This document shows positions 1-56,546 of a stretch of DNA of 56,546 nucleotides, piece after piece. The stretch is from Bacteriovoracaceae bacterium. GTDB taxonomy: Bacteria > Bdellovibrionota > Bacteriovoracia > Bacteriovoracales > Bacteriovoracaceae. Under the pieces are notes generated by a model. The model saw nothing but the letters and a program-made list of their open reading frames with translations, ran no database searches and was not told the origin of the DNA. The position numbers and the translations under genes are program-made. Every line of letters begins with the position of its first letter. Position 1 is the first letter of the stretch. The stretch is from assembly GCA_041586955.1 (NCBI GenBank), contig JBFGZE010000011.1:1-56546 (forward strand), in the 5' to 3' direction.

Positions 1-578
1 TCAATTTGATACTCTTTAACAAAGCCACCTATACTGGCAACCTCGCTAACACCTTCAACGCTTTGTAGAAGGTAGCGAACATAATAATCCTGTATTGATC
101 TTAATTCGGCCAGCGACTTGGGGTTTTTAGATTCCTGTACGTTTTCAAGGGTGTACCAAAAAACTTGCCCTAGTCCTGTTGCGTCTGGCCCCATCTTTGG
201 AATAACTTCTGGAGGGAGTTTGTTTGATACATTGGAAAGTTTTTCTAAAACACGACTTCGACTCCAGTAAAAATCAATTTCATCTTTAAAAATGATATAG
301 ATGATAGAAAAACCAAAGGCCGATGTTCCCCTGATGTTTTTTACCCCAGGAATTCCCTGCATCATGACACTCAGGGGATAGGTGACTTGCTCTTCGATGT
401 CTTTTGGTGAACGTCCTGGCCATTCCGTAAAAACGATCTGTTGATTTTCCCCGATATCTGGAATTGCATCAATTCTTGCTGTTTTAAAACTAAACACTGA
501 AAGTAGTGCAATGAAAACAAAGCTTACAACGACTATGGCACGCTTGCGAATTGAAAGTTCTATCAAATTCTGAATCAT
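1..578 (-). CDS. cusA: CusA/CzcA family heavy-metal RND efflux pump, N-terminal part (runs off the left edge)
   Basis: Manual translation from ATG at 578: MIQNLIELSIRKR...IDAIPDIGENQQIVFTEWPGRSPKDIEEQVTYPL...GPDATGLGQVFWYTL...SIGGFVKEYQI, which are typical CusA motifs. Lies directly after cusB. Confidence 0.93.
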   Translation of the reverse strand, partial: MIQNLIELSIRKRAIVVVSFVFIALLSVFSFKTARIDAIPDIGENQQIVFTEWPGRSPKDIEEQVTYPLSVMMQGIPGVKNIRGTSAFGFSIIYIIFKDEIDFYWSRSRVLEKLSNVSNKLPPEVIPKMGPDATGLGQVFWYTLENVQESKNPKSLAELRSIQDYYVRYLLQSVEGVSEVASIGGFVKEYQI

Positions 579-587
579 AAATTACCC

Positions 588-1979
588 TTAATGATTATGT
601 TCGCTTGATGTGTTTTTTTTCATGTCTTCATAGCCACCAAATAATTGTGCCTGTGCATCGAGCAGGAAGTTACCTTCTATTACCACTTCCTCTCCTGCCA
701 TTAATCCATGTTTCACTTCGACATAACCTTCTGATTCATAACCTGCGTGAATCGTTTTAGCTCTGAATTCTTTATTTGTTACTTTGACCCAAACAACCTT
801 TCTTTTCCCTGTGTCAATTATGGCGGATCTTGGTACGACTAAAGGGTGACCTTGAATTTCGATATTTAAGACTGCATTGGCAATCATACCAGGTTTTAGC
901 TTTCCAGAAGCATTTTCAATTGTTGCGCGAACTTTAAGTGTTCTCGATTTTTGATCTAAGACAGGACTAATGAAATCAATAGCACCCGTTACCTGTTCGC
1001 CAGGAATAGCTGTAAACTCCAAGTCAACGATTTGTCCAATTTTAATCAATGAAGAGTCGTGCTCGTAGACATCCATTTCAATCCAAACATCAGCGAGATC
1101 AGATAATTCAAAGAAGTTTTGGCCTTCTTTAAAGTATTTACCTACCGTGGCATTTCTTTTCCTTACTATTCCTGTCGCACTAGAGTAAATGGTTATTTGT
1201 TTTGGGATTTTATTATTCTTTAACCATTTGTTATACTGAAACTCTTTAATACCCCATAGTTTAAGCCTTTCCTCACTTTGTTTGACCATATCTCTAAATT
1301 CATTTGTTTTTAATTTTTCATAGCTTTGTTTTGCCAGAAGGTATTCTTCACCTGCAGTAATCAGTTTAGGACTGTAGAGATCGACAACTGGATCACCTTT
1401 TTTAACCATACTTCCGGTGGATTTTACATACACTTTTTCTACTCTTCCTCCAATCCGTGCAGGAATGCTACTTTCTTTTTCTTCAGATTGGAGAACCGAG
1501 CCTAGTAACCTAATTTTTTTAACCATTTTCATTGACGTCACTGGAAAAAACTCTGGCGCAAAATGCTTTAATTGGGCCTTTCTCAGTTTTACCCTGGCCA
1601 CAACTTTATCTGCTCTATTTTCTTTTGGCCTCAACACCATGGCGGTTCCATCAATTGGACACGTGTCAGGAGATTCGCTTGTAACATCAGGATAACTCTG
1701 GCATTGCCAAATATTTTTTTCCTCATGGGTGGGTTGAGATTGGTAGGCCTCTTGAGGTTCGTCAACTTCGATCTTTGTCAGGTTCATATGGCAAATGGGG
1801 CATTTCCCAGGTTTCTCTTCTTTTATCTGAGGATGCATTGAGCATGTATAATAACTCGTGACCTCTTCTTTACTATCGGAATGCTTTTCGTGCTTATCCC
1901 CAGGGGAATGATTGGCCTCTTTTTGCTGGCACCCCATAAAGAGTAGAGTCATGAGAAGTAATGTGATGATTCTATTCAT
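588..1979 (-). CDS. cusB: CusB-type RND periplasmic adaptor lipoprotein with N-terminal heavy-metal-binding domain
   Basis: Lipobox FMGC; YTCSMHPQI...CPICHM domain; lipoyl-like GSMVKKGDPV; LKPGM; VVPRSA. ATG 1979 chosen because GGAG precedes it. Confidence 0.9.
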   Translation of the reverse strand: MNRIITLLLMTLLFMGCQQKEANHSPGDKHEKHSDSKEEVTSYYTCSMHPQIKEEKPGKCPICHMNLTKIEVDEPQEAYQSQPTHEEKNIWQCQSYPDVTSESPDTCPIDGTAMVLRPKENRADKVVARVKLRKAQLKHFAPEFFPVTSMKMVKKIRLLGSVLQSEEKESSIPARIGGRVEKVYVKSTGSMVKKGDPVVDLYSPKLITAGEEYLLAKQSYEKLKTNEFRDMVKQSEERLKLWGIKEFQYNKWLKNNKIPKQITIYSSATGIVRKRNATVGKYFKEGQNFFELSDLADVWIEMDVYEHDSSLIKIGQIVDLEFTAIPGEQVTGAIDFISPVLDQKSRTLKVRATIENASGKLKPGMIANAVLNIEIQGHPLVVPRSAIIDTGKRKVVWVKVTNKEFRAKTIHAGYESEGYVEVKHGLMAGEEVVIEGNFLLDAQAQLFGGYEDMKKNTSSEHNH

Positions 1980-3192
1980 ATAATTTATCTCCAATTAGAT
2001 ATTTATAATTCGCTTGGGTTTTAAGCAGCATTGCGTTTAGATTACTCCTCTTGATGAGTAATTTCTGTAATTTTAGTTCTGATTGAAGAAGCTCAATATA
2101 TGTAGAATCTCCTAGGGCATAAGACTTAGAAGTTATTTGTCGGGAATTTTCAGCAAACTTGATAGTTCTTTCATTTAAAATCTTGAGTTCAATTTTGAGC
2201 CTTTCTATTTGATGATTTAATCGCTTAGATTCGCTTTCTTTTAATCTCAGGTAATTTTTTAATTGCTTTTCTGTTGATACTTTTTCAAATATTGCTTGAG
2301 AATGATCGGAATACCTTTTGCTAGAGAAGGGGAGCGGCAATGTCACCATGGCCGAGACAAAATCGCCTTCTTTGTCTATATTGGCCCTCTTTGTAAATCC
2401 AACTGAAAGTGTTAAGTCAGGAATGAAAGCGAGTTTTTTCGCTGCAAGAATTTTTGATTTGGCAAGAATATTTGATTTTAAACTTAATTCTTTAGTGTCA
2501 TTTTGCTCCTTGTTTTTCTTTTCTAGAATGATCCAAGGGATTGATTCTTTACTTAGGCTTTTGTTTGGATATCCAAGAATATATGAGAGCTGTTCTTGCT
2601 GCTCTTTTGCTTCAAACTTTTTATTACTAAGAGATGCCTCTAATTCTGATTTTCTAATTTGAATATCAAGCAAAGCTTGTTGCGAGGTCTTGCCATTTGC
2701 ATAAAGTCTTTTTGAGACTTTTAATATTTTTTTAATCCAATTAAGATTTTCTTCAAAGATTGTAACTTCTTCATCTCGCCTTTTATTTTCAATAAGTATT
2801 TCCCAAAAGGTTTTGATTAGCTCTTGTGTCTTTGCTTCTGAATCGTGTTTTTTTGCTTTCCCTAGATACGCATAAGCATCTTTGATATTTCCATATTTCG
2901 TCGTAAGGGACACATTTTGGGATATGCCAAACTCTATACCAGTCATAGGTGTTTCGTTGTCTTTCAAGTTATTTTTGGGAAAGTTTTTTGCGGCCAGGTT
3001 AAGTCTTGGGTCTCCCCAGGAACCTTTGTTTTTTCCTTCTTCAATTAAGGCCTTAGACTTGTTTTGGAGTGCTATAACAATGTCATGTTTTTTAATATTT
3101 TCAATTGCTTCATTAAAATCAAAGGAGAATGCATATTGAGGAGTTGCTATAAAAATGAACAGGGCCACTCTAAAAGATAAAACAAGGTTCAT
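1972..3192 (-). CDS. TolC/CusC-like outer membrane efflux protein
   Basis: Signal peptide and helical OEP-like repeats (YANGKTSQQALL, YALGDSTYIELL). Overlaps both neighbours in the efflux operon. Confidence 0.85.
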   Translation of the reverse strand: MNLVLSFRVALFIFIATPQYAFSFDFNEAIENIKKHDIVIALQNKSKALIEEGKNKGSWGDPRLNLAAKNFPKNNLKDNETPMTGIEFGISQNVSLTTKYGNIKDAYAYLGKAKKHDSEAKTQELIKTFWEILIENKRRDEEVTIFEENLNWIKKILKVSKRLYANGKTSQQALLDIQIRKSELEASLSNKKFEAKEQQEQLSYILGYPNKSLSKESIPWIILEKKNKEQNDTKELSLKSNILAKSKILAAKKLAFIPDLTLSVGFTKRANIDKEGDFVSAMVTLPLPFSSKRYSDHSQAIFEKVSTEKQLKNYLRLKESESKRLNHQIERLKIELKILNERTIKFAENSRQITSKSYALGDSTYIELLQSELKLQKLLIKRSNLNAMLLKTQANYKYLIGDKLYE

Positions 3193-3686
3193 TCTAAGGC
3201 CTCCAGCGATTTAATAATCCAGTTTTTGATTTTTTTACTCTCATTATTCGTCAATTTCTTTTCTCCGTGAAACCATAAATATCTTTGAGGAGGCATTTCT
3301 TCTTCCGATAGACTTCTTAATATGCCTTTTAGGTCTTTGATCGGGGATACATGACTAGTGAAAGGGAAGCCTTTTGAAAAATCCAAATGAGTCTTTGCCT
3401 CTTTTATGTCGGAATCAATAAGCTGTTTTATTCCCGGTACGTTGTAATACCACGGGAAAGTCGTTTGATTAGAATGGCAGTCAAAGCATGATTTTTTAAA
3501 TATGGGCCTAACTTTTTTAAGAAAGCTAGCATTTATTTTACTATAGATTTCGTTGACATTTTTAAGGGGAGGGACGGCCGATTGTAAGGTCATTGTTGGC
3601 AAGTTTGTCTTGCTGTGATCTACATCACCATGGGCCCATGGCCCATTCATCAGCATGATAGTTAGAAAGACGATAACTAGTTTCAA
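3189..3686 (-). CDS. Heme-binding domain protein (single c-type heme)
   Basis: SCFDCHSNQTTFPWY, MPP..Y...H and a C-terminal W, as in the Haem_bd family. Signal peptide; TTG start after GGAGG. Confidence 0.8.
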   Translation of the reverse strand: MKLVIVFLTIMLMNGPWAHGDVDHSKTNLPTMTLQSAVPPLKNVNEIYSKINASFLKKVRPIFKKSCFDCHSNQTTFPWYYNVPGIKQLIDSDIKEAKTHLDFSKGFPFTSHVSPIKDLKGILRSLSEEEMPPQRYLWFHGEKKLTNNESKKIKNWIIKSLEALE

Positions 3687-4202
3687 TTGGCCTCCAAAAT
3701 AAGCTTCAACCCTTTTTACGAGTAAGGTTTAAGTTTTGTGACAAAAAACTTATCTTTTTAGTAAAGGTGTCGTACTTCCAGGTGTTTATACCCTATAGAG
3801 CTACAATCGAAAATAAATTTGTCCCGAATAGGTGAGTTAACTCGCCCCAGGGCGCAGAGGTTTTTCATAGGTCGCCTGAGAGTCAATTTCGTTTATGCTC
3901 TTATCTCTTTGGCCTAATTTGCTGGGTAGGATGAACTTTTTTTGGGCAACGGGTTGCTTGAGATACCTCATTTTTATGTCACAAATAATCGGGGATAAGT
4001 GGCATCAATTCACACGGATTTAACCCGCTAACAGAACCTTTGACCATGTGCGTCTACGAGGGTTAATAATCCTAAGAGCGTTATTTGAGAAGTGCCTTAA
4101 CCCCCATGATGAATTTATCCCTAACGTCATATTTTATGATGAAATATGCTTTTTAAAAGGATACAATCTCGTGACGTAATAATGAATGCTTAGAGGTTTT
4201 AA

Positions 4203-5222
4203 ATGAATATTTGTTTTATCACTGATGCATGGGAAATCATGGATCCCGAAATTGAATCGACTTTAAGAATAATGCATGAGGCACACAAAAGAGGTCATCG
4301 GGTTTGCATGTTTAAACCTGGAAATTTAACAATCAGAGAAAATGTGACTTATGCTTTTTGTAGAATTTTAAAAACTGAAGGGAAAGTACCTGAAAGTATT
4401 CCTGCATTTTATAAGAAAGTTAAATTTAAGAAACAAATGCTACCGTTAAATGGGTTTGATATTATCTTTATTCGGAAAAATCCTCCCTTAGATAATGTGA
4501 TGCTCAACTTCTTAGATTCAGTTAAAAACGATGTCTTTATTGTTAATGATATTGATGGCCTTAGAAAAGCTTCCAATAAAATTTACTCAACAAGCTTTGA
4601 TGATGCGCACGAATTTATACCTGAAACATATGTTTCCAGAGATGTGGATTACCTTGATTCAATTGTTAATAATTCCACTAAAGATAAAATGATATTAAAA
4701 CCTCTTGATGGGTTTGGTGGCTCAGGTGTTATTGTTTTAGAGACAAAGGCAAAGACGAGTATTAAATCCTTATTGGAATTCTATATTGGACAAGACAAAA
4801 ACTACGTTATTTTACAAGAGTATGTGGAAGGCGCAGATAAAGGTGATATTAGGGTACTAATGCTAAATGGCGAACCTATTGGTGCCATGAAAAGAGTACC
4901 AAAGCAAGGAGATGCAAGATCAAATGTACATGCGGGGGGCTCAGCAGAAAAATATACCTTAAATAAAAAAGAAATTGAGTTATGCCGTAAAATTGGTCAA
5001 AAGCTTGTTGTTGATGGGATCTTTTTTGCGGGGATAGATATAATTGAAGGAAAACTTTTAGAAGTTAATGTTTTAAGCCCCGGTGGCATAACACGAATTA
5101 ATAAATTTAATAAGACAAACCTTCAGAGGAAGATTTTAGATTTTCTAGAAATAATACATAAAAAACGTGAAGATGCATTTAACAGAAGAACAGCTTTCAA
5201 AAAGGCGATAGAGGATGCGTAG
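4203..5222 (+). CDS. gshB: Glutathione-synthetase-like ATP-grasp ligase
   Basis: ESTLRIM, IRKNPP, KPLDGFGGSG, QEY, GDIRV, RSNVHAGG, GIDII, EVNVLSPGG. Confidence 0.8.
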   Translation: MNICFITDAWEIMDPEIESTLRIMHEAHKRGHRVCMFKPGNLTIRENVTYAFCRILKTEGKVPESIPAFYKKVKFKKQMLPLNGFDIIFIRKNPPLDNVMLNFLDSVKNDVFIVNDIDGLRKASNKIYSTSFDDAHEFIPETYVSRDVDYLDSIVNNSTKDKMILKPLDGFGGSGVIVLETKAKTSIKSLLEFYIGQDKNYVILQEYVEGADKGDIRVLMLNGEPIGAMKRVPKQGDARSNVHAGGSAEKYTLNKKEIELCRKIGQKLVVDGIFFAGIDIIEGKLLEVNVLSPGGITRINKFNKTNLQRKILDFLEIIHKKREDAFNRRTAFKKAIEDA

Positions 5223-7218
5223 TCAAAAGATTGCATCTATCATTTCAAGTATCAAGAAAGGGAAACCTTTCTCCTGTATGGCCGAAGATCGGTCATTTAC
5301 AATAACAGTTGACGAATACGTTCCCTATGTTTGTACCGCTATTCATAATGGTGGTAATATTCGAAAAGAATTAAGGGACAAAATTGCACTGACAAAATTT
5401 GAAAGATGGCAAGAAGAGGACCCCTTTACAGGAGAATTCATTTCATCACTTCCCATTAGAATCATTGCCCACGACAGTCGCTATGAATATGATTTAAATA
5501 GAGATCCTGATAGCTGTGTTTATGATAAGGCATGGGGCAAAGAAGTATGGAGCTCAAAATTAACAAAAAAAGAAATTGAATTTTCAAAAAGAAAGCATCG
5601 GAATTATTACAAGGTATTAGATGCACTTGTTCACAAACTTGAAAATATGTTTGATTCATGTCTCATTTTTGACATTCATAGCTACAATTTTCAGCGAATA
5701 GAAAAAGATTCGCCAACTTTTAATGTTGGTACAAGACATATTTCCAAGCGTTATCGTACCTATATAGATGAATGGGTAAAGAACTTATCTTCTATTGAAT
5801 TACCATTTGTGACAAATCAAACTAAGGAAAATGATGTTTTTTTTGGAGAGGGTTATCAACTTAAATATATAAAAAATAATTTTAAAAACACATTGGTACT
5901 CGCTACTGAAATTAAGAAGATGTATATCGATGAACAATCTGGTGATACATACCCAGAAATAATTCAGGCGCTAAAAGAAGAGTTTAAGCGAGTGATTAGC
6001 TTGCAGGCAAAATTTCATGCAAATGCCGCAACAAATATTACCGTAAAAAAAAGACATGGAATGTTAAGTTCCGAACTAAGTCCTATCGTAAAAGAAATTG
6101 ATACGAAAATATTTAGTTATATGAAAAATTTTGACGTACTCAATTTTGTATCTCCAATTAATATAGAATCTGAAAAAAAGGCATTTTTTAAAAATAAACA
6201 TAAGAGAAACCCCCATTTCAAATATTCACCGCTTCACATTGATGCCTCTTCACTTAAGAGTGGCCTGTACTCCCTCCCTCTAAAGCAAATTAATGATGTC
6301 ACTTTAGAGAACTTTTATACCAATATTATAGATAGTTATTGCGATCAGATTGATTTTCTATCGTGCCGAGAAGATGATAAATTTCTCTATTCATCTTTAA
6401 AATATTATGGCGCTCCATCAGAGTCTGATATTAATATTGCTAATTTTTTATTAACTTCTCCAGCCGTAAAGTCAAAAACTAGTGAAATAGAAATGGTTAA
6501 TGAAGGCTACATTTTGGAAAAATGTGGTGAAATGATGAATTATTTTAACTTTAAAGGTAAAATTCTATCCTCTAAAAACTTAGTTGCTAACGCCATCTTT
6601 ATACCTAATAAAAACACGCTTAAGGTTAAGACCAATATTACAGTATCAAAAAAGTATGCTAATGCTCTGGCCCATCACGAAATTGGCATTCACATGCTAA
6701 CAACTGAAAATGCCAAGCATCAACCATTAAAAGTGCTTTCCCTTGGACTTCCTCTCGACACAAAGACTCAAGAGGGACTTGCCATTTTAAGTGAATACTT
6801 GTCCGGGAATATTTCCCTCGAAAGATTAAAAGAGTTGGCCTTAAGAGTGATGGCCGTTAATCATATGGTTAAAAATTATGATTTTTCAGATACATTTAAT
6901 TACTTAGTCGAAACTTATAATGTTAATGAGCATCATGCTTATTATCTCACATCCCGAGTTTACAGAGGTGGGGGGTTCACAAAAGATTATTTATATTTGA
7001 GGGGTTTTAAAGAAATTTTTAATTTATATAGAACTGATCAAAATAAATTAAATGAATTATTAATCGGAAAAACTTCGATTGAATTCTCTCCAACTATAAG
7101 CGAATTAATCTCTCGAGACATTTTAAAAAAGCCTCCCTATATTCCAAAATCATATACGCGTGCGAGCAAAACGGATGATCAAATTTTAGAATATATTTTA
7201 TCCATTTTTTATGAATAA
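5215..7218 (+). CDS. Fusion of N-formylglutamate amidohydrolase and QEGLA-motif (DUF1704/MATCAP-like) metallopeptidase
   Basis: N-terminal half has TAIHNG, EEDP, SRYEYDLNR and DIHSYN. C-terminal half has HEIGIH (HExxxH), TQEGLA and GFTKDYLYLRG. 8-bp overlap with the ligase gene. Confidence 0.85.
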   Translation: MRSQKIASIISSIKKGKPFSCMAEDRSFTITVDEYVPYVCTAIHNGGNIRKELRDKIALTKFERWQEEDPFTGEFISSLPIRIIAHDSRYEYDLNRDPDSCVYDKAWGKEVWSSKLTKKEIEFSKRKHRNYYKVLDALVHKLENMFDSCLIFDIHSYNFQRIEKDSPTFNVGTRHISKRYRTYIDEWVKNLSSIELPFVTNQTKENDVFFGEGYQLKYIKNNFKNTLVLATEIKKMYIDEQSGDTYPEIIQALKEEFKRVISLQAKFHANAATNITVKKRHGMLSSELSPIVKEIDTKIFSYMKNFDVLNFVSPINIESEKKAFFKNKHKRNPHFKYSPLHIDASSLKSGLYSLPLKQINDVTLENFYTNIIDSYCDQIDFLSCREDDKFLYSSLKYYGAPSESDINIANFLLTSPAVKSKTSEIEMVNEGYILEKCGEMMNYFNFKGKILSSKNLVANAIFIPNKNTLKVKTNITVSKKYANALAHHEIGIHMLTTENAKHQPLKVLSLGLPLDTKTQEGLAILSEYLSGNISLERLKELALRVMAVNHMVKNYDFSDTFNYLVETYNVNEHHAYYLTSRVYRGGGFTKDYLYLRGFKEIFNLYRTDQNKLNELLIGKTSIEFSPTISELISRDILKKPPYIPKSYTRASKTDDQILEYILSIFYE

Positions 7219-7220
7219 AG

Positions 7221-7383
7221 TGCGTCTTTGCTCTTGATAAAATAAAACATATCGATATTGGACAACTTACCAATTGTGGGCTGCTTTAATGATAAATAGC
7301 TTTTAGGCATTATTACTCCCAATGATATTGTTAATTACCTTGGCCTTTCTAAGCAGGAAGCAGAAGAAGATCATATAAGTTGA
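7221..7383 (+). pseudogene. Decayed CBS-domain gene remnant (3' end of a gene)
   Basis: Reads ALDKIKHIDIGQL, +1 frameshift near 7269, then PIVGCFNDK*LLGIITPNDIVNYLG...TGA at 7383. This is a CBS pattern (LPIV...LLGIIT..DI) with one frameshift and one stop. Confidence 0.65.
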
Positions 7384-7415
7384 TAGGGTTCTGGTCACCT
7401 TATTTTATATAAGGA

Positions 7416-8849
7416 CTATAATTCACAACCCTCAATAATTTTAAAGATGAAGTCTTGGTGGTCTTCGTCGTCGACAAAGCATTGACCTGTAATGGCCTGG
7501 AAATGACCATTAAAATCTTGCTCGCCCCAAACTTGAAGAGAACCTGATTTCATTTGATGAATGGTATGGGGGTCTGGAGAGTTTTCTTTCCAAATATTTT
7601 TAAATGAGATGATGGAATCTCTTTGGAGATGCATATATAGGAATCCTTCTTCAAGGAACGCGTGATTGGCATTGATTGTCGCTTGGGCACTTACTCCAGT
7701 ATCTGTCTCGAGATGGAAGGTTTCATGGTTGGCATCAAGGGTTAAGTTAAAAGGGGTGATGTCCAATTCAACGGCGATTTCTTGATCAATGGAAAATCGG
7801 GCATGGCCATCATGTGGGTTTATGGCAATATTTGAGACGCCAACAATTTTATCCTTATCATTAAAGTCAATAGCTCCGGTAATTCCTTTTAATGAAAACT
7901 TCATCTCTAAATTGGGGTAAAGATCCTTAGTGTCTTCATTGTCGTTAATTTCTGGGAATGAAATATCAATGGTGTTAATATCAAATTCCAAATGGGCATT
8001 CTTTCTCATTTTGGAACTTGTAAATGTCGCAAAAGGATTTGCCGTTTCAATTTCAATGCGTGCCATACCCTCTTTATTATCCTCCTTGTCGCGCACCATC
8101 CAAGAAATGATGACCGATTCTAAAATATCGAGGGTGAGTGATAATTCATCTGGATTATGTTTTTGGACGCCTAATCGTATAACCCCTTGGAGTGTTGGAA
8201 GATTGACCATTTCTTCACCGGGCCTATTGGTTTTTATGATGTCATTGACAATGGCAAGTATCCTATGGATCGCAACGAAACTAAAATTAAAGTCCAACCC
8301 ATTATCTTTATAAGTGATGGTCACAGGGTTATGAGTATCAAAGTAAAAGTTTAATTGACCTTGGAGCTTCGCATGAACGTCATGGACGATCCTTAAACGC
8401 GCGAGAGCTTCGCGACAGGACGAGGGATCATTTTCAGCAAGATGATCATTACAAACATCGAGATTTGGCGTGTAAATGGCCTGGTGCTTATTATTACCTG
8501 GCGTTTGATGATCCATAAAATGGGAAATAAGTTGAGTTAAATCTTCTCGGAAATGGTTCTCATCATAATCGGTTTCAAGTTTTTGAGGGGAGTCGGGGCG
8601 TGCAAAGTAGTTATCCAATTGGTGGGCGAATTCGCCTTTAGTGAATACTTCATCAATATTTTCCTTAAAGGAAGTCACTAAATCGGGGAGCAAGGTTTTA
8701 ATATGCTCGACCTCATCAGTCATCACTATGGGAGGAGTATTGCCTTCAGCAATTTCGATTTCTCCCGCATGTTTTTCCTGATCTTGGCAACTAAAACTGA
8801 ATAAAAGAATGAAAAGAAAAATGAAAAGATTATATTTTCTAGATAGCAT
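7416..8849 (-). CDS. Hypothetical lipoprotein
   Basis: 477-aa ORF, lipobox SFSC, AGGAGG RBS. Helical N-terminal half and beta-rich C-terminal half. Confidence 0.75.
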   Translation of the reverse strand: MLSRKYNLFIFLFILLFSFSCQDQEKHAGEIEIAEGNTPPIVMTDEVEHIKTLLPDLVTSFKENIDEVFTKGEFAHQLDNYFARPDSPQKLETDYDENHFREDLTQLISHFMDHQTPGNNKHQAIYTPNLDVCNDHLAENDPSSCREALARLRIVHDVHAKLQGQLNFYFDTHNPVTITYKDNGLDFNFSFVAIHRILAIVNDIIKTNRPGEEMVNLPTLQGVIRLGVQKHNPDELSLTLDILESVIISWMVRDKEDNKEGMARIEIETANPFATFTSSKMRKNAHLEFDINTIDISFPEINDNEDTKDLYPNLEMKFSLKGITGAIDFNDKDKIVGVSNIAINPHDGHARFSIDQEIAVELDITPFNLTLDANHETFHLETDTGVSAQATINANHAFLEEGFLYMHLQRDSIISFKNIWKENSPDPHTIHQMKSGSLQVWGEQDFNGHFQAITGQCFVDDEDHQDFIFKIIEGCEL

Positions 8850-8884
8850 GAAACCCCTCCTAGGTTTACTTCTGGTCGTTAATA

Positions 8885-8901
8885 TACAAAATGAGTGCCA
8901 G
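8885..8901 (-). promoter_or_regulatory. Sigma54-like promoter (non-canonical -12)
   Basis: CTGGCACTCATTTTGT: TGGCAC-N5-TTGT versus consensus TGGCAC-N5-TTGC. Confidence 0.5.
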
Positions 8902-8979
8902 TTTCGAGGGGATTAAGTCCTTAGAAATAAGAGGAGAAGGATGCCCAATATAAAGACATTGTCTAAAAATTGATAGGAT

Positions 8980-9315
8980 TTATTGGAATTTAACATAAAC
9001 GGGGCTGTCGACGGGTAAATTAATTTTCAATAATTCTCTATGGAAATCTATTCTCGCACTTTTAAATAGTAGGGCACGACATAGGTCAAGTTTCGGTGAC
9101 GTATCTTTAACTTCTACAAATGCCATCACTCCATCGTCGCTTGTGACTTCAATTAGTGATTGATGAGGTTGGCAGCCACCTCCTACCCGGTAGTGAAAGG
9201 TTAAATATCGCCCAGATTTAATGGCGGTTAGAGCACTTATTTTATTAATCACTTCTCCTTTGGCAGTGATGAGTACAAAAATTAAAAGACAAAGAGCAAA
9301 TAGAATACGCATCAT
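8980..9315 (-). CDS. Hypothetical secreted protein
   Basis: Signal peptide; GGGC...CRAL cysteine pair; AAGGAG RBS before ATG 9315. Confidence 0.7.
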   Translation of the reverse strand: MMRILFALCLLIFVLITAKGEVINKISALTAIKSGRYLTFHYRVGGGCQPHQSLIEVTSDDGVMAFVEVKDTSPKLDLCRALLFKSARIDFHRELLKINLPVDSPVYVKFQ

Positions 9316-9526
9316 CTTCGACTCCTTTATCGAGTCCAAAAGGTCACGCTATAGGTATCATTTTTTTGATGGGCAAATCAATAGAGAGTAATACTAAGAA
9401 TTATTATCCGACTAGGTTTTCCTTTTATCTTTAGTTCGCTTTGAGCGTTTGACTGTCGCTAATTGGCCTATTTCTTGAGTGATTGCGGTAGAGTTGGTTA
9501 TCGTTGATCAGTGCGCATGGGTAATA

Positions 9527-9964
9527 TTAGGCCAAGAAAAGTGCGCAAAAATAGAAAATGGCAAGAACAGCGATGGCAAAAGGGAAGTACCATGATTTTT
9601 TTTGAGAAGTTGGGGGTTGGATAAACTCACCTGTTTCTCTAAAGTGGGGATCATCTAGATTATCCCTCACAAATTGTAGGTCCCGGAGTGGGGTGACTCC
9701 GACAAAGCTAAATAAGATTTCTCTATTTTCGCAAAATAGAGTTGTTGGAACTCCTTGGATACCAAAATGACTACAAAGTTCTTGGTTTTCAGATGAATTA
9801 AGGCGATAAACATTAATATCAGAGTTTTCTTCCGCAAACTTCGTAATGACTGGTTTCATTGTCGAGCAGGGGCCGCAGGTGGTTGAATAGAAGTTAATAA
9901 TAAAAGGGCCTGTCTCCTCTTGTGCAATTTGGTCAAAGTTTTCTCGATTCATTTCTTTCATCAT
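9527..9964 (-). CDS. Thioredoxin family protein with C-terminal membrane anchor
   Basis: FYSTTCGPC, GIQGVPT (cis-Pro loop) and a hydrophobic C-terminal helix. Confidence 0.85.
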   Translation of the reverse strand: MMKEMNRENFDQIAQEETGPFIINFYSTTCGPCSTMKPVITKFAEENSDINVYRLNSSENQELCSHFGIQGVPTTLFCENREILFSFVGVTPLRDLQFVRDNLDDPHFRETGEFIQPPTSQKKSWYFPFAIAVLAIFYFCALFLA

Positions 9965-10221
9965 TATTTTATTATAGGTCGTCTTTCTCCTTAAGTCTTT
10001 GCAAATATAGAAACAGGACCAACCATTCCGAACGAAAAATTAATTTTGGGCATATTTTAATGAAATCTGTGCTTCGATTTTTTTACGGTGAAGCTCTGGC
10101 GAAATCTAGAAGCTAATTCGATAAAACTTCTTTATTGTCTATTTTTTTACTTGTGTTTACTCAGGGGTATGATAAAGTTTGATGAGTCAAACAAAAGTAT
10201 TGCTAATGAAACGGAGGCCCT

Positions 10222-10377
10222 GTGATTATCCAAAACTCATTAAAATTATTAGAAAATTTAACCGAGCTAGAAAAAGAAATTAGTTACTTAGAGCAGGTGA
10301 TAGAGAAGGTTTCACCTGAAGTTGATTCCCAGAAAATACTTAAACATATTATTGAAACCATGCTGCGTTCCTCTTAG
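10222..10377 (+). CDS. Small 51-aa helical protein (not in the ORF track)
   Basis: GGAGG then GTG: MIIQNSLKLLENLTELEKEISYLEQVIEKVSPEVDSQKILKHIIETMLRSS, with a heptad pattern. Confidence 0.55.
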   Translation: MIIQNSLKLLENLTELEKEISYLEQVIEKVSPEVDSQKILKHIIETMLRSS

Positions 10378-10412
10378 TTTGCCGCATCTCATTTAGCTGT
10401 CTCTAAAAAACG

Positions 10413-11228
10413 CTACCAAAATAAGGTGGCCTGACCACCTAAGGACATATGGTCATGCCAACCACCAAGTCTGAGTTTCGCCATAGAATAGCCAGCTTCG
10501 GCAGTGAGTTTAATTCCTGGTTTCATATCGTTGGTATGGAAGACTAGCCCTAAGTTCACACCTTTTTGAATCGAGCTTGTCGAAAGGTCAAAAACCCCTC
10601 CGCTTCCTGTTTTTAAAGTGGAGTCCACATCAAAATGTATATAATGAATATTGGTATAGAGGAGGAGTCTCTCACTCAGTCTTTGTCCGATTAAAAGTAT
10701 CGCCTCTTTATTCTTCAATTTGATTTTAGCATTGACCGCTTCAAAGGAGTTACCGCTATTGGTATTTTTTAAATTGATATCATTCCCTTCACTCTCTTCA
10801 CCTGAGCCGTAACCAATAGCAATAGCAATTTTAAGTCCTTCACTTTTGAGCCTCAGAGAATCACCATAAACTTGAACCTTAAAACCGAAAGCGGAGGTGG
10901 CATCGTGATTGGAGTGGCCATAGAGATCGATACGGTCCCATAATCCTAAACTTCCTTTAAGGCCGATACCAAAACTAGAAGTAATCTCATTATTAGTGTC
11001 TACACTAGCACCATCTGTGAGATTAAAGAGATCGACTTCAAAGGTTCTCGCCAGGCTCACTTTGTGGGCAGTATTAATATTCATCCCCACTTCGCCTGAT
11101 TTAAAGGCCTCACCTTGAGTTTCAGGAGATAATAAAAAGGTTGAAGGCATATGATAATCAACATTAACCGTCGAGCAGGAGGCAAAGAGAAAAATAAATA
11201 AGACGCCGGTGAGCAGACGAGTTACCAT
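10413..11228 (-). CDS. Hypothetical lipoprotein, probable beta-barrel
   Basis: Lipobox FASC, alternating beta strands, terminal aromatic residues (LFW). Confidence 0.7.
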   Translation of the reverse strand: MVTRLLTGVLFIFLFASCSTVNVDYHMPSTFLLSPETQGEAFKSGEVGMNINTAHKVSLARTFEVDLFNLTDGASVDTNNEITSSFGIGLKGSLGLWDRIDLYGHSNHDATSAFGFKVQVYGDSLRLKSEGLKIAIAIGYGSGEESEGNDINLKNTNSGNSFEAVNAKIKLKNKEAILLIGQRLSERLLLYTNIHYIHFDVDSTLKTGSGGVFDLSTSSIQKGVNLGLVFHTNDMKPGIKLTAEAGYSMAKLRLGGWHDHMSLGGQATLFW

Positions 11229-11296
11229 AATAAAGACCTTTTTTCTTTTATTGTAGAAGGCCGTAATATGATTCGTCTAGTAATAAAAGAGGAAAT

Positions 11297-11330
11297 TAAA
11301 AACTCCCCCGGGTGTTGAGTCCAGGGGAGC
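11297..11330 (-). terminator. Intrinsic terminator after the porin gene
   Basis: CTCCCC...GGGGAG stem followed by a T-run on the minus strand. Confidence 0.7.
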
Positions 11331-11346
11331 TGGGAAGATCGACTAC

Positions 11347-12567
11347 TTAGAATTTAACCATATAGGTTAAATACCCAAGATTAAAATTCTTTTCTTTTTG
11401 TGAGCTGACAGACTTCATGAAATCTCCGGCCATAAAACGAGAGACACCAAAAGTAATGGAAGCATTTTCTTGAAATTGATTTTTAATGATTAGGTCAATT
11501 TCAGAGCCGAGCTTGTCTGAGGTTGAGCTGCCAGTATAAGCAGTTGTGCCATTAACTTTATAAGCAGAAGCATCTTTATCGTGCTTGCTAAACATATGGT
11601 AATCTAGCTTGGCCATCCAAGTATCGGAAATATTTGCTTTTGTATGGAAGACCAGGCCCTTGATATTTCGGCGACCGAAAATATCAGCATAACCAAGGTA
11701 TGCATGTCCTAAAGGGTAGAGTTGGACGTAATTTTTACCGGCAACAAAATATTGGGCACCAAGGCGCAGGTTTTGCCAATCAAAAGTATAACCAACTTCA
11801 AGATTATATTGGCCACCTTTTTTTGCTGGAGCAGTGGTTGTGTTTTCTTTTTGCACAGAAGCTTCGAAGCGATAATCAACTTTTCCAATCTTTGATTTGA
11901 TTCTATGCCCTAGCATTGTGAGTGTGGGGCCACCAGTTGCTGTACGTTGAGTGCGGTAAAGGACATAGAGGTCAAAGTCTTTGGCCCAATCACCGAAATT
12001 AAAATTAGAATAAAGACCTGATAATTCATCTTCATCTTTTCTTGTTGTCGTAGCATTACTCGCCAAAACTGAATAGAACGCATCGACTTTACCTTTCCAG
12101 AATTTATAAGTTACTTTTGCTGCGTCAAAAACGCGGCCTGTATTATTCCATTCGAGGGGTGAAATGACCATTTGATCGCCATAGGATAGGATTTGGCGAC
12201 CTAATTTGACATGGAGATTATCCATAAAACGTGTATTGGCATAAGCTTGATGAAGGCCAACGAGGTCATCAACCGCTGTCGAGCTGGTTTCTTGGCCAAG
12301 TCCATTTTGGCCACCAATATTTTTCGCTCCGTGGGCCTCTAGATAAAGGTCCACCTTGCTTGACGCCTTAATATCCATTCCCAAGCGGGCGCGCAGAAGG
12401 TGGACATTGTACTTTGGCCCTGCATAGCCGGCGTTATTTGCAGATTCTGTGCGCCAGCGAAAATGGCCTTTTAGTTTTGTTTTGCCTTCATGGTGCTCGG
12501 CCAGTGTCGCTGTTGGCTGTATCAGCATTGCCAATGCCGACAAGTTAAAGAGTAGTTTTCCTTTCAT
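11347..12567 (-). CDS. Alginate-export family outer membrane porin
   Basis: RWRTE, LRARLG, LHQAY, KLGRQILSYGDQ, W.NTGRVFDA, HAYLGYAD, LGSEID and a terminal F. Confidence 0.85.
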   Translation of the reverse strand: MKGKLLFNLSALAMLIQPTATLAEHHEGKTKLKGHFRWRTESANNAGYAGPKYNVHLLRARLGMDIKASSKVDLYLEAHGAKNIGGQNGLGQETSSTAVDDLVGLHQAYANTRFMDNLHVKLGRQILSYGDQMVISPLEWNNTGRVFDAAKVTYKFWKGKVDAFYSVLASNATTTRKDEDELSGLYSNFNFGDWAKDFDLYVLYRTQRTATGGPTLTMLGHRIKSKIGKVDYRFEASVQKENTTTAPAKKGGQYNLEVGYTFDWQNLRLGAQYFVAGKNYVQLYPLGHAYLGYADIFGRRNIKGLVFHTKANISDTWMAKLDYHMFSKHDKDASAYKVNGTTAYTGSSTSDKLGSEIDLIIKNQFQENASITFGVSRFMAGDFMKSVSSQKEKNFNLGYLTYMVKF

Positions 12568-12789
12568 TATGCTTTCCTGGTTAAAGGTTTATCTTAGCGT
12601 TTTACTTCTAAATGATTATTTATCAATTCTTGAACGAAAAACTTCGTTCTTCTATGACCTTTATCAGAATAAAAAATTTATTTTATCTACTTTATTTAAT
12701 ATAGAAATTTCTCAGTGAGTATGACCTCGATTGATAATTTAGTTCAATGATTTCTTTTTGATTGCGCAGTGAGTTTGTTTCTGATTTCT

Positions 12790-15708
12790 CTAGTCGGGCA
12801 TTAAACGCTGCAAGCTTACGACTTGAATGACAAACGGGCCATGGTCTATTTGCACCTTTCCTTTGATGAGAAAGCATCCTCCTAAAAATAAAAGATCGCG
12901 ATGAGCATAATAGCTTTCTGGGAAAAAAACTGTTTCAAAAATATCGGAATGATCACTAAAGCTGACGAAGCACATCTCTTGTTTATTTCTTGTACGAACT
13001 TTTTTTTGATGCACTTTTTTTCCAAAAAGGGTGATTTCCTTGCCAATGAATTGAGCAATTTGGTCAGCATCAACGACAGGCGTTTCTTTTAATTGTTTAT
13101 GGTAGAGATAGTGGCGAGAAAATGTCATGGCGCCATGAAGGTATTCGAGTTCCCAGCGGATTAAAAGGTGGGGAGCGTATTTTTTTACGGGGGGAAGTGT
13201 GATGGTATGGGGTTTGTTTTGATGATAATGGGAATAGATTTCCCACATATGGTGGGAGAGTTGAGGTGTCGCTGAAAGATTATTGGCAAGAGGGCGCAGG
13301 GCGCGAGACATGACTAAGATCCGGGCCTCTTTTTTTTGAGGTCGAACTCTGATCAGAAAATCGCGAAGGTTGATAAAAGGGCCATGGGTCTCTCTTTCTT
13401 GAATAATCTTGTCGATGCATTCTTGTCGCAATCCTTTTATTTGTGATAGACCGATACGAATCGTTTTTCCGAGGCCAATGAAGTGGTATTCACTTAAATT
13501 AATATCGGGTGGTAGAATGCTCAGGCCCATTCGCCGCGCTTCATCGAGATAATCTTCAGTAGAATAAAATCCCCCGCGATTGGATATTACTGCTGCCATA
13601 AACTCCGCTGGGTAATGGCATTTGAGATAGGCCGATTTATAGGAGACAAGGCAATAACTGGCACTATGGGGTTTACAAAATGAATAACCCGCAAAACTCA
13701 TAATCATCTCCCAAATCTTATCGATAGTGCTAAAATCAATTTTTTTGCGATGGGCATTTTGGTAAAATTTGTCTTTAAAAAAGATCAAACGCTTTTCTTT
13801 ATGTTTTTTTGTCAAAACTTTTCGTAATTCATCACCTTCGGCGGGGGAAAAATCGGCCAACTTCATGGCGGTAAGAGTGACTTGTTCTTGATAAATCATG
13901 ATGCCATAGGTATCGCTTAAAACATCGGCCAAAAGAGGATGGAGGTGTGTATATTTTTTTCCACGGATACGAAGAGCGATTTCATTAGAAAAATTTTTGG
14001 CAGCAGGGCGAATGACCGAGCCTGCAATAATATTATGCTCAAACTCACCGCTTTGTTGTTTCTTGAGATAGAGTCGTGTCCCGGGAGACTCGATATAAAA
14101 ACAACCCATGGTATCACCGGTGATCATTATGTTCTTCGTCTGTTCGTCATTGATAGGGTTAAAAGTGGTATAACAGAGGGTTTGATTATAATGGGTGTTA
14201 ATATGATGGATGGCATCGCGAATAACGGCGAGAGAGCGGTTTCCTAGTAGGTCAATTTTAACGAGACCTGCATCCTCTGCTTGATCTTTTTCCCATTGAA
14301 TAATGGGAACGCCTTTCCTGGCCATCTCAATAGGGACATAATTTTCAATGGGCCCGGGAGTTATGACAATACCTCCACAATGTACCGACAGATGGTTGAG
14401 TACGCCCTCAATTTCTTGGGCATGGGCGATAATCTCTTGCCATTGAGAATTGAGTTCTAGATTCGGGAGGCGCTCTGTAATATAATTGATTTCATCAGAG
14501 GGGATACCATAAACCTTGGCAACCTCTCGAATTGCCGATGCCCCTCGTAGAAAATTATGATTGGCGACCATCGCCGCTTGGCCTGGATATTTATCAAAAA
14601 CATAATCAAGAATTTTATCACGATCATCCCAAGGGAAATCAATATCAATATCCGGGAGGTCGCGGCGTTCTTCGTTGAGAAAACGCTCAAAAAAGAGATT
14701 ATGCGCGATGGGATCAACATGGGTAATACCTAAGAGATAGCAAATAATACTGGCAGCACCTGAGCCACGGCCACAATGGATAGGCGCTTGAGAGACAATA
14801 TCGGCGACCATTAGAAAATAAGATGGGTAACCTTTTTTGATAATGAGATTGAGCTCCTTTTCAATACGATTAAAAACTTTTCGCTGCAAGGTCAAATCGA
14901 GATGAGGGTAGCGCCAGGGAACCTTTTGATAAGTGAGCTCCTTTAACAAGGTCGCACTTTGTACATCATCAAATTGTCGATATTGGGGAAAAAGAACTTG
15001 CTCTTGGTACCAATCTTGTTGGCACAACGAGGCAGCAAGATAAGTATTTTCCACTGCCTGTGGGTAGAGGTGAAAGTCGCGTTTAATTTGTTCCTTATGA
15101 GGGAAGGCATGCTTTTCAAAGCTCGCTAGGCGGGCGTGATGAAGAGTACTATTATTTTTAATGGCCTTAAGAAGATTGAGATAAAAGCTATTGGTTTTAG
15201 GCAGACGTTTAATACGATATGTTCCGATAATTGGGATTTTGTGTTCTTGAGACCACTGTGTATCACGATGGTTAAATTGCCCAGGCGTCAATTCATAGTA
15301 GAGGAAGTCTGTCCCTTCTTGCGATTTGAGCGCGAGGAGAAGTTCTTTTTGATCACTAAAAAAAAGGCAATCATTTTTGTATTGGTGGATATAGTGAATG
15401 AATTGCTTACGACTTAAGCTGCCTTTATGAAGATGGGAAAGGATGAGGCATAGACCTTGAAAGCCTTTTTGGTTGCGGCAGAGGTAGATTCCTCGGGTGG
15501 CAGTATCGAGAATAATCTCACTACCAATAATCGCCTTGATTTTTTTTTCCTTGGCGATTTTCATAAAATGAACGGCACCATAGAGAGCATTGGTATCTGT
15601 TAAGGCCAAAGCGCTGTGCCCTTCTTTTTTTGCATGTTGAATGAGATCTTCTGGCGTTGCAATCGCCTCAAGTGGCGAATAATGGGAGTGAGTATGGAGC
15701 TGAATCAT
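12790..15708 (-). CDS. dnaE2: Error-prone DNA polymerase III alpha subunit (DnaE2/ImuC-type)
   Basis: PHP domain (HTHSHYS, ALTD), GRGSGA, FERFL, PDIDIDF, KIDLLG, YSFCKPHS and an OB fold. Short (972 aa) and coupled to an ImuB-like gene. Confidence 0.9.
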   Translation of the reverse strand: MIQLHTHSHYSPLEAIATPEDLIQHAKKEGHSALALTDTNALYGAVHFMKIAKEKKIKAIIGSEIILDTATRGIYLCRNQKGFQGLCLILSHLHKGSLSRKQFIHYIHQYKNDCLFFSDQKELLLALKSQEGTDFLYYELTPGQFNHRDTQWSQEHKIPIIGTYRIKRLPKTNSFYLNLLKAIKNNSTLHHARLASFEKHAFPHKEQIKRDFHLYPQAVENTYLAASLCQQDWYQEQVLFPQYRQFDDVQSATLLKELTYQKVPWRYPHLDLTLQRKVFNRIEKELNLIIKKGYPSYFLMVADIVSQAPIHCGRGSGAASIICYLLGITHVDPIAHNLFFERFLNEERRDLPDIDIDFPWDDRDKILDYVFDKYPGQAAMVANHNFLRGASAIREVAKVYGIPSDEINYITERLPNLELNSQWQEIIAHAQEIEGVLNHLSVHCGGIVITPGPIENYVPIEMARKGVPIIQWEKDQAEDAGLVKIDLLGNRSLAVIRDAIHHINTHYNQTLCYTTFNPINDEQTKNIMITGDTMGCFYIESPGTRLYLKKQQSGEFEHNIIAGSVIRPAAKNFSNEIALRIRGKKYTHLHPLLADVLSDTYGIMIYQEQVTLTAMKLADFSPAEGDELRKVLTKKHKEKRLIFFKDKFYQNAHRKKIDFSTIDKIWEMIMSFAGYSFCKPHSASYCLVSYKSAYLKCHYPAEFMAAVISNRGGFYSTEDYLDEARRMGLSILPPDINLSEYHFIGLGKTIRIGLSQIKGLRQECIDKIIQERETHGPFINLRDFLIRVRPQKKEARILVMSRALRPLANNLSATPQLSHHMWEIYSHYHQNKPHTITLPPVKKYAPHLLIRWELEYLHGAMTFSRHYLYHKQLKETPVVDADQIAQFIGKEITLFGKKVHQKKVRTRNKQEMCFVSFSDHSDIFETVFFPESYYAHRDLLFLGGCFLIKGKVQIDHGPFVIQVVSLQRLMPD

Positions 15709-16889
15709 TTTAGAAATGATCCGCCTAAGGAAATATTCGCACCAAGTTTTTGTTTAATTTGATCAATTGTGTCGATTAATTGTTTTGATTTATCACTCTC
15801 TTGGAAGAGTGTTAATTGTTGAGCATATTGCCCTAAATGATGGCATTCAATGGAGAGATAACGCAGGGAAACGCGGCGAGAGTAGAGTTTGTTAAACATT
15901 GATTTGAGTAAATCGCCGACTTCTTGTGGGTATTGAAAGGGGGTGGTTAATACCTGGGACTTTGAGGCATATTGGTAATCAGCGTAGCGCAGACCCAAAA
16001 CTAATTGTCCGGCAAAGAGCTGACGAGACCTCAGTTGATGGCCAATCTTATCTAATAATTGCTCGAGATAACGGTGTAAAAAAGAAAGATTATTTGTGGG
16101 TTTATTAAGAATGATCTCCTCTAAAAGCATATTTTTTTGATGAGGAGGGCAAATCGGGCGGTAATCTATTCCACGCGCCATTTGAAAGACTCTTTGCGCC
16201 TCTTTTTGAAAGATAATATCGAGATGATCTAAATGGAGGAGGCGGATATCTTCCACTAAGTCCAAACATAATTCTTCAAGGGTATTGGTGCATTGGCGTT
16301 GGTTGCGCTTAAGAAGGTCCTGTACTGCTGGTAAAACAATATGGGGTAGGGGAGAAAGGAATTTTTTTTCATCGCCAATCTTAACGAGTCTTAAATCTCT
16401 TTCCAGAGTGATGGTTTTCGCTGCTGTCTTAGAGATAAGTTTGTTAAGGCCAAGGCCTATGGAAGATTCAAGTTTAAAGGATTGATGGACGTCATTCTTT
16501 AGTTTGAAGGAGAAGTCTTCCATAGGCCCGTATAAGGCCTCCATACCGGTATAATCGAAATATATTTTGCCATTGCGCTCGAATTCAAAAAGCGGCAACT
16601 TCTTGGCAAAGAGCTGGAAGAGCTTCCGATTGACGCGGTTGTAGAGGTCAGGGTTTGGTTCAATGATTTTCAGACGGCGGCATTGTTTTTTGGCCATCGA
16701 AATAGGCATACCTTTATAAATACCTTCTTCCTTGGCCTGGTCAGAAACTGACCAAATAAGGGCCTTATCGCTATTGTGAGGCGCCACCGCCAAGGCACAT
16801 TGCCGAATATTGGGGTCAATGGCCTGCTCCACGGCGATGGGGAAATGGGGAATATTAAAATAGCCTACGGCCTGCTGCTTTAGAGTCAT
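15705..16889 (-). CDS. imuB: ImuB-like, probably catalytically inactive Y-family polymerase
   Basis: Y-family fold (GIYKGM, SIGLGLNKLISK, ARGID, LRYAD). The catalytic DxD and DE positions read NIPHF and NGKIYFD. Clamp-binding motif QLTLF. 4-bp overlap with dnaE2. Confidence 0.85.
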   Translation of the reverse strand: MTLKQQAVGYFNIPHFPIAVEQAIDPNIRQCALAVAPHNSDKALIWSVSDQAKEEGIYKGMPISMAKKQCRRLKIIEPNPDLYNRVNRKLFQLFAKKLPLFEFERNGKIYFDYTGMEALYGPMEDFSFKLKNDVHQSFKLESSIGLGLNKLISKTAAKTITLERDLRLVKIGDEKKFLSPLPHIVLPAVQDLLKRNQRQCTNTLEELCLDLVEDIRLLHLDHLDIIFQKEAQRVFQMARGIDYRPICPPHQKNMLLEEIILNKPTNNLSFLHRYLEQLLDKIGHQLRSRQLFAGQLVLGLRYADYQYASKSQVLTTPFQYPQEVGDLLKSMFNKLYSRRVSLRYLSIECHHLGQYAQQLTLFQESDKSKQLIDTIDQIKQKLGANISLGGSFLK

Positions 16890-16895
16890 AGTATA

Positions 16896-16923
16896 ATTAT
16901 GCGTAAGTTTTGCGTAAGTTCAA
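16896..16923 (-). promoter_or_regulatory. Sigma70-like promoter of imuB with an embedded 10-bp direct repeat
   Basis: TTGAAC-N16-CATAAT-N6-ATG; AACTTACGCA occurs twice at 16900-16920. Confidence 0.65.
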
Positions 16924-17020
16924 GGGAGGCAGCGTTGGCCACCTCCTTGTCTGTTTAGAGTGTTTTCTGATGGGTTTTGGCCTGTTATAATGAGCGCGAA
17001 TAGGGTTCAGAGAGGAAATC

Positions 17021-17704
17021 ATGCAGCCGAATATAATAAAACAATGGGAACGAGACGATTTAATAATGGAAACTTTTCCCATTGGTAGCTACCAATGCAA
17101 TTGCACTGTTTTTTATTCGAAGGAGACGAAAGAGGCGATTATTATCGATCCGGGCAATGATCTAGAGACTCTTTTGAGTTATGTTCGCGCCCGCGACCTA
17201 AAGGTTCTTAAGCTTTTACACACTCACGCCCATTTCGATCACATTGGCCAATCAGGTGCTATAAAAGATCAATTGAATGCCAAAATTGCTCTCCACCGAT
17301 CAGACCTCTTTTTATTTGAGGCGCTTTTTCAGCAGGCCAACTTTTTTGCTCAGCCGGTAGGACCCTATCGTGAGGTTGATATCTTTTTGGAAGAAGAACA
17401 GGAATTTGGTTTAGAAAGCGTGGGCCTTCAGAAATTTTTAAAAACAATGCATACTCCTGGCCATACACCAGGTTCTTGTTGTTTTTATACAGAGTATTTT
17501 GATGGGCCTTGTCTCTTGGCGGGGGATACTTTATTTAGCCAGTCAATTGGTCGAACGGACTTACCCGGTGGCGATTCCCACGCCATCATTAAAAGTATCA
17601 AGGATAAATTAATGGTATTGCCTGGGGAGACTTCGGTCATCACTGGTCATGGCCCATGTACTGCGATTGGGATAGAAAAAAAGAGCAATCCTTTTATTTG
17701 TTAG
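17021..17704 (+). CDS. MBL-fold metallo-hydrolase (glyoxalase II-like)
   Basis: THAHFDH, TPGHTPG, GDTLF..SIGRTD, GHG and EKKSNPF. Confidence 0.92.
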   Translation: MQPNIIKQWERDDLIMETFPIGSYQCNCTVFYSKETKEAIIIDPGNDLETLLSYVRARDLKVLKLLHTHAHFDHIGQSGAIKDQLNAKIALHRSDLFLFEALFQQANFFAQPVGPYREVDIFLEEEQEFGLESVGLQKFLKTMHTPGHTPGSCCFYTEYFDGPCLLAGDTLFSQSIGRTDLPGGDSHAIIKSIKDKLMVLPGETSVITGHGPCTAIGIEKKSNPFIC

Positions 17705-17714
17705 GGAGTCATCA

Positions 17715-18515
17715 ATGAATCAATGGACTGGTAATATTTTAAAAATGGTCTCCCACCTGGAAAGCCCTGTTCGCTATCAATTACCTATTGGAGATGATTT
17801 AGTGGATCTCAACCCTATGATCGGTCAAAAGGTGACGATCGAGTTTGATGGGGTGATTAATTGTATTGCCACCGGCGAGAAAATTAAAAAAACTTATAAT
17901 CAAGGTTATTCCTATAAGGCCTTCACTCAATTGGCCGCTTGTGACCTTTGTATTGTTAAACCTGAGTTATGCCATTATGCCCAGGGGACTTGTCGCCAAC
18001 CAGAGTGGGGTGATAAAAATTGTATGATTCCTCATATTATTTATCTTTCTAATACAGGTCAGGTTAAAGTGGGGATTACTCGGGAAACTCAAGTCCCAAC
18101 TCGTTGGATAGATCAAGGCGCGAGTGAGGCCCTTGCCATTTTACGAGTGCCTGATCGCTATACTTCTGGCCTTATTGAAGTTGAGTTAAAGAAAAGTGTT
18201 GCTGATCGCACCAATTGGCGCCAAATGCTAAAGGGTGATTTTGATAAGGTTGACCTTATTGAAATCCGTGAGGAACTTTTTGATCTTTACGGGGATATTT
18301 TAGATGATTTGGGTGCCGAAGATTTGGATGAAGAGATCGTTGAGATTCAATATCCAGTGGAAGCACTTCCTGAAAAATTTACATCAATTGGCCTGGATAA
18401 AACACATTTTATAGAGTCAACATTAATAGGAATTCGTGGCCAATATCTTATTTTTGAAGATGGTGTTATGAATATACGAAAACATCAAGGTTATCTAATC
18501 AAGTTAACTTGCTAA
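17715..18515 (+). CDS. DUF2797 domain protein
   Basis: CIVKPELCHY..GTCR, HIIYLSN...KVGITR, PTRWIDQGA, DRTNWRQML, GIRGQYL. Confidence 0.85.
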   Translation: MNQWTGNILKMVSHLESPVRYQLPIGDDLVDLNPMIGQKVTIEFDGVINCIATGEKIKKTYNQGYSYKAFTQLAACDLCIVKPELCHYAQGTCRQPEWGDKNCMIPHIIYLSNTGQVKVGITRETQVPTRWIDQGASEALAILRVPDRYTSGLIEVELKKSVADRTNWRQMLKGDFDKVDLIEIREELFDLYGDILDDLGAEDLDEEIVEIQYPVEALPEKFTSIGLDKTHFIESTLIGIRGQYLIFEDGVMNIRKHQGYLIKLTC

Positions 18516-18652
18516 TTTTATAAGAATTGTGATGCCCGCATTGGGTTGCCGTACCGCGTAATAAATACCCAAAAACCTTTCACTTATAGATATCTTTCAT
18601 AGCTCATGGCATAGTGCGTTAACTTGTTAACTATTATGGCAAAGGTTTAGTA

Positions 18653-19336
18653 ATGCTAGATATTTTCTCCCTTGAGGCAACAGCAATCAATCCGACGTTA
18701 ATTTCGATCATATACTCGATCTGCTTATCCTTTATATTATCGACCTCTATTGCTCTGACTTATCAGAAGACGTTTCAGGGACTGAGCTATTCGCGAAATT
18801 TTATTCAAGCAATGATTTTAAGTAGTATTGTCACCGCTATTGCTATGCAGGCCATCGGTGATAATTTGGCACGGGGAATGGGAATGATGGGTGCCTTGGC
18901 AATTATTCGCTTTCGCTCTTCTTTGAAAGATCCAAAGGATATGATTTATATCTTTGTGTGTCTTTCATTGGGGATCGCATGTGGTGTATATTCCTACTCG
19001 ATTGCAATTGTTGGTACAATTGGGTTTGTCGTCATTTCTATCATTTTGTACCACGTTCCTTTTGCGAAAACGAGCCACTTCGATGGACTATTGCGCTTTA
19101 ATGTCGATAGCAACGAGGGCAAGAATCAGCAATTAGAAACGATCCTATCAAATAATTGTGATCTATTCGCTCTTGTGACTTTAAGGGAAGTGGCCCAGGG
19201 CAGTCGCTTAGACTATGCCTATCAAGTAAAAATTAAAAATAATTCTACTTATCAGAAATTTATGCACGAACTCCAAAAGATTGAATCTATCCGTGGGCTT
19301 AATTTAATGCTCCAAGAGTCAACGGTAGAAGTCTAA
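18653..19336 (+). CDS. DUF4956 membrane protein
   Basis: IGDNLARGMGMMGALAIIRFRSSLKDPKD, several TM helices and a soluble C-terminal domain. Confidence 0.88.
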   Translation: MLDIFSLEATAINPTLISIIYSICLSFILSTSIALTYQKTFQGLSYSRNFIQAMILSSIVTAIAMQAIGDNLARGMGMMGALAIIRFRSSLKDPKDMIYIFVCLSLGIACGVYSYSIAIVGTIGFVVISIILYHVPFAKTSHFDGLLRFNVDSNEGKNQQLETILSNNCDLFALVTLREVAQGSRLDYAYQVKIKNNSTYQKFMHELQKIESIRGLNLMLQESTVEV

Positions 19337-19351
19337 AGAGAGGATTGAACA

Positions 19352-20227
19352 ATGAAAATGATGAAGCAATATTCGATCAAGGAAATTTTTCTTTTTGTGG
19401 CCAGTTATAAGGTACTCGCGGTTTCCTGGGGGCTTGCCTTATTTGGGGTGATTTATATGAGCTATTCGGCCAAAACAATGTTTAGTTATTTTGGGGTCGC
19501 GGAGAGCAGGGAAGTCAATATTAGTTCAAAGCATCCTGTGTCGATTAAACAGGTTCATGTTATTTCTGGTCAAAGAGTAGGACAAGGGCAATTAATTTTA
19601 GAATTAGAGCGACCTGATTTGGCGCTACAAATTAACCTCATGACAAGTGAATTAAAGGATCTTGAATCACAATTGCGAGTTAATAATATTCTTCATAAAG
19701 AGATTGAATCGATCCGCTTTGCAAGAGTTCGCGGAGAGGAGAGCAATTCTAACCCCATTATAAATCAAATTGACCAATTGAAGAAACGCTTAAATTCACT
19801 AAAAGAAGAAGATAAGAATTTGAAAATTTATTCTCAATTTGAAGGTAAAGTGGGATCCATCAACTTTAAACCAGGAGAGGAAGTTTCTCCTTTTACCACA
19901 ATTATGTCTTTGCACGGATTTAATCCGAGTTATATTAAAGGTATGATTCACGAACGAATTCATCATAAGGCCTATAAGGGTCAAGAAGTGAAAATTATTT
20001 CTTTAAGTGACCCTGACAAATTCGTCATGGCCCAAGTGGTGAGTGTCGGTTCTCGTATTATTCCATTTCCAAGCCGTTTGCAGAAAACGGGGACGGCAGA
20101 GACATGGGGACGGGAAATATTAATTGAAATCCCAACTCAAAATGCCTTTTTATTGGGAGAAAAAGTTTATATCAAAACCCAAGCTAAAAAAGCGGGTGTT
20201 ATTAATAAAATTGCAGAAAGAATCTAA
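19352..20227 (+). CDS. HlyD-family periplasmic adaptor (membrane fusion protein)
   Basis: N-terminal TM, lipoyl halves (VHVISGQRVGQGQLILEL / KPGEEV), coiled coil and GEKV beta-barrel end. Confidence 0.85.
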   Translation: MKMMKQYSIKEIFLFVASYKVLAVSWGLALFGVIYMSYSAKTMFSYFGVAESREVNISSKHPVSIKQVHVISGQRVGQGQLILELERPDLALQINLMTSELKDLESQLRVNNILHKEIESIRFARVRGEESNSNPIINQIDQLKKRLNSLKEEDKNLKIYSQFEGKVGSINFKPGEEVSPFTTIMSLHGFNPSYIKGMIHERIHHKAYKGQEVKIISLSDPDKFVMAQVVSVGSRIIPFPSRLQKTGTAETWGREILIEIPTQNAFLLGEKVYIKTQAKKAGVINKIAERI

Positions 20228-20240
20228 GAAGGTTTTGAGA

Positions 20241-21443
20241 ATGATCGAGAGATATAGAAATGTCATTATTTGGAGCTTGCTCGTCACATTAGGTCCCATC
20301 GCTACAGTCGCTGCCAATACCTTAGATGATTTATTGGCCAGTAAGAAAGGCCTTTTCCCCGCTTCCGGAGCTCAGACAATTAAAGACTATTCAATTCCCA
20401 TGGTTGAAAAATTGGAGCTGGAAGTAAAAACCAAAGAAGACATTGAAGAAAAATTTGAAATGAAGAAACATTTAACGGTTCGTATTGCGCCAAAGAATTT
20501 ATGGCAATATCGCCTTGAAAAAAATATTTATCGTCTCAATAATCAAAAGATTAAGGAGATGAGTAATACTTATAAAAACTCTTATTATGCGAGTATTTAT
20601 CAAAATTACCTAAACTATTTAGTGGCAAAGGAAAAAATTCAAACAACGGATACTCTAGTGAAAGTATATGGAGACCTTTTAAAGGTTTATCAGGGGGAAT
20701 CTCGTGATGGGCAAGAAAAGGCGATGCGTGTTTTGCGGGTTCGTGGGGACCTTGAATTAGCAAAAGTTGAGTTATCCACGGAGGAGAGAAGGTTGGAAAC
20801 TCTTGCTGAAAAATTGGGAATTGAAAAGACGGATGATCAATTTGCGCAATATGACCTCGCACCTATTGAACAGGCGCTCAAGGACGAAGGTGATCATCGC
20901 CAATTTAAACATACTTTAGAAATCGAGCAAAAATTGGCGCAACATAAATTTGAATTGGAAAAGAATGAAAGATACCAGGTCATGAATCATGTTGATGTCT
21001 CCATTGACCGTACAAATAAAGGGGACACAAAAACGGCACTATCCTTTCGCTTTCAATTACCATTCATCTCCCAAGGGGGACAGAACTTACAAGAAAAGGC
21101 CATGGATTATTATAAATCAAAAATGGGAAATCATCTGGCCATGGAAAAATTTCAATTAGAATTAAAAGAATATAAAAGGGGAATGGAAAGAGGTCGAGAT
21201 GCTCTTAATAAATTGGGACTTAATAGTTTAACCAAAGCATATGAAAAGCTTGTACGATTATTTAAGAGACCAAATCTCAAAGAAACCCAGCGGATCCTTG
21301 AAATCAAGGAAACGATTGAGAAAATGAAATTAAGACGCTTGGAGTTGAAGCATAGGGTTTATCAGGACTATATTACTTGGCTCTCGATTCAATCAAAGTT
21401 TTCTGATAGCGAAGGCCGCAATTATCTGGTGAAATATGAGTGA
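20241..21443 (+). CDS. Probable TolC-like outer membrane factor
   Basis: Signal peptide from ATG 20241; two long helical repeats separated by beta hairpins (LSFRFQLPF). Sits between the HlyD and VTC genes. Confidence 0.6.
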   Translation: MIERYRNVIIWSLLVTLGPIATVAANTLDDLLASKKGLFPASGAQTIKDYSIPMVEKLELEVKTKEDIEEKFEMKKHLTVRIAPKNLWQYRLEKNIYRLNNQKIKEMSNTYKNSYYASIYQNYLNYLVAKEKIQTTDTLVKVYGDLLKVYQGESRDGQEKAMRVLRVRGDLELAKVELSTEERRLETLAEKLGIEKTDDQFAQYDLAPIEQALKDEGDHRQFKHTLEIEQKLAQHKFELEKNERYQVMNHVDVSIDRTNKGDTKTALSFRFQLPFISQGGQNLQEKAMDYYKSKMGNHLAMEKFQLELKEYKRGMERGRDALNKLGLNSLTKAYEKLVRLFKRPNLKETQRILEIKETIEKMKLRRLELKHRVYQDYITWLSIQSKFSDSEGRNYLVKYE

Positions 21444-22251
21444 TTTACAAGCAGCATCACCTTTATTTTTTGAACGTTACGAGCTTAAATACCATGTTCC
21501 TCTGGATATGGTAGAAGAGATTTCAGCTTTTGTTGAAGTCTATTGTGCGCTTGATCCTTTTTCTGAAAAGTCACATGATCATTATTACGAAATTAATAAT
21601 TTATATTTTGATACACCAAACTTTCTATTCCGTGAAAGAAGAGTGGCTGGAATTGATGACCGCTTTAATGTTCGTATCCGATCATATGGTACTGATCCCA
21701 AACCTCCTTATTTTTTTGAAATAAAGCATAAAGTAAATGGAATAGTAAAAAAGAAAAGAGCAAAAGTTTATTCCGAAGAATGGGCCGATGCGCTCAAAAG
21801 AGAAGATTACTTTTACGAAGATGGTAAAGAGCCCACCATATCCACTAGTGATGACTATTACCAAGCATTTTTAAATACCGTATATTCCTATAATGCTGAA
21901 CCTAAGGTTTTTACTACTTATAGACGAAAGGCCTACTTATCTCTGGTTGATGATTATGCTCGTGTAACATTTGATCGTAATTTGAAGTTTATGAAATGCG
22001 AAGATTATACGTTACGACCAGTTAAGATGGATCTTTGTAATTATGATTGCCCTAATGTTTTTTCTAATGTTCATGAAAATGTCATTCTCGAATTAAAGTG
22101 TACGACTCGTGTCCCAATGTGGTTTATTGATCTTATTAGTTATTTTAACCTCAAGCGCATGAGCTTCTCTAAATACACCAACGCCATTGATGAGGTTTTA
22201 CATAATTCTTTTGTTTATCGCGCGGATCGCGAATCAATTATTAACCTCTAA
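21436..22251 (+). CDS. VTC-domain (polyphosphate polymerase-like, CYTH fold) protein
   Basis: RYELKY, LYFDTP, RIRSY, FEIKHK, YRRKAY, RVTFD, ILELK, FSKY. Confidence 0.9.
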   Translation: MSDLQAASPLFFERYELKYHVPLDMVEEISAFVEVYCALDPFSEKSHDHYYEINNLYFDTPNFLFRERRVAGIDDRFNVRIRSYGTDPKPPYFFEIKHKVNGIVKKKRAKVYSEEWADALKREDYFYEDGKEPTISTSDDYYQAFLNTVYSYNAEPKVFTTYRRKAYLSLVDDYARVTFDRNLKFMKCEDYTLRPVKMDLCNYDCPNVFSNVHENVILELKCTTRVPMWFIDLISYFNLKRMSFSKYTNAIDEVLHNSFVYRADRESIINL

Positions 22252-23069
22252 AAACTCATATTTTCTTTTTGATTGAGATCAATACTTAATTGAAAAGTAA
22301 GGGTGTTATCATCGGGGTTGATTTCTTCATAGGTCATGAATTGATCTTCAAGATCGGCCAATCTCGCTTTAAACTTTTCCATCATATCTAAATTAGATTT
22401 TAAAAATATAGTTCTATTATAAAAAGGGGAATCATTGTCTCCAAGCATTTCACGGTGCCTCTGTCGAATTACTTTCTCATGACCGGGGATAAATTTGATA
22501 TGTTGATTATTCGCCCAGACCTCTCCATCCATCATAGAAATTAAGTCTATATTGACCAAGTCCTGGAGAATAGTATTGAGGGACTCTCGTGCAATGCCTT
22601 TATTTTTGGCCATAAATTGAGCGAGAGAGACCTTTTTACCACTAAGTGTAAGGCATAAGAACGCCTGATAATAATAATAGTCTTGTAGGATGACCTTCAT
22701 CTGCTTCGCAGATAATTGGTATTGTCGGTGTTTATGGTAAATGGCCATTTGCTTTCTAAGACCTCGCTCTTGAGGGTTGATTGTATTTTGGCCATCCGTT
22801 TTACGTTTAAAAAATTGTAAAAGCTCCTCTTTTTGGATTTGAGATTCTAGATAGGAGGAGACAAAACTTTGGAAGTCTTGAACTTTAAGGTACTTGGCGA
22901 GAATTAGAACCGTTTCAAAAGTTGGTGTAATAAGACCCTTCTCAATTCTCGTGTAATTTGAGTAAGTGATCGTGAGTTCCGAATGCTCTTTGAGTCCATC
23001 ATGAAAAGCACGCGCATTTTGATGGCCAGCTTTGATTCTCAATGTTTTTAATAATTCACTAAATTGCAT
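22248..23069 (-). CDS. XRE-type HTH regulator (TIGR02147/DUF4423-like)
   Basis: LKTLR...YSNYTRIEKGLITP HTH plus a second winged helix; GAGG RBS before ATG 23069. Confidence 0.75.
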   Translation of the reverse strand: MQFSELLKTLRIKAGHQNARAFHDGLKEHSELTITYSNYTRIEKGLITPTFETVLILAKYLKVQDFQSFVSSYLESQIQKEELLQFFKRKTDGQNTINPQERGLRKQMAIYHKHRQYQLSAKQMKVILQDYYYYQAFLCLTLSGKKVSLAQFMAKNKGIARESLNTILQDLVNIDLISMMDGEVWANNQHIKFIPGHEKVIRQRHREMLGDNDSPFYNRTIFLKSNLDMMEKFKARLADLEDQFMTYEEINPDDNTLTFQLSIDLNQKENMSF

Positions 23070-23180
23070 AATCCTCAAATGTAAGAATTACAATGCTTCT
23101 TTGACTTTAAGCACTTACTCACTTAATTTCCCTATTCATACAACGCTTATTGCACAAAATGCAATCGGGATTGGGGAACT

Positions 23181-23504
23181 ATGAAATTTTTAATTTACTT
23201 TGCTTCTATTGTGATCCTTTTAAATGTCGATATCTATTCTCAGTCGGTAGATACTGGCAGTATTCAAGAGGAAATCCTTAGAGTTATTAAAAAATGGAAA
23301 GTAAAATCTTTTGCCGGTCCTCATCTCAAAAGGAAAGTGCGAGCTAAAATATGGCAAAAAATTGAAAATTATAAAGAAGAATGTGAAGAAAATGATGGCA
23401 CGTTTCGCTTGGTAAATTTATTTTACGAGGAAACCTTTGCCGTAGAGGCCGAGAAAATGAAAGTTTTCAAGGTCTCTGCTCATGTAGAATGTCAACTTCC
23501 TTAG
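23181..23504 (+). CDS. Hypothetical secreted protein
   Basis: Signal peptide, two Cys, GGGGA RBS; divergent from the regulator. Confidence 0.7.
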   Translation: MKFLIYFASIVILLNVDIYSQSVDTGSIQEEILRVIKKWKVKSFAGPHLKRKVRAKIWQKIENYKEECEENDGTFRLVNLFYEETFAVEAEKMKVFKVSAHVECQLP

Positions 23505-23526
23505 GGCCTAGGCCCTGGGGACTATG

Positions 23527-23586
23527 ACCCTTGAACGTACTTAGGATTTGTCCCCCCCTTCAAATTGTTCGGGTATGTTCAAGGGT
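23527..23586 (+). other. Long RNA-like stem-loop with C-rich loop
   Basis: ACCCTTGAAC/GTTCAAGGGT outer stem, G-U-rich middle, ATTTG/CAAAT inner stem, loop TCCCCCCCTT. Confidence 0.6.
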
Positions 23587-23619
23587 TTTATATTAAACCC
23601 TATTTAAACGGTCCACTAA

Positions 23620-23647
23620 TAAAGTTTCCTTGATTTGACTCCGATAA
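23620..23647 (+). promoter_or_regulatory. Sigma28 (FliA)-type promoter
   Basis: TAAAG-N15-TCCGATAA, 23 bp before the ATG at 23671. Confidence 0.75.
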
Positions 23648-23670
23648 ACCATTGAAGAGATGAGGTTTAG

Positions 23671-24195
23671 ATGAGAGTTATCCTTATAATATTTTGCGTT
23701 CTTATGCCTTATTGTTTGGAGGCATCGTGGATTAATACGGGTAAGCAACGCATCTTCTTTGATTTGCCAGAAGGCTGGCAGGCGAAAGAAGGAGTTTTTG
23801 ATATGCCTGTAGTGCTCTATGGACCTAAGCAGGGGAATGGGAGACCAACAATCGGTATTGTTCCCTTTGATCAAAAAGGAATTACCTTCAACCAAAAAGA
23901 AAATCTCGTCAATCAAAAGGATTATAGAAAATACCGTCGTGCTTGGGTTGAAAAATTAGATGGTACGGTCTTAGGCTTTCATCCCTATGAAGTTCAAAAA
24001 TGGAAACATGCTAAGGCGCATATTATAGGTCACCGTTTTAAATTGGGGCAGGTTGATTTTAGCGAGACGTCATTTTATGTCATCTGTGACGACGAATTAT
24101 TTCATATGAAATCTCTTTATCGAGAGAATGAATACCCCGATGGCCAAAAGGTCATTATGGACGTTTTAAAGAGTTTTAATTGTCATGGTTCGTAA
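23671..24195 (+). CDS. Secreted protein, possibly PsbP/DcrB-like fold
   Basis: Signal peptide, FDLPEGW N-terminal motif and SFNC end. Confidence 0.65.
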   Translation: MRVILIIFCVLMPYCLEASWINTGKQRIFFDLPEGWQAKEGVFDMPVVLYGPKQGNGRPTIGIVPFDQKGITFNQKENLVNQKDYRKYRRAWVEKLDGTVLGFHPYEVQKWKHAKAHIIGHRFKLGQVDFSETSFYVICDDELFHMKSLYRENEYPDGQKVIMDVLKSFNCHGS

Positions 24196-26467
24196 AAAAC
24201 TAATAATCTTTATTCAGCTGCTTGCGTTTATTGCTAATCCTCTTGGTGCTAAACCGGTGAGCGAGTCTGAAGCGTCCATTGATGGTGAGGAAGTCACAAT
24301 ATCGGCAACTATTTTGGAAATCGTGGCCCAGCAAGTTTTTCTGTGTAAAAACGCCGATGGTAGTTGGAAAAATGAAAAGATTAAGGAACCAGAAACAGGT
24401 GAAGAGATCGATTGCTTGGCCTTGGCCAGAGAAGAGTTTAATTTATTGAAAGAAAAACAAGGTGAAGATGGGGAAGTCTCTGCTCTAAGCTGTATAACGA
24501 GAGGTTGGTCAGTAAGGGAAAAAATGGACTTTGCCAAGCATCTTGAAACACTTGGAGATATTCAATTACCTTTATACCGCCATTTCGGGTGTCCAGGAAA
24601 AGATCAAACAGCAGTCAAATGCACCGCTGACTTGGCCTGTAATGTGGTAAAATCCTCCTTCATAGGTCCTTATTTAGTGGCGGATTTGGCCAGAAAGCTT
24701 GGGGCCAATACTCCTCGCTGTGAATCGAATTCCCAGAGTTCTTGCGTCAATGAATTACTTGTTGGTGTTATCAAAGATGTCCTTGTGAATATGGAGCTTA
24801 TTAAAGAGGTACCTAGCATTACTTGGAATGCCATTAAGGCAGGGAGTAATAAGGCCTGGGGGGGAATTAAATCTTTATTTGAAGATACAAAAGAATTGGA
24901 AGATGCTTCTTCATCGAAATTATTGGCACTCGAAAGTAAAGATGATTCTTTTTATGAAGAATGGATAAAGGACCCAGTGGACAAGGCCTTGAGTTGGGTG
25001 ACTAACCTTCTTGAGGTGACAGGGTCTCTTATTGCAGACTCCGTTCAAAATAATTTCGGTTGTGCTAAATGGTCTAGCACTCGTTATTTACCATTTGATG
25101 GTGAGACTCCTCAATGTGAAGAGCCGATCGTTAGTTTTGAATGCGCCACATGCTCTCAAAAATTGAACATGATGTGTGGGGTTGTCGGCCTTATTGGTGG
25201 TGAAGTTCTTACTATGTACTTAACCGGTGGTACTATTGGCCTGGCCAAGGCGAGCTTACAATCTTCAAAGGCCACTTTTGTCGCTGGCAAATTGTCTAAG
25301 GTTGGTCATTCTTTGGCGAAAACTAAAATAGGTCAAAGTGGCCTATGGGCGGGAAAACAAATTAGGGGTGGGATGCACCTATCGGCCAAGTTGGGAATGG
25401 GGTTGATTAAGCTCGGTGGAAATTGGGCCTTGAGAATAGGCAAAAAGACTATCCCGCTTAAACAGGACATTAAAAATGAATTATTAAAAGTTTTACTGAG
25501 TAAAGGAAAAAAGGTCGCGGTTAAAGTTGGGAAAGGGGCGATTTATATTCCCACCAAATATATTGAGCTTTTAGAGTTCGCCTACGTTAAGGGGCTTCAT
25601 GGATCACAGGCCCTCAAGCATTTAATTAACGCAAAAGGCATAGGGAAAAATGGTGTTGTAAAGCTTACTTCAGAAGACGTTATTATAGAGGGCATTAAGC
25701 GTAAGGAGCAATTTTCGGCCCATGTTAAGGCCTATGGCCATTACAAAAAAGATTTACAACGTAATTATAGCGCCTATAAAAATGCCATTAGAAAGGCCGT
25801 TCTTAAAGGAAAAGACGCCGATGATAAAGAGGTTCTTTATTATCTCACCCAAATCAGACAACTTGAATTAAGTGGCCATGAAATTATTAAGAATGTTTCA
25901 AAAGCTCAAGATATAACGGTCCTATCAACACCTTTAATACCTTTTAAGAAGGTAAAAATTTCATCTAAAGTCGCATCTCAAATAGGTTCGGGTAAATCCA
26001 TTAATATCACCTTAAAAAATGGCAAAAAGCTAGAGGGTCTCTTCTCTCATATTGGCAAAGACGGTAATATTTATTTTAAAGTAGGGGATGCAATTAAGCA
26101 TGTAAGCCCAGAGGATATTGTTACAATTGTGGGAGGGCTTAATCTCTTTAGGCGAGTTGGGAATACTATTATTATGGTGGATAAAGAAGAAACCATAAGC
26201 GCTGAGGTGCAGAAACCGGAAGATGTGGTTGCAACGCCAGAAGCACCAGAAAAGAAGGACTCTGATAAAAAGTCAAATAGAGCGGATGATAAAGAGAAAG
26301 AACCAGATAAAGTGCCAGATAAAGGGGCAGATAAAGAGGATAACAAAGACGAGGATTTGGGGGAGGAAACTCTCTTTAACGAGACGCCAGAACCATCATC
26401 TCTACCACCAATGCAACCGATACCTTATCGACCAGATCGCCTAATTATTAATCAGGGTATTTTTTAA
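24185..26467 (+). CDS. Large Cys-rich secreted hypothetical protein
   Basis: 760 aa: signal peptide, Cys-rich N-terminal half, Gly-rich hydrophobic segment, basic region, Sm-like segment and D/K/E low-complexity tail. Confidence 0.75.
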   Translation: MVRKKLIIFIQLLAFIANPLGAKPVSESEASIDGEEVTISATILEIVAQQVFLCKNADGSWKNEKIKEPETGEEIDCLALAREEFNLLKEKQGEDGEVSALSCITRGWSVREKMDFAKHLETLGDIQLPLYRHFGCPGKDQTAVKCTADLACNVVKSSFIGPYLVADLARKLGANTPRCESNSQSSCVNELLVGVIKDVLVNMELIKEVPSITWNAIKAGSNKAWGGIKSLFEDTKELEDASSSKLLALESKDDSFYEEWIKDPVDKALSWVTNLLEVTGSLIADSVQNNFGCAKWSSTRYLPFDGETPQCEEPIVSFECATCSQKLNMMCGVVGLIGGEVLTMYLTGGTIGLAKASLQSSKATFVAGKLSKVGHSLAKTKIGQSGLWAGKQIRGGMHLSAKLGMGLIKLGGNWALRIGKKTIPLKQDIKNELLKVLLSKGKKVAVKVGKGAIYIPTKYIELLEFAYVKGLHGSQALKHLINAKGIGKNGVVKLTSEDVIIEGIKRKEQFSAHVKAYGHYKKDLQRNYSAYKNAIRKAVLKGKDADDKEVLYYLTQIRQLELSGHEIIKNVSKAQDITVLSTPLIPFKKVKISSKVASQIGSGKSINITLKNGKKLEGLFSHIGKDGNIYFKVGDAIKHVSPEDIVTIVGGLNLFRRVGNTIIMVDKEETISAEVQKPEDVVATPEAPEKKDSDKKSNRADDKEKEPDKVPDKGADKEDNKDEDLGEETLFNETPEPSSLPPMQPIPYRPDRLIINQGIF

Positions 26468-26482
26468 AAATAGATTAAATGT

Positions 26483-27478
26483 CTAATGGGTTTCAGTGTC
26501 AATAATCGATAAATAGGGAAATTCAGTTTGCAAGTCACGTTCTAATTGTAAAATGGCATTTCCAACTTCCCTTTGAGCGGTATTATAGGTACTAAAGAGA
26601 ACTTGGGCCTGTGGCCTTTGTTTTAATAATGTAATATTTTTTTTCATTTGCTCATGGTTAAGTGAATGCATTCCATGAAATTCAACCTCTATGCTAAGTC
26701 TAACTTTGCCGGGCGCCATTACCTCAGTATCAAATTGAAAAATGTGTTTAATAAGGGGAAGTTCCTCGAGAAATTTTCTGATTTTATCTGCTTCTGCTTT
26801 TTCTAATGAAGTTCCGACAATAAATTTATAATTACTCCAGAATAGATAATAGGCCATGAAAAGAAGCAAGAGACCAATAAAGAGGGAGCAAATGATATCA
26901 GGAAGGAGGCTCTCTTGAAAAAGACCAATGATATTGCCTAAGCTGGCGAGAGCGACACCTAGAACAGCAATACCATCTTCTAAGATAATCGCTGTCAAGC
27001 TCGGATCATCTGTGGTTTGAAGAAATTGATAGAGGGACTTCATACCCTTTTTGGAGTGGGCCGCTTTAAGTGCAGTAAGAAAGACATATGATTCAATAAG
27101 GCCAGATACCAAGAGAACAATCCACAATATCATTCCGGGTGGATGATATTGATGGTCAGAGAGATGAAGCCAATGGTTAATTGAATGATAAAGAGTATAA
27201 ATGGCGGCTATCGCAATTCCCTGTGCTGCGAAAAGGTTATAGAGGTATTGAGCGCGACCGCGGCCACGAGGGTAACGGCTACAAGGGCCTATTTTTCCTC
27301 GTTTAAAACCGACATAGAGAAGGAATTGATTGAGGGAGTCTCCAAAAGAATGGAGGGTTTCGGCCAGCATTGAGGGGCTTCTGGAAAAAAGAAAGGCCAA
27401 TAACTTTCCTACTGCAATACAGAGGTTGCAAATAAAGCTAATAATGATGACTTTTCCAGACTGATTAGTTTGTACCAC
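26483..27478 (-). CDS. Cation diffusion facilitator (CDF) transporter
   Basis: SPSMLAETLHSFGDSLNQ and ILEDG motifs, six TMs and a cytosolic C-terminal domain. Confidence 0.9.
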   Translation of the reverse strand: MVQTNQSGKVIIISFICNLCIAVGKLLAFLFSRSPSMLAETLHSFGDSLNQFLLYVGFKRGKIGPCSRYPRGRGRAQYLYNLFAAQGIAIAAIYTLYHSINHWLHLSDHQYHPPGMILWIVLLVSGLIESYVFLTALKAAHSKKGMKSLYQFLQTTDDPSLTAIILEDGIAVLGVALASLGNIIGLFQESLLPDIICSLFIGLLLLFMAYYLFWSNYKFIVGTSLEKAEADKIRKFLEELPLIKHIFQFDTEVMAPGKVRLSIEVEFHGMHSLNHEQMKKNITLLKQRPQAQVLFSTYNTAQREVGNAILQLERDLQTEFPYLSIIDTETH

Positions 27479-27968
27479 TTTGCTGTTGCCTCTTTTCGAT
27501 TATGCCATTGATGATTAAAATTCCAAAGCCAATCATAATGACGACATCGGCAATATTGAAAATATTAGTGCCGATATTTCCGTGGCCCACATACATAAAG
27601 TCGACCACAAAACCATCTTTAATACGATCAATGATATTGCCAATACCTCCGGCCAAAACCAGACTAAAACCATAAACTTCTAAAGAGCGAATTTTTTTAG
27701 AGATAAGAATATAAATGCCAAGACCTAGTAGGACCATGCAAGGAACGTAGATGAGAAAGCTCAGACGTGCCCATTGTGGCCAATCCCCTCCTAAATTACC
27801 CCATGCGCCAGTGTTTTCAGCATAGATAATTTTAAAGAGATCAAAAAAATAGGTAGTAGGGAGATGGCCTTTGACATTCTGGACTGCCCAGGATTTAGAC
27901 CATTGGTCGGAGCCGACAACTATAAAGAGAGTGGAAATTAACCAAATTATTCGTTTTTTAAAAGACAT
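27465..27968 (-). CDS. lspA: Lipoprotein signal peptidase II
   Basis: DQWSK, ENTGAWG, GNIIDR..GFVVDF, FNIAD. Confidence 0.95.
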   Translation of the reverse strand: MSFKKRIIWLISTLFIVVGSDQWSKSWAVQNVKGHLPTTYFFDLFKIIYAENTGAWGNLGGDWPQWARLSFLIYVPCMVLLGLGIYILISKKIRSLEVYGFSLVLAGGIGNIIDRIKDGFVVDFMYVGHGNIGTNIFNIADVVIMIGFGILIINGIIEKRQQQSGTN

Positions 27969-27974
27969 GCAGCC

Positions 27975-27983
27975 ATTATAGCA
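27975..27983 (-). promoter_or_regulatory. Extended -10 promoter of lspA (leaderless geometry)
   Basis: TGcTATAAT-N6-ATG with no Shine-Dalgarno. Confidence 0.65.
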
Positions 27984-27993
27984 ATGCTTATTT

Positions 27994-28515
27994 CTATTGT
28001 CCCAATTTTTTCTTAATACCTGAAATATCTGTGGTAAATAGTTCTCTGAGATATTCTTCTTTTAGGGGCGCATATTCTCTAGGAACGACGATTTTGGCAT
28101 TCATTAAGGATGATTTATAGGCCCCAAAAGAAGAGGCAATTATTTCATCTTGGTGTCTACGATTGAGCCGACAGTGGCCCAGCTCGTGAAAAAGGAGGGC
28201 CTCACGGTATTCATGGGAAGCGCTCGACCACCAGGCCTGATCGATAATGATCTCTTTTGTGTTATCAGGGTAGGTATAACAAACACCTTTATAGCTATCG
28301 TCAGCGGGAATTCCAAAATTAATAGGGATATCTCCTATTTGAAAGGAGGGATCGTTAAAATACTGTCTACCTTTTTCTTCAAAACTCTGGATATAGGACG
28401 CGAAGACCGAGTCTGATTGGTCATATTGGCGCTTAGCATTTATATCTATTTGATCGCCTAGAAAACCCATTCCGCAGCTAGAGGTAAATATAAGGCATAA
28501 TAGCAGGTATCTCAT
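27994..28515 (-). CDS. Lipoprotein zinc metallopeptidase
   Basis: Lipobox TSSC, HELGHCRLNRRH zincin motif and SLM Met-turn. Confidence 0.8.
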   Translation of the reverse strand: MRYLLLCLIFTSSCGMGFLGDQIDINAKRQYDQSDSVFASYIQSFEEKGRQYFNDPSFQIGDIPINFGIPADDSYKGVCYTYPDNTKEIIIDQAWWSSASHEYREALLFHELGHCRLNRRHQDEIIASSFGAYKSSLMNAKIVVPREYAPLKEEYLRELFTTDISGIKKKLGQ

Positions 28516-28552
28516 TTAATATTCTCACTTGAATTTGATTTAGTCTCTTTTT

Positions 28553-28568
28553 TGCAAGTACGATACCT
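28553..28568 (-). promoter_or_regulatory. Sigma54-like promoter
   Basis: AGGTATCGTACTTGCA fits GG-N10-GC. IHF-like TTTCAATATGTTA at 28585-28597. Confidence 0.6.
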
Positions 28569-28701
28569 AAAACTATCGAATTAATTTCAATATGTTAGAG
28601 GAGTTAACCGCCTATTTATTGGGGCGCTGTCAAAAAAATATCCAGTGGACGAAATCATAAAATCGAGAGATGCTAAAGAAAAGCTTTTTAAAGGAGAACG
28701 T

Positions 28702-29358
28702 ATGGATTGGATTTTCATTGGCGATGTTCATGGTTGTCTCAATGAACTCAATCTTCTTTTAGAGCAAATGCATTTAACTGGCCGTGAAAAGTTTGTTTTT
28801 TTAGGCGATCTAATTAACAAAGGACCAGACTCTCTTGGCGTTTTATCACGGGTAAAGGAATTAGATGCTGTTTATTTAATGGGAAATCATGAGAGTGGCT
28901 TTCTTAAGTATATTGATAATCCTGGTGGCAAGAGAAGACGTCTTTTTGAACAATTGAAAGTACAATTAGGTGATTCTTTAGAGGAGTGGGTCTTTTGGAT
29001 GAGAACTTTCCTGCCTTATTATGAAACAGACGAGTTTATCGCCGTTCATGGGGGGCTTCACCCAGACCTTATTCCTAGCGAAACCGAAATTGATATCCTC
29101 ACTAATATTCGCACCTGGGATGGCCATGGAAGGGATATGAATAATATTGGGCATGAGCCTTGGTATGATCTTTATCGTGGTAAAAAAACTGTCATCTATG
29201 GACATTGGGCGGCCCAGGGTCTGACGATTAAAGGAAATACTTTTGGCCTGGACACAGGTTGTGTTTGGGGAGGCGCTCTCACTGCCATGCGTTGGTCAAC
29301 TAAAGAAGTCACACAAGTAAGTGCGCTTAAAACTTATATGGCCATTAATAATGAATAA
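28702..29358 (+). CDS. Metallophosphoesterase (ApaH/PrpE-like)
   Basis: GDVHG, GDLINKGP, GNHE, VHGG, GHW, LDTGCVWGG; AAGGAG RBS. Confidence 0.9.
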   Translation: MDWIFIGDVHGCLNELNLLLEQMHLTGREKFVFLGDLINKGPDSLGVLSRVKELDAVYLMGNHESGFLKYIDNPGGKRRRLFEQLKVQLGDSLEEWVFWMRTFLPYYETDEFIAVHGGLHPDLIPSETEIDILTNIRTWDGHGRDMNNIGHEPWYDLYRGKKTVIYGHWAAQGLTIKGNTFGLDTGCVWGGALTAMRWSTKEVTQVSALKTYMAINNE

Positions 29359-30148
29359 AAATATGGTCACCACGTACCTTAATTAGGCCTGTGCTGGAGT
29401 TTCGCAATTCTTTTAAAATAGTTTTTTTGACAGAAAGGAAGCTGGCCTTGGCCTTGCGAAGGTGGATATCGATGGTCTTGTTGTGAATATCGTGGTTGAT
29501 GGAGCCCCATGTTTTGACTTTAAGAGGAATTATTTTTTTAAACTTAAAAGTGCCGTAAAATTGGTGATTGGTTATTTGAAAGCGTATATCTTTGACTTGG
29601 TCAATACCCTCGATTCCGATGTTTTGGCCTAAACCCAATTGCGAAAAAACATTCCGCCATTCACCGGAAAGATTATTCTTTAAATCAATTTCATCGATTA
29701 TTAAATGGCCCTTTTTGATGCATTTTTCTAAAGGGAGAGAGCTATCACCATGACAAGAGAGGTTAAAATGAGGAAATTGATAATTGTTACTCTTGGTTTG
29801 CAATTCAAAATAGTTAAATGATGTTTCAAACCTACCCTGATCCTCCCATAACAGATTGAAGCTTTCAGCTAGGAAACCTTCAATCGCTAGTAAAGGTGCT
29901 GGGATCTCTTTAAATATGATGCTCTGGCCGGAAAACTCTATCTGGTAACGATTTTCCTCTTTTTGCAAGGAGAATTGGATTGCTTTGCCCTTATGGCCAA
30001 TTTGGTCACTGTGGAAGATAAGTTCATCAATCTTGGCATCTCCAGCATTATCATGAAATTGGCCATTCAAATTAGACATTTTAAACTGGAGTCCGTAAAT
30101 GATTGATGGAATAATGAATAGGGCAATGGTAATAAATTGATGTTTCAT
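29345..30148 (-). CDS. Hypothetical secreted protein
   Basis: Signal peptide, beta-rich; AAGGA RBS. Confidence 0.7.
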   Translation of the reverse strand: MKHQFITIALFIIPSIIYGLQFKMSNLNGQFHDNAGDAKIDELIFHSDQIGHKGKAIQFSLQKEENRYQIEFSGQSIIFKEIPAPLLAIEGFLAESFNLLWEDQGRFETSFNYFELQTKSNNYQFPHFNLSCHGDSSLPLEKCIKKGHLIIDEIDLKNNLSGEWRNVFSQLGLGQNIGIEGIDQVKDIRFQITNHQFYGTFKFKKIIPLKVKTWGSINHDIHNKTIDIHLRKAKASFLSVKKTILKELRNSSTGLIKVRGDHIFIHY

Positions 30149-30153
30149 AAAAA

Positions 30154-30678
30154 ATGTCCTTTTTATTAACATCGGGTGGAGAGAGGGCCGAGATGAACGA
30201 TATAAGTGGTATTAGGGTTTTAGGGAAATTTGTTCGACTCATTGTAGTAGCGAATCTCTCTAGTCAGCTTCATGCCATGTGTGCTTTTAAGCATAATCCT
30301 CCCATCGTTTGTATGAAGGGGAAAATAATCAAGAAAATAAAGCTTAAGGATAAGGGGAAGATTCTCTGTCAAGGACAAATGCTTGTTTCCTCAATGACGA
30401 GACCGGCGAATACTTACGCTTATAATGATAACCTGGATTTAGTAACGCATGAGAAAACTCAGGCATTGCCTTTTGATAAAAAGAAGGAGCAGGTTGTGTA
30501 TTTTTCTGGAATGAATTGTTCTGACATTCGCTTAGGAGCAATGGAAGGCGCCTTTGAGTATAGCTGTAGTGATAAGTATGCCAAAATCCCTGACCACTCT
30601 TTGGTTTATACAGGTAAGAAGCAGGGAAAATTTATGGATCCCTGGAAGCGACAATATTTTAAGTTGCGGTGTGATTAG
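30154..30678 (+). CDS. Hypothetical Cys-containing protein (true start probably downstream)
   Basis: Open frame with six Cys after a possible signal peptide. Confidence 0.6.
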   Translation: MSFLLTSGGERAEMNDISGIRVLGKFVRLIVVANLSSQLHAMCAFKHNPPIVCMKGKIIKKIKLKDKGKILCQGQMLVSSMTRPANTYAYNDNLDLVTHEKTQALPFDKKKEQVVYFSGMNCSDIRLGAMEGAFEYSCSDKYAKIPDHSLVYTGKKQGKFMDPWKRQYFKLRCD

Positions 30679-30730
30679 ATAATAATGTCCTAAAGTAATT
30701 GAGAAAAAATAAAAAGACCTAGGGGGAGCG

Positions 30731-31108
30731 ATGTCCGATAAAAAAGTCATCTTATGTGTCGATGATGAAGCCGATATTCTCGATCTATTTTGTGAAGAGT
30801 TTCTTGATCATGGTTTTGACGTCTTAAAAGCAGAGAATGGTATCCTGGGGGTTGAAGTTTTTAATGCAAATAAGGTTGACTGCATTGTGACAGATATTCG
30901 CATGCCAGCAGGTGACGGTGTTGACATGGTTAAAAAGCTTAAGGAAAAAGGAGTTGATGTTCCCATTTTTCTTGTGACGGGCTTTTCAGACTATTCCACC
31001 GAAGAATTATATGGACTTGGAGTCAATGCCATTATTTTTAAGCCATTTGATATGGATGAAATAGTGGATATGGTTAAAGCTCACCTCGACCGACAAGAAT
31101 CTTCCTAG
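30731..31108 (+). CDS. Single-domain response regulator
   Basis: VDDE, TDIRMP, VTG, KPF. Confidence 0.93.
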   Translation: MSDKKVILCVDDEADILDLFCEEFLDHGFDVLKAENGILGVEVFNANKVDCIVTDIRMPAGDGVDMVKKLKEKGVDVPIFLVTGFSDYSTEELYGLGVNAIIFKPFDMDEIVDMVKAHLDRQESS

Positions 31109-31117
31109 GACAAACTC

Positions 31118-31780
31118 TTAAATCAATTCTTTTATTTTTTTTACAAGTCCGTGAATACCTTCATAGATTTCGCTTAAGCTCGCTTCATCGTACATATAGG
31201 CGGGAGTGGACAATATATTAAGTTTCTGGTCATGATGAAACTCCGAAGCCTCTTTATTAAAATGCTTGGCCCCAGTTTTTTCAATTTCTTGAGCGGTCTT
31301 AATATCTTTGCCTATTGTGACTTCGACTCCTAGGTTTCCAAATGTCAGTGCGATAAGGGCGGGAGCGATACAAATTGCTCCAATTGGCCTATTCTTTTGA
31401 TGAAATTGATGGAGGATTTTCCCTATCATAGGAATGACAGCTCCTTGTGCTCCCTTAAATGCAAAATTGCATAAGCTTTTGGCGACACCATTACCACCAG
31501 GCAAAATAATTGCAGCATATTGCTCGGGATCGAGTTCTGTCAGGGGGGAGATCTTTCCCCGCGCAATTCGCGCTGATTCGGCCAAAATATTGCGTTCATA
31601 TTTGCTTTCATTTTTAGTAAGGTGGTTAATGTGGTCGTTCTGATTTTGGTCGGGGGCGAAAATCTCATAGGAAATCTTTTCGGTATCAAGAGAAAGGAGA
31701 GTTAAAACAGATTCTCGGATCTCAGCTCCATCAAGATAACCACACCCTGATAAAATGATAGCGACCTTTTTTTGAGTCAT
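31118..31780 (-). CDS. elbB: ElbB-type glyoxalase (DJ-1/PfpI family)
   Basis: ILSGCGYLDGAEIRE, ESARIARG, PGG.G.AK.L, ICIAP, STPAYM. Confidence 0.92.
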   Translation of the reverse strand: MTQKKVAIILSGCGYLDGAEIRESVLTLLSLDTEKISYEIFAPDQNQNDHINHLTKNESKYERNILAESARIARGKISPLTELDPEQYAAIILPGGNGVAKSLCNFAFKGAQGAVIPMIGKILHQFHQKNRPIGAICIAPALIALTFGNLGVEVTIGKDIKTAQEIEKTGAKHFNKEASEFHHDQKLNILSTPAYMYDEASLSEIYEGIHGLVKKIKELI

Positions 31781-31781
31781 T

Positions 31782-32399
31782 TTATTTCTCCTTTTTTGTA
31801 AACAGCAAATCATAACATATTTGGCCTCTCTCCAAGTATTTTTTCTCAAAGTGAGTGCGTGGCGAAAAGTGGAGTGGTGTAATGGTTTGACTATTACAGT
31901 TAAGGTCCCAGACTTCTCTCATAAAGGCCGTGCATTCTTCCGCATAGAAAACCTCATTAGTCGCAATCATTAATTGGCCATTATTTTTAAGACGATCGAG
32001 CAGGAAGCCCATAAAGGGCATGGCGTGCCATCGTAATGCCCTATTTTTAGGGTTGGGATTGGGGTAAAGTAAAAAGATACGATCAAGTGACTTCTCAGGT
32101 ACATAATGGGCAACCCATGAAATACCATTCGCATGAATAGGTAATAAATTGGTCAATTGATGGTTGTTGACACGTCCTTGAAAACTGTTAAATTTCGTTT
32201 TGGTATGCTCAATTGCCATTAAAAAGCGGTTAGGATTTTGTTGGCAATATTGAATAGGATGCAGACCGACGCCACAGCCAATTTCTAAATCTAAAAGAGG
32301 TTTACTGCCCGGCCAAGGAGGACACTCTGGGCCTGGATGAGGTAGAAGATCTGCTTGAAAGTTGCGCCTGGCAACGTGAAAAGGGTAGTCAATTTTCAT
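31782..32399 (-). CDS. trmB: tRNA (guanine-N7)-methyltransferase-like SAM methyltransferase
   Basis: LEIGCGVG, LYPNPNPK, ATNE, THFEKKY. Confidence 0.8.
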   Translation of the reverse strand: MKIDYPFHVARRNFQADLLPHPGPECPPWPGSKPLLDLEIGCGVGLHPIQYCQQNPNRFLMAIEHTKTKFNSFQGRVNNHQLTNLLPIHANGISWVAHYVPEKSLDRIFLLYPNPNPKNRALRWHAMPFMGFLLDRLKNNGQLMIATNEVFYAEECTAFMREVWDLNCNSQTITPLHFSPRTHFEKKYLERGQICYDLLFTKKEK

Positions 32400-32405
32400 G
32401 GTGAA

Positions 32406-32434
32406 ATTATGGTTGTAAAAATAAAACTAGGCAA
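32406..32434 (-). promoter_or_regulatory. Sigma70-like promoter of trmB (leaderless geometry)
   Basis: TTGCCT-N17-CATAAT-N6-ATG. Confidence 0.65.
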
Positions 32435-32511
32435 GGATTAGCGAGTCACTTTCATACGTTTTGAATATAGTTTCCTTTTTTCGTGGCATGATGTGATTTA
32501 TTTTTATCGGG

Positions 32512-33159
32512 TTAGTCACGCCAGAAATCTTCATGATATTGAAAACGACACGCTGATTTAACCCTTTGTAGGTATTGATGGATCTGTGGCGGGAATTGAA
32601 ACTCAGGGAATATGTAGAGACCCCATAAGTGAGAGGCCAACATAATATCAAGAATAGTTAACTTGTCTTTTAAATAAAAGGGCATTAAATTTTTTTGAAT
32701 ACGCACCAGAATAGGGGCCAGATTTTTAAGGTGCTCTTGTTTATTCTGAATCAGCAGGTGAAAAGGACCACGCTTTTTCTCCTTTTTTTCTTGAAAGTAG
32801 CGGCGTGATTTTTCATCAAATTCTTTAGTATAAATCCAATAAGGCATACAGAGATTATGAACTGGTTTACCTATCTCATTCAATAAGTTATCCATATGGA
32901 GTGAGATATCTTCTTGATCTAAAAGATCCATTTGGAGCTGATTTGTTTGATCTAATTTTTTAATAATATCTAATGACTCAATCATATTTTGGCCATTGTC
33001 AAATTGCATAATAGGCAACATCTTGACTTGGCATAAATCGATAGGAGTTTTTTCGTCATCATAGGGAAGAACAATCGAATCGTAGGGGATATTGAGAAGG
33101 CCTAAGGCCATACGCACGCGCACGCAAAAGGGACAGTGGACATAATGGAAAAGTTTCAT
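32512..33159 (-). CDS. grxB: Glutaredoxin 2
   Basis: MKLFHYVHCPFCVRVRM, YDDEKTP, ESLDII; 215 aa from ATG 33159. Confidence 0.88.
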   Translation of the reverse strand: MKLFHYVHCPFCVRVRMALGLLNIPYDSIVLPYDDEKTPIDLCQVKMLPIMQFDNGQNMIESLDIIKKLDQTNQLQMDLLDQEDISLHMDNLLNEIGKPVHNLCMPYWIYTKEFDEKSRRYFQEKKEKKRGPFHLLIQNKQEHLKNLAPILVRIQKNLMPFYLKDKLTILDIMLASHLWGLYIFPEFQFPPQIHQYLQRVKSACRFQYHEDFWRD

Positions 33160-33165
33160 GAGGGC

Positions 33166-33194
33166 ATCATAATGAAAATAAATTGGGCGCACAA
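33166..33194 (-). promoter_or_regulatory. Sigma70-like promoter of grxB (leaderless geometry)
   Basis: TTGTGC-N17-TATGAT-N6-ATG. Confidence 0.65.
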
Positions 33195-33440
33195 GGATTA
33201 TAATCCAGTTAACTGCTTGATTTTTCATCAAGACAATCTTTACCCTTAAATAGGGTAGAGTACTACAAAGTTTAAGTTTGATTTGCACCATCGCAGATAT
33301 CTCCTAGGTAACGTCAAAAAAATGACCTTTTAAAAGCGGTAAGAGAAGGGTCAGCTAGAGGGATTTCTCGTGCTCAATGGGGTTAATTGATTTCATTCTC
33401 ACACAAGTTTGATAAAATAAAATTATTCTAGGAGGGTGAT

Positions 33441-35372
33441 GTGAGTTGGAATTTAATCGGAAAGGATCGCCGGTTTTGGCCATTGTTTTGGACTCAATTT
33501 TTTGGTGCACTCAATGATAACGTCTTTAAAAATGCTTTAATAATCATAATTACCTATAAGGCCATTGTGTTGGCCGGTTTGGACTCAAAATTATTAGTGC
33601 CTTTGGCCGGAGGGGTATTTATTTTTCCCTTTTTTATTTTCAGCGCAACGGCAGGGCAGATCGCCGATCGCTTCGAAAAATCGACTGTTATTCGCATGAC
33701 TAAGGTGACCGAACTGATTTTTATGGTGCTGGCCTCCTTGGGGTTTTATCTTAATAATTTTTATCTCTTAATGGCGGTGCTCTTTTTTATGGGGGCACAA
33801 TCTGCTTTTTTTGGACCCCTTAAATATGGCATTATCCCAGTCCTTCTCAAAGAAGAGGAACTTACCCAGGCGAACGCTTTCGTCACAGCAGGCACTTTCA
33901 TTGCGATTTTATTGGGTACTATCATTGGAGGGGGAGTCGCCAGCTCCGGCGATATTTATTACCTCATCATCGTGGCAATTATCGGCTTTTCTCTTTTAGG
34001 TCTTTGTTGTTCCTTTTTTATAGAAAAGACTAAAAGTGGTACTAAAGAAGTAGAGGTACAATATAACCTTATTGCCTCAACCTGGAAAATCTTATCTAAG
34101 TCTACTAAAAACAAAGTTGCTATAAAGTTAATTCTTGGGATCTCCTGGTTTTGGTTTTTAGGTGCCGCCATCTTGTCCCTTTTGCCCCATTTTTGTAAAG
34201 ATGTACTCGGTGGAGATGGAACAGTGACAACCGTTTTTCTCGCTATTTTTACGATTGGAATGGGTCTTGGTTCCTTTTTTTCCAATAAGCTTTCAACAGA
34301 AGGTCCGGAAATGGGTTTACCGGCGATATCGGCCCTTTTGATGTCGATTTTTCTTTTTGATTTGGCGTTTTTAGGAACTATGGGTTCTCATCATGAGGGA
34401 GAATTGCTCAATCTGTGGCAATTGGCCGGTCGTTTTATAATGTGGCGAGGCGCCTTTGATTTATTAATTGTTTCGATATTAGGTGGGATGTATATAGTTC
34501 CGCAAATGACTCAATTGCAAATTTCCATGCCACGAGCAGAACTATCTCGTTATATTGCCGCTAATAATATTTGGAATGCCTTATTCATGGTTTCTGCTGC
34601 AGTGATGCTAATGGTTCTTGCTCCTTGGGGAATTGGCACATCATTTTTGGTCTTGGCCGGGTTGAGCTTTTTGGCCTCTCTTCTCCTTTACGCCCGTTAT
34701 TCTGTTTTTTCGATTCGTTTATGGATGAAGTTGATATCAAACATTATTTACCGTGTGGAGGTGAAGGGACTCGAAAATTTACCAAAAAATGGTCCCTATA
34801 TAATTGCCGCTAATCATGTCAGTTTTATCGATTGGCTTATCTTGATGGGGGCCTTACCTCATCCTGTGCGTTTTGTGATTGATTGGACTTATTATTACGC
34901 TCCTATGGGGCCTTTCTGGTTTGATCAAGCGGGTCTCGTCCCGATTGCAACGCGGAAAGAAAGTGAAGAGGTTTTGGTTAAGGCCTTCGAGCATATATCA
35001 GAGGTGATTGAAAATGGTGATGTTTTAGGTATTTTTCCAGAGGGATGGCTTACTCGTGATGGTAAAATGAGACGCTTTCAACCTGGTATTCTAAAAATTC
35101 TTAAAAAAGATCCGGTTCCTGTCAATATCATTGCGATTAATGGTTTATGGGGATCAACATTCTCATTTAAAGGCGGGAGAGTTTTAATGAAGTTTCCGCG
35201 GCGATTTCGCGCTAAAATTACCTTAACTATTTCACCTCCCATTTCTCCTGGAGAATATTGTAATCAAAAGGCACAAGACTTTATTCGCCAGCATGTGGAC
35301 CATTATGAAGACCCAAAAGAAAAGTTTCGGCCAAAAGAGAGGAGTGATGAAACAAAAAGCAATACTCATTGA
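33441..35372 (+). CDS. MFS (LplT-like) transporter fused to a PlsC-type acyltransferase
   Basis: TQFFGALNDN.FK, AGQIADRF, FFGPLKY; acyltransferase motifs NHVSFID and FPEG. Confidence 0.92.
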   Translation: MSWNLIGKDRRFWPLFWTQFFGALNDNVFKNALIIIITYKAIVLAGLDSKLLVPLAGGVFIFPFFIFSATAGQIADRFEKSTVIRMTKVTELIFMVLASLGFYLNNFYLLMAVLFFMGAQSAFFGPLKYGIIPVLLKEEELTQANAFVTAGTFIAILLGTIIGGGVASSGDIYYLIIVAIIGFSLLGLCCSFFIEKTKSGTKEVEVQYNLIASTWKILSKSTKNKVAIKLILGISWFWFLGAAILSLLPHFCKDVLGGDGTVTTVFLAIFTIGMGLGSFFSNKLSTEGPEMGLPAISALLMSIFLFDLAFLGTMGSHHEGELLNLWQLAGRFIMWRGAFDLLIVSILGGMYIVPQMTQLQISMPRAELSRYIAANNIWNALFMVSAAVMLMVLAPWGIGTSFLVLAGLSFLASLLLYARYSVFSIRLWMKLISNIIYRVEVKGLENLPKNGPYIIAANHVSFIDWLILMGALPHPVRFVIDWTYYYAPMGPFWFDQAGLVPIATRKESEEVLVKAFEHISEVIENGDVLGIFPEGWLTRDGKMRRFQPGILKILKKDPVPVNIIAINGLWGSTFSFKGGRVLMKFPRRFRAKITLTISPPISPGEYCNQKAQDFIRQHVDHYEDPKEKFRPKERSDETKSNTH

Positions 35373-35790
35373 TTTAGATGGGACTTTATGTGATGTTTCT
35401 CATCGTTTATCCCATATCGAAAAAAAACCTAAAGATTGGGATGCCTTTCACCGCTCTTGCTTAAATGATAAGCTTAATATCTGGTGTGCTGAAATTATTA
35501 AAAAGTTTAAAATGGATGGGCTCGCTATTCTTTTAATTACTGGTCGTGATGACACTTATGAGAGTGAAACACGAACTTGGCTGAAAACTAACGAGGTTCC
35601 TTTTGATCAACTCTTTATGAGACCAATAGGCAATCGTCTTTCTGATGAGGTATTAAAGGCCGGGATTTATCGTGATTTTATTCAAGAAGATTATAATATT
35701 TTATTTGTTGTAGAAGATCGCTTAAGAGTGGTGCGTATGTGGCGCGATCTAGGACTCGTTTGTCTGCAATGCGATTGGGGAGATTTTTAA
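35347..35790 (+). CDS. HAD phosphatase resembling the polynucleotide kinase 3'-phosphatase domain
   Basis: DLDGTL, ITGR, LFMR, VEDR..VV.MWR..GL.CLQ...GDF. Confidence 0.85.
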   Translation: MKQKAILIDLDGTLCDVSHRLSHIEKKPKDWDAFHRSCLNDKLNIWCAEIIKKFKMDGLAILLITGRDDTYESETRTWLKTNEVPFDQLFMRPIGNRLSDEVLKAGIYRDFIQEDYNILFVVEDRLRVVRMWRDLGLVCLQCDWGDF

Positions 35791-36479
35791 TGAGATCGAT
35801 TATTATATGGGCCATTTTGATTGCTACTTTAAATTCATGTTTAAAGAATCCTGAGTCAGAGGACGAAGCTATTAACCGTCGTGATGAGTACCAAAAACAA
35901 AAAGTCCCCTTAATAGGTTCATGGAGAACGAGGTTAACGAGTTTTCAAGAACTGGAAGTAGAAGAGCTTTATCACTTAGAAGAATTATGTGGAGTTATGG
36001 CCAACCGCCGCGAAACAATTGAGCTAGGAGAAGGTGGAGTATCGACTTGGGAAGGCTCTTATATGACTTGTGATGGTGTTTTAAGTCCTAAGAAAATGAT
36101 CACGGCAAAGTGGCGAAAAAGAAAAAATAAGTGGATTTTTAAAGGAAAAAAAAGAGGGCTTTATAAAAATGTTCTTCTCGATAATCAGGCGCCCTTTTCA
36201 ATACTCTGTGATTTGCGGCAGAATGGGGCCTTTTATAAAAATAATAAAGCATTTCTTTTTTCCATTGAGAAAGACGACGGGATTTTTACTTTACAATATG
36301 CCCACTTTAACCGTTTGAATGACCAATATCATGCTTCCCAGGTTCATCAGGTGATGGTTAGTGAACACTTTAATCAGGGAGATCTTGATTTGACCCGGGT
36401 TAGATATCGGCAATGTCCTTTACAAGGAAAAACACAAGTGAGGGCCCAAGTTCTAAAAAAATGGGTAGATGGAATTTAA
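35790..36479 (+). CDS. Hypothetical lipoprotein
   Basis: Lipobox LNSC; TAATG coupling with the upstream gene. Confidence 0.7.
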   Translation: MRSIIIWAILIATLNSCLKNPESEDEAINRRDEYQKQKVPLIGSWRTRLTSFQELEVEELYHLEELCGVMANRRETIELGEGGVSTWEGSYMTCDGVLSPKKMITAKWRKRKNKWIFKGKKRGLYKNVLLDNQAPFSILCDLRQNGAFYKNNKAFLFSIEKDDGIFTLQYAHFNRLNDQYHASQVHQVMVSEHFNQGDLDLTRVRYRQCPLQGKTQVRAQVLKKWVDGI

Positions 36480-36568
36480 AAAAGAAAAACCCAAAGCCCA
36501 AAGGTTAAGATGAGGATGAGGATTGGCAACGACTTCCATAAATATAATTCTTTTTGATGTGGTCCCAT
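36476..36568 (-). CDS. Small 30-aa single-TM protein (not in the ORF track)
   Basis: AGAGG RBS; MGPHQKELYLWKSLPILILILTFGLWVFFF. Confidence 0.5.
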   Translation of the reverse strand: MGPHQKELYLWKSLPILILILTFGLWVFLF

Positions 36569-36615
36569 AAAAACCTCTTTATTTAATTTATCCTCTAATA
36601 AGCAAATAAAAGGCC

Positions 36616-36641
36616 AAAAAAATGGGGGCAAAATGCCCCCA
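36616..36641 (-). terminator. Intrinsic terminator of the transketolase gene
   Basis: TGGGGGCA-AAA-TGCCCCCA plus a 7-T run on the minus strand. Confidence 0.85.
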
Positions 36642-36683
36642 AGTAGTTAAATGTGAAAATCATAAATATTTGGAATGAGTTAC

Positions 36684-38681
36684 TTACAGTATGCTTTTAA
36701 CCGCTAAGGCAATACCCTTAGGGCCAATATTATACTTATCATAAAGGTGAGCGGCCTTATAGGCCGATTGGCCAAAGACACCAGGGATACCCAGAGAGCG
36801 GGATTTAAAATCAATCTTATTTTGGGCCAAATGATGAATAAGGTATGAGCCCATACCGCCAAAAACTTGATGATCTTCTACAGTTATTAGGCGGCCATTT
36901 GTTTGGGAAAGGCAGTTTTTAAGAGTTTCTATGTCAGGATTGTTAACAAAGGGGTTATTGACGATTGTGACTTCAATACCCTCTGATGCTAATAACTCAC
37001 TAGCAGCAATTGCTTCTTGTACCATTGGGCCGGTGGCCACAAGAGTGGCATCCTTACCTTCTCTAAGGACTTGAGAACGGCCCCAATCATAACTTTGTTT
37101 TTCTTTAAAATAAGCCGGATAGTTTTCACGTCCCAAAAAGAAAACAGTTGAGCGAGGTGTTTTATTTTGCTCGCGGGCCTCCACAAAATGGGTGATGGCC
37201 ATATCCATATAGGCTTCAGCTTCTTGGCTGCAAGAGCAACAAATAACATCGACACCAGGAATACTCGCAACTGCAGAAATATAAGTTGTCGCCTGATGAC
37301 TGGCACCATCAGCGGCATCTTGAAAACCAGTATGGGAAAAGAGGGCGATGATCGGCCCTTGACTCAATTGCGCCATAATCAAAGGAAGATTACCCTTTGT
37401 TATACCAAATTGCGCAAAGGTATCAACGATTGGAATAAGACCTGCTCGTGATAGACCGACAGCTGCACTTATCATATTTGATTCAGCGATACCCATATCT
37501 AAATGAAGGTGAGGGAATTCTTTTTGAAAAGCGGCAATTCCAGTCGAGCCTGCTAAATCAGCGGATAGAGAAAAAACGGGAAGTCCTTTTTTTGCGGCCT
37601 TGATGGCCGCGCGAGCAAAGCCCGGTTGAACCTTTTCTTTAACGATGGTCGCGGCGGGTGTTTCCTTACTCGCAGGTTTTGATTTTAAAATGTCTTGCGC
37701 CCATGTTTGAAACTCAGAAGGAGCGTCTCCATTATAAATTTCAGCAATAAAATCTGTTAATTTTGGGTCATAAGGCTTGAGTGGGTAACCATGGCCACCA
37801 GAGGCAGAGTCCATTGTGGATTGAACGCCATAGCCTTTAATGGTTTTAAGGATAATGGCCTGAGGTTTATTAGGGTTCTTTTGAGCATTGGCGATCACAC
37901 TTTCAAAGGTCAGATGAACGTTTTCTAGATGATGGCCATCTTCAATAGTCGTTACTTCCCAACCAAGTGAAGAAAGGCCATTGAAAGAAGGTGCCATAGA
38001 AAACGAGTCTGCCTCGATACGGCCAGAAAGTTTGGTGTCATTATCAGAAATAATGAGAACAAATGGATTGAGGTGTCCCTTAGAGGCCTGGCCTGGGATA
38101 CTTGCGAGAGCTTCTTTGGCCTCTCCTTCCATAGCGCCCCCATCACTGAGGATGCAAATTGTCGCACGTTCTTTTCCTAAAAGCTTATCAGCGATGGCGA
38201 GACCTTGGGCCTGTGGTAGAGCTGAACCTAGGGGGCCGTTGGAAATAAGAACACCTTCGGGATTAAGGTGAGCTTCGCCATGTCCGGTGAGCTTACTCTC
38301 AAGGGAGCGAAAACCTTTAAGTTGATTAAAATCGAGATTATCAAAGTTATAATTGGCCCGTAAGGCATAGATACCATTTTCGGTATGGCCAGCATCGTTC
38401 ACAAAGTTAAAGGACTGATGCCAGGGACTTTTTTTAAACATCAGGGCATGCAGGGAAGACATGGCCTCCGCCAAGGCCGCTGGGCCACCCCAATGTGCCG
38501 CAGCTCCCCCAATAACAGCGTGCTGGTTCATTAAGGTGACAAGGGCACGAGTGGCCCGAGGGTCGCCGAGAAGGTCTTTTTCACCTTGAGAGTTTGTCAC
38601 CTCAACTTTATATTTTGGCGGGTTAGTAGGATTATCAGCTAATAAATGATTAAATTTAAGTGGTTTGAGAGACTGTTCCAT
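36684..38681 (-). CDS. tkt: Transketolase family protein (single chain)
   Basis: DAGH, GHGE, GPLGS, SDGGAMEG..N TPP motif, ADLAGSTG, GIAESNM, DGASHQ, TVEDH. Confidence 0.88.
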   Translation of the reverse strand: MEQSLKPLKFNHLLADNPTNPPKYKVEVTNSQGEKDLLGDPRATRALVTLMNQHAVIGGAAAHWGGPAALAEAMSSLHALMFKKSPWHQSFNFVNDAGHTENGIYALRANYNFDNLDFNQLKGFRSLESKLTGHGEAHLNPEGVLISNGPLGSALPQAQGLAIADKLLGKERATICILSDGGAMEGEAKEALASIPGQASKGHLNPFVLIISDNDTKLSGRIEADSFSMAPSFNGLSSLGWEVTTIEDGHHLENVHLTFESVIANAQKNPNKPQAIILKTIKGYGVQSTMDSASGGHGYPLKPYDPKLTDFIAEIYNGDAPSEFQTWAQDILKSKPASKETPAATIVKEKVQPGFARAAIKAAKKGLPVFSLSADLAGSTGIAAFQKEFPHLHLDMGIAESNMISAAVGLSRAGLIPIVDTFAQFGITKGNLPLIMAQLSQGPIIALFSHTGFQDAADGASHQATTYISAVASIPGVDVICCSCSQEAEAYMDMAITHFVEAREQNKTPRSTVFFLGRENYPAYFKEKQSYDWGRSQVLREGKDATLVATGPMVQEAIAASELLASEGIEVTIVNNPFVNNPDIETLKNCLSQTNGRLITVEDHQVFGGMGSYLIHHLAQNKIDFKSRSLGIPGVFGQSAYKAAHLYDKYNIGPKGIALAVKSIL

Positions 38682-38938
38682 CAGTTGGCTCCTATAGGGC
38701 TTATTTAATTGCCGTACCAATGTACTTTAAAAACCAAATTCTGGAAAGTTATGTCCAAGTGGCAACAATAATTGCTGGCCAAGTCTCCTGAAAAAAGAAA
38801 AATACTAATCCAACTCATTGATAATATTAGACTGTTTTTTAAATGAAAAATAGGTGGCGCTTTGCGTTGCTTTTCCTCCTATAATGGAGCAAGACATAAA
38901 TCTTGAGAGTGCAATTATTTAGGAGAGGAGGTTTTTGA

Positions 38939-39172
38939 ATGTGTGATGTCTGCTCAATGAAGGGAATTGATACCAAATTTGTCAATGGTAAGGACGTCGG
39001 GCCGACTGTTGCCAAATTTTATCGAGTCTTTGTTGGTCACGTCGCAGTAGCTCAATTATGCCGGTTACACGATATTCAATTATTTGAACTTGGTGAGTCC
39101 CGGTTTCTTCAATATAATATTGAACTGGCCAGGAAATTTCAAAACGCTCATCGGCCATCGGTATTTGACTGA
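38939..39172 (+). CDS. Small putative zinc-binding protein
   Basis: CDVC...CRLH; strong GGAGG RBS. Confidence 0.75.
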   Translation: MCDVCSMKGIDTKFVNGKDVGPTVAKFYRVFVGHVAVAQLCRLHDIQLFELGESRFLQYNIELARKFQNAHRPSVFD

Positions 39173-39239
39173 CATTCTAATTCTTTAAATTTTTCCTTTC
39201 TTTAAGACAATTGATCAGGAAGGGTGTATTATCCATGCC

Positions 39240-40676
39240 ATGGAAGCTTGGAAATCAATTCTTGAAACACGTTCTTTTGTCGGCGGAGACTTTGTCTCTG
39301 GATTAGTCACTCACCCAGTCTTGGATAAATACAAAGGTCAGGTCCTGGCCGATGTTGGCCTATTGGACGCGGAGGGTGTGCGTCAAATTCCACCTTTGGC
39401 GATCAAGGCGATGAATGACTATAAGCAATGGAATAGTCAAAAACGCTACGATCTTATTGGCAGTATAATTAAAGCTTTAAGCGATAAGAGTGAGGCCTTT
39501 GCTCAATTGATTTGTCTGGAAGCAGGAAAACCCATTGATTATGCGCGCGCCGAAGTTAGTCGTTCTTTGCAAACTTTGATTTGGGCACAAGAAGAGTCGC
39601 GCAGGATCGCCGGTGAGGTGATACCCGTAGAAATGGGGGCCGGTATTGGTAAGCAGGCCATGACAGCGCGCTTTCCCAAAGGTCCCGTTTTTGGCATCTC
39701 ACCATTTAATTTTCCTCTCAACTTGGCCCTTCATAAATTGGGGCCGGCCTTGGCCTGTGGTTGCCCGATTATTTTAAAGCCTTCTCCTTATGCCCCTTTG
39801 ACACTTTTGGCACTCGGTCGATTATTAGGGACACTTGATATGCCTAAAGGTCTCGTCAATATAATCGTTTGCGCTGATCAAGAGGCACAATTATTAGTTC
39901 AAAGTGAAGACATTAAGGTTCTCTCCTTTACGGGCAGTCCACAAGTGGGTTGGGAATTAAAAAAAATCGCCGGGGACAAAACGGTTCAATTGGAGTTGGG
40001 GGGCAATGCTCCTCTTATTATTGATGAAGGAAGCTCTTGGCGTTCTCATCTTCAAGCGATAGCAAAAGGCGCTTATTTGTACGCTGGCCAAATCTGTATT
40101 TCTACCCAGCGCTTCCTGGTGCATAAAAATGAATATGAGGCCTTTAAAAAGGAAATTCTAGCGGCCATTAAAACTTTAGGTATTGGAGATCCTGGCCTGC
40201 CGCAAACTGATATTGGGCCACTTATCGACCCCATCCATCTACAACGAGTGGATCAATGGGTACAAGAGGCCCAGCAAAGGGGTGCAAAAATTCTCGTTGG
40301 TGGCTCTATTGCCGATCAAAAGCATAATCTCTACCAACCAACTTTACTAGAAAATCCCTCCCATGACTCTCTGGTATGGTGCGAAGAGGTCTTTGGGCCT
40401 GTGGCGACCCTAGAATCCTTTTCGCATTATGAAGAGGCGCTCGAATTGGCCAATAAAGGCCCTTACGGGCTCCAAGTCGGAGTTATGACTCAGGATGTTG
40501 ACCATATGAAAAAGGCCTTTAATAGTCTTGAGTTTGGGGCGGTGATAATTAATGGAATTCCAGGATTTCGCCTTGATCATATGCCCTATGGCGGTGTAAA
40601 AAAATCTGGTCTGGGTCGAGAAGGTCTCAAATACTCAATAGAAGAATTTACTGAACCCCGGTTAATGATATTTTAA
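39240..40676 (+). CDS. Aldehyde dehydrogenase family protein
   Basis: PFNFP, FTGS, LELGGN, GQICIS, EEVFGP, PYGGVK.SG.GREG. Confidence 0.95.
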   Translation: MEAWKSILETRSFVGGDFVSGLVTHPVLDKYKGQVLADVGLLDAEGVRQIPPLAIKAMNDYKQWNSQKRYDLIGSIIKALSDKSEAFAQLICLEAGKPIDYARAEVSRSLQTLIWAQEESRRIAGEVIPVEMGAGIGKQAMTARFPKGPVFGISPFNFPLNLALHKLGPALACGCPIILKPSPYAPLTLLALGRLLGTLDMPKGLVNIIVCADQEAQLLVQSEDIKVLSFTGSPQVGWELKKIAGDKTVQLELGGNAPLIIDEGSSWRSHLQAIAKGAYLYAGQICISTQRFLVHKNEYEAFKKEILAAIKTLGIGDPGLPQTDIGPLIDPIHLQRVDQWVQEAQQRGAKILVGGSIADQKHNLYQPTLLENPSHDSLVWCEEVFGPVATLESFSHYEEALELANKGPYGLQVGVMTQDVDHMKKAFNSLEFGAVIINGIPGFRLDHMPYGGVKKSGLGREGLKYSIEEFTEPRLMIF

Positions 40677-40693
40677 ATTTGTGAGGAATCAAT

Positions 40694-42133
40694 ATGTCTG
40701 TACGTGTACGTTTTGCCCCAAGTCCAACTGGTTTACTGCATATCGGAGGCGCCAGAACTGCGATGTATTGCTATCTCATCGCCAAGGCCCAAGGGGGCCA
40801 ATTTGTTTTGCGAATTGAAGATACAGATTTAGAGCGTAGTAAAAAAGAATATGAAGAAAAAATGATTGATGACTTGAAGTGGTTAGGTATCGTTTATGAT
40901 GAAGGTCCAGAGAAAGGGGGCAAATTTGGTCCTTACCGACAATCAGAGCGTCTCGATCTTTATAAAGATTTGGCCTGGAAATTAGTCAAAGAAGGTAAGG
41001 CCTACCCCTGCTTTTTAACTAAAGAAGAATTAGATGCTTTGACGGAAAAGGCCATCGCTGAAAAAAATGCCCCTCATACATATCACGGTCAATATCGGGA
41101 TTTGGCGCCAGAGGAAGCGCAAAAGAGAATTGATGCAGGCGATGAATTTGTAATTCGTTTTAAAAATCATCAAAAAACTTATACCTTCAATGATTTAGTT
41201 CGTGGCGAAGTGACATTTGGGCCGGATATGGTGGGTGATTTTGTAATTCTTCGCTCAACTGGTATGCCGGTTTATAATTTTTGCTGCGTAATAGATGATT
41301 GGAAGATGGAAATGACTCATGTTATTCGAGCGGAGGAGCATTTACCAAATACCTTGCGCCAATTGATGATTTACGAGGCCCTTGGAGCTGAACCCCCCAT
41401 TTTTTGTCACGTTTCACTTTTAATTGGTCACGATCGTCAAAAATTATCGAAACGTCATGGTGCGACCTCAGTCACCCAATATAGGGATCAGCATTATTTG
41501 CCTCAGGCCCTTAATAATTACCTTTGTCTGCTCGGTTGGTCTCATCCTGAAGAAAGGGATATTTTTCAATTAGAAGATATTATCCCCGTTTTTGACCTTA
41601 ATCGCTTCAATAAATCAGCGGCCCTCTACGATATTCAAAAGCTAAATTTCTTTAACCAACAACACCTTAAGTTAAAGTCTGGGCCTGAGTTAGTGACTCA
41701 TATTTTAGAAGTGCTACCAAAGGATCATCCTTTTCGTGCTTTTGATAGTGCCAAACAAGAAAAAGTGGCGTTGTTTTTTGTCGAAAAAGTTCAATTAGTG
41801 ACTGAATTTGAGCAGCAATTAGATGTTCTTTTTAAAGCTCAATTAGAGTCTAATGAAGAAGTGGCAGAAGTTGAGTCCTGGGAAACAACTGGGTTGATTC
41901 GCGACTATATCAAATCACAGGTTGAGGTGCTAATGGCGGATGGTGTTCAAAACGCTAGTTCAGACACTTTCAATGAATGGCTTGGTTATATTAAAAAAGA
42001 GATGAAGATTAAAGGAAAACCACTTTTTAAGGGACTAAGAGTGGTTTTAACCACTCAGGCCGAAGGGCCAGATCTTAAAGAAATCATTCCCTTAACTCCG
42101 ATGGCCATTTTAAAGGATCGCCTGGGCATATGA
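40694..42133 (+). CDS. gltX: Glutamate--tRNA ligase
   Basis: RFAPSPTG.LHIGG, LRIEDTD, KLSKR and an anticodon-binding domain. Confidence 0.97.
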   Translation: MSVRVRFAPSPTGLLHIGGARTAMYCYLIAKAQGGQFVLRIEDTDLERSKKEYEEKMIDDLKWLGIVYDEGPEKGGKFGPYRQSERLDLYKDLAWKLVKEGKAYPCFLTKEELDALTEKAIAEKNAPHTYHGQYRDLAPEEAQKRIDAGDEFVIRFKNHQKTYTFNDLVRGEVTFGPDMVGDFVILRSTGMPVYNFCCVIDDWKMEMTHVIRAEEHLPNTLRQLMIYEALGAEPPIFCHVSLLIGHDRQKLSKRHGATSVTQYRDQHYLPQALNNYLCLLGWSHPEERDIFQLEDIIPVFDLNRFNKSAALYDIQKLNFFNQQHLKLKSGPELVTHILEVLPKDHPFRAFDSAKQEKVALFFVEKVQLVTEFEQQLDVLFKAQLESNEEVAEVESWETTGLIRDYIKSQVEVLMADGVQNASSDTFNEWLGYIKKEMKIKGKPLFKGLRVVLTTQAEGPDLKEIIPLTPMAILKDRLGI

Positions 42134-43803
42134 ATCAATATTGGTTAATTTTTATTCTTGGCCATATTTCTTTCAATTTGGTAGCAGCACCGGATTGGAG
42201 TCGGGGTGTTAAAATTCCTTTAGGGCAAACGCGAGAAAATATTTATCAATTAGATCCTTTTGAATTAGAAGAGAGCAAAACAAAAGGTTTTGCTCATGCC
42301 GCCTATTGGCCAATTCCAATAACAGGCCTCTATATTCCCTATCGGCCGTTCGAGGACTTTTTAGAAGGCGATGAAACCAACCCCCTAAAGAAATTTGTTA
42401 ATAATCTAATCAAACGAAAGATGGGCTACTCAAGCCTCGAACAATTTTTTAATTGGCTTGGCCTTAATGACTTTCCTGAAATTGACGGCCCTGGTGACTT
42501 TGTTGAAAATCCTTATACTGGTCCCGATCAGGTTCCGATGGGAGCAACCTTACGTGATTTTAATAAAAGCTTAGGGATGACTTTTTCATGTGCAACCTGC
42601 CACACCGGTCGTTTCTTAGGGCATACTGTCGTGGGACTCACTAATAAAAGGCCGCGAGCAAATGATTTTTTTGAATTGGCGAAGAAAAATGTCCCCTTGA
42701 TACCAAGCTTTTTATTTTCTTTGGCAACGGGGGCGACGAAAGAAGAAGTGGCGATGTTTAAACGCTCGAAGCGAAATATAAACGCCATTGGTGGTGTTAG
42801 GCCTCAGGTTTTGGGCCTTGATACATCTTTGCCTCATGTTGCTTTAAGTCTCAAAAGACGAGCAAAAGATCCTTACGCCAGTAAATCTCGTTATTATGAA
42901 AAAAAACCACGAGCGAGTGCTCTTGACCATAAGGTAGCCGATTCTAAGCCAATGCCTTGGTGGAATTTAAAATATAAAACTCGCTGGTTATCTGATGGTT
43001 CTATTGTTGCGGGCAATCCTATTCTCACCAACTTTTTATGGAATGAAATTGGCCGCGGGACAGATTTAAAAGAACTTGAACAATGGATGAAAAATAATGA
43101 TGAGCAAATTAAGGAATTAACAATCGCGGCCTTTGCCAATAAAGCTCCTCATTGGACTGATTTTTTTCCGGCTTCAAGTATCGATCTCCCAAGTGCCAAG
43201 AGAGGAGAAAAGGTTTATAATCGCTCTTGTCGTAAATGCCATGGGGATCATCAAAAAGGTTGGTCTGCCGCCAATAAAGATGACCTCTCTCTTGTTGATC
43301 AATTAAAAACAATTCGCGTGATCTACCATAAAATGACACCGGTTAAGGATGTTGGAACGGACCCGAATCGCTATGAGGCGGTTAAATATTTTTTTGAAGA
43401 CCTCAATAATTTACAAATCTCAAAATGGATGAAAACAATTATTGTGCCACAAAAGGGTTATGTCCCACCTCCATTAGAAGGCATCTTTTTACGATATCCC
43501 TATTTTCATAATAATAGTATTCCCAACCTATGTGCATTAATGCAGAAGGAGAGTGAAAGGCCGACACAATTTTATCAAGGGCCTTCGGAAAAAAGGGAAG
43601 ACTTTGATGATGATTGCGTGGGTTATCCGATTGGCGATAAAACACCAAGCTCTTGGCGGCAAGAGAAGCATGCTTTATTTGATACTAGAAAAGATGGGCT
43701 CTCTAGCAAAGGGCATTGGGAACCTTTTTACGATGCAGATGGAAATCCAAAAATGACTAAAGAGCAAAAATATGATTTGAGGATGTATCTTAAAACATTG
43801 TAA
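42130..43803 (+). CDS. Secreted diheme cytochrome c (RoxA/MauG-superfamily-like)
   Basis: CATCH, CRKCH, VGTDPNR, GY.PPPL.G...PYFHNNSIPNL, GH, YLKTL end. Confidence 0.82.
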   Translation: MNQYWLIFILGHISFNLVAAPDWSRGVKIPLGQTRENIYQLDPFELEESKTKGFAHAAYWPIPITGLYIPYRPFEDFLEGDETNPLKKFVNNLIKRKMGYSSLEQFFNWLGLNDFPEIDGPGDFVENPYTGPDQVPMGATLRDFNKSLGMTFSCATCHTGRFLGHTVVGLTNKRPRANDFFELAKKNVPLIPSFLFSLATGATKEEVAMFKRSKRNINAIGGVRPQVLGLDTSLPHVALSLKRRAKDPYASKSRYYEKKPRASALDHKVADSKPMPWWNLKYKTRWLSDGSIVAGNPILTNFLWNEIGRGTDLKELEQWMKNNDEQIKELTIAAFANKAPHWTDFFPASSIDLPSAKRGEKVYNRSCRKCHGDHQKGWSAANKDDLSLVDQLKTIRVIYHKMTPVKDVGTDPNRYEAVKYFFEDLNNLQISKWMKTIIVPQKGYVPPPLEGIFLRYPYFHNNSIPNLCALMQKESERPTQFYQGPSEKREDFDDDCVGYPIGDKTPSSWRQEKHALFDTRKDGLSSKGHWEPFYDADGNPKMTKEQKYDLRMYLKTL

Positions 43804-44493
43804 TTACCAACCGCGGTAACGTTCTTTAACTTGCTTTTTCTTGGGGATCAGTATCTTTTTCCCCTCATCCTTTTTATAATGAGAAAAGTTCCAGGCCATT
43901 TTTTTCTCTGATTGAAATGGCCATTGAACGAATGACGGCCTTACCTTGAGGGAGAACCCGGCCGTTAAATCGACAGCGGGACTAGTACAGGCGACTCCGT
44001 CATTTATCCACTTTTCTAATTTTCCTTCTTGTCTCTGTATTTCCGATTGGATGGGGACGGGCATTTTTTCCCAGTTGAGGGATGAGGTAACCTTATTGGA
44101 ATCAATTAATGTCAATTGCCAATCTTTCAAATTCTTGGCCTGGTCAAAACGCACGACTTCGTAATGAAATTGCATACAGGTTTTGTCGAGAATCCACCTT
44201 TTTTCTAATTGGGCAGTGAGTGCCAATTGTTGTTCTTTTGTTAAATGCTTGTTGTTAGTTAGGTCGCGCACTTTGGAATGGATATAACTTTGAGTCAGGG
44301 GAAAGGCCGATATCTGATAATTTCCACCCGCCATGGAATGCGATTTTGTGAGGATGCTCTGAATTTGGTCTGTAGAAAATCGAGTCGTTTTCTTAGTTAA
44401 GAGGGGATAGATATGGTGTTCAGATTCCTTTTTAGGTATAAAAATGGCACAACTTGATAGACTTAGCACGATGAAAGTAAGTACGAGCTTCAT
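43804..44493 (-). CDS. Hypothetical lipoprotein
   Basis: Lipobox SSC; GAGGAG RBS. Confidence 0.72.
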   Translation of the reverse strand: MKLVLTFIVLSLSSCAIFIPKKESEHHIYPLLTKKTTRFSTDQIQSILTKSHSMAGGNYQISAFPLTQSYIHSKVRDLTNNKHLTKEQQLALTAQLEKRWILDKTCMQFHYEVVRFDQAKNLKDWQLTLIDSNKVTSSLNWEKMPVPIQSEIQRQEGKLEKWINDGVACTSPAVDLTAGFSLKVRPSFVQWPFQSEKKMAWNFSHYKKDEGKKILIPKKKQVKERYRGW

Positions 44494-44590
44494 TGATATT
44501 TCTCCTCAATTTCAGTTATCATACAGATAGCGGACTCATTTTGGCAAAGAATTATAAAGTGACTAGTGTTATTTTAAATGAGAGGAAGAT

Positions 44591-45322
44591 ATGGAAAAAT
44601 GGTGGAATCATTTACCAATTGCCCACCGTGGCCTACATAATGGACAGGATCTTCCAGAAAACTCGCTGGCGGCCTTTTCTAAGGCCATTGAAATGGGGTA
44701 TCCCATTGAATTAGATGTACACCTTTTAAAAGATGGTCAATGGGTGGTTTTTCACGATATCAATACTGAGCGTCTAACTGGGGAGTCCAAGAATATTGGA
44801 GAATGTCATTTCCAGGATATTTGTCATCTCACATTATTTAAAACAAAAGAAAAAATCCCTCTTTTGATGGACGTTCTAAATCTTGTCTCTGGCCGCGTTC
44901 CCATTTATCTTGAAGTGAAAGCGCCCAATCAGGCCCGTATTAACGCCGATCGTATTTGGGAAGAGATTAAGGAATATTATTATAACTATCCTAAAAAGTT
45001 GGCGATTCTTTCTTTCAATCATCTCGTTCTTAAGGAGTTGCGACTATTAAATGAAGAGTTACCTCTTGGCATGCTGACGGGCGTATTTAAGGGAGAAGGC
45101 ATGCCCTGGTATAAGCGTTTTGTAATTCAATATTTGTCATTAATTCCCGTGATTAAACCGCAGTTTATTGCGGAGGATATCAATTCTATACACCGACCTT
45201 TAATTCAATTGTTTCGTAAGAAGGGCTATCCTGTGATTGGCTGGACAGTAAGAAATAATGAAGAACGCCATCGAGCGGCTTCCTATTGTGATAATTTTAT
45301 ATTTGAAAATATTTGTATTTAA
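44591..45322 (+). CDS. Glycerophosphodiester phosphodiesterase
   Basis: IAHRG, PENSLAAF, IELDVH, VVFHD, LEVK, SFN, WTV. Confidence 0.93.
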   Translation: MEKWWNHLPIAHRGLHNGQDLPENSLAAFSKAIEMGYPIELDVHLLKDGQWVVFHDINTERLTGESKNIGECHFQDICHLTLFKTKEKIPLLMDVLNLVSGRVPIYLEVKAPNQARINADRIWEEIKEYYYNYPKKLAILSFNHLVLKELRLLNEELPLGMLTGVFKGEGMPWYKRFVIQYLSLIPVIKPQFIAEDINSIHRPLIQLFRKKGYPVIGWTVRNNEERHRAASYCDNFIFENICI

Positions 45323-46038
45323 AGCTCGAGATCATCAAACTCTGAGGCGCTTTCGTTGGGGATATGAACTTCATTAATCATGTCCATATCGCGATAACCG
45401 TATACTTTATTTTTGCCGCGAACGATGGGAGGGGGATTACCATAAACCATTTCCAAATTTTCTAAACTTAGATAACTGGAATTGAGAAGATCTTTCTTTC
45501 TCATAATATCGAAATCTTTTGACTGTGCAAATGAATTTAACAATGACCATTGATGGGTTGATAATTCAAAATCACTGGCATCTGTTTGCGTCACTTCAAG
45601 AGGGGTGAGGTTCGATAAAATTCCAAGCGTTAATACAAGGTCGGGTCGCATTAATTCTTTTTGAGTAATTTTGAGGCCATTCTTTCTTTTGTCAGCAACG
45701 ATTTTAGCTTGAACTTCTTTTACTTGAGGTAGGTTTTTAACCCACCAATCAGTATCCTTTAGGTAATAGCTATGAAGGCGAATCACATCCTTTTTAATAA
45801 GGTTTATTTTGTTCTTTTCGGTAATGTTTTTGTCATTATATTTCTTATCACGTTTTGTAAAATTTACTTTCAAGGGAGGTCCCGACTTAATTGAGGCGAT
45901 TTCCCTCGCCAGCTTTTTGGTTACTGAGTGACCTAAGCTTTTTCTGTGGCCATCGCTTGGACGTCTAATTATGTGAATCGCAATCGCCACAATAAAAATG
46001 GGAATGGCAAATGTTATTATTATAACCTTTTTCTTCAT
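45319..46038 (-). CDS. Hypothetical membrane-anchored protein
   Basis: N-terminal TM; 7 bp downstream of the Ig-vWA gene. Confidence 0.7.
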   Translation of the reverse strand: MKKKVIIITFAIPIFIVAIAIHIIRRPSDGHRKSLGHSVTKKLAREIASIKSGPPLKVNFTKRDKKYNDKNITEKNKINLIKKDVIRLHSYYLKDTDWWVKNLPQVKEVQAKIVADKRKNGLKITQKELMRPDLVLTLGILSNLTPLEVTQTDASDFELSTHQWSLLNSFAQSKDFDIMRKKDLLNSSYLSLENLEMVYGNPPPIVRGKNKVYGYRDMDMINEVHIPNESASEFDDLEL

Positions 46039-46045
46039 AGTTTTC

Positions 46046-47599
46046 CTAATATGTATATTTATAAGTCACCTTAACGGGCCCTTGGCCGAGAAGCTCTTTC
46101 GTAACATTAATTGTTCCCGATTCAAACTTCCAATTTTTATTTCCTGATTGATTTGTCCTAGGGAGTTCATTTCCATTTATATACACTTTGATACTGTCAT
46201 TAATTATGTTGATATTTGTTTTAAGACGAAAGTTACGTAAGATGTCAGAGACCGCTAGTGAGATATCATCAAGAATAGTCGAGAAGTTATTATCGATATC
46301 GTAAGTTTTTGCGGCCGTGCTGGCGGCCATTTCGGTATAGCGATTACCTTTATCCCTAGTAGGGTTAGTAATACTATAGATACGAACTTTATTACTTTCA
46401 TTTTTGATAGATTGAAAACGCTGAACCCATTGGGCAGCGCTTTTATCTATAGATTGCTCATTTTCATCGGAAACAATGATATAGATTAAAAGATAGTTAT
46501 CTCCTTTAAACCATGTTGGGTTGCTACTAAAGTTGACATCCATAGAAGATAGGGTTCTTTCAGAACCGTTGCCTTGAACTCCAACCTTAATAGCTTCTTT
46601 AAAGTCCGAGATAAATTTTGAGTAATTACTTTGAGCAGCGCTACTTGAAAGGTCATACGGATTTCCAGTTTTGTTTTCAATCGCAAAATTACCTTTACCA
46701 TATAAGTTTTTCCAATAGGCATCCGAGGCCGTGACTTGGATATTGAAGTCGAAAAGAGGTTTGTCATCTTTTAAAAAATTTTTTAAAAAATAGTCAACGT
46801 TCGCGGCCAGTTTTTCCTGTACATCGCCCATCGGACCCGAATTATCGATCACCCATACGATATCGGCACCTTTAAGTGTTGACTCATGGTCTTGGGGAAA
46901 ATGTTCCTCGCCCTCAAAAACTTGATTGGATATTTTTAATGTAACTTTAGCTGTTTCATTGCTTTCTAAATTATCTCCATCAATAACTCTATAGGTAAAA
47001 GAGTCTTCACCAGTGAATAATTTATTGGGAGTATAGGTACAGCTCCTTAGGGCAATACCATTTAAGCAATTACTCAATTGACCATGTGTAGGATTAGATA
47101 CAATTTGATAATCTAGCATTGCTGCAGGGGTATCGGAATCATAAGCTGGCAAAACGTTGAAAGTAATAATTGTATCTTTTAATAACGATTCTGTCTGATC
47201 AGGGCCAATTATAGGCCTATCATTAATATCTTTAACGTGAATAGTGATACGGCTCGTTTCTTGAGAAGACGTTACGCCATTCTTAGTCGTTACTACAAAG
47301 GAGTCCTCACCAAAGAAATATTTATTTGGGTTATAAGTGCATTTAAATTGGAGCTTTTCACGCATACAATTTGATAACTTTCCTGATTTAGGTTCTGAAG
47401 CTTGAACCAATTCCAGGTCTTTATGTTCCTTATTAGGAGCTAGGTTATAACTCACTTCCACTGGGCCTTCCTGGTTCGTATAAAAACTTCGGTCTCCGGT
47501 AAGCGGAGCACTTATAAGTGTGTTAAATTTATTCTCACCACTTTCTGATCGGCAGGAGAAGAGTAAAATAAGAATAAGTAATAATAAATTTTTTTTCAT
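46046..47599 (-). CDS. Lipoprotein with two Ig/cadherin-like repeats and a vWA domain (paralog A, altered MIDAS)
   Basis: Lipobox LFSC; two P..G.LS.C...CTY.P...F.G.DSF repeats; DIVWVIDNSGPM; IIVSDE. Confidence 0.85.
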   Translation of the reverse strand: MKKNLLLLILILLFSCRSESGENKFNTLISAPLTGDRSFYTNQEGPVEVSYNLAPNKEHKDLELVQASEPKSGKLSNCMREKLQFKCTYNPNKYFFGEDSFVVTTKNGVTSSQETSRITIHVKDINDRPIIGPDQTESLLKDTIITFNVLPAYDSDTPAAMLDYQIVSNPTHGQLSNCLNGIALRSCTYTPNKLFTGEDSFTYRVIDGDNLESNETAKVTLKISNQVFEGEEHFPQDHESTLKGADIVWVIDNSGPMGDVQEKLAANVDYFLKNFLKDDKPLFDFNIQVTASDAYWKNLYGKGNFAIENKTGNPYDLSSSAAQSNYSKFISDFKEAIKVGVQGNGSERTLSSMDVNFSSNPTWFKGDNYLLIYIIVSDENEQSIDKSAAQWVQRFQSIKNESNKVRIYSITNPTRDKGNRYTEMAASTAAKTYDIDNNFSTILDDISLAVSDILRNFRLKTNINIINDSIKVYINGNELPRTNQSGNKNWKFESGTINVTKELLGQGPVKVTYKYTY

Positions 47600-47616
47600 A
47601 CAAAATCCTACTTAAT

Positions 47617-47644
47617 TAATCGGACGAACGTGGCCATTTATTAA
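47617..47644 (-). promoter_or_regulatory. Possible sigma28-type promoter of paralog A
   Basis: TTAAT-N15-TCCGATTA. Confidence 0.45.
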
Positions 47645-47714
47645 GTAGTTTTGGTTATACTTGATCTCCTTGGTGTGCTACTCGCAATTGTTATTTAATT
47701 TTAGGGTGTTAGAG

Positions 47715-47764
47715 GACTCAGATAATAAAGTCCCTTATCAAGGATAAGAGACTTTATTAGAGTC
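47715..47764 (-). terminator. Long hairpin/terminator after paralog B
   Basis: TAATAAAGTC-C-CTTATC / GATAAG-A-GACTTTATTA, plus outer GACTC/GAGTC. Confidence 0.75.
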
Positions 47765-47767
47765 TAA

Positions 47768-49318
47768 TTAATTAAAATACGTATAAGTAACCCTAATCTG
47801 AGAATTCGGAGCTGGATTATTGGTAAACTCGATGGCGTTGGAATCATATTCCCAATTCTTTTTTCCTGAAGCGTCCAATCTTGGTATTTCAACGTTATTC
47901 ACATAAACCTTCAAGGAACTTTCTAGGATAGTGATATTTGTTTTTAAAAGAAAGCGCTTAAGAAGGTTCGATACTGCGAGTGAAATATCATCTAAAACAT
48001 TTGAGAAATCACTTTTGATATTATAAATCTTAGAAGCAGTTAAGCGAACGATCTCGGCGTAACGATTATCTGAATCCCTACTCGGGTCAATAATACTATA
48101 AATACGAACTTTACTACTTTTGTCTTTGATCGACTGAAAGCGTTGCGCCCATTGTGCTGCTGAACTATTTATTGATTGCTCTTTTTCATCCGTTACAATA
48201 ATATATACGAGCAGGTAGTCATTTCCTCTAAACCATGAGGCGTTATGAGTATAATTAGCATCCATCGAGGATAAAGTCCGCTCTGAACCACTACCTTTTG
48301 TTCCAACCTTTACTGCTGACTTAAAATCGCTTTTAAATTTTGAAAAGTTTGATTGAGAGGAAGCACTTGAAAAATCATAATGGTTTCCATTGGCGTCTTT
48401 AACAAAGCTTCCAAGCCCGTGAGCATTGTCCTTATAAGCATCTGATACGGTGACTTGCATATTGAAATCAAAACGTGGTTTACCTGCAACGAGGAAGTTA
48501 TCAATAAAGGCGTTAAAGTTAAGGGCAAGGTTTTCTTGTTCATCACCCATTGAACCGGAATTATCAATAACCCAGACGATATCCACACCCTTAAGAGGGG
48601 CACCTGTTGCTTGGATGAATTTCTCTTCCCCTTCAAATTGAGATCCTGCTACTTTAAGAGTCACTTTAGCTGTGGTTAAACTTTTTGCTCCATGGTCGTC
48701 AATAACTTGATAAGTAAAAAAATCGTCGCCAATAAAACTATTATTAGGAGTATAGGTACAAGATAGGGTGCCTACCCCCATCAAACAATTGGATAATTTA
48801 CCATTTTTTGGACTGGTTACGACATTATAATCGAGAAGGCCAGCTGGGGTATCTGAATCAAAGGCCTTGTTAACGTGAAATGTAATATTGGTATCCTTTA
48901 AGAGAGATTCTGTTTGATCTGCACCGATAACTGGTATGTCGTTAGTATCTCTTACTTTGATAATGACACGCGATGTTTCTTTAGAGGTAAAAGATCCGTC
49001 TTTTGAGGTCACTTCAAATGAATCTTCACCAAAAAAGTCTTTGTCAGGTGTGTAGGTACATGTGTACGATAATTTTGTTTTAATACATTCGCTTAAAGTT
49101 CCATGCTTAGGAGAGGAGAGGACGATTAGCTCAAGATCTACACTGTAAGAAGAAGGAGAAAGGACATATTTGACCTGTACTGGCACCTCTTCGTCGGTTT
49201 CGAATAATTTATCGGCATCTAAGGGAACACCTGTTAAGGTATTATATGATGACTTTGGGGCATCTGGCCGGCACGAAAAGAACGAACACAATAGAAACGC
49301 CAGGACAAGATTTTTCAT
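47768..49318 (-). CDS. Lipoprotein with two Ig/cadherin-like repeats and a vWA domain (paralog B, intact MIDAS)
   Basis: Lipobox FFSC; DIVWVIDNSGSM (DxSxS); GTKGSGSE; IIVTDE. Confidence 0.87.
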   Translation of the reverse strand: MKNLVLAFLLCSFFSCRPDAPKSSYNTLTGVPLDADKLFETDEEVPVQVKYVLSPSSYSVDLELIVLSSPKHGTLSECIKTKLSYTCTYTPDKDFFGEDSFEVTSKDGSFTSKETSRVIIKVRDTNDIPVIGADQTESLLKDTNITFHVNKAFDSDTPAGLLDYNVVTSPKNGKLSNCLMGVGTLSCTYTPNNSFIGDDFFTYQVIDDHGAKSLTTAKVTLKVAGSQFEGEEKFIQATGAPLKGVDIVWVIDNSGSMGDEQENLALNFNAFIDNFLVAGKPRFDFNMQVTVSDAYKDNAHGLGSFVKDANGNHYDFSSASSQSNFSKFKSDFKSAVKVGTKGSGSERTLSSMDANYTHNASWFRGNDYLLVYIIVTDEKEQSINSSAAQWAQRFQSIKDKSSKVRIYSIIDPSRDSDNRYAEIVRLTASKIYNIKSDFSNVLDDISLAVSNLLKRFLLKTNITILESSLKVYVNNVEIPRLDASGKKNWEYDSNAIEFTNNPAPNSQIRVTYTYFN

Positions 49319-49446
49319 AATAGGAAACTCCCAAGTTTATTTTTATAAAAATAGCTTAGCACCAGGTGAGGTGCTTTATTAATTTTTTGTCAAGTAAAAG
49401 ATAGAATCCGAATAGTTCTAAAGGGTTATAAAAAAGAAAGGAAGCA

Positions 49447-49466
49447 GGCAGTTTAAAGAAACTGCC
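49447..49466. terminator. Hairpin terminator after the PilZ gene
   Basis: GGCAGTTT-AAAG-AAACTGCC. Confidence 0.7.
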
Positions 49467-49471
49467 ACTTT

Positions 49472-50209
49472 TTATTGTCGATCAACTTCGTATTGACCCC
49501 TTTTTTCAATAGATAGGAGTAAAAAGCGTAATTGGAGTTGTTGCCAAAAGTTTGTAAACTCAAAGCGAATACCATATTGATTTCTGTCATTCGATTGGGT
49601 GATTCTGACCACTTCTCCTTTGAGGGCAAGTGGGGTGTTCATTACTTCAAAATCTATTTGAAGCTTACACGATTCCGCTAATTCGCCGGATTTTAATAAA
49701 ATTAAGGCACCAGAATGGGAAAGGTTTTTAAGTTCACCATGAATTTGCTTATTGTCTAAAGTAATAAAGCAAGGGGAGTCGATAATAAAACGTCCACCTT
49801 GTTCCCACCAGCGAAGGTCTTTATTAAAGAAAGGCTCTCTACTTCTCGGTAGAAGTATATAAACTGTAATAAGGAGGTTCATTCCTAAAAGAAGAAGTGC
49901 TGGAATTGAGGGCACAGAAGATAAATACGGCCATGTGAATTGCTCATAACTTAAATGGAAGTATAGGCTGTAACATTGAAGCCCTATATAAAAAACATAA
50001 GAAACAGTTTTAACACTTAAAAGGAGAAGACCACTTAGTGGAAATAGAAACCAAAAATTAAAGAAATCTAAAGGTGCAAGTTCGATTGCCCTTTGAAAAA
50101 CGGTTAATAGGGTGAATTCTTTTTCAATAGAAAGAAATACAATTCGTAAAAGAGGTTCACACAGCAAATATGCCGCAAGTAATTTAATGATCAGTGGTCG
50201 TCGAAGCAA
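49472..50209 (-). CDS. Membrane protein with C-terminal PilZ domain
   Basis: About four TMs, then RWWEQGGRF, NLSHSGA, GEVVR, YGIRF; AAGGAG RBS with TTG start. Confidence 0.85.
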   Translation of the reverse strand: MLRRPLIIKLLAAYLLCEPLLRIVFLSIEKEFTLLTVFQRAIELAPLDFFNFWFLFPLSGLLLLSVKTVSYVFYIGLQCYSLYFHLSYEQFTWPYLSSVPSIPALLLLGMNLLITVYILLPRSREPFFNKDLRWWEQGGRFIIDSPCFITLDNKQIHGELKNLSHSGALILLKSGELAESCKLQIDFEVMNTPLALKGEVVRITQSNDRNQYGIRFEFTNFWQQLQLRFLLLSIEKRGQYEVDRQ

Positions 50210-50280
50210 GGTAACTCCTTCAGGTTAAGTATATAATTAGTTTATTCAAAAATTAAAAATAATAAAGACAATAGCATTCA

Positions 50281-50308
50281 TTGAAATCTATTTTTTTTAG
50301 GATACAAT
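50281..50308 (+). promoter_or_regulatory. Sigma70-like promoter of the Agl-Glt-like operon
   Basis: TTGAAA-N16-TACAAT. Confidence 0.5.
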
Positions 50309-50339
50309 TTAAATAGGTATTTAAATTTGGATGTAGTAC

Positions 50340-51038
50340 ATGACTATTTTACTTTTTTTAACGGCAGTCTTTAATATTTTGTTTGTAAACGTTTCTTATG
50401 CGGCTGCAGACAACCTTTACAATTTTAATTGGCTCGACGATGGCGAAGTTGTCTATGTGATTCAGAATAAGGAATTCCCAAAGGCCGGACGATTAGGATT
50501 TGATCTTCATCTGATTGACGGGGAAAATGTTGCCTATACTGATGTCGGTGGGTTTGGGGCCCAGCTAGTTTATTACTTTAATGAAGATTGGGGTATCGAT
50601 CTTATTTATAAAAAGTATAGTAATGATAATAACCAGGATCTTAATAGCTTAATTGGGGATCTTAATACAAAGCCTTTGGTTCATAGAGTTGAAAGTGCTA
50701 TTTTGGCCCACATCGATTGGATTCCTTTTTACGGCAAAATTAATACCTTTAACCGTATTTTTTATTTTGATTGGGGATTTGGTGTAGGTGCTGGTAAGTT
50801 GGACATTTTGACAAATCACGATACGTTTAACCAAAAAAATATTCCCTTAACCTTTAAGCCCGAGTCAGTGACTGGCTTTGATATAAGATCATTTTTTAGA
50901 TTTTATGCTCATAAAAATTTTAACTTTGGCCTGGAGTACGATTTGACTTTCTTTGATACTGTTGTTGATGCAGCTGGTACAAAGGATAGGGTCGTTGTTA
51001 ATGATATTTTATTTACCATAGGTTTTATGGCGTTATGA
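50340..51038 (+). CDS. Outer membrane beta-barrel (GltA/B-like, OMP_myx_plus type)
   Basis: VYVIQNK, YYFNEDWG, WIPFYGKIN...YFD. Confidence 0.8.
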   Translation: MTILLFLTAVFNILFVNVSYAAADNLYNFNWLDDGEVVYVIQNKEFPKAGRLGFDLHLIDGENVAYTDVGGFGAQLVYYFNEDWGIDLIYKKYSNDNNQDLNSLIGDLNTKPLVHRVESAILAHIDWIPFYGKINTFNRIFYFDWGFGVGAGKLDILTNHDTFNQKNIPLTFKPESVTGFDIRSFFRFYAHKNFNFGLEYDLTFFDTVVDAAGTKDRVVVNDILFTIGFMAL

Positions 51039-52450
51039 AAAACTTAATAGCATTATTATTAATAGCTTCTATTTGCCAGTTGTCAGCAAATACGGGAAAA
51101 AATACATCATCTAAAAAAGTTAGTAAAAAAACCCGTAGAGTAAGAGCGCCAAAGACTTATCGTGGTAAGTTTAATAAAGTGTACAAGCACGAGCTTTATT
51201 ATTCATCATATTACTTTTTAAAGAAATCTGTTATGGCGGGTGAGAAAAGAATCCCCACTGGAATGATTAATCGTGTACTCGATGCAATTCATCCCGCTGT
51301 CTTTATTAATGATCCAGATCTCGACAAGTTGGTAAGTACACCCAACCAAATTGATTATGCTGTTGGTTTAAGGGAGTTCTATAAAGGAAATCATTCGGTC
51401 GCTCTGAGCAAATTGATAGGCATTACTCCTAAGTCCTCTATGTTTGTCGAAGCTAGTTACATTTTAGGTCTAATTTATTACGGAAAGAGAGAAATGAAAA
51501 ATTCTTTGCGTTATTTTGGACGTTGTGTGATTAAGGCCAATAATAAAAAGGCCAACAAAATGAAAACAGAAGAATATAGGCGAGTTTTCCGAAATCGTTG
51601 TATTCAACAAGTTGCTCGAATTTATTTTGAGCAGAAAAATTATAAGAAATCATTACGTTATCAGCGAATGGTTGAGAAGACGGATTATATCTGGCCTCGA
51701 TTTATCTTTGATATGGCCTGGAATTATTATTGGCAAAAAGATTTACCACGTGTTTTGGGTGTTCTTCTCACATTTAAGGCGCCTGTCCTTAACCGCTATA
51801 TGGTACCTGAGGCCAATTACCTCAGAGCGCTGGCCTATTATGATTATTGTTATTATGAAAAGGTTGAAAAAATCTATAATGAGTTTGATGAAGGACCTTG
51901 GCGCTTTAGGAAATTCGTTAAAAGGTATAAAGATCCTAAAAAACTAATTCGTCTAATGAGCTCAAAAAGGTCGCCGACAGATGAGCGCTTAAAGTTTTTA
52001 CATTCATACTTAAGAGGGTTTAAAAAAGATATCCAGTATCTAACAGTTATAAAGACTATTGTACAAATTAAATCAGAAGTTAAGAAGCTTAAGGCCTTGG
52101 GCCATAATGCCACTGCTAGACGGTTGAAAAAGCACTTACGATCTTATCTCGAGACGGTCCGTATTCATTTCGACCGTTTCCTTGTCTCTTTAGTCGAGGA
52201 CTATAATAGACAGATTTACAGAACTCAAAGCAATTTCACTAAAATGAGATTAACGATGGGGATTAAAAAGAGAAAGTTATTATTTAGCAAAAAAGAACTG
52301 AAGTTTAAGGATGACTTAAAAAACATTTCTCTTAGCGAAATCAAGGACACGGAAGAAAAATTCATTTGGGAATTTATTGGAGGTTTTTGGGCGGACGAGT
52401 TAGGCGATTACGCGCTTGCAATTAAAAACCAGTGTGGAGAAAAATCATGA
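51035..52450 (+). CDS. TPR protein (GltC-like)
   Basis: TPR-like helices, PEANYLRAL..Y..CYY, C-terminal WEFIGGFWADELGDY...C. Confidence 0.75.
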   Translation: MKNLIALLLIASICQLSANTGKNTSSKKVSKKTRRVRAPKTYRGKFNKVYKHELYYSSYYFLKKSVMAGEKRIPTGMINRVLDAIHPAVFINDPDLDKLVSTPNQIDYAVGLREFYKGNHSVALSKLIGITPKSSMFVEASYILGLIYYGKREMKNSLRYFGRCVIKANNKKANKMKTEEYRRVFRNRCIQQVARIYFEQKNYKKSLRYQRMVEKTDYIWPRFIFDMAWNYYWQKDLPRVLGVLLTFKAPVLNRYMVPEANYLRALAYYDYCYYEKVEKIYNEFDEGPWRFRKFVKRYKDPKKLIRLMSSKRSPTDERLKFLHSYLRGFKKDIQYLTVIKTIVQIKSEVKKLKALGHNATARRLKKHLRSYLETVRIHFDRFLVSLVEDYNRQIYRTQSNFTKMRLTMGIKKRKLLFSKKELKFKDDLKNISLSEIKDTEEKFIWEFIGGFWADELGDYALAIKNQCGEKS

Positions 52451-52707
52451 GAATGATAAGTTTGTTTTTACTATTGGTTTATACCCCGGCAACTTTTGCT
52501 CAAAACAAGAAAGAGGTAAACCAAAAAGAAAAAGTTGAGTATACTAAACATCGTAAGGTTGATCTCGGCGCATTAAGTGTTGAAGGTGAAATCGTTGTGC
52601 CCGGTGATTTCTCTATTGATGATAAAGAAGAAGATGAAACCAGTGGGATTTATCGAAGAAAGAATTATAAAGATAGATATAGTATTTATTATAAGTTTGT
52701 GTTTTAG
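52447..52707 (+). CDS. Small secreted protein (CglF/GltF-like)
   Basis: Signal peptide; VDLGALSVEGEIVVP...R.NY motif. Confidence 0.65.
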   Translation: MRMISLFLLLVYTPATFAQNKKEVNQKEKVEYTKHRKVDLGALSVEGEIVVPGDFSIDDKEEDETSGIYRRKNYKDRYSIYYKFVF

Positions 52708-52715
52708 GAGCATAT

Positions 52716-53372
52716 ATGGCTGAAGAAAGTTCATTTGACCTTTTTGTATTTTTAAAAACTTTTATGTTAGACGGTGGTGCTTTCATGTGGGTTATACTCT
52801 TAGTATGGCTAACAGGAATTGCCTTAAGTGTTTACAAATTACTTATGTTGAAAGTGTATGATGTCAATGGGAATAAGTTATTTGATCGCATCAAGGGAAT
52901 GGTCCTCAATAATAGTGTCGAAGAGGCCATTAATCTTTGTTCAAATTCAAACGCTATTCTTCCTCAGGTGCTTAAGTCTGGTCTAAAAAGGGCAAATCAG
53001 AATAAAGACCAGATTGAAGATGCGATGTCGACATCTATTTTGGCCCATACTCCTAAAATTGGCTATCAATTATCATATATTTCATTAATTGCTAACGTTT
53101 CAACTTTGGTTGGGCTTCTTGGAACTATTCAAGGTCTCATTATGTCATTTGCTGGTGTTGCCGGAGTAGATCCTAGTGAGAAGGCCAAAATTTTGGCCAT
53201 GGGGATTGCCAAGGCAATGAATACCACGGCCTTTGGTCTGATCTCGGCCATTAGTATTATGGTTATTCATACAATTTTGGCCAGTAAGGCCCAGAGGATT
53301 AATGATATCATTGACGAAAACTCTTCAAAGTTAGTTGATTTATTAAGCGTTAAAAAAAATAAAGTGAATTAA
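52716..53372 (+). CDS. MotA/TolQ/ExbB proton channel (AglR-like)
   Basis: TLVGLLGTIQGLI, GIAKAMNTTAFGL. Confidence 0.92.
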   Translation: MAEESSFDLFVFLKTFMLDGGAFMWVILLVWLTGIALSVYKLLMLKVYDVNGNKLFDRIKGMVLNNSVEEAINLCSNSNAILPQVLKSGLKRANQNKDQIEDAMSTSILAHTPKIGYQLSYISLIANVSTLVGLLGTIQGLIMSFAGVAGVDPSEKAKILAMGIAKAMNTTAFGLISAISIMVIHTILASKAQRINDIIDENSSKLVDLLSVKKNKVN

Positions 53373-53374
53373 TA

Positions 53375-53887
53375 ATGAGAAAAAGAGAAAGAAAAGAGTT
53401 TAAGGGAGAAAAATTAAATTTAGTCCCTGTCATGGATGCGGTCTTCATTTTTATTTTCTTTCTTTTATTCTCTGCTCAATTTATTAAAATTTTTGAAATA
53501 GACTCTGATGCACCCATCGTTAGTAATAAAGCACCTCCTGTTGAAAAGAAGGAGCCTCTAAATCTCGTTGTAAAGATTCATGAGGGGGAGATTAAGGTCC
53601 TGGTCAATAATAGTGGAAGTGTTCATCGTGTAATTCAAAAAAGTAACGGGCGGTATAATCTAAAAAGACTGAAGAGTGTTGTTTTTAATCTAAGGAAAAA
53701 TCATTTAGATGAAGATCATGTCATTATCTCGCCTTCGCCAAAGATTAGATATGAAACAATAATTGAGGTGATTGATGCTGTTAAAATCCTGCCTGAAGGT
53801 AAGAAATCATTCACATTTCCTTACAAGGGAGCCTTTAAAACTATCAATAAGATTTTTAGTCAGATTGTTTTAGAGCCCAATACCTAA
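53375..53887 (+). CDS. ExbD/TolR family protein (AglQ/S-like)
   Basis: LNLVPVMDAVFIFIFFLL with the conserved TM Asp; YETIIEVIDAV. Confidence 0.88.
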   Translation: MRKRERKEFKGEKLNLVPVMDAVFIFIFFLLFSAQFIKIFEIDSDAPIVSNKAPPVEKKEPLNLVVKIHEGEIKVLVNNSGSVHRVIQKSNGRYNLKRLKSVVFNLRKNHLDEDHVIISPSPKIRYETIIEVIDAVKILPEGKKSFTFPYKGAFKTINKIFSQIVLEPNT

Positions 53888-53899
53888 ATAGGTTATTTT

Positions 53900-54367
53900 A
53901 TGAAAATGAAAAGAAGAAATCGAGAGGTTGTAGTTGAAGAATTGGATATTACTTCCTTGCTGGATATCCTTGTTATTCTTTTAGTTTTTCTCTTAATGAG
54001 TTTTAATGCGTCTGATCTGACCATTGATCTTATCAATAATCTGACTCTTCCTTATTCCAAATCCATGGGGATGGCCAATCATGGGGTTGTTGTTCAGGTG
54101 AACAATAAGAAAGAAATTTGGGTTAATAAAAATAGGGTCGGTGTACTAAGTAGTAGCGCTCCAAGTGATGTAAAAATAACCCGTGTTTTAAGAAAATTAG
54201 CGAGTGTTGAAAATCAAAAAATTGATAAGTCTAGGCAGGATGAGCCAAAATACATCAACTTGATTTTTGATAAGGGGTTAGAATATCAAGATATTCAAGT
54301 CGTACTTCATAGTGCTGCAGAAGCTGGCTTTGGTAAATACAAATTAATTGTTCAGGGAGTGGAATGA
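53900..54367 (+). CDS. ExbD/TolR family protein (AglQ/S-like)
   Basis: LDITSLLDILVILLVFLL; DKGLEY...AAEAGF. Confidence 0.88.
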   Translation: MKMKRRNREVVVEELDITSLLDILVILLVFLLMSFNASDLTIDLINNLTLPYSKSMGMANHGVVVQVNNKKEIWVNKNRVGVLSSSAPSDVKITRVLRKLASVENQKIDKSRQDEPKYINLIFDKGLEYQDIQVVLHSAAEAGFGKYKLIVQGVE

Positions 54368-56546
54368 TTCATAAGTTAATTTTAGTTGCATTTATATCAT
54401 TTCTATCTTTTTCATCCTTCAGTAAGGACGTTTGGCGTCAACATTTACGTTTAATTGACCAAGATATCAAAGTCATTAAAAGAACCAAAAAAAAGGATAC
54501 TCAAATTTATATTCGTTTATTTGAGTTATATGGAGAAAAACTTTCATTAATCATTGATAAGGAAAATGATTATTTACTCTCTTATCTTGATGGTGGAAAA
54601 AATACCGCGCAAAACCTAAAGAAAATTCGCAAGGCCAAAAAGAAAATTTTTATCGAGCTTGAAAAATTGTCCAAGAAATTAGTTAAAAAAATTAAAAAGA
54701 AAAAGCTCCTCGCTAAAATATATTATTTTCGTGCCCTTTATAATTATATGCTTAAGAATCTTGATGGGTTTTTTAAGAACCTAAAATACGCAGAAAAGTA
54801 TGCTCAAACCAAAGAGATGAAAACTCGTATTTATGTTAAAATTGCTGAACATCATTATAATCAAAAAGATTTTAAAAATGCGATGAAGTATTATAGAAGA
54901 ATCCTTCGAAATCCCAAAGACCGTTGGATTACCAAGCATCTTTTTAATTATGCATGGTGCTTAATTAAACTTGGCAAACCATCTGCTTCATTAAAGTATA
55001 TGAAGCGTTCTTATCAGTATTCCTTGAAAAAGGGTTACTTCAAACTAGGAGAGCAATTATATAATGGCCTGATGTTCTCTTTTACCTTGGCCCATAAGGT
55101 TGATCAGGGGATTAATTATCTAAAGAGATATAAAATTGCCAATTTTAAAAGAGTGATGACTTTCTTAGATTATAACTTCGAGCATGGAGAAAAGAGGAGA
55201 TCAAAAAAACTAATTAAATTTTTGAAATCTCAAATAAAGACTTCTGACGATTATAATCAATATTACGATAAGGTCGTTATTATTTATAGAAATATTAAAA
55301 AGTATAGCGAACTTGATAAAGAACTTAAAAACGTTCGTAAGATGAAAAAGTTTAAGCTATCAAAAGATTATGGAGGAGAATTGATCTCTTCACTTAAAGG
55401 CTATACTGGGTTTTTACAGGAAATTATCCGCCATAGTCGTTATGTAAACAAGCGTGATAAATATATTTTTGTTAGATATATTAATAATAATTTTAATACA
55501 CTTTCTCATATTGACCCTAAAAACAAGCTGGAATATCTTTATTTTCAAGGTGAAACTTATTTTGGCATCAATGATTACCCCAAGGCGATCGTTTATTACA
55601 AAAAGGGTATTGATAAAACGTTGGCCTCAAATCGAATCAAAGGTAAAGAGGCCCAGTTAACTAAATTTTTTAATGCCTATTTTAAGTCACTAGAGTATAT
55701 AAAAAAGGATAAGTTAAAACTTACCCGGCATGGCTATACTCAATACCTTAAAGTATTTCCAAGAACAGAAAAGGCCAAATTAATTTACCTTAAGTATTTT
55801 AATCTCGAAATTAATATTAACAGCAGTAAAAGTCCTCTTGCCATCATTAAGATGTATTCTAAGACCTTCCCAAAGGATAAGCCTGTTCAAGTTAAAATGT
55901 ATAAAAGGTTAGTGAATAAATTTGCGGTAAAGGATGATGCTGATTCACTAATAGAAATATATAAGGCGGTTAAAAACGGCCTCCTCCAAATGAACACGAC
56001 GGAGCAGAAAAAGTTATCGCTGATTATTAATCAAATTTCATTTAAAAGATATAATGCCCTTGCTGATAAAGGAGAACTTGATAAGGCACTTGTTGGTTTT
56101 AAAAAGTTTTTTGCGAATAAAACAATTGGCTATAGTTTACGACGTAATGCTTTGATTAAAATTCTCGATATCCTTAAAAGCAAAAAGAATTACAAAGAGC
56201 TATCAACAAGCTATATGGTTTATGTTAATTTCCTCTCTAAAAGCGAATATTTAAATGAAAAGAAGAGGATGGAGTTCTATGCGTCACAAATATGTGAAGC
56301 AGGATATTTTGATGATTGCTTCAAGTCAGTCAATAAACTCTATTCTTTGTTTCATGGCAAAATGTCGCCCGAATTGCTTAAGTTAAGATTTCGTATCTCT
56401 GTATCGAAAAATCAATTTCGACCCGCTCTTGACCTCTTTGCATTACAAATTATTAAAAACGACCCGGCCCTTAAGGCCAACTTTGTTCAAGGTTTAATGC
56501 TTTTAGATACACGTTCTTTTTTAAATATTTTTAACCTTGTTTATAA
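54364..56546 (+). CDS. Large TPR protein (GltD/AgmU-like), runs off the right edge
   Basis: ATG 54364 overlaps the upstream stop (ATGA). Signal peptide; TPR-like helices (IAEHHYNQKDFKNAMKYY, FNYAWCLIKLG, GETYFGINDYPKAIVYY). Confidence 0.8.
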   Translation, partial: MIHKLILVAFISFLSFSSFSKDVWRQHLRLIDQDIKVIKRTKKKDTQIYIRLFELYGEKLSLIIDKENDYLLSYLDGGKNTAQNLKKIRKAKKKIFIELEKLSKKLVKKIKKKKLLAKIYYFRALYNYMLKNLDGFFKNLKYAEKYAQTKEMKTRIYVKIAEHHYNQKDFKNAMKYYRRILRNPKDRWITKHLFNYAWCLIKLGKPSASLKYMKRSYQYSLKKGYFKLGEQLYNGLMFSFTLAHKVDQGINYLKRYKIANFKRVMTFLDYNFEHGEKRRSKKLIKFLKSQIKTSDDYNQYYDKVVIIYRNIKKYSELDKELKNVRKMKKFKLSKDYGGELISSLKGYTGFLQEIIRHSRYVNKRDKYIFVRYINNNFNTLSHIDPKNKLEYLYFQGETYFGINDYPKAIVYYKKGIDKTLASNRIKGKEAQLTKFFNAYFKSLEYIKKDKLKLTRHGYTQYLKVFPRTEKAKLIYLKYFNLEININSSKSPLAIIKMYSKTFPKDKPVQVKMYKRLVNKFAVKDDADSLIEIYKAVKNGLLQMNTTEQKKLSLIINQISFKRYNALADKGELDKALVGFKKFFANKTIGYSLRRNALIKILDILKSKKNYKELSTSYMVYVNFLSKSEYLNEKKRMEFYASQICEAGYFDDCFKSVNKLYSLFHGKMSPELLKLRFRISVSKNQFRPALDLFALQIIKNDPALKANFVQGLMLLDTRSFLNIFNLVY

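Follow-up and report, generated by a model that had tools for sequence, protein, structure and literature searches.

A four-gene cassette of DUF4956, HlyD-type adaptor, TolC-like channel and VTC-domain enzyme conserved in Bdellovibrionota, with a possible role in polyphosphate export

Background

The eukaryotic VTC complex is described in PMC9911596 as coupling the cytoplasmic synthesis of polyphosphate from ATP to its passage through a positively charged membrane channel. The complex of yeast (Vtc4/Vtc3/Vtc1; 3g3q, 7ytj, 8i6v) and the cassette analyzed here have an enzyme of the same catalytic family, with the aligned tunnel residues invariant, and the coupling logic proposed for the cassette would by analogy be the same. 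The parts differ from those of the eukaryotic complex. In the cassette the catalytic domain stands alone as a soluble protein of 271 aa, there are no Vtc1-type three-helix subunits, the membrane partner is an unrelated five-helix DUF4956 protein with an ACT-like domain, a glutamate (E16) stands in place of T198 of Vtc4, and an adaptor and an outer-membrane channel are added for the second membrane. SPX and DUF202 were not detected in the four cassette proteins by hmmscan (E <= 0.1).

The pairing of a TolC-fold factor with an HlyD-type adaptor in one operon is shared with AcrAB-TolC, MacAB-TolC, EmrAB-TolC, HlyBD-TolC and AaeAB/MdtNOP. Unlike these tripartite efflux and type I secretion systems, the cassette is without an ABC, RND, MFS or AaeB-type transporter and none is conserved nearby; its candidate inner-membrane partner is DUF4956, its sole nucleotide-using enzyme is the VTC protein and its adaptor is short (291 aa). 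In synthase-dependent exopolysaccharide secretion (cellulose Bcs, PNAG Pga, alginate and Pel) the polymer is threaded out while it is growing and there is no separate motor. These systems resemble the proposed cassette in working principle only; chemistry and parts differ. Glycosyltransferase, PilZ/c-di-GMP receptor and TPR/beta-barrel porin domains were not found by Pfam in the four cassette proteins, and the outer route in the cassette is a duct of adaptor/TolC type. The first protein of the cassette also appears similar to MgtC/SapB, in which a small cytoplasmic domain of ACT type comes after a five-helix domain; the scores stay under the curated cut-offs. MgtC itself regulates Mg2+/phosphate physiology and is not a polymer channel, nor is it known to work together with an adaptor, channel or tunnel enzyme.

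Accessory genes for cotH, a poly-phosphate polymerase and DUF4956 (/DUF4832) adjoin Gram-positive pel loci (Whitfield et al. 2020, PMC7112168), and no test of their function is reported there. The pel-adjacent sets share the VTC-DUF4956 pair but carry CotH, in place of which the cassette has adaptor and channel. In the literature search no other published mention of the VTC-DUF4956 gene set was found; the search likewise gave no published description of this four-gene system and no paper that addresses what VTC or DUF4956 proteins do in bacteria.

Layout of the cassette in the window

The window (the whole stretch of 56,546 nt that was analyzed) belongs to a predatory-type bacterium of the family Bacteriovoracaceae. 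Its positions 18653-22251 on the forward strand carry four tightly coupled genes, encoding a DUF4956 protein, a short HlyD-type adaptor, a TolC-like channel and a VTC enzyme. The intergenic gaps are of 15 nt (genes 1/2) and 13 nt (genes 2/3), and genes 3/4 overlap by 8 nt. The initial annotation had described four co-oriented genes with exactly this spacing. It had also seen no pump in the operon, which was borne out: no ABC, RND or MFS gene was found in the operon or within ~4 kb of it in the window, and none is conserved beside the related loci. The cassette is preceded by genes for an MBL-fold protein, for DUF2797 and for a DnaE2-like/ImuB-like pair; downstream lie a convergent HTH gene and small secreted proteins, and a cation-diffusion facilitator gene is located 4.2 kb downstream on the opposite strand.

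The four gene products

Gene 1 (18653..19336, + strand, 227 aa) was assigned as a DUF4956 inner-membrane protein by Pfam and an AlphaFold model. It matches Pfam DUF4956 (PF16316) with 52.9 bits against a cut-off of 30.6 (E 4.6e-14). Five membrane helices are predicted (16-40, 48-68, 72-88, 94-111 and 115-134), with a C-terminal ACT/ferredoxin-like domain at 145-220, and the model (pLDDT 78.7) has the same MgtC-like order of five membrane helices and then an ACT-like domain. In structure comparison the C-terminal domain matched ACT-like folds (Z 9.4) and the C-domain of MgtC, 2lqj (Z 7.9, rmsd 3.2 over 87 residues). The structure search found no solved channel resembling gene 1, the matches being confined to its soluble domain. 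At the sequence level the MgtC signal is below the cut-offs, with 21.6 bits against 31.4 for Pfam MgtC (E 2.9e-4), an E-value of 6.2e-4 for NCBIfam MgtC/SapB and 19.4 bits against 214 for PRK09977; the Atlas neighbours of the protein include MgtC/SapB at 0.75-0.79. The orthologue alignment has an invariant basic motif, R86-F87-R88...K92-D93-P94, in a loop which we infer from the loop charges to be cytoplasmic. DUF4956 probably serves the adaptor and channel as their partner in the inner membrane, and the fact that its monomer has only five helices counts against a simple channel reading.

Gene 2 (19352..20227, + strand, 291 aa) is an HlyD-type membrane fusion protein, identified by Pfam HlyD_D23 (37.2 bits, cut-off 30, E 2.5e-9). 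Its NCBIfam matches, RND_mfp (6.9e-13), MdtN and EmrA, are all under their cut-offs; the partners of MdtN and EmrA are not RND pumps. An N-terminal membrane anchor is predicted, placing the protein at the inner membrane, and no membrane-proximal domain was found by Pfam. Most orthologues are longer and have an extra C-terminal DUF3616/phytase-like domain of ~300 aa, a feature that the initial annotation had not noted. Its presence has changed, by loss or gain, three times or more, and gene 2 of the window lacks it; residues 15-285 of gene 2 align to residues 9-274 of a 583-aa orthologue.

Gene 3 (20241..21443, + strand, 400 aa) starts at the ATG at 20241, nested in a longer TTG ORF (20124-21443), and was classified as a divergent TolC-family outer-membrane factor by AlphaFold model and Foldseek. 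No Pfam family was matched, and the match to NCBIfam NodT is weak (16.8 bits, cut-off 210). The model, built from 12 sequences (pLDDT 78, pTM 0.69), has two beta-hairpins and long helices. Its best Foldseek match is 7ng9_A (E 1.1e-10, TM 0.57-0.64); it resembles TolC, SilC, MtrE, CusC and OprM at E 1e-10 to 1e-7, and the matches listed with E <= 0.001 are outer-membrane factors without exception. Only seven relatives were found among 1.84 billion representatives, five of which pass the Pfam OEP cut-off. The N-terminus is signal-peptide-like and has no lipobox cysteine. The channel proteins of the cassettes are not consistently basic (median pI 7.8, range 5.8-9.7).

Gene 4 (21436..22251, + strand, 271 aa) is a soluble VTC-domain (triphosphate tunnel) enzyme, matching Pfam VTC with 150.9 bits (cut-off 23, E 5.5e-44) over profile positions 2-232 of 235. 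A profile of 35 orthologues matches the Vtc4 catalytic domain (3g3q) at E 1.4e-21, and E16, K18, R80, R82, K97, K106, Y162, R164, R176, E219, K221, S245 and K246 are invariant in these 35 sequences. By profile alignment to 8i6v_E/3g3q the corresponding Vtc4 residues are K18=K200, R80=R264, R82=R266, K97=K281, Y162=Y359, R164=R361, R176=R373, E219=E426, S245=S457 and K246=K458. We take K200, K281, Y359, R361, R373 and S457 to have roles in the Vtc4 tunnel. The Vtc4 mutant R264A/R266A/E426N is reported as catalytically impaired (PMC9911596), while K458 is termed a catalytic residue of the polymerase that the plant triphosphatase can do without (PMC4641920). In the latter source Vtc4p is also described as having basic residues in place of the acidic patch of hydrolytic tunnel enzymes. 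Gene 4 is basic like Vtc4 at two of these positions, R14 (=R196) and K221 (=K428), the patch being mapped to Glu-2, Glu-4 and Glu-171 of plant TTM3 by motif register only. E16, however, is an invariant glutamate where Vtc4 has T198; by first-strand register it falls at the position where hydrolytic tunnel enzymes keep a glutamate for the second, water-activating metal, and gene 4 could therefore be a hydrolase or carry out other tunnel chemistry.

Judged by its residues, gene 4 is a Vtc4-like candidate polyphosphate polymerase, and it may well make polyphosphate. Neither PPK1 nor PPK2 was found in this genome (88% complete), so that the VTC protein is the sole candidate polyphosphate synthase found in it; genes of the Ppx-GppA family are present. 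The initial annotation had named gene 3 as a probable outer-membrane factor and gene 4 as a soluble VTC protein with tunnel motifs. Both assignments were supported, by the TolC-family fold of the gene 3 model (Foldseek best E 1.1e-10) and by conservation of the Vtc4 active-site set in the 35 sequences.

Distribution in Bdellovibrionota

For the survey of the phylum, 58 loci were collected with gene 1 from named Bdellovibrionota genomes, taking one genome per GTDB species. The four-gene order is kept in 46 of the 58. A contig end cuts ten loci and two are exceptions, one without VTC (L039) and the other without the channel gene (L082), which leaves the order intact in 46 of 48 evaluable loci. 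The arrangement is far beyond chance. The linkage described in the initial annotation is conserved across the phylum while the flanks change. Among the genomes with the 58 loci are cultured strains of Bdellovibrio bacteriovorus. Median spacings between the cassette genes are +2.5, -4 and -4 nt.

Only these four genes are common to the related loci, the flanks of all 58 varying by lineage, and no conserved pump gene was found in them. ABC genes lie just downstream in a few lineages (L041, L042, L044, L077). The neighbouring ABC or MFS genes are mutually unrelated and lineage-specific; the ABC types comprise a fusion of ABC-2 with peptidase M1, a double exporter and, encoded on the opposite strand, an importer of amino acids. 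Pairwise identities of the four proteins correlate at r 0.90-0.95 over 45 cassettes, and the cassette has therefore been inherited as a unit. Of 401 genomes sampled from the phylum, 46 have a cassette-type DUF4956, and for the family to which the window belongs the count is 8 of 100; this patchy spread means that the cassette does not serve a core function. It is very probable that the four genes constitute one functional system.

DUF4956 in metagenomes and beside CotH

A metagenome sample of 80 loci was retrieved with the DUF4956 alignment. An adaptor was detected in 47 of these, adaptor and channel in 31, and adaptor, channel and VTC in 14, while 21 have VTC without adaptor or channel; among these contigs DUF4956 is the hub. 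The gene orders D-M-O-V, D-M-V-O and M-O-V-D were all seen, and such variation argues for selection on the set and not on a single arrangement. The trio of DUF4956, adaptor and channel recurs in unrelated contigs without any pump. At seven distinct loci (L121, L126, L130, L133, L134, L135, L141) no VTC gene was detected in up to 8 kb around the trio, so that duct and polymerase are not always neighbours.

The converse is also found. Within the same phylum, VTC-DUF4956 occurs with CotH and without the duct (L023, L024, L025, L027), and VTC, DUF4956 and CotH were all detected in the same 3 of 14 control genomes. As these pairs persist without the duct, the pair has a function of its own. The two alternative accessory sets, adaptor with channel and the exported CotH kinases, are both extracytoplasmic. 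The genome of the window (88% complete) gave no CotH match.

Proposed mechanism and alternative explanations

The best reading, which we hold tentatively, is a polyphosphate synthase-translocase feeding a dedicated duct. In the predicted arrangement the VTC enzyme is in the cytoplasm, DUF4956 and the adaptor anchor are in the inner membrane, and the channel lies behind a signal peptide. The cytoplasmic Vtc4-like tunnel enzyme (gene 4) would make inorganic polyphosphate from ATP and deliver the chain, as it lengthens, to the basic side that DUF4956 (gene 1), presumably an oligomer, turns to the cytoplasm; the chain would then exit via a duct made of the membrane-anchored adaptor (gene 2) and the TolC-like channel (gene 3). 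No ABC, RND or MFS motor would be involved; the drive would come from chain growth, aided by the inside-negative membrane potential acting on the polyanion. We infer that the four proteins form a single envelope-spanning assembly, and likewise its polymerase activity, contacts, cargo, conduit and energy source. The initial annotation had proposed such a scheme, which is partly supported, its checkable parts having been borne out. Three findings tell against a simple form of it: the glutamate E16, the trios with no VTC nearby, and the five-helix DUF4956 monomer that resembles no solved channel. That polyphosphate is exported is conceivable and falls short of being probable. Somewhat more doubtful is the complete form of the proposal, a polymerase-driven tripartite exporter in which the Vtc4-like enzyme and a DUF4956 oligomer replace the pump and deliver polyphosphate to the surface or the medium.

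The alternative that survives best, though somewhat less likely than the best reading, is that DUF4956, adaptor and channel form a new tripartite exporter for other cargo, possibly an ion (Mg2+, Ca2+), a small anion or another polymer. The VTC protein would then be a cytoplasmic regulator or energiser, which might hydrolyse ATP, tri- or polyphosphate, or sense phosphate status. Such an exporter would suit the seven distinct, roomy metagenome loci with no VTC near the trio, but these are contigs only and the genomes may encode VTC elsewhere, and VTC-DUF4956 pairs exist without any duct. The MgtC architecture and weak MgtC sequence signal of gene 1 also fit it, as does the ACT-like domain, of a type usual in ligand-sensing modules. 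Within gene 4 the residues point both ways: E16, at the catalytic second-metal position by motif register, is in its favour, whereas the lysine K246, the counterpart of K458, and the basic R14 and K221 where hydrolases have the acidic patch, speak for a polymerase.

It is improbable that VTC and DUF4956 load polyphosphate into the periplasm or envelope only, in a bacterial parallel to the filling of vacuoles or acidocalcisomes, and that adaptor and channel handle a secondary cargo, for instance counter-ions, short chains after trimming or a bound protein. Eukaryotic VTC, as presented in PMC9911596 and PMC10657179, does deliver to a lumen and not across two membranes. The DUF3616/phytase-like domain of most adaptors could act on a phosphate-rich ligand close to the inner membrane, by binding or cleaving it, and the lack of a consistently basic channel agrees with such deposition; against this, the repeated loss or gain of the domain and its absence in the window mean that it is not essential, and the tight coupling and co-inheritance of four genes are most simply read as one conduit.

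Outer-membrane factors such as TolC are often shared between pumps and ABC genes do follow the cassette in a few lineages, but it is very improbable that adaptor and channel serve a distant pump while VTC and DUF4956 work separately in cytoplasmic phosphate metabolism, given the linkage in nearly all evaluable loci with frames overlapping or near-touching while all flanks change, the unrelated types of the neighbouring ABC systems, the constant sandwiching of the adaptor beside DUF4956 and the pump-free trios on unrelated contigs.

Value of the findings

If the polyphosphate export reading is true, the cassette would be the first described route of bacterial polyphosphate secretion. The polyanion, once secreted, could help these predators by removing divalent cations from the envelopes of their prey, and in the lineages with CotH polyphosphate could be the phosphoryl donor for kinases outside the cytoplasm, where ATP is absent.

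Four-gene cassette and its conservation

The cassette was located at 18653-22251 of the window, on the forward strand, and its four genes were assigned from their ORFs and family profiles. Gene 1 (18653-19336, +, 227 aa) belongs to Pfam DUF4956 (52.9 bits, cut-off 30.6) and also matches MgtC below threshold. Gene 2 (19352-20227, +, 291 aa) belongs to the Pfam adaptor family HlyD_D23 (37.2 bits, cut-off 30); its NCBIfam matches, RND_mfp, MdtN, EmrA and HlyD, are all sub-threshold and no match to PDB sequences was obtained at E ≤ 0.01. Gene 3 (20241-21443, +) encodes 400 aa counted from the ATG after the ribosome-site-like GAAGG, with no Pfam family and only a faint NodT match in NCBIfam. Gene 4 (21436-22251, +, 271 aa) is a VTC protein (Pfam, 150.9 bits, cut-off 23). 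The ORF coordinates agree with the tight spacing described in the initial annotation, i.e. gaps of 15 nt and 13 nt followed by an 8-nt overlap. The promoter scan (14 sites against 14.7 ± 4.0 in shuffles) and the terminator scan (1 site against 3.0 ± 2.0) gave no excess, and the boundaries of the operon therefore rest on spacing.

The best-supported explanation of these genes, which we put forward tentatively, is a Vtc4-like enzyme that together with DUF4956 makes polyphosphate and exports it through a dedicated duct of adaptor and TolC-like channel, with no conventional pump. That the four proteins work together is held with much greater confidence.

Among 41 related genomes a VTC gene was present in 10, four of which have the order DUF4956-adaptor-X-VTC. 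A locus scan with gene 1 alone as query, using one genome per GTDB species and reaching close relatives only, gave 58 loci labelled Halobacteriovorax, Bacteriovoracaceae, Pseudobdellovibrio and Bdellovibrio, including cultured B. bacteriovorus strains; odd labels were Sulfitobacter (one MAG) and Proteobacteria (L079 and L085, two contigs of one MAG). Local searches, in which the rapidly diverging channel gene was sought with a profile from a second round, found the complete set in unchanged order at 46 of the 58 loci. Ten loci are cut by a contig end, and the exceptions are L039, without VTC, and L082, without the channel gene. The genes are spaced by medians of +2.5, -4 and -4 nt. The cassette of L035 (labelled as a Sulfitobacter sp. 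MAG) is nearly identical to that of the Halobacteriovorax-labelled MAG locus L034, with end branches of 0.023; the probable cause is mis-binning or a wrong label of its contig, not transfer into an alphaproteobacterium. At L084 (6950-7677) the DUF4956 gene of an otherwise complete short-adaptor cassette is broken into two ORFs (121 aa and 138 aa), through either a frameshift or an error of assembly.

Clustering of the flanking ORFs revealed nothing common to the loci beyond the four genes. The recurrent neighbours are lineage-specific and mutually unrelated: an ABC ATPase together with an ABC-2/peptidase-M1 fusion, a double ABC exporter of 1263 aa, an ABC importer for amino acids and an MFS gene (both on the other strand), and response regulators. 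At L041, L042 and L077 the ABC ATPase lies downstream of VTC and is followed by an ORF of more than 1050 aa in which a peptidase M1 domain is joined to an ABC-2-type membrane region; these genes have the orientation of the cassettes, which belong to a single clade and have the short adaptor.

Over 45 cassettes the four proteins have pairwise identities that correlate with r of 0.90-0.95, the means being 0.58 for DUF4956, 0.50 for VTC, 0.40 for the adaptor core and 0.21 for the channel. This shows that the four genes are inherited as one unit; since the compared rows are kin, the correlation is not a sign of co-evolution. When the phylum was sampled evenly, 46 of the 401 genomes and 18 of the 204 genera had cassette-type DUF4956 (E ≤ 1e-40). 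It is concentrated in one family (28/53) and less common in that of the window (8/100).

Channel and adaptor of the proposed duct

A word-indexed search for homologues of gene 3 returned the query itself only. The exhaustive HMMER search of 1.84 billion representatives gave seven relatives at 22-25% identity, five of which pass the Pfam OEP cut-off. The AlphaFold model (12 sequences; pLDDT 78, pTM 0.69) has a duplicated beta-hairpin and long-helix pattern, and among the Foldseek matches listed all those with E ≤ 0.001 are TolC-family channels, namely TolC, ST50, SilC, MtrE, CusC, VceC, CmeC, OprM and OprN (best E 1.1e-10; TM 0.57-0.64). The initial annotation had made its proposal depend on gene 3 modelling as an outer-membrane factor; the predicted structure is TolC-like, so this assignment stands at the level of the model. 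The median whole-protein pI of the channel proteins is 7.8 and they are not consistently basic, a value which without coordinates says nothing on the lining of the duct.

In most orthologues of the adaptor, 548-607 aa long, the adaptor core is followed by some 300 aa that form a C-terminal domain. The window encodes the short form, whose residues 15-285 align to 9-274 of a long orthologue, after which it ends. With the long-form domain as query, a separate gene for this domain was not found in the window's genome (88% complete). The short form requires at least three changes on a quick maximum-likelihood tree of DUF4956 and VTC, and the extra domain is therefore accessory. In Pfam it is matched weakly by DUF3616, Phytase-like, DUF6929 and DUF6910 (best 28 bits, cut-off 20.6), and it adjoins the DUF3616 and DUF6929 clusters of the protein atlas at 0.91-0.93; this resemblance to propeller families that handle phosphate esters is no more than suggestive.

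DUF4956 membrane protein and VTC enzyme

For gene 1, AlphaFold (34 sequences; pLDDT 78.7) predicts five membrane helices together with a C-terminal domain of beta-alpha-beta-beta-alpha-beta pattern. Foldseek gave weak ACT-like matches to the C-terminal domain only. In the wide VIA structure search residues 140-227 match ACT/ferredoxin-like domains (Z 9.4) and the C-terminal domain is matched by that of MgtC (Z 7.9); neither search gave an interpretable match for the membrane part. Leaving DUF4956 itself aside, the named atlas clusters closest to gene 1 are those of MgtC (0.75-0.79), which is a lead only. Residues Y37, G80, R86, F87, R88 and K92 are invariant in DUF4956, and D93 and P94 nearly so. 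From the loop charges we infer an N-out, C-in topology, under which both the ACT-like domain and the RFR...KDP motif would be cytoplasmic, on the side at which a polyanion leaving the VTC tunnel would arrive.

When searched alone against PDB sequences, gene 4 gave only a weak match to Vtc2. A profile of 35 VTC proteins matches the catalytic domain of Vtc4 (3g3q, E 1.4e-21) and covers the inactive Vtc2/Vtc3 domains over part of their length only. Counted along the alignment to full-length Vtc4 (8i6v_E), window residues R14, E16, K18, R80, R82, K97, K106, Y162, R164, R176, E219, K221, S245 and K246 are equivalent to Vtc4 R196, T198, K200, R264, R266, K281, K294, Y359, R361, R373, E426, K428, S457 and K458, respectively. 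Thirteen of these 14 residues are invariant in the 35 sequences and R14 is conserved in at least 90%. According to PMC9911596, R264A/R266A/E426N gives a catalytically impaired VTC complex, and in the complex the way from the exit of the tunnel to the channel is positively charged. In PMC4641920, Vtc4p is the only one among the tunnel enzymes tested that made polyphosphate, and Lys-458 is catalytic in Vtc4p, its counterpart being dispensable in a plant triphosphatase. The same paper describes an acidic patch in hydrolytic tunnel enzymes (Glu-2, Glu-4, Glu-90 and Glu-171 of plant TTM3) at which a second metal is bound that activates water; in Vtc4p this patch is replaced (PMC4641920).

By motif register, gene 4 is Vtc4-like at two positions of this patch (R14 and K221) and retains Glu at the Glu-4 position (E16). 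This E16 is the main ground in the sequence for caution about a polymerase. The main rival reading, only somewhat less likely than polyphosphate export, is that the cassette is a new tripartite exporter of another cargo in which VTC has a regulatory or energising part; the retained glutamate leaves room for such a part, and the Vtc4-like tunnel residues speak for synthesis. Prediction of a DUF4956-VTC complex from the alignments, made without controls, gave a score of 0.01 against a mark of 0.32, which counts neither for nor against contact.

DUF4956 with and without its partners

The metagenome scan with the DUF4956 alignment as query gave 80 loci at 67-28% identity, in which genes were detected by local profiles; many contigs are short, so the counts are lower bounds. 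The adaptor was detected at at least 47 of the 80 loci, adaptor and channel at at least 31, and adaptor, channel and VTC at at least 14. VTC without a detected adaptor or channel was seen at 21 of the 80 and DUF4956 alone at 12. With D, M, O and V for DUF4956, adaptor, channel and VTC, gene orders vary from D-M-O-V as in the window to D-M-V-O (L092, L093, L097) and M-O-V-D (L111), and at L114, L116 and L117 about 1.5 kb separates D-M-O from the V that follows. At seven distinct loci with ample sequence around them the D-M-O trio is present and VTC was not detected within up to 8 kb. Among the proteins encoded on these contigs are some with type IX secretion tails, which points towards spread beyond the phylum; at L121, L126 and L133 the trio, with no VTC in reach, adjoins large CotH/lamin-tail-domain proteins that bear C-terminal sorting domains for type IX secretion.

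Some VTC-DUF4956 loci of the same phylum (L023, L024, L025 and L027) have CotH kinase-like genes in place of the duct, and two of the CotH-type loci sit among glycosyltransferase genes. They share the arrangement of sets in Gram-positive pel loci, where VTC-DUF4956-CotH is printed once, with no test of function (PMC7112168). The L023 and L025 sets lie inside surface-glycan clusters with glycosyltransferase, epimerase, methyltransferase and acyltransferase genes. A calcineurin-like phosphoesterase is encoded within the L025 set and next to the L026 set.

DUF4956 is thus paired with the duct without VTC, or with VTC without the duct, and the window's cassette has both, with DUF4956 as the hub. 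These pairings support DUF4956 as the putative inner-membrane partner of adaptor and channel. The claim that a polymerase must adjoin the adaptor and channel is weakened by the DUF4956-duct loci that have no VTC, and such loci would also suit an exporter of other cargo.

Surroundings and polyphosphate metabolism

Neighbours of the cassette in the window are an MBL-fold protein, a DUF2797 protein, a DnaE2-like/ImuB-like pair and a convergent HTH gene; a cation-diffusion facilitator lies 4.2 kb away. At 12790-16889 (-) a 972-aa DnaE2-like polymerase (DNA_pol3_alpha, PHP, HHH_6) directly follows a 394-aa Y-family (IMS) protein, and from these domains the two look like an imuB-dnaE2-type mutagenesis pair. 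Taking these upstream genes for an RND pump and its adaptor was rejected on their DnaE2-like and ImuB-like identities. The convergent gene (22248-23078, -; 276 aa) matches HTH_3 and DUF4423 weakly and shares 4 nt with the end of the VTC gene; it is not kept beside the cassette in relatives. Three secreted-looking proteins of 107, 174 and 760 aa with no Pfam family are encoded at 23181-26467 (+), the 760-aa protein ending in a long Lys/Asp/Glu/Pro-rich tail. Four DNA runs, all from one study, contain all or part of the stretch, and no RNA run is recorded as containing it.

The genome carrying the window (3.46 Mb, 194 contigs, the window being contig 11) is estimated at 88% complete. It has one VTC gene, one DUF4956 gene and three Ppx-GppA family matches; CotH was not found in this 88% of the genome. 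In the textbook view, bacterial polyphosphate is made by PPK1 or PPK2 and kept in the cytoplasm. Neither was found in the window's genome, and at this completeness their absence is not shown. PPK1 is patchy among the relatives (11/41), being missing from four of the five cassette genomes examined in the window's family and from most cassette-less genomes; the idea that the cassette compensates for a missing PPK1 was rejected for lack of complementarity. VTC, DUF4956 and CotH were detected in the same 3 of 14 control genomes.

Significance

A full-text literature search found no described machinery taking polyphosphate to the bacterial surface or medium, and no account of the four-gene system or of bacterial VTC function, the supplements of PMC7112168 lying outside its scope. 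NCBI and UniRef name the Bdellovibrio orthologues singly, as DUF4956 domain-containing, hypothetical or TolC family, and polyphosphate polymerase domain-containing proteins. The cassette is a concrete and testable candidate for polyphosphate export, with four small genes that are present in cultured, non-pathogenic Bdellovibrio strains and obvious point mutants of its VTC supplied by yeast Vtc4. If polyphosphate is made and exported as proposed, the cassette would represent a fifth class of inner-membrane partner for TolC-type ducts and yeast-type polyphosphate synthesis operating in bacteria, and it would give a function to DUF4956 and, by extension, to the MgtC fold. If the cargo is another, it would still be a tripartite exporter, with an inner-membrane module that is unprecedented.
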